A DNA stretch of 64,000 nucleotides from the human T2T-CHM13v2.0 reference genome, Homo sapiens: the NCBI RefSeq assembly GCF_009914755.1, contig NC_060926.1; one strand, given 5' to 3'. How positions within the stretch are numbered: the first letter of the stretch is position 1; every line of letters starts with the position of its first letter. Of the stretch, positions 1 to 64,000 are shown piece by piece. The position numbers and the translations under genes are program-made. The notes beneath the pieces are model-generated. The model was not told the DNA's origin, searched no databases, and worked only from the letters and a program-made list of their open reading frames with translations.

Positions 1-641
<641 letters not shown>

Positions 642-644
642 TGC

Positions 645-760
645 AAAATGAATTCAGTAAAGTTGTAGAATACAAAATCAATATACAAAAACCAGTAACA
701 TTTCTATATACTAATAGTGAAAGACCTGAAAAAGAAATCAAGAAAGTAATTTCTTTACAG
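645..760 (+). mobile_element. Older L1 ORF2 fragment in the opposite orientation
   Basis: Translates [25 protein letters not shown], matching L1 ORF2 (FSKVSGYKINVQKS..FLYTNN). Confidence 0.75.
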
Positions 761-2487
761 TTTTTACATCTTTAAAATTATTTAATTTCTCTTAAAGAAC
801 TACTTCAGCTGTATCCTGTTAGTTTTTATATATTGTATAATTCAATTGAGAATATTTGCTTAATTTAATTGTGATTTTTTCTTTGATAGATAGAATAACA
901 AATATATTTTTTTAATTTCCAGGAAGATAAGAATTATTAATTATTGTTTAAAAATTGTTTTATAGTTTATTATACTATAGTTGGCAAGCATATTTTAAAT
1001 TATTCATCCTTTTTTACTTATTCTTACTTGACAAATATTATGAATATTCTATTTTCACATAAACAGAATATGGATTCTGTGATTGGTGATGTAATTTTGA
1101 ATAGGTGATGTTTCATATAATTTATAGATCTATAGTTTATAGGTCTCATATATTATTACTGTTATTTTTACCCTGTCAGCAATTTAAAAATGTGTCTAGA
1201 ATAATACAACTATGATTCTTAATTGTTGCTTTTTCCCTTTAGCTGTGTTTTTTGCTTTCCTTATTTTTGTGTCTTTATTATTAGGTGCATATCTATATAT
1301 TTTACATGAGTCTATCTTCTAGTGAACTAAATAATTTATTGTTTAAAGTGAGCGTCTTTATCGGTAGTAAAAGAGTTTGTCTTACTGCTCAATTTGTCTA
1401 ATGTTAATTTAATTTCTTTATTATTTTTGGCCATAATTTTCTTTAAGCTATTTTTTTAATCTGGATTTTTTCGGCTTGTTTGGCAATTGATATGTTGTAA
1501 AGCATTTCTTCCAACCTAGAGGTAGAAATTGCATATAATTTTAAGGCTTAATCATAAGTTATATCTTGTTTGTTTCATAATGATAGTTAAAAATTCTCCT
1601 ACTATGTTTTTTATATTCTAAATATTGGCATATATAAGTCACATTGATTTACATTTGAAATATATACATTTATATTTATATTTTACCCAGTAATATTTGT
1701 AAAATATTTTTTCTATGAATTTTAGCAGTAACTTAAAAATTGTGTTGCTATTTTGATAGATTCTCATTTTATTTGTAAAGAAAGATGGTATTATCTCTTC
1801 CTTTGCAACTTTTGAATTTCTCAATTTTGTTTCTGCAATTTTGTATTAGATAAAAACTAGTTTACTGTTGAGTAAAAACAATGGCTGCCATTTCTTTCTT
1901 GTTACTATAGTATAACTGCTATTAAAAATTTCACAATTATATATAGTGTTTGCTACAAAGGTTGTTATCAGGATAAGACATTTATATTGGTAAATAACTG
2001 AGATTTTATCTCAAATAAATATTTATTCAATTAATTATATGTAAAAGTTGATTTTTTTCCTTCTCTCTTTGAGTATATATATTATAATAACAGATTACCT
2101 AAAGTTGAGCCATTTTGAAGTGCTGGGGATAAATAAACAACTTTTTTGAACATAGTATGTTTTGTGCCAAACTGCCAAGTTCAACTGGATAATATTTTAT
2201 AATAATTTATAATTATATTCAGAAAGAGATTTGTTTTTTCTTTCTGCTTTCCTTGTGAAGAAAATGTTATAATCAAGTTTATAAGAGCTTTGTAAAATGA
2301 TCTTTTTTTCTATTTTGTGAAACAATTTTAAACAGACTGATGACCTCTTCTATGGAATATTGGTCAAACTTAGTTTGGGCCTAGTGAATTTTATACTTGT
2401 TTCAAATTTATTTGCACTAATTTACTCAATGTATTAACAAATAACCTTTAAATCTTACTGTTTTTCATTATTTTGTTTATAATATTA

Positions 2488-2814
<327 letters not shown>

Positions 2815-4124
2815 TCAGTCCCTCTAGTGTTTATTAATTATTACATTAGTTTTTTAAATGAATAAGTGCTTGGTTTTGTTGATCCCCTCTATTTTTCATT
2901 GTGTCTTGTTTCTTTTCAATTAATATCTTTACTTCTATGTATTTATTAATTTCCCTTGCTATATTCAAATATATCTGGTTACTTTTCCAGATTCTTGCAC
3001 TGAAAAAAGTAACTTATTTATTTATAATTTGGACCCCAGGCACACAGAATTGTAATAATACAATTATTTGTTCATGACACATTCTTATCAGTGGTCCATA
3101 CATGAACAACATGAATTAAAGCCGTAGTTTTCCACTTTAAAATGATTTGATCGCTAAAGATAGGAAAAGACCTTCATGTTTCCAATTCTTGTTAAAATAT
3201 AAAGAAAATGTAACTGTTTGTGTGGATATAAATTGAGTATGTACATATTAAAATAATTTAGAAACAAATTACAAAATGAAAATATGTATATTTTAACAAC
3301 CCACCAATTTCACCTCTAGATATAAATTTTGAGAAACTCTCACACAGGTCTACAGCAAGATGTGTATAATAATGTTCTAATTAGCGTTGTTATTGCAAAG
3401 GAAGGAAAACAGCACAAACTTCATTGGAGTCTCAAAATTTTCATCCATATCCATTAACTGCTCATTCATCCATTTCTTATCTTCTTTCTTAACTTCAAAC
3501 ATTACAGTGGTGTTCTTCAATTCCAGTTTTTCCTTAGATTTTATTAAATGTATTGCATTTTAAATTTCAGGGACTATTTCTTTTCTGTCTTATAAGTGGC
3601 TTCTTTTAATTCCTCATTTTCAGTACACTAGTTTTAACTTTTTTCAGGCTGATATCTAAAATGCACTTCATATCAGATCAGTTACTGTTCTAATCATTGA
3701 TTTTGCTGGCTCTTTTTATTAAATTGTTAGACTCATTCCTGCATTTTGCAGACTTTTTATTCTGGGTTGACAATTCTCTCTCAAATTCTCTCTCTTCCCT
3801 CCCCCCTTTCACTTACTCCTCATTCTTTACTCATTTTGCCATTACTTCTACCTGTTCTTTTGGACTCTGAATTCAAAATCATGCCATTGATATCAATTAG
3901 GAATGACTCTTCCCATGGATAGTTAAAGGTATGGGGATACATGCAGGGAAGCAGTGAGTGAAGGTGCTTTTGCTTAATTGCTAGTAATAAGGTTGATTTT
4001 TTTTCTGCCTTGTTGGTGAATAATTTTGAATTAAATTACAACCTGAATTAGTAGATAATAGTAATAAAAGGCAAAAACTAATAATAATATTTACCCTCTT
4101 TAATGAGGGTAACTCCATTCTTAC

Positions 4125-4163
4125 CTCTAGCTTTTAACAATGAAACTTTCTCTTGTTTGCTGT
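4125..4163 (-). pseudogene. Fossil exon candidate (39 nt, SKQEKVSLLKAR)
   Basis: tttgttttag|ACAGC...GCTAGAG|gtaaga; open frame, phase 1-1; preceded by a 75-nt gtgagt...ttttag intron (4164-4238) from another candidate exon at 4239-4377. Confidence 0.45.
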
Positions 4164-4989
4164 CTAAAACAAATATTTGTATTTCTCCTTACACCAAAGT
4201 AGCCTTATTTTGGTCATAACTGCCTAGTTTCGACTCACATTGCAGCAAGTTTATTTTATCAACTGTGGTTTAACGTTTTATATTTGCTTTATGTTTCTAA
4301 TCCATAGGTAAGTTACGGTGGTTTTACTCCCAGCAATGTCTACTTAGTTAACATTTTTTATATTTCATATACCATTGCTGTGTTTAGATAGAGGAGATTG
4401 TTTTTTCAAAAGCTAACCCCTTGGCTATATAAATCCATGTTAATGTTTATACATAAAGATTTTTTACACCACTAACAGAATACTTAGAAATCATTTTTGA
4501 AATGAAACTTTGAATATAATGCCAATGATTCATTGGATTTATTTCTTCATTGAATAGCCACATATATGTTTTATAAAATTGTCGTAAATGTTTCTTTCAC
4601 TTTACTATGTATAGACTTAGTAAAGTCAATATGGAATGACATATATCCATCTGCTGTGACCAAAACATACTTTAATTTTCTTAGCAAGGGGTAACTATTG
4701 AATTTATTTCTATTTTTATTTCTCAAAATAGACAACTTTATTTCATTTTATTACATATATGTTTTTGAGAGATATTTTCATGTTAATTTATAAAGGAATT
4801 GAGTTTATTTTGAGATACTGATGTAATTTATTATTATTTTGTATGCAAAGTCATTTTAAATCTTCTACACATGATTAAGGAGATTTAAGCAGAGATTGTC
4901 TTTCTGTCCAAAGAACTCATTTTTTCTTCATCCTGTGTTTACTGATAGGCTGTATTTCCCAGCTTTCTTGGAGCTTGGGGTAACATTTG

Positions 4990-7900
4990 TTTTTGTTTTT
5001 GTTTTTTAATTGACCTAAGTTCTGGGATACATGTCCAGAACGTGCAGGTTTATTATACAGGTAAACGTGTGCCATCGTTGTTTGCTGCCCCTATCAACCA
5101 GTCACCCAGGTAATAAGCCCCACATGCATTAACTATTTGTCCTGATACTCTTCCTCCCTTCGGCTCAGCACAACAGGCCCTGGTGTGTGTTGTCCCCCTC
5201 CCTGTGTCCATGTGTTCTTACTGTTCAGTTCTCACTTACGATAAGTACATGCGGTGTTTGGTTTCCTGTTCCTGTGTTAGTTTGCTGAGGATGATGGCTT
5301 ATACCTTCATCCATATCCCTTTAAAGAACATGATTGCATTCCTTTTTATGTCTGCCTAGTATATCACGGTGTGTATGTACCAAATTTTCTTTATTCAGTC
5401 TATCATTAGTAGGCATTTGAGTTGGTTCCATGTCTTTTATATTGTGAATATTGCTACAATAAACATATGTGTGCATGTATCTTTATAACAGAATGATTTC
5501 CATTCCTTTGGGTATTTACTCAGTACTGGGATTGCTGGGTCCAGTGGTATTTCTGGTTCTAGATCCTTGAGGAATTGCCACACTGTGTTCCACAATGGAT
5601 GAACTAATTTACATTCCCACAAACAGTGTAAAAGCGCTCCTATTTCTTCACAGCTTCACCAGCATCAGTTGTTTCTTGACATTTTAATAATCACCATTCT
5701 GACTGGTGTGAGATGGTATCAGTTGATGATCACCATTCTAACTAGCATGAGGTGGTATCTCATTGTGGTTTTGATTTGCATTTCTCTAATGACAGTGATG
5801 ATGAGCTTTTTTTCATATGTTTCTTGGCCACATAAATGTCTTATTTTGACAAATGTCTGTTCATATACTTCGTTCACTTTTTGATGGGATTCTTTGTTTT
5901 TTTCCTGTTAATTTATTTAAGTTCCTTGTATATTTTGGATATTAGACCTTTGTCAGATTGATAGATTGCAAAAATTGTCTCCCATTCTGTAGGTTGTCTG
6001 TTCACTCTGATGATTGTTTCTTTTGCTGAACAGAAGCTCTTCAGATTTATTATATCCCATTTGTCAATTGTGGCTTTTGTTGCAATTGCTTTTGGTGTTT
6101 TAACCATGAAGCCTTTGCCCATGCCTATGTCCTAAATGGTATTGCCTAGGTTTTCTTCTAGGGTTTTTATGGTTTTAGGTTTTACATTTAAGTCTTTAAT
6201 CCATCTTGAGTTAATTTTTGTATAAAGTGTAAGGAAGAGGTCCAGTTTCTGTTTTTTGCATATGGCTAGCCAGTTTTCCCAGCACCATTTCTTAAATAGG
6301 GAATCCTTTCCCCGTTGCTTGTTTTTATCAGGTTTGTTGAAGATCAAATGGTTGTAAATGTGTGGTGTTATTTCTGAGGCCTCTGTTCTGTTCCATTGCT
6401 CTATATATTTGTTTTGGTACCAGTACCTTGTTGTTTTGATTACTGTAGGCTCGTAGTATAGTTCAAAGTCAGGTAGCATGATGCCTCCAGTTTTGTTCTT
6501 TTTGCCTAGGATTTTCTTGGTTATATGGGCCCTTTTTTGGTTGCATATGACATTTAAACTAGTTGTTTCTAGTTCTGTGAACAAAGTCAATGGCAGCTTG
6601 ATGGGACTAGCATTAAATCTATAAATTACTTTGGGCAGTATGGCCATTTTCACAATATTGATTCTTCCTATCTATGAGAATGGAATGTTTTTCAATTCAT
6701 TTGTGTCCTCTCTTATTTCCTTGAGTAGTGGTTTGTAGTTCTCCTTGAAGAGGTCCTTAATATCCCTTGTTAACTATATTCCTAGGTATTTTATTCTATC
6801 TGTAGCAATTGTGAATGGGAGTTCATTCATGATTTGACTTCCTGCTTGTCTGTTGTTGGTGTATAGGAATGCTTGTGATTTTTGCACTTTGATTTTGTAT
6901 CCTCAGACTTTGCTGAAGTTGCTGATCAGCTTAAGGAGCTTTTGGGCTGAGATGATGGGGTTTTCTAAATATAGGATTATATAATCTGCAAACAGAGGCA
7001 ATTTGACTTCCTCTCTTTCTATTCGAATACCCTTTCTTTCTTCCTCTTGCCTGACTGCCCTGGCAAGAACTTCCAATAGATTTAATGCTAGTCCCATCAA
7101 GCTGCCATTGACTTTGTTCACAGAACTAGAAACAACTAGTTTAAATGTCATATGCAACCAAAAAAGGGCCCATATAACCAAGAAAATCCTAGGCAAAAAG
7201 AACATGTTGTATAGGAGTGGTGAGAGAGGGCATCCTTATCTTGCACCGTTTTCAAAGCGAATGCTTCCAGCTTTTGCCCATTCAGTATGATATTGGCTAT
7301 GAGTTTGTCATAAATTGCTCTTATTGTCTTGAGATATGTTCCTTCAATACTTAGTTTGATAGAAGTTTTTAAAATGAAGGGATGTTGAATTTTATCGACG
7401 GCCTTTTCTGCATCTATGGAGACAATCATGTGGATTTTTTTCACTGATTCTCTTTATGTAATGGATTATGTTTAATGATTTGCTTATGTTGAACCAGCCT
7501 TGCATCCCAGGGAAGAAACTGACTTGATAGCGGTGGATAAGCTTTTTGATATGCTGCTGGATTCCTCAGAGCTAGCAGGAGGAAAGACTAAGTCTGCCGG
7601 TCCATGGAGACTATGGCCACCCCTCCCACTAGGGGTTTAGACCCAGGGAGATCAGAGTTCTGACCCTGAGGCCCTGGCTGGAGTTGTTGGAGTTCCTATA
7701 GAGAGGCCTTGCCCAGTGAGGGGGCATGGGTCAGGGTCCAGCCTAAAGATGCAGTCTGGCTGCAGTCTGCCACAGCTGGTGTGCTGTGTTATGGGGAATA
7801 CCTCTTGGGACCAGGCCGTCCAGGCTCCCTGGCTTCAGTAGGGTGAAATCTGGCCCTAGAGCCATAGTGAAGGCTGCTGCCCTTTCACCCTTGGAGTTTA

Positions 7901-8424
7901 GTGTCTTAGGCAGCTAGCAGCCACAGTGTTGGCTGTCGCCCATTCCCCGGGGAGCTCAGAGGGCCTAGACAGCAAGCAGCAGCAGCAGTGGTGATGGCCA
8001 CTCCTCCTCCTGGGAACTCAGTAGGCTTAGGCATATTCCAGGTGAGTGGCTGTTGAGAATCTGTACAGTTCCATGGTTGGGACCCGAGGCCCTGGTGGCA
8101 TGGGCTCATGAGTGGGATCTTCCGATCCATGGGTTACCCAGTTCTGTGGAAAAAGCATGGTTTCCCAGGCTGGGCAGCATGCTCACTCAATGCCTCCCTT
8201 GGCTGGGGTATGGGGCTCCTCTGCCCAGTGTGGCCCTCAGGTGAGCTGACGCACCAACCTACTCTTCCCTCCTCTCTCTGGGTTACGCCAGCCACCTAGT
8301 CAGTACTGATGACAGAATTTGGATACTTCGGTTGCCAGTGCAGAATTCATACTCTGTTTTGATTCTTTTTTGTGGGAGCCTCTGATTGCTGCTGCTTCTA
8401 GTCAGCCATCTTGTCCCTGTCCCC
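4990..8424 (-). mobile_element. Older L1PA element with intact 5' and 3' ends but an internal deletion of ORF1 and the ORF2 N-terminus
   Basis: Poly(T)/3'UTR from about 4990; ORF2 remnants in the ORF track (5437-7444); GC-rich 5'UTR 7565-8424 ending in the reverse complement of caagatggctgactagaagcagc; target-site duplication (TSD) tggggtaacatttg (4976-4989) / tggggttccatttg (8425-8438). Confidence 0.9.
6494..7204. repeat. Perfect 129-bp inverted repeat (arms 6494-6622 and 7076-7204, 453-bp spacer)
   Basis: Base-by-base comparison: 7076-7204 is the exact reverse complement of 6494-6622. The same peptide ([42 protein letters not shown]) appears in ORFs on both strands. Confidence 0.97.
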
Positions 8425-8613
8425 TGGGGTTCCATTTGACCAAACAAGACCTGCTTAAATGTGAGGGGAACTGGTATGCACCGGTCATTTCTAAACATTG
8501 GTGCAAAAACCACAATAACCTTTGCATCAATCTTATACTAAATTTTTAAATGAATGTTTGATTCTCCAAGTGCTTTCCCTCAGTACAAGTTTGATGTACA
8601 TGAGAACACTTAC

Positions 8614-8677
8614 CTTTAAAGCCAGCTGTAAATGTTGAAGCGGAAAAATGTAAAAAGTTTGGAAACTCAAAGCAGAC
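8614..8677 (-). pseudogene. Fossil exon candidate (64 nt, VCFEFPNFLHFSASTFTAGFK)
   Basis: gtttttctccaag|GTCTGC...TTTAAAG|gtaagt; open frame. Confidence 0.5.
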
Positions 8678-9658
8678 CTTGGAGAAAAACTATGTGGTAA
8701 TGCAGAATAACTATTTTGATCTTTTACCTAGAAAACAATTTCTATTACATTTGATCCATTATACATTGTGAAGGGTGTTTTTATTATTGACTCAAGCACT
8801 TAGTGAAATGGTAAGTAATAAAGTCATAGTTACTACAGAAAAAGTGATTAAATCTAGAATAATACAAAAGCTAAAAGCAGAAAAATTTTGACTGAATGAA
8901 GTGATACATGCTAACAAAGTCTAGAACTATTTTTAAATCTAATTTGGGTAGGAAGTATAGAATGAAGGAAAAAAAGAATTTATGACCATAAGAATTTTTT
9001 TGATTAAATGGTGACAATTTTTTAACAAATAGTTGAGAATATCCAGATATGTAGTAAGATATATTAAAATAAAACTCAGGACTAGAAAAAGAAATTTTAG
9101 ATTCATCAGTATAGGTATTTTTTTGACAACCATAAGTTTCAGGTGACCAAACTGTCTATTGCAAGAATTTTGAAAATTAAACATTAGAAAAATATAAAAT
9201 ATAATGGAGGAACAAAATGAGAAGATTAGAAAGGATAAAGACCAAATTAGAATCAACTAAGTCAATAATCTCAACAAATGGTAACTGCAATAAGTAAGAA
9301 TAGAAAGGTAGACAAATGTGTACAAGAGTTCAGTGCCCTAAGCACAAATCTAGGGTAAAAATCATACAGTTTACATATTTCTAAGTAAGATTTCACATTT
9401 CACCCCTAATTTCAATTTCAATATATTTTATGATTTTATTACTCTAAACAAGGAAACAAAATATATGGGGAGACAGAATATGGAGAGGATGGCCTAGGTT
9501 AATTCCTCATGCATAAAGGAGATGTAAAAGGGAGTATGATTCTAGTTATAGCTGAGTTCTCTTTCATGATGCAAAAGAGAATTTCAATAGAGATATAGGT
9601 ACACTAGTTATTAACTCTACACTATTTGTGAAATGTTAAGAAAATATTATATACTCAC

Positions 9659-9701
9659 ATTTTCAAGGTGATAGCAGGCGAAAGTTTTTAAAAATCCTGT
9701 T
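9659..9701 (-). pseudogene. Fossil exon candidate (43 nt, TGFLKTFACYHLEN)
   Basis: ttctcttcctgtttgaccag|AACAGG...GAAAAT|gtgagt; open frame that splices in phase into 8614-8677. Confidence 0.5.
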
Positions 9702-10932
9702 CTGGTCAAACAGGAAGAGAATCAGGAAATAATTTGTCATATATATGTAAATATATATATTCATGAGCCTCCATATGTAAATGCAAATGATAATGACTAT
9801 TAAAGAAATAACAAAACAAACATATATGTCAGAAGTAAATGGCTAGATAAGTTATGTCTTAAGTATTCTGCAACTATTCTGTTTCTACCTACAACCTAAT
9901 GGGGTAACTTGGCTTTCCTATACCTTTTTTTCTTTTCTAATTATATGAATTCAACAAGCTAAACCAGTTGGCTCAGACACTTTTCATAGGAGAATTTGAT
10001 GATTTATAGACTGCTATTGAAACCTGTCTAGAACTCTGATGTTTCTCCAGAGTTGGATAAATGTGTTCCAGAAAATAAAATTCTAGCAAATCCACTCATT
10101 TTTGTCAAAGACAAATATAAGCTGTTCAATTCCCATCAATATAAAGACTATTCATAAAAGGTATTTAAAAATTCAGCCCTGAAACCCAATAAATGAACTT
10201 CTGTTTATGATCTTCAATTTCAAGAGGTCTTTATCTGACCAGCATTATGTAGATTGAGGATGTGAGTTTTCAGTACTGACTGTGATATTTTAAACAAGGT
10301 TTATTGTCAGCTCTTCTCCCTCTTTCACCATAGCCCTCCCAATATGTCATATAATCAATAAAATCTCTCTCCAATGTGGTCATGTCTCCCCGACCGTTGC
10401 CCATTCAATTTTTCCTTCATACTCCCACACACATATCTTTCTCCCCTTCATTTACTGTGTTCTTTATTAAGACTATCATCTCACCCTGAGATCTCAAATC
10501 TCTATAATCTCTCCTTCTTCCATTTTGTCTTCTCTGCTTCCAAAAAAAGAAAGTTTTTCTTTTTAAGTTTGAATAATTTATCCCTTCTTTACTTTTCTCA
10601 AAAATTTTAATTAGCTCCCATCAGATATAATTTAAATGCAATGTCTCAACCTCCTGTAGAAAGTCCTCTTTCTTCCTTCTCTGTTTAACCATTACAGCTC
10701 TTCATTCTGTACACTCAGCCACATAGTGTTTGTACATGAAGAGATAGGCTTTGAGTCTGTTAGAGATCTGGAGGCAGAAGTATAATCTAGGAGGCATTAG
10801 TGCTGACTTCTTTTACATATCTCTCCATCCTCTCATCCATAATGAGTTTGCTTTGATGGGGCAGTAGAGGCTCATGGCTTAGAGAAAGTTAAAGGAGCCG
10901 TTGTTTGTTTATTCCAGTGATGGGTAAATTAC

Positions 10933-11115
10933 CCAGAGTTTAAATGGGCAGGTCACAACAAGAAATTAGCTTCCTTCTCAATTCTAGCAGAAAAGTGTTG
11001 TGTACAGCATGGAAACTTTTATGGAAAACAACTCAAGAAAGTGTCTCACAAATATCTGTTGCATTATCATCTGTTCTGTATGACAGCATACATTCCATGT
11101 GTTCTATATCCTGCC
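10933..11115 (-). pseudogene. Fossil exon candidate (183 nt, [W]QDIEHMECMLSY...ELRRKLISCCDLPI)
   Basis: tttattag|GGCAGGAT...CTCTGG|gtaatt; phase 1-1; 2 stops in about 60 codons; the WQDIE-like start resembles the RGS 'FWxDIE' motif (the W depends on an unseen upstream exon). Confidence 0.4.
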
Positions 11116-11366
11116 CTAATAAACTTGAAACTTTGTAAGTGGTGTGTATGTGTATGGAGACAGTTGGGGGATTTTAGAAGGTCTTTTAAATCTATAACAC
11201 TCTAATAAATTTTTAGCCCTTTACCCTTTTGTGCATTATTTCTTATGCTAATAATTCATCCCAGTAATTGTTTTGTAATTTTATAAAGTCTAAATGATAG
11301 TTTTTCTTCTAAGTACATCCCTGACCAATGTCTCCCTCATATCTCACTATATCTATCTAAACTATA

Positions 11367-13978
<2,612 letters not shown>

Positions 13979-14544
13979 CTATATCAATGTCTCTGTCTAT
14001 ATGACCAATATCTCATTCACATATCTATACCTACATCTATTCCCATGTCTATATCTACATCTAATCAATGTCTATGTCTGTTTATATCTATTTCTATGCC
14101 TATGTCTACATCAATATCTACATGCATATCCAGACTGCATTCCTCTGCATCTCTGTAGACTCCTGTGTTTCTTACCCTAAACCCACACTGCACCTTATAA
14201 ATTCATATTTTATTGCACTAATAATAATAGTAATAAAACTAATATTTATTGGCACTATATACTAGATAGCATTATCATTATAAGAAGGTAACCACTTGAT
14301 AACTGCTAATAATTATATTAAAATGTCAAAAATTCAAGATGAAATTACCTACAGGCATATAAAAACAGTTTAAAAATTCGGAGATTCTGACATATTGTCA
14401 CAAATGTAAATGAGGATATCAATAATATAAATCAATAAATATTGGTTCCTGGAATTTGAGACATTTACTGTATTAAAAACATAGTTTTTATTATTTAAAA
14501 GTAATTCTGTTACTAAGCATACAAATTTATTTATTTTTAAAAAT

Positions 14545-14930
14545 TATTTCTTTTATTGATTTGGGGGTACAAGTACAGTTTTCTTACACAGATATATTGC
14601 ATAGTGGTGATGTCTGGGCTTTTAGTGTAATCACCATCTGAATAATGCACATTGTATCCATTAGTTCATTTCTCATTCCTAACCCTCCTCTCACCCTCCC
14701 ACCTTTCTGAGTCTCCGATGTCTACTATTCTGCTCTCTGTGTCCATATGTACACACTATTTAGCTCCCACTTATAAGCGAGAATATGCAGTATTTTGCTT
14801 TCTCTTCCTGAGTTATTTCACTCAAGATAATGGCTTTCAGTTCCATTCAGGTTGCTTCAAAAGACATGATTTCACCCTTTTTTGGCTGAATAGTATTCCA
14901 CAGCACATATATATATATACACACACATAT
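14545..14930 (-). mobile_element. L1 (L1PB/L1MA-type) 3' end fragment
   Basis: ttgggggtacaagtacag...tttagctcccacttataagcgagaatatgcagtattttg is typical antisense L1 3'UTR. Confidence 0.85.
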
Positions 14931-15349
14931 ATGGCAACTATTTTCATTGTCCTTCTGCTTATAGTAAATTTAGTGTTCCTCTCTTGATTTATAAAAAGGT
15001 TTATGTAATTATTAAAATATGGGTTATTCCATTTATGTATATATATAAATATACACAAAAATATATTCATGATAAAACAGGATTTCTTAGAAAATAGGCA
15101 GCACATTTGTTTATATTCAAAGGTTAATTCTTTTTTAAAGCAAGGTACAACATACATTGGAGTGAGATAGTTGCACCACCTGAGGTGTCTTTCGACAGAC
15201 TGACTTTAATTATTGTGATTAATCACTTGTCTACATATAGAGAATCTCCAATCCTCTTATATTCTATTTAGCAACCTCTAAAGTCAAGCCTTACTCAAAT
15301 CCATATATAGAAGGTAAATTTTGAAGAATGTTGAACTAAAATATCTTAC

Positions 15350-15630
15350 TTCAGAATATGTTCTTTTCTAGAAACATTTATGCTGTTAACTAGCTCCAGT
15401 GCTTTTGGCTGCAGCCCCCGCTGATTTTGCTGACAGCAAAGAAACTACTACTGAAGCTCTGGAGTTATCCTAGTCATGTTTTATACTTGGAAAATATGGC
15501 ACTTTGCACCAATTTTATTCTGGATATGGAATATGGTGTCTGTTAATGCCAGAATAGAACAGTGGTATTTTGTTAGTGAAGAGCACATCTTTTTTTACTA
15601 TTTCCTTATTTAGAATAAATCTTGCAACAC
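15350..15630 (-). pseudogene. Fossil exon candidate (281 nt, VARFILNKEIVKK...ALELVNSINVSRKEHIL)
   Basis: aaaatatag|GTGTTG...TCTGAA|gtaaga; long open stretches interrupted by a frameshift and stops; a neighbouring candidate exon has donor gtaagc at 15747-15752. Confidence 0.35.
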
Positions 15631-16819
15631 CTATATTTTAACACTTTACTATAGTATACAATCTAATTAAGCCCTTATTATACAAGCATGCCATTATATT
15701 TCTACACAGCATACATTTTAAATATCTTTTTCAAAGGTAATAGTAAGCTTACCATCTCAAGAAGAGGTAAATTTGTTGTTTGTTTGCTATTATTTTTAAG
15801 TGTTTTATATAAACCAATAGTTTCCTTGGACACCTTACCGTAATGAAACACACATCATATTTACTAAATATACAAAGAATATATTGAAGTAATTACAGTA
15901 GAAGTTTTCAATAACTTTAAGCTTATTCAAAGCATGTTTTTATCCTTTGTGTTATTTGAAATAGATGACAAGCTTGAACATTGAGAAAAGCTAAAATAAT
16001 TATTAGACATAGATTTTTTTCTATAAAATGAGATATAATTCATTAAAGAAAGAAACATTGTAGGCAGACCTAGTCTAATTATTCCTTTGAGTACATATAT
16101 TGAAGGGATATGTACTCAAATAAGATATTCTTAATCTTCTTTGAAAACTTCCTAACTACCTTTGCTATATTCCATGTTTATATTTCCTACATCTCTCATA
16201 ATATGTTTTAAAAAGCCTTTCCTTCTATTTTATTGTCTTTTTCTACTTCACTTTTTAAAATTATTTTCTATAGTGACTTATTATATCTGTTTTATTTCTT
16301 TCATATTTGGCCAAGGAGTTTTTTTCTCATAACTCTCTCTCTCTCTCTTTACATACATATATATGAAAATTATTTGTGTGTGTGTTTATATATATATATA
16401 TATATAAAAATAAAACTGAAAAGCTGAAATAAACATATAACTGGTTTGAAAGATATATGAGGACATTCTTGACAACTTTTGATATAGTTGATAAAACATA
16501 TTATAAGGAAGAATTTTTTTAAATCTTTGCACTGTTTTCTATGATCTTTAACTTCATCTTAAGTCTGCTTCAATTTAGAGGCTTTTTTTTTCTTTTACAT
16601 TCAGTGAGAGATATTTCTGGTGACTTCTATTAAGTGAGATTTTCTCACTCTCATTGGCCAGAATTGGCCACTGGCCCATAACTGAAATACTAATTATGGC
16701 CAGGGAATTGAAGAATTTATTGTTTTCTACCAATAGGGAACCACTAATGAAGATCCAGTACCTACTTTAACATTTCACATGGATACACCATTTTTCATGT
16801 TCTTTACTAATTTGATATA

Positions 16820-19203
16820 CAGGCGTACCTCAAAGATATGGTTTCAGTACCACAACACTGCCATAAAAGGAATATCGCAATAAAGCAAGTCACACAGATT
16901 TTCTGATTTCTAAGTGCATATAGAAGTTATGTTTACATTGTACAGTAGTCTATATGTGCAATGCTATTTTGCGTACAAAACAATGTATATACTTAATTTT
17001 AAAATACTTTATTGCTAAGAAATTCTAGTGATCATCTGAACCTCCCACGAGTCCTAAACTTTTTGCTAGTGGAGGATCTTGCCTTAACATTTATGGCAGC
17101 TGACTGATCAGGCTGGTGTTTCCTGCAGGTTGGGTTGGCTATAGCAATCTATTAAGACAAGACAACAACAAAGTTTGCCACATTGGTTGACTCTTCCTTT
17201 CATGAAAGATTTCTCTGCAGCATCCAGTGCTGTTTGATAGCATTTTACTCAGAGTACAGCACTTTTCAAAGCTGAAATCAATCCTCTCAAACCCTCCCAC
17301 AGCTTTGTCAACTAAGAGTATGGAATATTATAAGTCCTTTGTTATTATTTCAGCAATGTTCATAGCACCTTTACCGGGATTAGATTCTATCTCAAGAAAC
17401 AACTTTCTTTGCTATTCATAAGAAGGAATTTCTCATCCATTCAGTTTTCTCATGAGATTGCAGCAGTTTAGTAACATCTCCAGGTTCTACTTCTAATTCT
17501 AGTTATCTTGCTTTGTCTGCCACTTCTACAGTTACTTTCTCCACTAAAGTCTTGAATCCCTCAGAGTTATCCATAAGGATTGGAGTCAACTTTTTCTAAG
17601 TTGTTGTTCATGTTGGTATTTTAACTTCCTCCCATGAATCATGAATGTTCTTAATGACATCTGGGATGGTGACTCTTTTCCACCAGATTTTCAGTTTACT
17701 TTGCCCAGAGCCATTAGAGGAATCTATCTATGGCAGCTATAGTCTTATTAAATGTATTTCTTAAATAATAAGACTTGAAAGTCAAAATTACTTCCTGATA
17801 CATGGGCTGCAGAACCAATGTTGTATTAGCAGTCATGAAAATAGCATTAATCTCCCTGTCCATCTCCATCATAGCTCTTGGGTGACTAGGTGCATTGTTA
17901 ATGAGCGGTAATATATTGAAAATAATGTTTTTTTTTCTAAGTAGTAGGTCTCAACACTGAGCTTAAAATATTCAATATACCATGCTGTAAACAGATGTGC
18001 TACCATTCCGGATTTATTCTCCCATTTATAAAGGACAGGAAGACAGATTTAGCATAATTTTTAAGGGTCTTAGAATTTTTGTAATCTCATGCGGATTGGG
18101 TGCAACTTAAAGTCTCCAGCTGCATTAGTTTCTAATAAGAGAGCCACTCCTTTGAAGCTTTGAAGGCAGGTATTAACATCTCTTAGGCATAAAAGTTCTA
18201 GAAGTCATCTTCTAACATAAGGCTGTTTTGTTTACATTGAAAATCTGTTGTTTAGTGTAGCCACCTTCATCAATTATCTTAGCTGGGTCTTCCTGACAAC
18301 TTGCTACACCTTCTACATTAGCATTTGCTGCTTCACTTTGCACTTTTATGTTATGGAGACAGCTTCTTTCTTTCAACTTCATGAACCAACTCCTGCTAGC
18401 CTCACACATTATTTCCTGGAGCTTCCTTACTTCTCTCAGTCTTCATAGAAATGAAGAGAGTTAGTGCCTTGCTCTGAATTAAGCTTTGAATTAGGGGAAT
18501 GTTATGGCTGATTTAACTTCTATTCAGACCACTAAAACTTTCTCCATATCAACAATAAGGCTCTTTTGCTCTTTTGTCATTCATGTATTCATCGGAATAT
18601 CATTTTAAATTTTCTTCAAGAACTTTTTCTTTGCAGTCACAGCTTGGCTAACTGATGCAAGAGATCTACTTTTCAGCCTATCTCAGATTTTGAAGCACCT
18701 TCCTCACTAAGCTTAATCATGTCTAGCTTTTGATTTAAAATGAGAGACATGTGGCTCTTCCTTTCACTTGAACATTTGGAGGGTATTGTAGCGTTATTAG
18801 TTGGCTTAATTTCAATATCGTCGGTCCTAGGAAATAAAAAAAACATGATGAATGGGAGAGAGATGGGGAAATGACCAGCTGGTGGAGCAGTCAGAACACA
18901 CAAATGTATTGATTAAGTTTGCCATCTAGTATGGGTATGGTTCATAACAACCCAAAACAATTATAATAGGAACATCAAAGATAACTTATCACAGATCAGC
19001 ATAACGGATATAATAATAATGAAAAAGTTTGAAATACTGCAAGAACTATCAAAATATAACAGAGACACCAAGTGAGCGCATGCTGTTGAAAAAATGGTAC
19101 AGACAGACTTGCTGGATGCAGGGTTGCCACAAATCTTCGATTTGTAAAACTCAGTATCTGCTACATGCAAGAAAGCAAATCACAGTAAAATGAGATATGC
19201 CTG
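16820..19203 (-). mobile_element. Full-length Tigger1 DNA transposon (TcMar-Tigger) with decayed transposase
   Basis: Terminal inverted repeats caggcgtacctc / gagatatgcctg flanked by TA; about 2.4 kb; transposase remnants SKCSSERKSHMSLILNQKLDMIKLSEEG and [26 protein letters not shown]. Confidence 0.96.
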
Positions 19204-19516
19204 TATAAGATCTTACTAATTTTTGTAATGTTCAACATATTAATATAATAAAAGTGTTCAGTTTATATACGTGTATATTCATGCCCCCAGAGCATTTAAA
19301 ATTATATATAAAATAAATACTATTTAAAATGTTATTATTTACATAAGTTATATATAAAATAAATTCAATAAATACTATGACTAAAGATACATTTCTGATT
19401 ATATCTTATTTATATTCAGTTATATTCATAAATGTTATGTTCATCCATTTGTTAAAAAATAACACTTTTTTGTTATTCTGGCTTTTAGTTCAAGAACTTC
19501 CATTTTTAATTCTTAC

Positions 19517-19622
19517 CTGTAAATTATGGGATAGACTACTTTTAGGTATGAGTCTTCTAGTTTTGAGAGTCAATCTAGTTCCAGAGAAGATTGTTGTGAC
19601 AAATGTTATAACTAACCATACC
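19517..19622 (-). pseudogene. Fossil exon candidate (106 nt, VWLVITFVTTIFSGTRLTLKTRRLIPKSSLSHNLQ)
   Basis: attttatcag|GGTATG...TTTACAG|gtaaga; one frame is fully open. Confidence 0.5.
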
Positions 19623-20129
19623 CTGATAAAATATATGAGCTCTTAATACAAAGTGAAAACCTAAGGAGCTTCCAGGCAAAAGAAAAAATTGTCTATAAAT
19701 TTAAAACATGTTTGTGAGTTCCAGTGTCTTCAATATTAGAAGACAGAAGACAATGGAATAGCAGCTACAGACTATTAATATTAAAGGACTACAAGTCAGT
19801 CTTGTATCCTCCGTAATAAATGGCATCATCTGCCACAGTTTCTAGTCCCCAACCTAGGAGGTATTGTTGAATTATCTTTTTTCCTTAATACCCATATCTA
19901 AACTATACATTCATTCAACAAACATTTATAAACTGTTATATTTTTTACTTTTATGGAGCTTATGTATTTCTTGTGTGTGTAAATTTTGGTCACTCTAAAA
20001 CCAAAATTATAATTCAATCCCTATCCACAGCTACCATTCCAGCTATGTCACAATTCTCTTTGGTTTGGGTAACAGCAATAGCCTCTTCCATAGGCTTTTT
20101 ATTCTTTCATTATTATAAAAATTCCTCTG

Positions 20130-20690
20130 TGTCATTTTTGGATCATGATACTCAACTGCTTGAAGTATTCTGCTAAATTTCTGTTTTACTTAAAATCTAA
20201 ACTCTTTATTTAACTCTTCAGTGTCCTTTGTAATCTCACCCCTTACCTTTCCAAAAACACTTTGAACCTACCTCTGTCAACTTTAGTCACTGACCTGAAA
20301 GTTCACAGGCCCTTGCATTTCTAAAACAATTCAAAAAATTTATTTTTTCTGCCTTGACATTTGCGTTGGCAGTTCCCTCTGCCTGGATGCTTTGCTATAT
20401 GGCTGGTTCTCTCTTGCATTTCACTTCTAAGCGAAAACGTTGATGATCCAATGAAGACTCCTTGACCAATTACCAGGCCTTCCATCCTCTCATATGTACT
20501 TTTTTCATAGCACTTAGCATTAAACTTAATTTTTAAAATAATACATGTATTTGTTGATTGTCTTCCCATCACCATCTCCCACCATATATATTAGAATACA
20601 CATTCTACAAGATCAGAAACCTCGTTTTCTTGTTGCTGGATCCATATCTAGGACCTAGAAAAATGTCTGACATAGCATTATTGAAAGAAT
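20130..20690 (+). mobile_element. L2 fragment
   Basis: L2 3'-region hallmarks such as gttccctctgcctggatgctt and ggacctagaaaaatgtctgacatag. Confidence 0.6.
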
Positions 20691-20772
20691 AAACACAACT
20701 TTCATTTTAGGATTGAATATTAAACTGATTCCATTTAGAAGTTTAGAGTCACAAGGATAATTTCAAGAGCAC

Positions 20773-20973
20773 CTGGAAATGTACTAGTTCCTTTTCAATG
20801 TCAACTGAAGAAGAAAAGAATTCTGAAAGAATCTGACCTCATAAGCTTCCAAGTATTAGGTATTTTTTAAACACTTGAGACTCGTTAGTTGATATTCTTT
20901 TTCACATAATGGCTCTTTGTCTCTAAACTTTCTTGTAATTCCATCTCTCTTGAGGTCACTAGAGGACTTCAAC
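20773..20973 (-). pseudogene. Fossil exon candidate with an RGS-like motif (QVFKKYLILGSL*GQILSEFFSSSVDIEK)
   Basis: Two overlapping long open stretches; the motif resembles the RGS22 pattern 'FKDF.KGTLGE..W.W.DIE' as I remember it; splice boundaries are weak. Confidence 0.35.
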
Positions 20974-22380
20974 CTAAGTAGGATATTATACTAACCTCAA
21001 CCAAAACCCCACAATTTAATGTGGAAATATCTAACCACAATAAACTATTTGGATAGAAAGAAACAAACTTGAACTTACTGTTAGATGATCTTATTTATCC
21101 TGTCTCAGGGAAGCAGCTATTTTTTTATGAGTTAAAGATAAAATGAATGTTAAAGTTACCACTTACGTATGAAAGTGGATAGCTTTTATTTTCAACTCAC
21201 ATTACCTGTCATTCACTAGTCATATATGATTTTAAGATGATGACTTTTGTGATAGTGTCCCTAATGCTTAAAACATTACAACTGTATGTTTCATAAATGC
21301 TAGCAAGAAAGTAAAGTTTAAATAAGTTAATGGGTGAAATGAGAAAAGCGACCTAACTTCAGAGGGGTTCAGAAAAATGAACACAGAGTAAGCACTAAAT
21401 AGTTTGCAAAACCATATTGCCAAATGCATATTAGATAACATTTTGCTTCTCACTGATTTTGATGAGCAAACTTACTGGGCAAATAATTCAAATTCTAATC
21501 AATTCTGTGTAATCACCAAAAAGCATATGTCTTAAAATATATAAATATTGAACAACATAGGAAGACTCTGTCTCTAAGAAAGAAAAAAAAATAAATTGAC
21601 CAGGCATGGTCGCACACGCCTGACTGTGTGTGTGTGTGTATGCACACACACGTATAGAATAATCAAAAGTAGAAATTCATCATTTTTCTTTCTTTTACTT
21701 TCACCATGTCATTTTTTGATAATAGAAAACAACCAAGATAGAATCTGGCTTAAATTAAATTAATCAAAGTCCTATTATAAAATGAAATTCAGAAATAACA
21801 TAAAATACTTATAATTGCCTTTGCCTGTATGTGTAGGTGGGTGTGCATATGATTTCTTGACTGTTACATAAAGGAAAATAAAACAAGAGTAATTTAAAAT
21901 AAAATAATAGTATATTAGAAGAAACAAAGAATATAATTTTATTCTTAAAAAAATTATAGTGAATGTGATACAGTTATAAATGCAGACTGCTGCAAGTACA
22001 TTGTATTTGTAAATTGATTTCCATATGCAGTTTCTGATGAACAATTTTTAGTAATGACTCCTAATAACAGCAACAAAAAGGACTATTCTTAGTTTTATTC
22101 TTAGAAATTTTAATGAATTTTAAAATCTTGCAAACATAATTTGTGTTAATTTCTAAGATAAAGTTGTATTTTGATACATGTCACTATTATCAAATATTTC
22201 ACTTTAATGACTGGCATTAGGATAACTCAAAGTCTTATTGGATATTCAATTATAATCTTTATTTTTTGAGATTGTTCTATTATTTGTAGGATGTCTGACG
22301 TGTTTGTCCCTTTGCCAATAAGTTTCCCTATCTTTATAATAACAACCAAAACCAAACATTGTGACACCATTGAACTGTAA

Positions 22381-22580
22381 CAAGTGTTGGCAAACTACAG
22401 CCTGCTGTGCCAAATATGGCCTATAGCCTATTTTTTTGTGTGGCCCATGAACTAAGAATGGATTTTACATTTGTAAAGGGTTGAATAAAGAAAAGAAAAG
22501 AAGGGAAAAGAAGAAACGAACAAATGAAAAAGACTTTGCAACAGAGACACAGAAAATTATGTTTGTTTACCCCACACTTA
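22381..22580 (+). mobile_element. MER58B-like hAT DNA transposon fragment
   Basis: caagtgttggcaaactacagcctg...gccaaat...ggcccatgaactaagaatggattttacattt. Confidence 0.7.
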
Positions 22581-22950
22581 AATGTATGTTCCATGATGGT
22601 ATATACTTTATCCATCTTGTTCACCAGTATAGGGTTAGAAATAGTCCCAAAACATAAAAGGTACATAATAAATATTTGCATAAAGGAAGAAAGAGATGAG
22701 CTATCATGAGAGTCAAACTGTAAAATATTAACATTGAAAGGAAATTGGGGATCAAATTAAAGATGGCCAACAGGATCAAAATGATTAATTTATCAAAAAT
22801 TCTTGGGACCAAAATGCTGTTACCTATTTTATGTGAAATTTTCAGTAACCTGTCTACTGAATTGCATACGTAAGACTGCCTATATAATTGAGCACATCTT
22901 AATTTATTTTACTTTTTCTAACTGACCATGTGATATGTTGAGATGCAAAC

Positions 22951-23279
22951 TGTATTAGTCCATTTTCACACTGCTATAAAGAACTACCTGAGACTGGGTA
23001 ATTTAAAAGAAAAGAGGTGTAATTGACTCCTCAGGAAACTTACAATTGTGGCAGAAGGGGAAACAAAATACATCTTACCATGGCAAGGCAGGAGAGAAAG
23101 AGAAGAAAGCTATACACTTTAAACCATCAGATCTTGTGAGAACTCACTCACTATCATGAGAACAGCATAGAGGAAACAGCCCCTGTGATCTAATCACCTC
23201 CTACTAGGTCCCTTCTTTGACACATGGGCTTACAATTTGAGGTAAGATTTGGTTGGGGACACATATCACAAACTATGTA
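22951..23279 (-). mobile_element. Solo MaLR LTR (THE1D/MST type)
   Basis: tgtattagtccattttcacactgctataaagaactacctgagactggg...gagaactcactcactatcatgagaacagc...gatttggttggggacac. Confidence 0.9.
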
Positions 23280-24976
23280 AAAATCATGTGAGCAAGTAGC
23301 AGGTGGATTCATATTAAAATATTCAATTATTATTTTAAAGAAATACTCATGACAATACAACTCAAATATTTCTACTATCTCACCTTTATTGAACCCATTA
23401 TGTTCCATTATAATTGACATTTTAAATATACAAATATAGTCATCACTAAATATTCAAAATGTATTAAATGGTAATGTGCAAGAAAGTTGCATTAATTGTG
23501 TGTGTGTATGTGCATGCATGTGTTTGTGTTTGAGTGATGTGTGTTTGTCAATGTATGTGTATTTGGCCAACAAAGTATTCTTTATATGTGTATGTGAAAG
23601 CAGAAACTCTTTTGGTTAAGACAAATGTATTTTAAATGGATCTTCAGCTATTCTAAAACTTGCTTTTGTGATTTTATTGAACTCTATCACGTTTATTTAC
23701 ATATCCAACTCTGTATAGTAATTTTATATGCAGCTTTTAGTAGCTCATACATATTCTGAATAGTGAAAATTGTAGGGTGAGTTTATTTGGTATATTTATT
23801 CTTCCATTCTCCAAAAGAAGATAATGCTTGACTGTATAGAATTGTGGATTTATTTGGACATTATAAGTGAGTGTACCAAAGCAAGAGATTACTTAATAGA
23901 AAAAGTGTTTTTGAAATTATTTGCCCAGTGAATACCGAAGCAACTGTTTAATATTTTTTAATGTATTTAAAGTCTTTGGTGCCTAGTGAACAAATACGAT
24001 ATTGATTATGCCACTTACTGAAATTGCTGATCTTTAATTGTGTTGTTACATCCAGGAATAACCTTTATCAAAGACTATTTGCTTGCAGTGGTTTCCTAAA
24101 CTCTTCTTCTTTCAAAGTATATCATACGTTATTCTTCATTTTTACTTTGCTTAGAAATGTTGCATATACAACTCTATTATCAGTAGACTGCACTATTATG
24201 ATTGAAGTCCCCCATACAATAAAATTAACCCTTTCTTTACAGAGTTTTGTTGACTTGATCTAGCATTTACATCAAATAGAAACTGTGAAGACTAAACAAT
24301 ATGCTTTTATTTATTATTTTAACAAATGCCAAAACCCTCTGTTCTAACCTAAATTTTAGTATCATTTCATGAAAAACAAGCTATATTCGTTGCATTGTTT
24401 TTGTATTAATGTGATATAATATCATTAACATTTTTAACAGTATTAATATTATCACTGTTATTAACAATATTAACATTAGGAATAGGGTAATTTCAGTAAC
24501 ACTCATAGAAACTTTAACATTTTAAATTGATTGAAAAAAGTGTTTTAGGTATGTTATTGACATGGTCATTCAAAAATAACTTAATTTTCTCTTTATTTAT
24601 TCACAAAATGTTGGAAGAGCCTTGGATGATATTGAAAACAAAAATATTCAAATATCACTAACCATGTTTTTCATAACTCAGATTCATACTGGCATGGGGT
24701 GAAACAAAAATAAAACTATTAGATATTCCACAAAAGAAAAGTTAGCAAGTGATTTAACACATTTGAGAAATATTGTAAGTATAGTCCCCTCACCGTTTTA
24801 TTATTTAATTCTAAAGATACCTTTCTGTTTTCTGAATTACCTTAAAACCAAAAACCTAGCATTCACTTTAAGCAATCCTGGATAATTTGATAAAAATCAT
24901 TTTCTCCGATATAACAAAATTACATAAATAAGTTACCATTGCAATTGATTTTTGTAGTATTTTAATAAAAACTTAC

Positions 24977-25016
24977 CTGAAAATCTTATTGATAAAGCTA
25001 TTTTCAGAAAATGAAA
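24977..25016 (-). pseudogene. Fossil exon candidate (40 nt, FHFLKIALSIRFS)
   Basis: tttatttcaaacag|TTTCAT...TTTCAG|gtaagt (consensus donor); open frame. Confidence 0.45.
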
Positions 25017-25423
25017 CTGTTTGAAATAAACATTAAACATTTGTATGACTTAAGAAGTGAGAAGCCTTTGTATTTCATGTATTTTTTTCACACTTAAATT
25101 TGTATTCAGGAAAAGGAAATACATGGTAGCTTAGAATGGCCCAAATAACTGACATGTATTGATTTCTTTGTGAATTTTATTTTGAATATGATTGTCAATT
25201 AGCATTCTATATGTCATTGGACTGAATTCCATCTCATTGTTTAAGAATAATATGAGAAAGTTCTCACTAGTCTCTCTAGAAATTAGGAGTGGGGAATGAG
25301 GTACAGGAGATCAAATAAACAATTTTTTTTATTTATCTGCTCACATTTTTATTAATTTAATGTCTATATTTCCATTCGTTTATTTTCAATAAATTATCCA
25401 GATATAGTTCAGCCATCTCTTAC

Positions 25424-25562
25424 CTTCTTTCCCTCTCTGTGGAACAAGTTCATTACAAATTCTGTTGACTGAAATGAGCAAAAAGTCTGCTTAATGTTTT
25501 CTTCCTTTGACATAAAGAAGTCTTTACATTTTTCACAAAATATTACTTTGAATCATAAAAAT
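25424..25562 (-). pseudogene. Fossil exon candidate (139 nt, KVIFCEKCKDFFMSKEENIKQTFCSFQSTEFVMNLFHREGKK)
   Basis: atatttag|...GAAAGAAG|gtaaga; more than 40 open codons ending in phase 0, compatible with 24977-25016. Confidence 0.45.
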
Positions 25563-26858
25563 CTAAATATTACATATTTTATATATAGATATAATATCAA
25601 ATAATTACTTCTATTTTACATACAGCAAAACACTATACTATTATGAATATTAGAAGTCAGAAATGTATTTGCAATTCATGCATTAAAACCAAATTATCAA
25701 GAGAGGGAAAACTTGAAACAACTTGAAACTAAAAAAATACAACAAAGAAATCTGCAACTATAAATGTTTAAATTCATAGTCTTGGGATATTTATAGCAAA
25801 CAAGGAACTAATAGAATAAAAAGAGGCAGTGGACCTTGTATAACTGACTGTGAAAATGCCTAATCAAAAAAATTCATCACTAATAAAATTGTGAAAATGA
25901 AACATTTCAATGTATACAAATGTAGAGATATACATATTATAGTAGCACAACTCTTTGACAAGCATGCAATTTTGGCATAGGATTATTCATAATACAGAGC
26001 CATTAAAATGAGTCATTTTAAATGACATTTAAAACATTAAAATTTTTTTCCCTAAAATAATACACAGGAAACATTGCATAGCATTATACTGCTAAAGAAA
26101 TTACACTCCATCAGAAAAAAATGCCATGAGACAAAAATTGCAGAGCTAGTTGTCATTTGGTATTTCTAAAAGAGGGTACATAATGGAAATAGGTATTATA
26201 TATAGATTAAAGAGCAAAGTGTTCTATTAATGTAAACTTCATAGTAATATACATACATAAAAGTATATTAAACTCATTTTGCTTTATATGATTATTTTTA
26301 AATATGCACATAATTTAGTGCATTATATTATTTATGATTCTTTCTACTCTTTGTTAGAATGAATAACTGTTTCCCATGGAACTATATTAAAATTAAATTA
26401 TATATATATAATAAATACTATCACTGGAGAAGAGTAGCTGCTTTTGCCTTATAATTCTTCCAAAGAATATTGTGTTTGATTGACATTCTCTATAGCAATT
26501 GTTTTCAAGCACTGCAAATATTGAAATAATCAATTAATGTGATTTTGTGGTTAGCCACTGAAATAAATTTTAAATTATGAGGACATATTATTTAGACGAT
26601 AAAAAAATTCGTTTGACAACCATTTGACCTCCAAAGGACATTACTTTAAGAAGCATATCATTTATTTGATAACTGGCAAAAGCACTTAATAAGAATAAGC
26701 TCTACCATGAAGAACTGCCAAATTGTTTAAAACACTATGCACCTAGAGAAAACTGAGCAATCTTATTGAACAGAATAGAAAACACATAAGTAAATCATTG
26801 AGTGTTTTAATAAAAATTTAAAAACAGAAAAACCAATGAGACAAATTATCTTCCCTAC

Positions 26859-26960
26859 ATTCTTCACCCGATTCAGATACAAATCAGCAATAGAGGCCTA
26901 ATCACTAATTGTTTCCTCGAAGAGATGTAGGTCTTGTCTTCTTCTTTCTGTCTGTGTCAG
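26859..26960 (-). pseudogene. Fossil exon candidate (102 nt, LTQTERRRQDLHLFEETISD*ASIADLYLNRVKN)
   Basis: Strong acceptor gtttggtttgttttttag|CTGACA, donor GAAT|gtaggg; phase 0-0 with a single TAG. Confidence 0.5.
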
Positions 26961-29358
26961 CTAAAAAACAAACCAAACAACAACAAAGAAGAAGATGTGG
27001 TAAATAAGCCAAGACTCTGGCCATTGTAGATTCTATGAGATAATATATATTTTGTTGGATGCCTTATAATGACTTTTGGCAGGGTTTTCTATTTATTTAT
27101 TATATCCTACCCACCTATACTTTGAAACTAATAAATATATCCAATATAAGTGCAAGTCAAGCAAACTAGAGAGGGATAAATGTTAAATTAATTTAAAAAT
27201 ACTGAAAAATCTCATTTTTTTCTGAAATTATTAAAATTAAAAGATCCACTACTGGGAAAACTGAATCGTATATTGGGCTTTGGAAAATACTTAAGTACAG
27301 TTATTTTCAAAATTATTTTCATGTGCATGATATATACCATATTATATCATACTCATTACATATGTCATCTCAAAATCTGAAAATGAAGCCTTCTCTGTTC
27401 TCTTTCTCACTCAAATTAATTGCTCCCTGTGTCTTAGTAGAGGCCTTTGTTGACAGCTGTTTTACAGCACTGAACAAAGACTTTCATATATTTGAGTCAT
27501 TTATGTATATATGAGTCTCCCCAAATGCTTCTTCAACTATAGAGCCCTCAGTTTCTAGGACAGAGCTCAGCATCTAACAGATGCATTATGAATGTGAATT
27601 TAGTTAGATTCCAGCCACCTAAATTGAGTTGAAATCAGATAGTAAAAGGTTCCAAGTGCAGTGGGAAAATTTGCAGAGATTAAGCATTGGGACTGAATTT
27701 GAAGTAAAAAGCATAAAAGACATTTATAATACCAGCTGGAGATGAGAACTTATCACAGAAGAGATACTTAAGCACAGAGAAAAGAATATTAAATGACAAA
27801 GAAATATAATTGCTTCCTGGGCCTATTTATAAAGACAATAGCTCTATTATCATGAACAAATGAAAATTTTCAAATGTTTCACTCTTTTAAAATGGTAATA
27901 ATATTTATCTTGTAAATATGAGTCCAAAATGTAAAAATTATATGTTAACATATTTATTGTGATATAAAGGGAATTCCCATGTGAAATGCTATTACTGTTG
28001 CCTATCTTAATGTAATGTATAATTAGAAATAGTTATAAAAATAGTATACTGAAAAAAATATTCATTCAATAAACACTATATGCCAGGCACTGTTGTAGAT
28101 GATGAAGATTTAAGAGGGAAAGAAAGAGACAAGCATCTTTGCTCTTACTACTTTTTAGTTAATAATGTACACAATTCAGTACTCTTGCCTGTTTTTGAGC
28201 AAACACACAAAAAATTAAACTTTAGGTCTATAACAGCTTAATTCCACTCATATACATCTATTGAGAGGCATTCCTGAAAGATATTACTGTAATATTGAAT
28301 GAGCAGAAAGGAGGTTCAGAAATAATTTTTTTTTTAAATATTCCTCCTGATAAAAACTTCTTTGTAGTCTAAGTAACCTTAGTTTCTCAATTCTAAATTG
28401 TTAAACTTTCCATTTGATCTTTCTCTAAATGACTATGCATGTCCTTTGTCTAAGGAGTAATCATTTCTAGCCTAGGCAAACATTGCCTTCTCAGTGCCAT
28501 TTGATCATGCAAATCTGGCAGCAGAGGAATATTTATACTGAATATGCAGAAGACTTTCAAATCTTTGAAAAGTGAAAGTTTTGAAAATAAGTAAAAAATT
28601 TAAAATTAAAAAAAGGTAGCTAATGAATATTGGAGTGCAATTACAACTAAAAGACAATTTCAAATAGCCAAATATGAAACAATTAATAAAAGTCAATTAT
28701 TTATCAAATAAGTACTATGTAATATTAATAGGTTTCAACATTCATACTGAATATTCTAAAGCATTCAAAAAAATTATGATGTGTTTAATCCTAACTCAAA
28801 AGACATAAACAATTTTCATAGATAGGAATAAAAACTATCTTACTTTAAAAAAATTTGCATAAATAACAATTTGAAATTAAATACATATGGATTGTCATAA
28901 AATATAACAAAGTTTTATTATATTTTCTAGAAGAGAAAAAGAAAAGATTGTTGTTGGTAGAGGAGAGCAGCTGTAAGGGAGTTATTCTTTGGAAGGACAT
29001 TCTTTCTACAGCCCTTTTTTATTAATATTAAAAAACTTTGTAGACTTATTATTTTTCACTAAAATTATACTTAAAAAGTTACAGCACAAGAAAATAACCT
29101 GTTGCATAAAACAAAATCTAAAGATAAGCATGCTTTAAGCCGTGTGAACATGGCATAAATGCTATTTCACTCTGAAGTGTCGTATTACATTAGTATTTGC
29201 AGCTTGGATATGTACACAAAGCAACAAGCTGGAAAATCCAAATTTCTTCCCTATGATATATTCTGACTAAAAATTATGGTTGAGTGAAGTGGAGAGGATA
29301 TCTTTGCCTAAAACAGTAATATCAAAACATCGCATATTTATTTATTTAGTGTTTTTAC

Positions 29359-29751
29359 GTGAAAAACATTACACAAAGAAACGTTCTCATTATCTGAAAG
29401 TTGGCACAACTTTTCACGAACTGCAATGAATGAAAAGTCGTAACAGAGGAGTCAGTGTGTGCTCTAAGTCTTTAGTCCATGACCCTTGGGAAGAGCAGCA
29501 TGTTTGGCCTGGGGACTGCCTGAGAAGTTAGAAAAAGACTTTGCAGGACATCTCTTGGAATGCCTTTTACCTTGGAGTTCCAGGAGCATAAATATTTATT
29601 ACTTTTAGAAATTTTGTAATACCAGACAGAGAAACAACATAACTTATAGGTATATTACCAGCTAATTATTCACATCTACTACAAAAGGAAAAGCCCCTCA
29701 TTAGGTAGATTATCACCTCATATTCTCCCCACTAGCTGCTGTTTGGCTTAA
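29359..29751 (-). pseudogene. Fossil exon candidate (…KSNKYLCSWNSKVKGIPRDVLQSLF…LLRLFIHC)
   Basis: Acceptor cttttacatttgatcag; long open stretch; KYL..NS...IP..V and LLRLFIHC resemble RGS22/RGSL1 domain motifs; donor uncertain. Confidence 0.35.
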
Positions 29752-30819
29752 CTGATCAAATGTAAAAGTATGTATTTAGGAAAACAAACTAAAGAAAAAC
29801 TTTAGAGATAAGTTTTTCAAATTATTTATTATAATGTAAAATATAATATGAATGTACTTTTTTAGAATAAAGTAGTCTTGAATGAGAAAAAATTCTGCCA
29901 TGACAATGATTGAGAAATTCTTAAAAGTAATTATCCTTAAATGTTTACAGCAAAATTTTAGACTTTAATACACATCCCATAAATTTTAAAACTTTCTGAA
30001 AAAAAATTACTTAAAATATAATCCCTAACACTTTCAGAATATAACACATTAAAACTGACTTGTACCTGAGAGAACTTACAACATTTCATTCAATTTTATT
30101 AATAGGCAAGACAACATCAACACTACATATGAAGCCTAAGTTTTAATCAAATATAAACTCATAGATCAAAATATATACAACTGGAGAATTAATATAATCT
30201 AGATAATAAAAGAAAACAAAACTCAGAAATAATTGGTTGAAAATATTAGCTTTCTGAACTGTCAAGTATCATTTTTGGTAAGAAATCTCTATTGCAAAAC
30301 AAACTTAAAAAGAGAAAACTATCTGACTAGAACAATTGGTAAATTTTTGAAAAAATTTACCAACATTTTTACCTCAGAAATACTACATGGAATATAAGAT
30401 TTGTTGGAGTTTCACTTGAATTTTCCAAAACACAAATTCAAAATTTATATAAATTATCTTGGAACACACTTTTTTTAAAGAAAACATGTTGGGGAAAAAA
30501 CTGACAAAACTCCAGAGAAAAATAAAATTATTCTTCAACTTATTAAGGAGCATGATGTGATTATTTCAAGTAAATAATAATACATATAAATAAGCATTCA
30601 ATAAATTTAAGTTATTGAACAAAAATCTTCAAAAGGCTACAGTTGATATGCACATCCTCTTAAGAAACCTAATAATATTATTAAGAAAGATAAGATTCAT
30701 ATTAAAATAGCTCAAGCAAAAACATCATAGTTCCAAAAACAGCCAAAGAGAAAGTTTCATTGTGCCAAGTCTTAGATCAGAGAAAAGATCAACCTAAGAT
30801 ATTGCTCTTCCAGAACTCT

Positions 30820-31295
30820 GCTCTTTCTAGGTTGTTGATAAAATGATAATTATAATAAGCAATGGATGTGTGTGATGGAAAGATGCCATTAGACACAAGC
30901 AAAGGTTACAGGTTTCTTCACATAGATGGCCAGAGGAAGCATAAGACAAAGCTGTGGCAGTGTTGATAGTTACTTGGTCAAGTCAATCTGTCCCACAGCT
31001 GCTGATATTACCAATTGATGGGGGCAAGATTCCCGTAAAATTCAGAGGGATTTTTAATATACCTAGCCTATGGTTCTGTTCAGATACTTTTAAATAACTG
31101 GCAAACATTCTAGCACATAGCAAAATGGTATTTGCACTGACACTGGCTAGATCAAAAGTCCATTTCCCAATTTCTCATTCATAGCAAGTACGTACCATAT
31201 TCTGGCAAATCAACCTGGTCACACTTCCACTCCTATTGTGAGAAGCTGGGTTATCACGTAAGTTTACTTTCAGCATACTGTTACCAATATCAGAT
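30820..31295 (-). pseudogene. Large fossil exon candidate (SDIGNSMLKVNLRDNPASHNRSGSVTRLICQNMVRTCYE*EIGKW…)
   Basis: Very strong acceptor (t)12cctttgaag|ATCTGA; about 155 codons in one frame with only two TGA stops, unusual for AT-rich DNA; 3' boundary uncertain. Confidence 0.55.
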
Positions 31296-31843
31296 CTTCA
31301 AAGGAAAAAAAAAAAAGAAGGAGGAGGAGGAGAAGAATGAGAAAAAGGAAAAGAAACAGGAAATTATATTAAGAATGAAACTGTCAAAATAGCAAATGAT
31401 TCTAAACTTTCTAAGATTACAAAAAGAGAATAAAATAAGAAGCAGAGTAAAAAAAAAAGAAAGCATAGTCAAAAAGGCAGAATACAAGTTAAATGCGGGT
31501 AAATGCAAGGTAATTCGTTAAGAAATAAATATTCAAAATATTATGAACAAAACATAAGTTTTTGAAATTTATTTATATCCCAAGATAAGAACATTAGAAA
31601 CCATGTAAATCATTCCATAAAATTCTAAAACTTACATAAAATTGTCATGTCTTTAAAGATAACATGTAATGATTCTATTTTGTCAATTTGAAATTAAAAA
31701 TGTTCTTTCATAGACTTTAACATATTTTATTGTCAAAAACAATTTATCAACCTTATCTCAGAGCTTACCTTCTCTATGTAAGACACAATTAGATGCTTTT
31801 TTAGACCAATGCTAATATACAGTTGTCAAAGAACTGCAAAATA

Positions 31844-32155
31844 CAGTAGTCCCTGCTCATCCACAAGGGATACATTCTAAGATCCACAGTGGATGCCTGA
31901 AATCAGAGTTAGTACAAACTCAATATATACTGTACAATGTTTCCTAAACATATGTACCTATGATAAATTTTAATTTAGAAATTAGGCACAATAAGATATT
32001 AACAATAACCAATAATAAAATAGAACAATTATAACAACATACTCTAATAAAAATTATGTGAATGTGGCACCTCTCTCTCTCAAAATATCTTATTGTACTG
32101 TAGTCACCTTTTTTTGAAACACAGAAAGTGAAACTGCAGACTGGTGGCACTACTG
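31844..32155 (-). mobile_element. MER44A-like (Tigger7 family) MITE
   Basis: Terminal inverted repeats cagtagtccc / gcactactg flanked by TA; internal cagtggatgcctgaaa...acctatgataaa...ttaggcac. Confidence 0.85.
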
Positions 32156-32404
32156 TATACTGATTTTAACTGCTCTTTCTACCCAAATTTCATTTTATTT
32201 CACAAATATTGGCATTTTTTAAATTGCAACTAATTATACAGTTTTTATTACTTTGTGCTCCCTGAATCTCCAGAAAGTAATAATGAAGTCTCCCCACTTG
32301 CACTTTTCCCTCTCCCTCAATACACCATGGGAAATAATACAAAATGGGAAGTCTAAGTTTGAGAGATAATATAATCAAATTTTCACATTCAAACTGAAAA
32401 CTAC

Positions 32405-32664
32405 CCTGCAACATGTATTAGGAAGATGTGACCCGAATGCTAATGTCTTCTCCATCATTCCTTCTATCAAAAGACTTCTTGCACCTGAAGCAAACAGGTG
32501 CTGAGATTGAGAGGGTGCAAGTGAGGGCTTAGTGCCAGCTGAATACCAACACAATAAAGCAAGTCTCATCATATAGGAAAAAGTATCGGTGGAGAAAAAA
32601 CTGCTGTTATTTTCAAATATGATAAGAGTCATATTTATTTGTAGGTCAGGAAAAATGTAACCAT
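32405..32664 (-). pseudogene. Fossil exon candidate, fully open (260 nt, DGYIFPDLQINMTLIIF…FSYMMRLALLCWYSAGTKP…NTCCR)
   Basis: tgtattttctgtgccacag|ATGGTT...TGCAGG|gtagtt; lies inside ORF 32375-32698 with no stop. Confidence 0.55.
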
Positions 32665-33469
32665 CTGTGGCACAGAAAATACAGAGGAACTTCCACATCA
32701 GTAGGCAGAAGGAGATAGATTGAATAGCAGCTTGTTTAAGCTTGCAAAAATAAGTGGGGAAAGTAAAGTTTAAAAAAAAGGGGGGGCAGTCAACATGGAT
32801 AATAACTAAAGTGAGTCAAAAGAACTCAAATCAAGTATAGAAGTGTTCAGATTAATTGAGATTAGTAAAGGAGAGTAAATGAGACCAAGGAAATTTTCAG
32901 ATTGAGTTAAGAAAAACAAACTGAGATATATGCATTTTTAGTAAAATCACACTAATGCAAAACGTCAAAATGATTGAAAATAAGTATTTAGACAAAGGTA
33001 TCCATGGCAAATAAATACAAAACAAGAATGATAAGTTAATATCACATGTGTTAGAGTAAGGATAAATGTACTTAAAAAGCAAGTATAACAAGTGAAATTA
33101 TGTAATGACTGAGATATAATTTATTAAAATTAATGAGTGATAAACCTTAAATTATGAGATTAGATACATGTTGAAATTTAATATATAATATATAAACCAT
33201 ATACAAAAACTACTAAAATGAAGAAAAATAGTTACATGGAAGATTACAATGTCTCCCCTAAATTGAAAATAAAATCTTCTGTCCATTGAACATGAACAAA
33301 AGTTTATCTTGTACTTTTCCGTCTTAATAAATAATACTGAGATAGAGACAAAGAAGATAGAATAATGATGGAGATATAAATGGTGATTGGTATGTAAATA
33401 TATATTATTTAAATTCTTATTGATGGTTAGCATATATATAGAAACATGAAATAATGTCAATACTGTTTA

Positions 33470-34770
33470 GTAAACACCACACATGTAAAACTCCCCACAT
33501 CAATATAGAACATTTCCAACATCCCAGAAAGGTCCCTTGTGTTGCTTCCCGTAAATACATACCCTCTATTTTAACTTGTATCACCATGAATTCTGCTTGT
33601 TGTTAAATTGAATTTCAACATATTTACAGAATAACACTCTATGGGCTTACGTGCGTCTGCATTCTGTCTCCCAATATATCATCTGTGAGGTTCATCCACA
33701 TTCTTGAGTACATCAGTAGATTGTTTTTTTATCGTTGTGACCTAATCAATTGTTTTTGTATGCCAAAATTTAGTTACCCATTCTTCTATTAATAATCTCT
33801 GGGTTGTTTCCAGTTTTGGGCAACTACAAATGAAGTTGAAATGAATATGTATGTGCAATTCTCCTAAGTATATTCATAAGAGCAGGGTTCTTGAATCACA
33901 GGAATAGAAAGATGTTAAATTTTAGTAGAGTCTGACAAAAAGATGTTCTTTCAGAATGGTTGTAAAAATTTACCTCCCATGTATGAGTGTTTTAATTGCT
34001 TAATATCTTCACCATCACTTGCAGTTGTCACTCTTAGCGAGAGTATACTGTTATTTCATTGTAATTTTCATTTGCATTTCCCTGAAAATAATTCCATTAA
34101 ACTTATGTTTTATAAGCTTATTGGCCACTTAGATATCATCTTTTGTGAAGTGGCTTTTTAATTATTTTGCTTATTTTTCATTAGTTTTTCCTTTCTTTAT
34201 AATTTGTAAAACGATATACATACACATATGTATGTATATATACCTAAATACACAAACTTTCAGTGTATATAAATTTTGTATATAAAGAAGGTTTTGTGAG
34301 AGATGACAAATGGCTCGTATGAACTTGAGGATAATATATTTTGTATATTAGGTCTACATCAAATTGATAAATACTATTGTATAATTTTCTATATTTTAGA
34401 TGAATATATGTTTGCTGCTCCATTAATTTATGATTATTATGTTAAAATCTTTAAATGTTAAGATAATTTGCATATTTCTCCTTTATTTTTATCTATTTTT
34501 GCTTTATATATTTTAAGATTGTTAGGCATTTCTGATTGACCAAATATTTTATCATTATAAAATGCCTCTTTCATCTTTAGTAATATTTATTGCATTAATT
34601 CTGCTCTGATGTTACTATAACCAAATTTATCTTTCTTATTATTTTAATAACAATTTTTCTATTTATTTTACTTTCATCCTATCCATAACATTATTTTTTC
34701 AGTGGATCTCCTTTTAAAAGCAAATAATTGAGGTTTGTTCTTTGGTGTTTTTCTCCCAATCTGGCAATGT
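33470..34770 (-). mobile_element. Ancient L1M fragments
   Basis: Degenerate antisense L1 motifs (gggttgtttccagttttggg; ccaatctggcaat); similar sequence resumes after 37065. Confidence 0.6.
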
Positions 34771-34771
34771 C

Positions 34772-34926
34772 TTTTTTTTTTTAATTTCATTTCTATATTT
34801 CATAAAACCTACTTGAATACACTTTGAAACAAGAGTACAACAAAATAGAATATACTTCAAATGTTGAATATACAAACTATTATAGTTCAAATCTGAACAC
34901 TGGTATTTCCCTCATAAACTTCAACT

Positions 34927-34957
<31 letters not shown>

Positions 34958-36879
34958 AAACAAACAAAGAAAACTCCAGGTATTAGAGCTACCTGACAAA
35001 AATTCATGCTGAGCCTGAACTTCCAAGTGACAGCAGAACTGAAAATGATATGTCTGCACAAATGCCACGGCTGAGTGACACAGGCATGTTATAGCAAAAG
35101 GCCAGAGCCAACTGTTAATTTGTCCACAATTAAGAAACTGACAGACTTAAACTACCATATAAAATGTTACATGTAAATTCTATAACAATACTGTTCTAGG
35201 TACAAGATTTTTAAAATTTTTATTTTAATAAAAAAGCTTTACACAAACAAGCCATTAGCTTATTTCAAGAAAGAAAACCGAAAATTAGTCTAAGGCCTTT
35301 GTTTTAAATCAGCTTAAGCTATATGATATATATATGTGTGTGTGTGTATATATATATGTATACACACACATATATATGTATACATATGTACACACACATA
35401 TATGTATATATATGTACACACATATATGTATATATATGTACACACATATATGTATATATATGTATTCACACGCATATATGTATATATGTATTCACACACG
35501 TATATATGTATATATGTATACACACGTATATATGTATATATGTATACACACGTATATGTATATATATGTATACACACATATATACACACATATATATATT
35601 TTATATGCATATATATGTGTATATATGCATATATATATATTTTTTAATTGCACTAGATCATTTTTTGCTATCCTCTTTCTGAAGTTTTTGGGATCCATTC
35701 TTCAATTCACATTCTAAAATACCTATATTAGCAGAGTTTTCACATAGCACCAGTTAAGTGAGAACTGTGCAAACACAGTAATAATTGCTGGTATGCATAT
35801 AAAATGCATCAAAAATTGCTATATGTAACAATGAGATTACCCATCCCAACCCCTCCCACTGAAAACTATATAACCTCTTACAGAATGTTAGTGTTCCAAG
35901 CCTTAGTGTAACTTGATATCGTAGTGAGCTACTTGGTCCCTTTCAATCCTTTTTCTTATTGATGGGTTCAGTTGTTTCCTACTGTAAGAGGCAGTTTTCT
36001 GTCAGCATCTCAATATGTAGTTCATTTCCCACTGAAACATGGGATAGGTAATTTATTTCCAGTAAGTTTGATTGTTTTCGTATATGCATTAAAAATGTTT
36101 TAAAGTCTTCTTTGACTTTTCTTGATGACTTCCCTTGCAAAAGTTTATGTCAGTACTGCCACTAACAGCCTGAAGTCCATGGTGGAGCTGCTATTTTATT
36201 TCTCACATGTCACTAGTCCTTCTGTTTTCATAGTTACAGGAAGGGTAATAGCTGAAGGCGCACTGACAACCACTACGTGGGTCACTGTCTTATTTCCATC
36301 TGCCGGTTTTTCTTCTACTAGCTGCAAAGTTTTCACATCATGTTCTTGCTTTTTTGCCACTGCTTCCGATTTAACCTCTGGCACCTTTATGACTGCACTG
36401 ATAACTCGAGGAGGAGTCTGGCCAGATGCCTGCTGAGTAGGCATTGATAGTCTCATCACAGATGTACCATGGGCTATTGAAACAGGGGTAAGTGCTCTCA
36501 CAGCCAGTGGGGTCCCAACAATGTTAATGCTTCCTGATCCAGTCAGATTTGACTTTGTCTGCAGTTGGCACTGTGCAAGCTGTGTAGCTGGGATGGTAAC
36601 AATTTTGGCAGGCTGCATGGTCATTTTGTCTCCATTTTCGGTAGAAGCTGGCATCACAGTAGGGATTGTCTGAATGACTACCTTTGGAGAGGTCGCTGTT
36701 GTTGGACTAGTGCTGGTTATTAATGGTGCACCTGCATTAACTGACTGAACTGCCACAGTTGAAATTTTCTAACCCAATGATGTCATTACAACAGATACCT
36801 GTATTGCCACACAAACTGTCCTTGGAGCTGCTGTTGCTGACACAGATGCAGTGGTAGTAGGAGACCTGGATGAAGCATC
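34772..36879 (-). pseudogene. ELF2: 5'-truncated processed pseudogene of ELF2 (E74-like ETS factor 2): C-terminal CDS remnant 36196-36879, about 1.4 kb of 3'UTR and poly(A)
   Basis: Translation DASSRSPTTTASVSATAAPRTV…VVMTSLG*KISTVAVQSVNAGAPLITSTSPTT…MKTEGLVTCEK* matches the ELF2 C-terminus. In-frame TAG at 36769-36771; no ETS domain; no intron visible; poly(T) at 34772-34782. It is one of the ELF2P loci (possibly ELF2P4, which cannot be verified here). Confidence 0.93.
35320..35640. repeat. Compound (TA/TG/CA) micro/minisatellite inside the ELF2 retrocopy 3'UTR
   Basis: Repeating units of about 22-24 bp such as tatatatgtacacacatatatg. Confidence 0.95.
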
Positions 36880-36881
36880 CA

Positions 36882-37152
<271 letters not shown>

Positions 37153-37908
37153 TCATCTATTTGAGATTCTTTTAATTTATCCTGAAGAACTACATTAATT
37201 GATATTTACCTACCTGCTGCTAATAAAGTCTCTCAACATACTGTTTTTTTTTTCTGAAAAAGAACCTTTATTTTGCCATATTTATAAGATATATCTGAGG
37301 GATATTTTTCAATAAGTATAGAATTTAAGGTTGGTGGTTTCTTTACTTTTTCCTATTTTTAAATAACATACATCAGCACTTTAAATATGTCATTTTATTG
37401 TATTCTGGTTATATACTTTCTGTTGAAAACTCATCTATCTGCCTTATTATTACTTTTCAGGAGGCAATGTGTTTTCTATTTGTGGCTGACTTCCAGAGTT
37501 TCTCTTTGCCTTTGGTTTTCACAGTTTTACCATGTTTTACATAGCTGTGGTTTTCTTTGTTTAATCTTATTTGGATATATTTATACAATGAAGTGTTATT
37601 CAGTAATTAAAAGAAAGGAATTATTAGTATTTACATGTAAAATGGGTTAATTTGAAAAATTTATATTTTGAATGAAAATTTTATACCAAATATACACATT
37701 CTTTTAGTTATGTAAAGCTCTAGAACAGATATAACTAGACTTTTGTAGGAAAACTTCACTCTGATGGGTGGGTCAGTAATTAGAAGAAAAGGAACATCCA
37801 GGGACTTTATAAAGTAATGATAATGTTTTATTTTTTGGTATGGATTTGGATTACAATACAAGCATTTGTGAAAACTCATTAAACAGTAAATTTAAAATTG
37901 GTGCATTT

Positions 37909-38448
37909 AATCCCACAGATTGGTATCTACTCAAAGGAAAAGAAATTATTATATAAAAAAGACACCTGCCCTCATATGTTTACCACACCATTATTCACAG
38001 TAGCAAAGCCATGGAATCAACCTAACTGTCCATCGACGATTGATTGGTTAATAAAAACAGGGTTCATATACACCATGAGATACTATGCTGCCATTAAAAA
38101 GAATGAAACCATATTATTTGCAGCAACATGGATGGAGCTGGAGGTCATTAAGTACAATAACTCAGAAACAGAAAATCGAATACCACATATTCTTACTTAT
38201 AAGTGAGAGCAAAACAATGAGTACACATAGACATAAACATGGAAACAATAGACACTGGGGACTCCGAAAAGGAGAGAGGTTAGGGTGGGGATGAGGTTTT
38301 AGAAATCATCAATTGGTTACAATAATCACTATTTGTGTGATGGGTACACTAGATGTCCAAACCCCACCACTATGTAATATATCCATATTACAAACTTGCT
38401 CATGTATCCCCTGAATCTAAAATAAAATAAAAATTAAATATATGAAAA
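37909..38448 (+). mobile_element. L1PB-type 3' fragment nested in an older L1M 3' end
   Basis: ORF2 C-terminus (YKKDTCPHMFTTPLFTVAKPWNQP) plus 3'UTR; TSD ggtgcattt at 37900-37908 and 38449-38457. Confidence 0.88.
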
Positions 38449-39012
38449 GGTGCATTTTACTTTATGTAAAATTTATCTTACAAATGTATAAACAATATTG
38501 AACTCCCAGTTATATTGATTTATGATGACATATTTAGAAGTAAAGTGTATTGGTAGCTAAAACTTTGAAATGAATAAAAAAAAGGAATTGATGTTTGGTT
38601 AGGTTTATAGAGAAATGGATATTGTGTAATATTTCATAGTTGGTACTCTTCAAAGTTAACAATATTAGCAATTGATGCTAAAATAATTATTCTTTTATAT
38701 CATATTCAAATTTCTTATAAAAGAATTACATTATCACCAATATCAGTAGATTCATTAAAGTTGCAATAACAAACACTTTATAGTTTGTTTATTTTGTGAG
38801 ATGATCTTCCAGCGTTATGACCCAGTACATCCTGAATAGTTCAAGCTATGATTTCGCTAGAAAGTGATACTTGAATTGTCTTATTTGCCACTGTTTTACC
38901 AAATATTTCTAAGTGAACATCTTTGATGCAATCTTTCAGATGCAATCTTTCACTATTATCTTAAAATTGCATATCGTTCTTTAGTCTTAGGAACCCAAAA
39001 TACTGTTTATGA

Positions 39013-39339
<327 letters not shown>

Positions 39340-39949
39340 TGAAAGAAAACAAAAATAATAAGCTTAGAAAAATAGAATGCCTATAGATTTTTTTGATATT
39401 TTCTATAATTTCATGACAATTACCAATGAAACAAGTAACAATTTATTTGTGGGTATTTTATTTAAAATATTTTATAAATTTGATTGCATTAAAGTATGTC
39501 CTTCAGCAAGAGATAAACACATAAGACTCCATTGTTTCATCCATTTGTTTTTTCAAAAGTTAATTTAAATTTAAATATTCATTCACAGATAAACTGTTAT
39601 AACTGGTTACTGACAAAAAATTGAACATAAATTTTTAAAATACAGCTTAATTTTCTTAATTTTGAAGAAAAGACAAAAGTGAACATTATTTGCCTGCCAG
39701 AACTGCTTTAAATACCTTTTGTCATTCCCATAAGCGTACTTCCACAAGACCAGTTGCTCTACTGTGAGTTGTGATTGGTTAAAGAGAAAAAAAAAACTGG
39801 ATTTAACAGTGATTCTCCATATTAATCATCAATATGTGTCACTTTCAATGGACATAAACATATCAATTGAAAATTTTTAATTTAACAAGTGAGATCGCTT
39901 ATTCCTTCTTAACCTACCTGTATCTTTATGACTAAGATCTTTATGACTA

Positions 39950-40630
39950 ATATGACTCTAAGTGTTTGACTTGAGCAAATGCAAGGATGGAATAACCATT
40001 AACTAAGATAGGACTGTGACAGAAAAAACGTATTTTGTTTGTTTGTTTTGTGATTGGAGATGAGAAGCTCAGTTTTGGTTGCACCAAATTGTGATTTCTA
40101 GTATATATAGAAAGGAAGATTTGATTCATCAATTAGTTGGAATTTACAGAAGTATAAGCTGAAGAAGTAAATTATTATCAGTTTATAAAGGTAATTTCAA
40201 GTCATGCTAACAGAAGAGTTCTTTAAGTGAATATGTATAGCCAGAAATTGAAAGAAAGGCAGTAACTAAGGCCTCAAGAGAACTGGGAAGTAGGGGAAAC
40301 CAGCGAATGAAAGTGAGGGAGGGACATTTTGCAAGAATTAGGGAAACCAGGGGAGTACAGTATCTTGGAAACCAGGTGAAGCAGGTGCTTTAAGGAGGAG
40401 GGAGAGGTTTACTATGGCAAATGTTCAAAATGATTTAAATAAAATGAAATCTGACTATTAAGCATTAGATGTAGCAAAAGTGATGTCATTGGTTATTTTG
40501 ACAAGAGTAGTTTAAATGGAGTAGAGAAAAGAGCCAAAAGCTTTGGCTGAGTTTTGTGGAGAATGAGATGAGAAACATGGGAGCTGCCTGGCTAGTCTTT
40601 TAAGAATTTTAACTGTAAATAGGAGAATAG
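39950..40630 (-). mobile_element. L2 fragment
   Basis: Degenerate L2 antisense motifs (tttgacttgagcaaatg...agctcagttttgg...ttggaaaccaggtgaag). Confidence 0.6.
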
Positions 40631-41241
40631 TACTGAGTTTATTGATAAGAAGTGAACTGAGTCCAAGATAAAGAACAACATACTTATACATACTGTACGG
40701 AATTGTTATTTTGCTTGTAAGGCATTCCACATTCTAAAAAACAAACATTAAAATATTTCTTAATAAGTAATTAAATTTTCAACACATACATTTTCTACCC
40801 TGATATTTATTTTTCCTAGTTGATACTCACAAAATAATCACAGAATAAAATTAGAATAATTTGAAGTGTCTACACTGAGACCACTAGTTCTGCCCTCATT
40901 TAATGAGATGACAATTTTTAAGAGAGACTATAAGCATAGCGTATATCTAAGTAGTTAGAAAAAAACTGCTGATTCCATTAGAAACAAGGATTTCTGCCTC
41001 CTAATGAAAATTTATTGTATATAATAACTATATCTATTATGTATCTACAGATTTTCATCCTATAGCAAAATATGGTTTCTCAAAACAGATTTCTGTTAAA
41101 AACATATGTATGTATAGTATATGAATATAAATATAAAAATAAGTTGTAAAATACACAACCAAATAATCATATAATATATATCATCTTATGCAAATCCATA
41201 AATTCTGACTCTCACCATTCTGTTAATAAATAAAAACTACA

Positions 41242-41478
41242 TTGTTCAATTCCCACCTATGAGTGAGAACACTTGGACACAGGAAGGGGAACATCGCACA
41301 CCGGGGCCTGTTGTGGGGTGGGGGGAGTGGGGAGGGATAGCATTAGGAGATATACCTAATGTAAATGACGAGTTAATGGGTGCAGCACACCAACATGGCA
41401 CATGTACACATATGTAACAAACCTGCACGTTGTGCACATGTACCCTAGAACTTAAAGTATAATAAAAAAATAAAAATA
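41242..41478 (+). mobile_element. Young L1PA (L1PA3/4-like) 3' end, 5'-truncated with a micro-inversion
   Basis: Near-consensus 3'UTR with G-rich tract and A tail; 17-bp TSD aataaataaaaactaca at 41225-41241 and 41479-41495. Confidence 0.95.
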
Positions 41479-41519
41479 AATAAATAAAAACTACAATATT
41501 ATTTTTCTAAATCAAATAC

Positions 41520-41804
41520 ATTTTCCTCAAGGAAGGACTATATTGGTTAAGTGTTTATCATGCTCCTAACACAAAAGTCACTACATCGGATATTGAAAGG
41601 TTCTATCTCTATGAAGTAAAATGGTAGCACCTACAAACTTATCTTTGGATTTTCTTTTCTTCTGCTTCTCTTTATGATTTTTAAGTGTCTTAGACTCTTG
41701 AGTTCTTACTTGGTTAGCGGCCTGAACTGATAAACCAAAATCATTTAAGGAGCTATTTTTTCAAAAAGATATTTTCAGATGGAAAATTTTAAGTAATTAT
41801 TGTA
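41520..41804 (-). pseudogene. Fossil exon candidate (…NSSLNDFGLSVQAANQVRTQESKTLKNHKEKQKKRKSKDKFVGATILLHRD…)
   Basis: Acceptor ttctcttttag; more than 50 open codons; donor uncertain. Confidence 0.35.
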
Positions 41805-42499
41805 CTAAAAGAGAATTTTTACATTTCAATAATTGTTTTATAGTGTAAAACTTTTGTTGAGGGCCTCAAAAAACATTTATTAATAATATTTTTGAGGCTT
41901 ATGAAATGGTTATATGATTACCCCTTATTACACTGACTAGAGATGAAACTCTATGTAGCTATACTTGACATTGCACTAATCTAAGACATTAAAGAGAGAG
42001 AGAATACCTACATGGAAAACATTTGTTTCAGAATTATAGTTTCAGATCTGATTTAAAATTGCAATAAATTTTGTATCTCACTTGGATTATGGGGAAAGAT
42101 ACAATCTCCTGGCTGGAATCACTTTTTCCATTCTTGAGATCTGCAATCTATTCTCCACATATCTTAAAAGTACAAATCACACTATTTAAATTGCTTTTCA
42201 CCTACAAAATTCCATCTCCATAGAGTGACCTACAATAGCCTTACATTATTTGCTTCTGCCGATTCTCATTTCACACTTCTAACCACTCATCCAATTGCTT
42301 GATGTGCTCTAATCGTACCAGCCTCCCTTTTACTTGTCTATGAACTAAGCTAGTTCCAGCCTCAGGGTCTTTTATTTTCTGTTCCCCCTACCTAAAACCT
42401 TTTCCTCAGATTTTTCGTTTTGTTATTCAGATTTTAGTACAAGTCAGCACTCCAGAGAGTTATTCATGATCAAAAATTGTTCCTTTTGAGTGAGATGAT

Positions 42500-43345
42500 T
42501 TAAAGGCAAAAACAGATGCAAGTGAGAATATGCAAAAAGGGGAGCCCTCACACACTGTTGGTGGGAACGTACATTAGTACAGTCCCTGTGCAGAACAGCA
42601 TGGAGGTTCCTCAAAGAAATAAAAATAGAACTACCATATGATTCAGCAATCCCACTGCTAGGTATGTGCCCGAAAGAAAAGAAATTGGTACATCGAGAAG
42701 ACATCTGCACTCCCACCCACATTTATTACAGCACTATTCACAATAGCTAAAATATAAAATCAAACTATGTGTCCATCAATGAATAAATAGGTAAAGAAAA
42801 TATGGTACACAACGTTATTCAGCCACTTAAAAAAACAATGGATGTTTTTCAGCCATTAAAAAAAAAGAATAAAACCTTGTCATTTGCTTCAACATAAACA
42901 GAACTGGAGGTCATTACGCTAAGTGAAATAAGCCAAGCACAGAAAGACAAATATTGCATGTTCTCACATTCTATATGAGGACTAAAGAAGTGGATTTCAT
43001 GAAGATCAGTTGGTGGTTAGATTGAAGATAGATTGGTGGTTACCAGAGGCTGGGAAGAAAAAGGGGCATTTGTTCCTTAACAGGTACAAACACATGGTTT
43101 GATAGAAGAAATAAGATGAAGTGTTATATCATTAGAATGACTACATTTACTACATTGTACATTTCAAAATAGCTAGGAAAGAATAATTAGAATGCTTCTA
43201 ACAGAAAGAAAGGACAAATATTTGAGGTGATTTATATCCCAAGTACAATAATTTGATCTTTACAAATTATCTGATTACATGAAATTATCACATGTACCTG
43301 AAAACTACATACATCTATTATACATAAATTAAAAAACAAATTATA
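42500..43345 (+). mobile_element. L1MA-type 3' end fragment
   Basis: gaactaccatatgattcagcaatcccactgctagg...gacaaatattgcatgttctcac...A-rich tail. Confidence 0.88.
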
Positions 43346-44057
43346 AAAGAAACTCATTTATTGATGCGCCCCCCCAAAATGCCTGTATATCACAGTGCCC
43401 TGGTTTATTTTTTTTCCTGTCTTCTAATACAGGACTTTACACATAATAGACACTGAATATATATTTCATCAGTGAGCAAATATGATTCACTGGTAAATGT
43501 AATTGTTAATTTATGGATTTCCTAATTAGCATAAAATTGTGGAATGGAAAGCAGAATTCTGTAGAAGAAAAGATCTCCTATTAAAAACCAGAGTTCAAAT
43601 ATCATCCCCACCAATTACTCATTGCAGAAACAAAACATAAAACAAGCTGGATTTTCCCTACAAAATATTTTTTAAAAAACTAAAAATGCTATTTAGAAAA
43701 TGAAATAAAATTGCATTTTATATGTGCAGCACTACTTAGAGGTTAATAAATAATAATTTATTTTCTTTTCCGTATATGCATGCTTAAAAATAACTTCTTG
43801 AGATATCTGTATCTCAAGAGATATCTCATGCAAGGGAAGTTGTTCTGTAGCAAGTACATTCAGGATAAATAAATATATACTTAACTGGATTAAAGAATGA
43901 TATGAAATTGAAAGATTTTTTCTAAAAATATTGTCACTAGGCAGTTATGAATATTCATCTTACAATACAAATAGAAACAATTTAGAAGCCTCCAAAACAC
44001 CTCAGACACTTCTTTTTTTCTACATAGATATCATAAAATGTATTTGTTACTACTTAC

Positions 44058-44461
44058 AGGTTAAGAACAATTCAATGTACAACATGTTTTATAAGAGATA
44101 TGGAAATGAATAACTTTTCTTATTATATAAATGTGAGCCATACAACTTGCTACTTTTTTTGAACACACCCAATTGTTTCCAAAGATACATATATCCCAAT
44201 AGTTCTAAGTTTTTAAGTTACAGAAAGAAATCTGTTCTCATACAGCAGACTTTGCATCTTCTTTCTCAGAGGGCATATCTTTTGTGTTCTGTATTGAAAA
44301 ATTAATGTCATTAGAGAATAGAGAATTAATAGCTCTCATTAAAAACATCTGGAGAATTTCAGTACCACCATAACTGCTGCCAACTTCTTCTGCCCAAGTA
44401 GAAATCAAGGTTGTATTCTTAATTCTTGCTTTGAAATTGCCTTCAATGAGTTTATGAATTT
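44058..44461 (-). pseudogene. Fossil exon candidate (404 nt, EIHKLIEGNFKARIKNTTLISTWAEEVGSSYGGTEILQMFLMRAINSLF…)
   Basis: 74 open codons from the exon start (ORF 44238-44465); donor gtaagt at 44052-44057; acceptor appears mutated (tttcctttgg). Confidence 0.45.
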
Positions 44462-45006
44462 CCAAAGGAAAACTATCATATCACAATAAGATTCCAACTT
44501 AGTTAATATTCAGGAGTACAATAAAACACTAGATTACTAATTTGGTTTAATGAGTAATAAAATTATCTTGACATAATATCAATTAGTATACAGAAGCCAT
44601 TACTGTTTTTATTTTCTGTAATTAGAATAAGAGAATGTAAAATTCTTATTATTTCCAACATTCCTAAGGATATCAAGAGAAAGTGACTGATTTTTCCCTA
44701 ACCATGGCTCATGCAGAACCATATAGCCTTAAAATGGTTACATCTGTACAAAGTTATGTAGTGGTGCTCTAATTCAGTAAGACAAAAGAAATAACATTTA
44801 AATAATAAGTTGTTTACATTGATTTTAAATTCTCAAATTGTTACTTTATTTAAAAAACCAAAGCATACGAAAGGGCATTTAAACAGAATATGTTTTTTTA
44901 TACCAACTATTTTGTTAACTTTATTTTGTATTCTGCCTTGATTCTGCAGGTGCAGAAACATAGAGCTCAATAAATGTACTTTACTTATTTAATATATTTA
45001 TTTTCA

Positions 45007-45125
45007 TTTTTTTAAGAGACAAGGTCTCGCTATGTTGCCCATGTTGGTCTTGAACTCCTGGGCTCAAGTGATCCCCTCAGTCTCCCGAGTAGCTGGGATT
45101 ATAGGAATGCACCACTGTGCCCTGC
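45007..45125 (-). mobile_element. FLAM_C / free left Alu monomer
   Basis: gagacaaggtctcgctatgttgcc...ctcctgggctcaagtgatcc...ctgggattatagg. Confidence 0.85.
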
Positions 45126-46006
45126 TTTGTTTTATAATTAATCAGGCATAGGATAAACTCTTCAAATTTAAAGGAGGCAAATGGTAAATCATATGATGAG
45201 AAAGTACTACAAGTGTAGTTCTGTTAACCTTATGATTCTAATACAAAACTATTAGTAAATACAGTAGGAATTTTCTGACACTGTAACAAGCTTTCCTTTT
45301 AAAAAAAATTTGTATTTGCTGTTTTCAATTTTAAAAATCTAAGTTTGATTCATCAGTTGTCTTGAGAACTGTAATTGCTTTTCAGCTATACTTTCAACTA
45401 TAATTACTTTTCATTAAGTTCCTTTATTTATCTTTAACTTAAAATTTAGAGTCCTTTGGATTTTTTCCAGAAAATCTCACCAATTATATGACTTGCACGT
45501 AAAAAGATTATTTCACTATCCAAAGATAAATATATTTTTATAAATTATTGTAGGTTAAAAATTATTTTCAAATACTAACATGCACTGAGCCACTTCCCTA
45601 TATGCCCTATCAGGTGTTTTTTTCAAATATTAATTTTTGCCTCTGGCCATAATTACATACATTAATGGTTTAGAGAAGTGTTTATTAAAAACTAAGTATT
45701 TGGTATTTCATTAAACATATTGGCTGACAAAAAGCAAAATAATTGTAAGAAAAGATCAGCATGCCCCCAAATAGCTCAGGATCCAAAGAAAAAGATAGAA
45801 CATATGTTTGTGAAATCATTAGACAATCATGTACAGGTAGCATCCGTGGCTCTGCTTATCAGTTAATCTTGAAGGAGTTAAATGTGAGGTGACATTTTAA
45901 GAAAAAAATTTATAAATAATAATGTGCATTCTAACAATATGATCATTTTCCAAAGATTTCTTTAAAAAATGTGTTCTCATAAATAGTATTAAAGCAATAA
46001 ACCTAC

Positions 46007-46118
46007 CGTCTCAGTTTTAATATGTTGGTATCCTCACTTCTTTCTTGGATTTATAATTGAGATATCCTTCTGATTATTTAGTTTCTTTCCTTAAGTAATG
46101 TAGTCATAAAGGTTGACA
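46007..46118 (-). pseudogene. Fossil exon candidate (112 nt)
   Basis: gtttatatacag|TGTCAA...GAGACG|gtaggt; stops in all three frames. Confidence 0.3.
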
Positions 46119-47035
46119 CTGTATATAAACATTCTTGTGGCCATTAGTATTTGTATGATATTTTACCTCTAAACTATCAAATATGATACACTGAAAGGCA
46201 AATGGCAGTGTAGAATATTGGTAAACAACATGAAATTTGAGTGGTGGGGTCACACAGTTTGAACTGATTCCTAGTTCAGCAATGTAACAACGTTACTTTT
46301 CTCACAATCTTATTGCAGGAATTAAATACATTAATATAAGTAAAAAATTTTGTAAGGCTCTCTAGGAGCATACGATATGTTAGCCATTAATATTATAAAT
46401 CAAGTGGCATTGACCCCAAGCAGTAGATTGGGGTTCTAGACTAAACACACCCAAATATGTTATATTATTCCAAAGGAAAGAAATGTGGCTTTCTTCTGTG
46501 AGGCAAGATATTACATGATTGATACAGAAACGCAACCCATCACCTCAGCCATGTTAACATCATACTCTTAAGAGAACATTTCCCAAAATAGGCCCTACTA
46601 AATGCTAGTTATTTTAAGACATTCTGGGAGAAGGGTGCTGTACCCAAATACTTTTTGAAAATGTACATATGTATCACTTAGTTGGAGAATCACTAATCAT
46701 TTAAAGTATAATAAATTCTGAGTAAAAACTACAGCCAAGAAAAGAAAATTAAATCCAGTAAATCACAAAAGTATATGTCTACACTCATGTGTGTATGTGT
46801 AAGAGATAGTGATCTATAAATATACTATAGAATTACTGTGGAACACAGTTTGGAAAATTTTGCTCCAAGTCCACACAGATGTCTTTTTTACACAGGATCA
46901 AGGGGTGACAATGAGATATTGATAGTGATGAAAAACTCTCAATATGCAGAGAGTTTTATAAGTACCCAAAAGTTTGACTGCTTATTAAAACTCTCCAAAC
47001 ATCTTAGGTCTGCAAAATTTTCCTAGAAAACTCAC

Positions 47036-47142
47036 CTCTTGAATACTAGTTTTATTATTAGATTGCTGATGATTGCTGCTCCCCTTCAGGCTAGAAAAAT
47101 GCTTAGAACACCTTTCTAATGATTTCACTTCTTTTCCAGAAC
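47036..47142 (-). pseudogene. Fossil exon candidate, fully open (107 nt, SGKEVKSLERCSKHFSSLKGSSNHQQSNNKTSIQE)
   Basis: gcatttcctag|GTTCTG...CAAGAG|gtgagt; consensus splice sites and no stop. Confidence 0.55.
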
Positions 47143-47838
47143 CTAGGAAATGCAGACATATAAAATATAAGTAACATTCAAATTGTAAAAGTTACCAAGT
47201 TTGGTGATACTTAAAGTTGTAATAGAAGTTCAAGTTCAAGATGTATACTTATTAATCTAAAACAATTTTCTCACTTTTAAAGTGTCTTTTCATTATTAAA
47301 AGCTGAATCAGCCACCAAAAATGCTTTTTATATAGTCAGTATATACAGAATCTATGAATGTTTTTAATTGTAATGTTATTATTCTGCCAATATAGCTGAA
47401 GAGAAAAATGCTTAAACAATTCATATTTGTTATTTTTAATTTATAATTTACCTGTATGTGTAAAGTTGAATTTATTAAGTTTATAAAACATGAGTTTTGC
47501 CTTAGTGTGATAGGAATACTAATTTGAGGGAAAGATGATTTGTACATTGAATTGCCCTTATAAAATCAGCACTCCAGTTTGCTTTAAGTTAGCAAACATT
47601 CTGCATTGTATGCAGTTCAAAACAGCTTGAATAAGTAGGATAGAAAATACAGAATCAGAATATAGGTTAAAAAATATCAAGCCTCCTTCACAAAGGTAAT
47701 ATGATAATGAAAACTGCAGACTAATAATATAAAGTTAACTGATTAAAATCACACATATTGGAATATAACAAACTCAAAATTGCTTCTATATATGTATTTG
47801 TATTTGTTTTATTCTTTCTAAATTTTAAAATCATTTCC

Positions 47839-48150
47839 GGCAGGGCACAGTGGCTCACGCCTGTAATCCCAGCACCTTGGGAGGTGGGTGGATCATTTGA
47901 GGTCAGGAGTTCAAGAGTAGCCTGACCAACATGGTGAAACCCCGTCTCTACTAAAAACACAAAAAAATTAGCCTGGCGTAGTGGCGGACGCCTGCAATCC
48001 CAGCTACTCGGGAGGCTGAGGCAGGAGAATCAGTTGAACCAGGCAGGGGCAGGTTGCAAGTGAGAGGAGATCACACCACTCCACACCAGCCTGGGTGACA
48101 GAGAGAGACTCTGCCTCAAAAAGATAAATAAATGAATCAATAATAAAATA
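47839..48150 (+). mobile_element. Full-length Alu (AluS-like)
   Basis: Two-arm Alu with A-rich tail; TSD about aaaatcattt/aaaataattt. Confidence 0.95.
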
Positions 48151-48370
48151 ATTTATTTGATATTTAACATAAGAAACAGCTAAAGAAATTCTATCACTGG
48201 AAGAGAATTGAAAAGCATTATCTCAAAATTATCTTCCATTGTATTAAAAAGTTTTATAAAACCTATCTAAAATATAATACCACTAAAACTTAATCAGTCC
48301 CCTGATAGTTTAGCTTATTCATAAGAATAAAATTGATAGAGGAGAAAAGTAAAAAGAAATTTTTACCTAC

Positions 48371-48845
48371 CTTAGAGAGCTTTATGCTTTCCAGGCTTAT
48401 CAAATATTTTAAGCCAACATTCTTTACGAGGAATTATGTATGAATGGTATGGTAGAGAAGAGAAAAAGAGTCTCTACCCTTTTCTTTCTTGACTGGTCCT
48501 ATCATAACATGGTCATCATATCTAGTACTGACAGATGTTTAAAGTCAACTGTCTCTCTCATGAGACACTTTCATGGGTTCTCTCCAAAACCTTCACACAC
48601 TGGGTGTCTTTCAACTTCTTTTATTTTTATTTTAATAACTTTCTATCAGATTTGCTGTTTACTTTTACATAATTTCACTACAATTCAATGTTTACACTTC
48701 AGCTTCAATCTTCCCATTCTCTGTCCAGATGGTTTTCTTAGAACAACAAAACAAAACAAGTCTGCACTAGTTTTCTTTCCCATGTATGGCTTATATTTTT
48801 CACCTTCAGGAATAACAAGGACAGCAAAATTGAGGAGTTAATGTG
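48371..48845 (-). pseudogene. Large, heavily decayed fossil exon candidate (475 nt, …LLNFAVLVIPEGEKYKPYMGKKTSADL…)
   Basis: Very strong acceptor ttttctttttttttcag and donor AAG|gtaggt; purine-rich sense strand; multiple stops. Confidence 0.4.
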
Positions 48846-49499
48846 CTGAAAAAAAAAGAAAACTGAGAAAAAAATTTCATCTTCCTACAATTTTCTTTTG
48901 AGACATTTGTCATACACTTCAACTGAATAGAATAGGCTCTGATAATGCCATAGACTTTTACTTAAGACAAGTGAAGTTTACATTCTAGGAAACAAGGCAT
49001 ACTGGAAATAATCTAGGTCTCGTAAAGAATGGAGCAAAATTCCCGGTTGTCTCATTTTTAGAACAAGGTTAACCTGTACTTACTCTATCAACCTGTGAGA
49101 CAAAAAGAAAATCCTTTGAAAGTGAAGATTTCAGAGAACTGAAAATTATAGTATAGAAATGAAGAATTAAATAACCCTAAATAATAATGCAACAGATGAA
49201 ATTAAGAGATCATTTGTCATATAAGAGACAGTTAGCCATAATGAATACTAATATAAATATATAACTGAAGTGCAGACATAGAACAAAACAGAAAATCAGA
49301 AGAAAAGCAAAAGAGATAAATGGAACATGATGAAAAATTCTAGTGTATATGTAATAGTAGTCCTCAGAAGAGGAGAAAAAAAATAAGGAAAAGGCAATAG
49401 TTAAAGAAATGACTAAAAATGTTCTTAAAGTGACAAAAGACACAGAGTCACAGATTCAATAAGCTTTACAATTTGTAAGAATATAAATAAAGAATACCA

Positions 49500-49818
49500 C
49501 CTGGTGTGGTGGCTCAGGCCTGTAATTTCAGCCCTTTGGGAGGCTGAAGCAGGCAGATAACCTGAGACCAGGAGTTTGACACCAGCCTAGCCAACATGAT
49601 GAAACTCTGTCCCTACTAAAAATGCAAATAATTAGCCGGGCATTGTGGCAGGTGCCTGTAATCCCAGCTATTTTGGAGGCTGAGGCACTAGAATCACTTG
49701 TACGCAGGAGACAGAGGTAGAACTGAGCCACAATTGCACTACTGCACTCCAGCCTGGGCGAGAGAGTGAGACCCTGTCTCAAAAATAAAATTAAATAAAT
49801 ATATAAATAAATAAACAG
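49500..49818 (+). mobile_element. Alu inserted in an old L1 ORF1-like region
   Basis: Two-arm Alu; TSD ataaagaatacca at 49487-49499 and 49819-49831. Confidence 0.93.
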
Positions 49819-52800
49819 ATAAAGAATACCATACCAAGGAAACCTTGTTATACTGTGAAAACAAAAGAAAAAGTAAAAATATTAAAGCCATATAATTAAA
49901 ACATACTTATTGACCTGGAAAATCTAACAACTGTTTCTTCAACTGAAAGATGTCACCAAAAAAACAATAAAATGATACTTTTAAATTCCTAATAAAAAAT
50001 AATTTTCAAAATAAAATGTATACTGAAAAACAAAACTAAATCTATACAAAACATAATGTATTTAATAACTGAAAATGAAATAATATTTTCAGAAAAACAA
50101 AATATTAGGGAATTTATCTCTATTACATCTATCCTAAAATAATTACTATAGGGAATTCTTTACGAAAAAGAAAATTTCATATGGAAGAATGGTAATGTGG
50201 GGAGGAATAAAAAGCATAAAAAAGTATAAATATAGTATAAATGTGTAGATTAATCTAAATCTAAATTATCTAAATAAATACTTAGTATTTAAAAAATAGT
50301 AATGTCTAAAGAATATTAAATATAATATGTGGATTTAAAATAGATAGCAGTAATGACACAGAAAGTAGGAAGAATATAAATGAAATTTATTAAAATAATA
50401 ATACTAACTAATAATTGAGGAGGTCAACTTTAATCACTTAAGTACCCATAAATATAATGAAATGATTTATAAATAAGCTAATAGAGTACAAAGCTTGTAT
50501 AGTAATTGTAGTGTGTAAACCACTTGTATTCTTAATGTTAATACTAAAAGACAAAACTATTAAAAAATTATTATAACTATAACAGTTTGTTAAGGGATAG
50601 GCAATATTTAAAGATGTAAATTGTGACATAAAAAATTCAGAATGTAGGGAAATGAAGTTAAAGTGTTGAATTTTATTCTGTTTATTTTTTTAAACGCTAT
50701 TAAAGTTGTTACTATCAGTTTAGAATAACTTGTTATAACTATGTTTTATGTGAGCATCATGGTAGCCACAAAACAAAAACATATATAGATACAATGAAAA
50801 TAAAAAGCGAGGAATCAAAACATACTACTGAAGAAAATCACTTAACCACAAAGTGCAAGGAAGAAATGATTTACAAAATACCCAGAAATTAAGTAACAAA
50901 ATGAAAGCAAGTCATTACTTATGAGTAATTACTTTGAATGTAAATGGATAGAAATCTCCAGTTAAAAGACAAGAGTGGCTGAATGGATTTTTTTCAAAAA
51001 AAATCAAGACCCAGTTATAAGCTTCCTATAGAAAACTCAGTTTACCTATAAAGACAAGCATAGACTAAAAGTGGAACAATGAAAAAAAAATTCTATGAAA
51101 ATGAAAAAAAAAATATGGAGGTAGCAAGATTTAGACAAAATAGACTTTCACTCAAAAACTGAAAAAAGAGATAAGGAAGTCCTTTATCTGATGATAAAGG
51201 TTCAATACAGCCAGATGATATGACAGTCTTAAATATACATACAGACAACAGTAGAGCATCTAAATATACAAAACAAATATTAGTATAACTAAAGGGAGAG
51301 ATAGACAGCAATACCATAATAGTAAAAGATTTTAATTACTTTTTAATTAATTTACTCCACTTTCATCAATGAACAGCTCATCCAGTCAGAAAATCAACAA
51401 ACCTCAGATTTCTGCATTCTAGACTAAATGGACCTAACAGATATTTACAGAAAATCTCCACCTAACAGCTGAAGATTACACATTCTTCTCAACAGCACAG
51501 AGAACATTTTTCAGGATAGATCATGTGTTGAGCCACAAAACCAGTCTCAGTGAATTTTCAAAAAATAAAAATCGTATCAAGTGTATTTTCTGATCACAAC
51601 TAAATAAAACTGGAATCAATAACAAAACGAACATTGGAAACTGCAAATACATAGAAATTAAGAGACATAAACTTCTGAATGACCAGCAGGTAGATGAGGA
51701 AATTAAAAAGAAAATTAAAAAATATTGTGAGACAAAAGAAAATAAAAAAACAACACATATTCTAACCTATGTGACACAGAAAAGGCAGTGCTAAGATGGA
51801 AGTTCATAGCAATAAATACCTACATCAAAAAAGTAGAAGGATTTCAAATAAACAACCTAACAATGCACACCAAGGAACTACAAAAACAAGAACAAACTAA
51901 ATTCAAAATCAGTAGAAAGAAAGAAATTAAAAAGATCGGAGCAGAAATATCTTTAATTGTATTTTTATTGTCTAAAAATATAATACCAAAAATCAATGTA
52001 ATAATTGATTTTTCAAAGAACAAACAAAATTGACAAATCTTTAGCTAGATGAACTAAGAAAGTAAGAGAGATGACAAATAAATAAAATGAAATTAAATGG
52101 AAATATTACAAGTGATACTACAGAAGTAAAAAGGATAAGAGATTTTATACACAGCTATATACCAATTAAGAGGAAAATCTGGAAAAAATGGACAATTCCT
52201 GGACATATATAACCTACTAATATTGAATGAAGAAGAAATAAAAACGCTGAACAGAACAATAATGAATAATAAGATAAGTAATAATGTCTCCCATCAAATA
52301 GGAGCCCAGGGCCTGATGGCATCATGGCTGAATTCTACCAAACATTTAAAGAACTAACACCAATGTACTCAAACTATTCCAAAAAAGTGAACAGGAGGTA
52401 AATTTTTCAAACTCTTTCTATGAGGTCAGCATTACCCTAATACAAAAATGAGACAGTGGCACAACCATAATAGCAACAACAACAAAACTACAAACCAACA
52501 TTTCTGATAAATAAGGATGAAAAAATTATCAGCAAAATGCTAGGAAACTAAAACCAACAGCATATTAAAAAGGTCATTTGCCATAATCAAGTTCATCTTA
52601 GAGATGCAAGATTGGTTCAACATATGCAAATTAACACGTGATACATCACATTAACAGAATCAAAGACAAAAACTACAGAATTATTTCATTTAATGCAGAA
52701 AAGCTATTCAGTAAAATTCAACATCCTTTCACAATAAAAACTCTCAACATACGGTTGTAGAAAAAATACATCAACATAATAAAGGCCATATATAAGAAAG

Positions 52801-54122
52801 CCACAGCTAGCATCATACTGAATAGGAAAAACTGAAAACATTTCCTTTGAGATCTGAGATCTGGAACAAGACAAGGCAACCCACTTTCACCACTTTTATT
52901 CAACCTAGTGCTAGAAAGTCCTGGCCAGAGCACAACACAAGAGAAAAAAATAAAGGGCATCCAAACTGGAAGGAAGGAAGGCAGATTGTCTCTGTTTGCA
53001 AAAGACCTGATTCTATATGTGTATATATATATATAAAACCCTAAGGACTCCACACAAACCCCAAAACACTGTTAGAAGAATAAACAAATTCAGTAAAATG
53101 GCAGGATACAAAATCAAGATGCTAAAATTAGTAGCATTGCTATATTCCAATAATAAACTATGTGAAAAATAAATCAAGGAACAATCCCATTTGAAATAGC
53201 TAGAGAAAAGTAAAAGATCTAGGAATAGTTTTAACTTAGGAGTTGAAAAAGCTCTACAAGAAAAACTATAAAACATTAACTAAACAAACTTAAGACAAAC
53301 AAATAAATGGCAAGACATCCCATGTTCATAGATTGGAAGAATTAATGTTGTTAAAATGTCCCATACTACTCAACACAATTTACACAATTTACCTTATCAG
53401 AATACCAATGACATACTTCGCTAAAATAGAAAAAAAAAAACACTAAAATTTGTATGGAACCATGAAAGACACCAAAAGTGAAAGAAATATTGAGCAAAAA
53501 GAACAAAGCTAAAGGCATCACACTATTTTACATCAAAATATACTACAAAGCAATAGTAAACAAAACAGATTGATACTGGCATAAAAATAGACACATAGAT
53601 CAATAAAAGAGAATACAGAACCCAGAAATAAACTTATGAACTTATAGACAAATGATTTTTGACAAAAGCACCAAGTATATATACTGGGGATATGACAGTC
53701 TCTTCCACAAATGATTCTGGGAAAACTGGATTTTTAACACATGTAGAAGAATGAGACTAGACCCCTATCTCTCACCATATAAAATAATTCAACTCAAGAT
53801 AAAGACTTAAAGGTAAAACCTGAAACTATAAAACTACTAGAAGGAAACACAGGGGAAATCCTTCATGACATTGATCTGGGCAAGAATTTTTTGGATAAGA
53901 ACTCAAAAGCACAGTCAACAAAAGCATATAGACGAAATGTTATCAAACTAAAATGCCTCTGCACAGCAAAGAAAATAATCAACAGAAGGAAGAGAACACT
54001 TACAGAATAGAAGATGTTTGCAAACTGTACATCTGACAAGGGTTAAATATCCAGAATCTATAACAAACCCAAAAAACTCAATAGCGAAAAAAAACAAGTA
54101 ATCTGATTTAAAAATAAAATAA

Positions 54123-54447
<325 letters not shown>

Positions 54448-54525
54448 TTAAAAAATGTTTGACATCATTGATCATTAGAAAGATGCAAATCAAAATGATG
54501 ATATCATCTCACCCAATTAGAATGG

Positions 54526-55084
54526 TGTGATGGTTAATATTGAATGTCAACTTGATTGGATTGATGGACGCAAAGTACTGTTCCTGAGTATGTCCTGAGT
54601 ATGTTCCTGAGTATTGTTCCTTAGGGTGTTATCAAAGGAGATTAACATTGCAGTCAGTGGACTGGGAGAGGCAGACTAACCCTCAATCTGAGTGGGCACC
54701 ATCTAATCAGCTGCCATTGCAACTAGGATAAAAGCAGGCAGGGGAATACAGAAGGACTAGACTGGCTAAATCTTCCAGGTTTATCTTTCTCCCATGCTGG
54801 ATGCTTCCTGCCCTTGAACATCATACTCCAAGTTCTTCAGCTTGTGGACTCTTGGACTTACACCAGTGGTTTGCCAGGGGCATTTGCATCTTCAACCACA
54901 GAGTGAAGGCTGCACTGTTGGCTTCTCTACTTTTGAGGTTTTGTGACTGACTGGCTTCCTTGCTCCTCACTTTGCAGATGGTCTATTGTGGGACTTCACT
55001 TTGTGATAGTGTAAATCAATAATCCTAAATAACTCCCCTTTATATATACATCTATCCTGTTAGTTATATCCCTCTAGAGAACGC
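54526..55084 (+). mobile_element. MLT2A (HERV-L) solo LTR
   Basis: tgtgatggttaatattgaatgtcaacttgattggattga...ccctctagagaac. Confidence 0.9.
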
Positions 55085-56396
55085 TGGTTATTATCAAAAC
55101 CACAAAAGATAAATGCTGTTAGGATGAGGAGAAAGGAGAAGGCAGATTAGTATGGCAACAATAAAAACAGTGTGGAGATTCCTCAAAAAATTAAAAAATA
55201 GAACTACTATATGATTCAGCAATCCCACTCCTGGGTATATACCCAAAGGAAATAAAAACAGTTTATCAAATCCATATCTGCAGTCCCATGTTTATGGCAG
55301 CACTGTTCACGTAGTTAAGATATGGAACCAACATATAGTGTCAATTGATCGATGAGGGTTTTATATGCACAGTAAAATATTATTCAGCTGTAAAAAAGGA
55401 ATGAAATCTTGTCATTTGCAGCAACACGGATGAACATGGAAGGCATTTGTTAAGTGAAGTGAGCCAGTCACAGAATGGCAAATACTGCATGGTATCACTC
55501 AAACCAAAATGTAAAAATGTTGATATCATAGAAGAGAGTAGAATAATGCTTACAAGAGGCTGGGGCAAGGAGGAGTGAGGACGAATGTGAAGAGATTGGT
55601 TAATGAGGACAGGGTGACAATTATATAGGAGGACTATGTGCTGGTGTTCTGTTGTGCAGAAAAGAGATTATAGTTAACAATATTATTTAATATACTTCAA
55701 AATAGAAGAATGCTCTCATCATAAATTAAAGATGAATGTTTGACATAATAGAAATGCTAAATACCCTGATTTGATCATTACACATATATGTATGTATTGA
55801 AATATCTTACTATACCCCATAAATATATCCAATTATTATGTGTCAATTAAGAAAAGACCATGAACAGGATTATGAAATTATAATAATGATTTGGAGACAA
55901 ATATGGCAATGGATTAAAATAGAGTACAGAAGCAGACACAAACTCATAAGGCCTCCTGAATTACACTACCACCAAAACGCACTGAGTAAAGGATGGTTTG
56001 CCCAATCAATGCTGTTCGTTAAATTAGATATACATATGGAAAAAAGATGATCACTTACAGATACACTGAAAATAATGTTTGATGAATTATATAATTAAAC
56101 AATAAAGCTTTTAGAAGATAAATAATAAAACGAGGAAGCCAAGAATTTCTTAAACAAGACACAAAAAGTACTAATAATAAATTTGATAAATTAGTTTAAA
56201 ATGAAAAATGTGTCTTCATCAAAAGTAAATAATAAGAGACTAAAAAGTCAAGCCAGGAAATTGAATATGTTTACAGTACATATGTTAAACAGACCACTCT
56301 TATCCAGAATATATAAATAACTGTTAAAGCAGTAAAAAAGTATAGAGAGAACATCTGGTGGGAAAAAATGGGCTAAAGACTTAAACAGGTATTTCA

Positions 56397-56789
<393 letters not shown>

Positions 56790-56924
56790 TTATCTACCCA
56801 CGACAATGGCCAAAATTACAAAAACAAAATATTAAGAAACTAAAAACAACAAAGAAACCAGAACCAACATATGCGAGGCTGTGAATACTAACAATCACAC
56901 ACTGCCAGTGGAGATATAAATTAG

Positions 56925-57355
56925 TATTGCAGAATTTTGTTCCTTAGTTCAGCTAAAACCCAGGTTCTTGTCACATGATCAGAAAATTTAGGCACACACA
57001 TTGAAGGATGAGTAGAGCAGGGTTTTATTTGGTGAAAAAGAAAAAAGAAAAAGTCTCAGCAAAACGACATGGTAGTCCTGTTAACAGGTCCTCGACCTCA
57101 TAGACTGAATCCCAAGCCACCACAAAGGAACTAAAGCGATCAGACTCCCCGGAACTCCAAGGCGCGAAATTCCCTGTGGCTCCACCCACTTTCCCCAGTG
57201 CACATGTCGGGCTCCAGTCTGCTGTGGGCATGCCCAGACAAGCCCTGGGCAGGTTTCCTCATCTGCAAAAAAGCACCTGATGTAAACCCTTGTGGAGCAG
57301 GTCGGAGATTCTCTGGGTACCCCCTTTTTATCTGCCTAGTCATTTGGCTGTCTCA
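56925..57355 (-). mobile_element. ERV1 solo LTR (MER61-like)
   Basis: Minus strand begins tgagacagccaaatg; other end ...ccttagttcagctaaaacc; 4-bp TSD ttag. Confidence 0.8.
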
Positions 57356-58136
57356 TTAGTATCATCACTTTGCTTAAAGACAGTGAAATACATTTTGATA
57401 GCAAATATAACAGAAAGAAGCAGAAGACCAATAACATTAAAAATATGTTCCTGCATGTAGAAAAATTTATTTACACATGTACTGTGAATGGATATTATCC
57501 ATCATGTGATTTTTTTTTAAAAGGCTGCAAACATCATCTAGTTAACATCAAAAAATAATTTACTTCAGTTATAAACATCCAAATGCAGGAAATTTCAAGG
57601 TTTATTTATAATTGTTTTAATATTGAATTGCTGACATATGTTCAATGAAACACTTTTACTTGGATTGTATGTCCCGGAAATGATATTAAATATCCTCATG
57701 CAAATAAAAATAATAAAGAAAACCTAGTAAAAACCTGATTCTGTCCTCTAGTTTCAACCCAATGGGAAAAAAATACCTAGTGTTTATAATTACCAATAAA
57801 TAATTCACAACAAAATGTATGTTTCCCATCAAATTGAACCATAAGCAGCACTTATGTGTAATGTTTCTAAATGTTAGGGGACATAATTATATATTTTGCG
57901 TGGATAGAAGTCAGGTGAATATTTTTTAACAGATCAGACTGTTAGGCTTCACTTGTTCCTGCACATTACAAGTAGCTGCATTAAGGAAGCACAGTTATCT
58001 TTTGAAGACCTGTACAATTGTTTGCATCAGAGGCTAGAGAGTTTATAAAAATCAGAAGTTTTGGAAAAGTTTGATAATTCCTGATATAATAATTGTGTCA
58101 TTGTACTAAGGTTTCTTCATGTTTCTAATAGCAGAC

Positions 58137-58608
58137 TGTGAAAGGAAAATAAATCTTGGGGGCACCAAATCACTAAGCTAAATGGAAAAGTCAAGCTGGG
58201 AGCTGCTTAGGGCCAACCTGCCTCCCATTCTATTCAAAGTCACCCCTCTGCTCACTGAGATAAATGCATATCTGACCACCTACTTTGGAGAGGCTAATCA
58301 GAAACTCCAAAGAATGCAACCATTTGTCTCTTATCTATCTATAACCAGGAAGCCGCTTCCCCACTTTGAGTCTTCCTGACTTTACTTCAAGTTTCACTGC
58401 CTTTCCAGACTGAACCAATGCTCATCTTGCATATGTTGATTGATGTCTTATGTCTCCCTAGAATGTATAAAACCAAACTGTGCTCTCACAACTTTGGGCA
58501 CATGTCATCAGAACCTCCTGAGGCTTTGTTATAGGCATGCGTTGTCAACCTTAGCAAAATAAACTTTCTAAATTAACTGAGACCTGTCGCAGATTTTCAG
58601 GGTTCACA
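58137..58608 (+). mobile_element. MER4A/MER4A1 ERV1 solo LTR
   Basis: tgtgaaaggaaaataaatcttggg...ctcactgagataaatgcatatctg...gggttcaca. Confidence 0.88.
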
Positions 58609-59731
58609 AGAAAAACTCTTGCAAAGAACTTTTGTAGCTAACTGCTTTGCAGGCAGTTGGCTTGGCCCATGGTATGAATAACCCACTTGCTTCCCATGTC
58701 TTTTTTCTTTGGCTACAGAAGTAGAGGTGCTGCTGGTACTCGAGAGTGACTGCCACCACAGAGGCAGCAGCTAAAAGTGTAGGTACAATCACTTCTAAAA
58801 GTGATTTGGCAACACAATCTAATGTTAATAACCAAACATGGTTTAGCAAAACCAATATGCAAAACTAGAAGCAATCCAAATGTCTACTCATCAGGAGAGT
58901 TGATAAAGTGTAGTGTATATACTACAAAGTGATACCATACAGCAATGAAAGAGAAGCATACTGTTGGTATATGTATCGTGTATTGATGGATGAATCCTGC
59001 AAGCATCAAGTTGAGTAGATGAAGCCAAACACAAGAGAGTATATCCTTTATTATTGCATTTAATTAAAGGTCAGAAATAGGTAAAATTAATCTTTATTTC
59101 AATTTGTTTTTCACTTTTAAAAACACTCACTGTTGTCTAATGTATTAGTATTCTATCCAATGGTACTAAAATGTTAAGCAGCTATTTTATGTGTGTTTGT
59201 AAAACGAAAGTGATCATCTGACCTAAAAAGGTGTTACAAATTTAACTTAATCTGCAGTTCTCTCAATATCAGCACAGCTAGAATGTTCTCTGTAATTTTC
59301 ATTTTTTAAGTGTGATGTAAGCAGATATAAAAATATTTATTATTTCATAAAATAAATAGACACTTTTAAGTATTTTTGAAAACATTTTAAAACAGATATC
59401 AAATTTAAAAATAGAATCATTAAGGAGTGTACATCTGTCTTAGTGGTCAAAATGGCTTGTCTATTATAAGGTATTTGTTATCCAAACACAAAGATCATTT
59501 AATTATATTTCTACAAATTTAAAAAGCATATTATGAAGACTTTTGGAAAACTTATTTTCACTATTTAAATAACATTCACCCTTGATTTCAAATGGCAACA
59601 ATGCTTAGCAGACAAGCAAAATAAAATAGTTCTGCTTATAAAATGATGACAAGAGAAAAAATATTAATTTATAAGGAAATAAATTATTTAGACATTTTAA
59701 AACAGTCTCAAAGATTTCTAGGTTGTGATCT

Positions 59732-60344
59732 TGTGGTAGTTTTCTTACTCCTTAGTTTGGCTAGATCCAAGTACTTGTCCCATGAGCAAGAAAAATAAGG
59801 CACATAGACACCGGAGAGTAAGTAAGGCAGAGTAGTTAAATGACAGAAAAGCTCTCAACAACCAGAGGGGACCCAATAGTGGGTTGCCAGAAATGGGGCT
59901 GAGCTCTGGGACTTCTATGTGACAAAAACAAGGAAGTCATCTGTGGGTTCTGCCCTAATGAGAGGGGTATAGTTCCCCCTTGGGGATGTTGCATCTGAGC
60001 ATGTCTGGGGTTGGCCATAGGGACTCCATCTTGGTTATTATCCATGAGTGCCTAAGTGAAACCCACAGAGGTGGCAGGCAAAACTGTGGTGAACCAAATA
60101 CTAATGATATTGCAATTAGCTCTGGATCAAGTTAAGGATATTTAGTTGATTTATTGTGCCTGTACTGAAGTTGGAACAGTCCCTTCTAAGCAAACATCCT
60201 GGCATAAGAGGAAGTTCTTAACTACATTTCCTCCCACTAGCTACCTAACAGGAATGGTGCAGGTGTGGTTCCATGGGTGTTTTTTCTCTTCCAAGGCCCT
60301 CCATTTCTATCTTCTTAGTTGGACTCTAAATGCCTCCTCTATCA
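59732..60344 (-). mobile_element. ERV1 (MER4-group) solo LTR
   Basis: TG...CA ends (tgtggtag / ctctatca) and the ctccttagtttggctagatcc motif shared with MER4-group LTRs. Confidence 0.7.
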
Positions 60345-60561
60345 AACTCAAAGATTCCATTTCTTTAGAACAATCTCATGTAGCAGTATGCTTTTACTTA
60401 AATGTTCTCAATTGAGTATTGTTTCTTTCATATTTATTAACTTCATTCAGAATTTTTTCTCATTACTTTGAAGAGCTTTCAGTTACATTTAAAAAATTAC
60501 CGAAGGAATTTTCACCATTTTCACCATACAAGCATAACAAAAAAAATTTATAAAAGCTTAC

Positions 60562-60766
60562 ATGTGTATTCCAAAAAAACATACTCAATATTAAATAGTT
60601 TTGCAAACAATGGATTATCTATACTCATAAATAGCACCTTAAACATTGACTATAACTAATTGCTATTGATGTTTCTGAAATATTTTCTTAAAGATGTCTC
60701 CCAAAATTGTTTAGAATTTCTTAAAATCTGCTATTATTTCATTAGATAATTTTGCTTTTTCTATTC
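60562..60766 (-). pseudogene. Fossil exon candidate (205 nt, IEKAKLSNEIIADFKKF*TILGDIFKKIFQKH…)
   Basis: catctcctttcag|GAATAG...ACACAT|gtaagc; several stops. Confidence 0.35.
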
Positions 60767-60979
60767 CTGAAAGGAGATGGGAGGCAGTAGATATTGAAAT
60801 TTGTAGTCTCTTTTATAGTAAATCTTCTAAGAAAGTTGTTAAAGTATGAAATAGTGATTATATACTTCTTAAACCTTTCACATTTACAATACTATGATAG
60901 ACTGATAAAGCGTTTTACTTTAGAGAAACTATCAAATATCAAGCTTATACAGCATTAATTTTGCAAAATTATATGCTCT

Positions 60980-61700
60980 CAATAATGAATTGTTGAAAGG
61001 TTACAATGTGCAAGGCAGTGTGTTAACACTAAAAGTAAAAAGCATAATGAGACATATTTAATGATCCTTAGGAACTTTCAATCTCATGGAAGGTACAGAT
61101 GTATTAAAAAGTTATTATAATGTAGTCTTATAAAATCAATCCTGTAGAATGTTAAGAAAGGTAATGACACATAATATAATATGGAGTCAGAAAGTCTTCC
61201 TGGGAAAGAGAGCATACAAACAGAGATTTAAAAGGAAAGTAGGGTCTACGTAGGCAAATCACACAGACAATTGTAAGTAATTTTTAGCTGTGAGACAGAA
61301 TAAGAAAAGATGCAGTGGCAACAAATTGATAGTATGTTGTGTAAAATATATAATTTGAGTTATTTCTGAAATTTAAACTAAAAACCAGGAAGTAGCAAGA
61401 GATTATACTGGAGCGATAGGTAGAAATCAAATCATGAAAGCTTTATGTTTCATATATAATATTTTGACTTTAATCTTGTAGACAATTCAGAGGCATTGAG
61501 TGTTTTACTAAACAATAGAAAAGATATAATCAGATTTAAATATTAAATGGATTGCTTTGATTGCTGAATAGATTGATTTGAGGAAAGTATTGCAGAATTA
61601 AGACACTTCTTAGGAAGCAGTTGAATTTGTCCAGATGGATGGAAACCTGATCTACAGTAGTAATTTGGCTGATAGAACACAGAGAATGCAATTAAAAAAT
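60980..61700 (-). mobile_element. L2 fragment
   Basis: Degenerate L2 motifs (gtgcaaggcagtgtgttaac; ggagtcagaaagtcttcctgg; attttgactttaatcttgtagac). Confidence 0.55.
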
Positions 61701-61817
61701 AATTACAAAATGAACTTGTAGTGTTTTTTATTATTAGATTGTGGAAAGAAATTATCAAACTTTTAAACTTGATATCTGAAATGGCTTTGCAATATTTTAG
61801 TTAAGAACGTTATTATA

Positions 61818-62181
<364 letters not shown>

Positions 62182-62595
62182 TTAAAATAATCAAAGTTCT
62201 AAAGACACTTTAGAGTCATTCTGAAATATTTTTCCATTACATTTTTCTGAAATCTGCTTGGGCATTGGGATGGTTATAATTCAACTATGTGAATGAAATA
62301 ACTGACATAAGGCATATCGACAAATACATTTATAATAAATGTGTCAAAGTGGAGTGCCAATATATGCATGTATTCGTAAACCAAATTGCATTCATTTGCT
62401 CACTTATTAACAATTATTGATTAAATACTTAATGTAAGCAAGACATGTAAGTATTGTGCAGAACTTTGTGTTCTCAGATATGTTAAAATCTATATGAATC
62501 TATAAGAATATAAAATCAATACAAATATAAAAAGCAAATTTACCAATTAGGCTCATGAGATCAGTTTCACAGAGATGATTCTAAAACTATTTGCC

Positions 62596-62900
<305 letters not shown>

Positions 62901-64000
62901 AAAACTATTTGCTTATATTTTTACCTTTTCTACATTTTGTGGATTATGTCAGGTAAACACAGTCAATTTTATGCTGTATTTGAGCCAGCCATATGTTTAT
63001 TTGATTTTTTTCACTTTAATCTGTTTTATTAAGATTCATAAGGGATTATTTAAAGAATTTATTGTAAATAACTTTTAAATGTATAGTGCATATTTTGAAG
63101 CTATATTTAAATTTGTTAAGTGTAAATTTAAAATTATTCAATATTTCAATTATACTAACACTTTTCTGATTATAAAATGTCTCTATCTCTAGTAATGATT
63201 TTAACTCATATTTAATTTTGTTACATTATTAAGGTTATGGAATGTTATTTCCTTTACATTGACATGAAACATGAATATTAAAATTTTTTCACTTCCAACA
63301 TTTCTTTGTCCTTATATTTTACATATCTCTCTTTTATGTAGCCTGCAGACAGACACTTTCCCCACAATTAAATGTGAGAAGCATAGTCTTTTTATTGTAG
63401 CATTTGGTTTACATCTCATCTAATCACTGATGTTATTTAACATTTATAATTCCACTTTTTACTTTAGATGACATCTGGAGTAGAAGTAGGTTGTGTAAAA
63501 GCAACCAATAATTAAAATGAGTAAACGATGATTCTTTGTGAGTTTTAGTTTACTCTTGTATCTTACTTTGAGTAGCCCCAGAAGCAGAACCTGAGACATT
63601 GTTGTAAGTACAAGTAATAAATTTTTTTAGGGTGGTGATTCCAGGAAATATGAGTAGGGTGATGGCATTGTGAGAGTGGTAAAGAAAATCTATGGAATAT
63701 AATTTTGACAAAACCTAAATAACCCTGCCAGTCTCTGAATTTCTTGTTTATTGGGAAGATTATATGAGATAATTCCTTATTTTCCACAGTTTGAAGAATG
63801 TCTCTGATAAAAATTTATCCATGTAATTACCAGTTTTCACAGATTGAGCAGAAAAATGAATTTTAGCTACATTTGCCAGTCACCTTCTATTTGTTTATTA
63901 TGATTTCAGTGTACATTCACACAAAATTGTGGCATGGAAACATATAGTCTACTGTAATACTACACAAAAGTTTCAGCTTGCTAGAATAATATTCCAATAA

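What the first reader, a model, noticed from the sequence alone, without database searches (positions are those of the whole stretch)
6494..7204. Perfect 129-bp inverted duplication inside an old, diverged L1
Seen: 7076-7204 is a 129/129 reverse complement of 6494-6622, including substitutions that look private to this decayed L1 copy. It sits in the ORF2 motif ttccaata(ct)atgttg, apparently replacing 2 bp, with 3-bp (ata) and 1-bp microhomologies and no TSD. Inference: either a recent replication template-switch (FoSTeS/MMBIR) insertion made long after L1 integration, or arms homogenised by gene conversion or recurrent inversion of the 453-bp spacer. It could form a cruciform or a dsRNA hairpin (ADAR substrate) and may be polymorphic.
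Basis: partly seen in the sequence, partly recalled or inferred. Interest (0 to 1): 0.72.

Follow-up and report, generated by a model that had tools for sequence, protein, structure and literature searches.

The report
Small inverted duplication in old L1
A 129-base stretch of a dead L1 retrotransposon on human chromosome 2 is repeated perfectly, back to front, 453 bases away; it is likely a one-off DNA copying error of a common, already described kind, with no sign of function.

Summary
7076-7204 is an exact reverse complement of 6494-6622 (129/129, 453-nt spacer), the only such local pair in 264 kb examined. In 9 of 9 related L1 copies there is one arm only and 2 bases where the window has 125 (net +123 bp). 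The spacer keeps the ancestral orientation. All 13 bases private to this L1 copy in arm 1 recur in arm 2, so the copy was made long after the L1 inserted, not by twin priming. Junction microhomology is 3 and 1 nt, with no target-site duplication. This matches the published human 'inverted duplication' class (under 1 kb, within 5 kb of the donor, microhomology; the commonest non-L1 inversion-type variant) and has 3-2-1-4 template-switch geometry. A replication template switch is most likely; break fold-back is the main rival. Perfect identity dates it only to within about 8-23 million years. Two CN1 haplotypes have no structural variant called here against CHM13, which argues against an assembly error and hints at a common or fixed allele. 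A cruciform is unlikely, and no annotated transcript covers it. Ordinary; interest 0.15.

The parts
6494..6622 (+). Arm 1, the donor: ordinary L1 ORF2-region sequence in its native place
   Evidence: Collinear with 9 of 9 relatives at 81-88% identity; 13 locus-private bases
6623..7075 (+). 453-nt spacer, native L1 sequence in ancestral orientation
   Evidence: Same strand as both flanks in 9 of 9 relatives
7076..7204 (-). Arm 2, the inserted inverted copy of arm 1; 7079-7203 (125 nt) is new and replaces 2 bases, net +123 bp
   Evidence: 129/129; 2 bases in 9 of 9 relatives
7076..7078 (+). Junction 1: 3-nt microhomology with the complement of 6620-6622
   Evidence: no other locus among the 40 best-scored of 453 candidates spans the whole junction query
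7204..7204 (+). Junction 2: 1-nt microhomology with the complement of 6494
   Evidence: no other locus among the 40 best-scored of 262 candidates spans the whole junction query
4990..8424 (-). Host element: decayed L1 (L1PA-type; subfamily label recalled, not tested) with both ends present and an internal deletion; ORF2 region broken in all three frames
   Evidence: Poly-T tail and 3' UTR; relatives 80-85% over 1.5 kb; 22-53 stops per frame in 5401-7560
4976..4989 (+). Left copy of the L1 target-site duplication
   Evidence: 12 of 14 identical to 8425-8438
8425..8438 (+). Right copy of the L1 target-site duplication
7553..7564 (+). Junction of the L1's internal deletion, joining ORF2-region sequence to the 5' UTR through about 8-12 nt of shared sequence
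   Evidence: ORF2-side alignments end at 7563-7564 and 5'-UTR-side alignments start at 7553-7560
7553..8424 (-). L1 5' UTR (old promoter region), about 350 nt upstream of arm 2 on the L1 sense strand
   Evidence: 77-81% identical to 39 other genomic copies; alignments reach about 8412-8425

Best explanation
It is a single-copy, 129-bp inverted duplication inside a decayed L1, likely made in one germline event when a stalled replication polymerase switched template, copied the opposite strand 453-582 nt back, and returned 2 bases further on. Shown: the geometry, the one-arm ancestral state, the copied private substitutions, and the 3-nt and 1-nt microhomologies. Inferred: the 3' end at 7078 paired through 3 nt with 6620-6622 on the other template, copied back to 6494, and rejoined the original template at 7204 through 1 nt, losing 2 bases. 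This is a '3-2-1-4' event; its mirror image, started from the right-hand side, cannot be told apart. It most likely has no function. I put about 0.9 on a single local templated copy made after L1 decay, and about 0.6 on the replication-fork route specifically.
For: Exact 129-nt inverse copy. One arm and 2 intervening bases in 9 of 9 relatives. Private bases copied; chance of zero mismatches if the arms were as old as the L1 is 5e-8. Junctions not seen elsewhere among the best-scored hits. Passages of PMC4617611: 54% of 229 characterised inversion sites were inverted duplications, nearly all under 1 kb and within 5 kb of the donor, potentially from replication errors. Passages of PMC12350158: 277 inverted duplications, median 284 bp, mostly 1-15 bp microhomology, a replicative origin suggested. 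Passages of PMC5453318: 3-2-1-4 and its mirror make 31% of human-chimp template-switch events, and inter-strand switching is favoured.
Against: The sequence cannot separate a fork switch from fold-back at a break. The microhomologies are weak: 32 sites within 1 kb upstream offer the same 3 nt, 9 offer 4 nt and 2 offer 5 nt, so they do not explain the donor choice. The donor lies further back than the 100-200 nt lagging-strand gap quoted in PMC7999016, so an impaired fork must be assumed. No ape orthologue or read data was seen. The pre-event sequence is inferred from paralogous L1s, not from an orthologue.
Confidence: 0.6

Rival explanations
1. A double-strand break near 7079 was resected, the left 3' overhang folded back on itself at the 3-nt microhomology, was extended 125 nt, unwound, and was joined to the right end by NHEJ or polymerase-theta end joining.
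For: Gives the identical product, including the 2-bp loss and the near-blunt second junction. Passages of PMC11724301: yeast fold-back inversions of 2 to about 150 bp, captured with 0-5 bp microhomology. Passages of PMC7165422: polymerase theta makes inverse-repeat templated insertions.
Against: The yeast fold-backs used a 10-nt imperfect microhomology with a 41-nt loop and were mostly under 14 bp. Polymerase-theta primary tracts are rarely over 10 bp and typically templated within 30 bp. Here one error-free 125-nt tract comes from 453 nt away and needs at least 585 nt of resection.
Confidence: 0.27
2. The duplication is older than it looks, and gene conversion or template switching between the arms has since made them identical.
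For: Inverted arms 453 nt apart can pair in single-stranded DNA. Private-base density in arm 1 (13 of 129) is somewhat above the flanks (29 of 453; 46 of 692), though on small numbers.
Against: Identity runs to the last base of both junctions with no diverged fringe. The spacer is not inverted. No conversion is needed for any age below about 8-23 My.
Confidence: 0.08
3. Assembly or cell-line artefact of CHM13 (a fold-back chimera or a private mutation).
For: I could not see reads or a second human sequence directly.
Against: The CN1-versus-CHM13 tables of SVs over 50 bp (PMC10542383 supplement file 2) have no row at CHM13 chr2:186,006-186,007 kb for either haplotype and none at chr2:185.8-186.2 Mb among the rows shown; the maternal sheet has a chr2 row at 186.44 Mb. 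Clean junctions with a 2-bp loss are typical of the biological class.
Confidence: 0.03
4. An L1 integration by-product (twin priming or a rearranged source element).
For: It lies in an L1, and twin priming is the main source of inversions under 2 kb (abstract listing and passages of bioRxiv 2021.12.20.472354).
Against: The L1 continues collinearly on both sides and keeps its 5' end and TSD. Post-insertion private bases are copied; P = 5e-8 for arms as old as the element. No other copy carries the junctions among the best-scored hits.
Confidence: 0.01

Closest known systems
'Inverted duplication' SV class of the 1000 Genomes Project (Sudmant 2015, PMC4617611; Schloissnig 2025, PMC12350158)
   Same: Duplicated stretch under 1 kb, inverted, inserted within 5 kb of its donor, short microhomology at the junctions, no retrotransposition hallmarks.
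   Different: Those were catalogued as polymorphisms between human genomes; this one is in the CHM13 reference and may be fixed. At 129 bp it is below the 284-bp median.
Four-point template-switch mutation, type 3-2-1-4 / 1-4-3-2 (Loytynoja and Goldman 2017, PMC5453318; Loytynoja 2022, PMC9435742)
   Same: Switch-point order 3-2-1-4, reverse-complement fragment, new inverted repeat with an uninverted spacer, return just downstream of the departure point.
   Different: Longer fragment and a longer jump (453-582 nt) than typical; the 2022 survey used 150 bp of context.
MMBIR-type templated insertions, MMB-TI (Osia 2021, PMC8421209)
   Same: Inverted copy of a nearby template flanked by microhomology; about 100 germline events of 25 bp or more per person were reported.
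   Different: That search was limited to templates within 100 bp.
Fold-back inversions at breaks (yeast, PMC11724301) and polymerase-theta inverse-repeat insertions (PMC7165422)
   Same: Same product geometry; near-blunt capture junction.
   Different: Usually much shorter tracts and much nearer templates.
L1 twin-priming inversion
   Same: Inverted L1 sequence inside an L1.
   Different: Forms at integration and inverts the 5' part; here the L1 is collinear on both sides and the copy post-dates decay.

Membership tests
Inverted duplication SV class | Extra copy of a nearby segment in inverted orientation, donor retained | tested here: met
Inverted duplication SV class | Copy under 1 kb, within 5 kb of the donor | tested here: met
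   129 bp, 453 nt apart; criterion from PMC4617611 passage
Inverted duplication SV class | Microhomology of 1-15 bp rather than long homology at the junctions | tested here: met
   3 nt and 1 nt; criterion from PMC12350158 passage
Inverted duplication SV class | No TSD or poly(A) around the inserted copy | tested here: met
   2-bp loss rather than duplication in 9 of 9 comparisons; no tail in the sequence
Inverted duplication SV class | Segregates among human haplotypes | tested here: inconclusive
   No row in the CN1 tables or in the held supplements of PMC12350158 and PMC10150506; full callsets not held
Four-point template switch 3-2-1-4 | Derived allele = left flank + reverse-complement fragment + right flank, with switch order 3-2-1-4 | tested here: met
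   Against paralogous L1s
Four-point template switch 3-2-1-4 | Ancestral allele seen at the orthologous locus | not testable with these tools
   No ape or second human genome sequence is held
Polymerase-theta templated insertion (TINS) | Primary tract rarely over 10 bp, template typically within 30 bp | tested here: not met
   125-nt tract from 453 nt away against PMC7165422 passages
L1 twin-priming inversion | Inverted 5' segment abutting the TSD, formed at integration | tested here: not met
   Internal position, collinear flanks, copied private bases
Repeat-mediated (NAHR) recurrent inversion | Spacer found in both orientations | tested here: inconclusive
   Ancestral orientation in CHM13; no inversion row in the CN1 tables; population data not held
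Known structured RNA family | Rfam match at gathering score | tested here: not met
   0 matches in 4900-8500

The most novel reading that the evidence does not exclude
The internal deletion placed the old L1 5' UTR about 350 nt upstream of the new inverted repeat. If that promoter, or read-through from LOC124906104, is active in some tissue, a hominid- or human-specific template switch would have created de novo a transcript with a perfect 129-bp double-stranded stem (ADAR, Dicer or MDA5 substrate), possibly with a spacer that flips between the arms in some people.
Probability: 0.05. Interest if true: 0.5.

Novelty: new member of a known kind. Interest (0 to 1): 0.15.

Why it matters
It matters little by itself: it is one more instance of the commonest non-L1 inversion-type small structural variant, in an intergenic dead L1. 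It is a clean teaching example, because the surrounding repeat supplies the ancestral state and shows the order of events (L1 insertion and decay, then the templated copy). It suggests a simple way to find fixed events of this class from one genome: local inverted pairs inside old repeats whose arms are far more alike than the repeat's age allows. It would matter more only if it proved to be transcribed as dsRNA or to drive a spacer inversion.

Tried and rejected
Twin priming and a rearranged source element: rejected. Present-day spacer inversion: rejected for CHM13. Extended microhomeology at the junctions: none of note. Rfam: no match. Locus look-ups in print found nothing. PMC4617611 supplement: 1 text file, searched with hg19 prefixes from a recalled, unverified offset. 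PMC12350158: 3 files, CHM13 coordinates. PMC10150506: 3 files. PMC10542383: 2 files. PMC12058530: the only file was an unreadable scan. A search for ELF2P4 gave one unrelated paper (listing only). Two papers with SV tables that I asked for by recalled id were not held. None of this shows the locus is absent from dbVar, HGSVC, HPRC or gnomAD, which I could not see; unseen supplements may list it. A wider background count was planned, but only 264 kb on chr2 could be examined, so no genome-wide frequency is given.

Full report
Observation. The repeat finder gives arms 6494-6622 and 7076-7204, 129 nt, 100% complementary, 453 nt apart. A direct string test and an alignment confirm 129/129 with abrupt ends. 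The arm is 36% GC with no CpG. In a self-comparison of 264 kb (the window plus the 200 kb upstream fetched), 2 local inverted pairs had length >=40, identity >=90% and gap <=5 kb: this one and an AT microsatellite. It was also the longest of 106 exact inverted matches of 30 nt or more. Chance is not an explanation. This sample is small and from one region, so it gives no genome-wide rate.

Host element. The repeat lies in a minus-strand L1 spanning about 4990-8424. It has a poly-T tail and 3' UTR on the left, a 5' UTR on the right that is 77-81% identical to 39 other genomic copies, and a 14-nt target-site duplication with 12 matches (4976-4989 and 8425-8438). An internal deletion joins ORF2-region sequence to the 5' UTR at 7553-7564 through a short shared stretch. 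The three sense frames of 5401-7560 hold 22-53 stops each. Relatives are 80-85% identical over 1.5 kb. That it is a mid-aged L1PA-type element is my recollection; no repeat library was available to test it.

Ancestral state. I compared the locus with the nine related L1 loci returned (L002-L010; the search scored 40 of 8854 candidates). In 9 of 9, arm 1, spacer and both junction flanks are on one strand, there is a single arm, and exactly 2 bases separate the equivalents of 7078 and 7204. In the 6 of 9 printed by my pattern these 2 bases are CT. So 7079-7203 (125 nt) is new, 2 bases were lost, and the net gain is 123 bp. The spacer has not been inverted. Searches with 76-77-nt junction queries returned full-length matches only at this locus among the 40 best-scored of 453 and 262 candidates; this is not an exhaustive uniqueness test.

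Timing. 13 of 129 arm-1 positions carry a base shared by at most one relative; the figures are 29 of 453 in the spacer and 46 of 692 in the left flank. All 13 are present in arm 2. If both arms had diverged since L1 insertion at about 6.5% each, the chance of no mismatch would be 5e-8. The copy therefore post-dates most of the element's decay, or the arms were later homogenised. The opposite bound is weak. With assumed rates of 0.5, 1.0 and 1.5e-9 per base per year (recalled range), the 95% upper age is 23, 12 and 8 million years, and the chance of no mismatch after 7 million years is 0.41, 0.16 and 0.07. It cannot be called human-specific from this evidence.

Junctions. Microhomology is 3 nt at the first junction and 1 nt at the second, with no meaningful extension. 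Within 1 kb upstream, 32 sites offer the same 3 nt, 9 offer 4 nt and 2 offer 5 nt. The microhomology is compatible with priming but does not explain why this donor was used. There is no target-site duplication or tail around the insert.

Real or artefact; fixed or variable. I could not see reads or another genome. Indirectly, the CN1 paper (PMC10542383; passages and supplement file 2 searched) lists SVs over 50 bp between each CN1 haplotype and CHM13, 11,281 and 11,012 in all. No row has CHM13 chr2 coordinates beginning 186006 or 186007. No chr2 row at 185.8-186.2 Mb appears among the first 14 places shown for each of four prefixes, which run past chr2 in both sheets. The maternal sheet does have a chr2 row at 186.44 Mb; I saw no nearby chr2 row for the paternal sheet among the places shown. 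The file was cut when stored, and the caller's sensitivity is unknown. A 123-bp difference should qualify, so both CN1 haplotypes probably carry the insertion. That argues against an artefact and hints at a common or fixed allele, on two haplotypes only.

Mechanism. The derived allele is left flank + reverse-complement fragment + right flank, with switch order 3-2-1-4 in the four-point model. That type and its mirror create an inverted repeat, make up 31% of high-confidence human-chimp events, and are argued to be mostly inter-strand (PMC5453318, passages). I favour a microhomology-primed switch at an impaired fork (about 0.6). Fold-back of a resected break end followed by end joining gives the same product (about 0.27). 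However, the yeast events were mostly under 14 bp with a 10-nt imperfect primer and a 41-nt loop (PMC11724301, passages), and polymerase-theta tracts are rarely over 10 bp and typically templated within 30 bp (PMC7165422, passages). Against my own choice, the donor lies beyond the 100-200-nt lagging-strand gap quoted in PMC7999016 (passages), and one locus cannot separate the two routes. Conversion of an older duplication (0.08), artefact (0.03) and twin priming (0.01) are the remaining rivals.

Comparison with what is known. Sudmant 2015 (PMC4617611, passages) found 54% of 229 characterised inversion sites to be inverted duplications, nearly all under 1 kb and within 5 kb of the other copy, and not typically tied to retrotransposition. 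Schloissnig 2025 (PMC12350158, passages) found them the commonest class among 733 non-MEI inversions (277 events, median 284 bp), mostly with 1-15 bp microhomology and suggested to be replicative; a supplement passage puts such subclasses at under 50 sites per genome. Osia 2021 (PMC8421209, passages) reported 103 and 99 germline templated insertions in two people. Loytynoja 2022 (PMC9435742, first of six parts) found thousands of short template-switch clusters. The locus meets every structural criterion of the class that I could test. I found no mention of this locus in the searches listed under Tried and rejected, but the population callsets were not available.

Function. The single strand folds into a 129-bp stem (DNA -188 kcal/mol, z = -27 against 20 shuffles; RNA -337 and -319 kcal/mol for the two strands), as any perfect inverted repeat must. 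A cruciform starts from the centre and is disfavoured by long spacers (PMC7999016), so it is unlikely with 453 nt between the arms. Rfam gives no match. The annotation shows no transcript over the repeat; predicted LOC124906104 ends at 5393. The one feature that keeps a functional reading open is the L1 5' UTR about 350 nt upstream on the minus strand, but it is about 20% diverged from its relatives and its activity is untested. I give that reading 0.05.

Verdict. The feature is real and was described accurately. It is a new member of a known and common kind, probably neutral. Interest 0.15.

Noticed in passing
window 7553-7564: The host L1 has an internal deletion joining ORF2-region sequence directly to the 5' UTR through about 8-12 nt of shared sequence, while keeping both ends and a 12/14 TSD. 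Roughly 3 kb is missing if a full L1 is about 6 kb (recalled). A microhomology-mediated deletion, at or after integration.
   Followed up: partly
window 5684-5759: An older direct duplication in the same L1: two 37-nt copies, 39 nt apart, 81% identical.
   Followed up: no
window 35311-35660: A TA/CA-rich microsatellite tract that is self-complementary (73% over 133 nt), inside the annotated span of pseudogene ELF2P4.
   Followed up: partly
G000:C2:185,960,154 and 185,996,437 (loci L033, L036): An exact 122-nt inverted match 36 kb apart, with further exact blocks of 51-56 nt at similar spacing; possibly two young repeat copies in opposite orientation.
   Followed up: no
G000:C2:185,851,294-185,860,899 and 185,953,343-185,953,521 (loci L022, L023, L032): Four local direct pairs of 90-162 nt at 92-97% identity, one of them tandem.
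   Followed up: no
L010:2265-2979: Related locus L010 has 5'-UTR-like sequence within about 400 nt of its ORF2-region match, so it may be another internally deleted L1.
   Followed up: no
window 4990-5393: The last exon of predicted lncRNA LOC124906104 (+ strand, ends at 5393 in the annotation given) overlaps the L1 3' end in antisense and stops 1.1 kb before arm 1.
   Followed up: no
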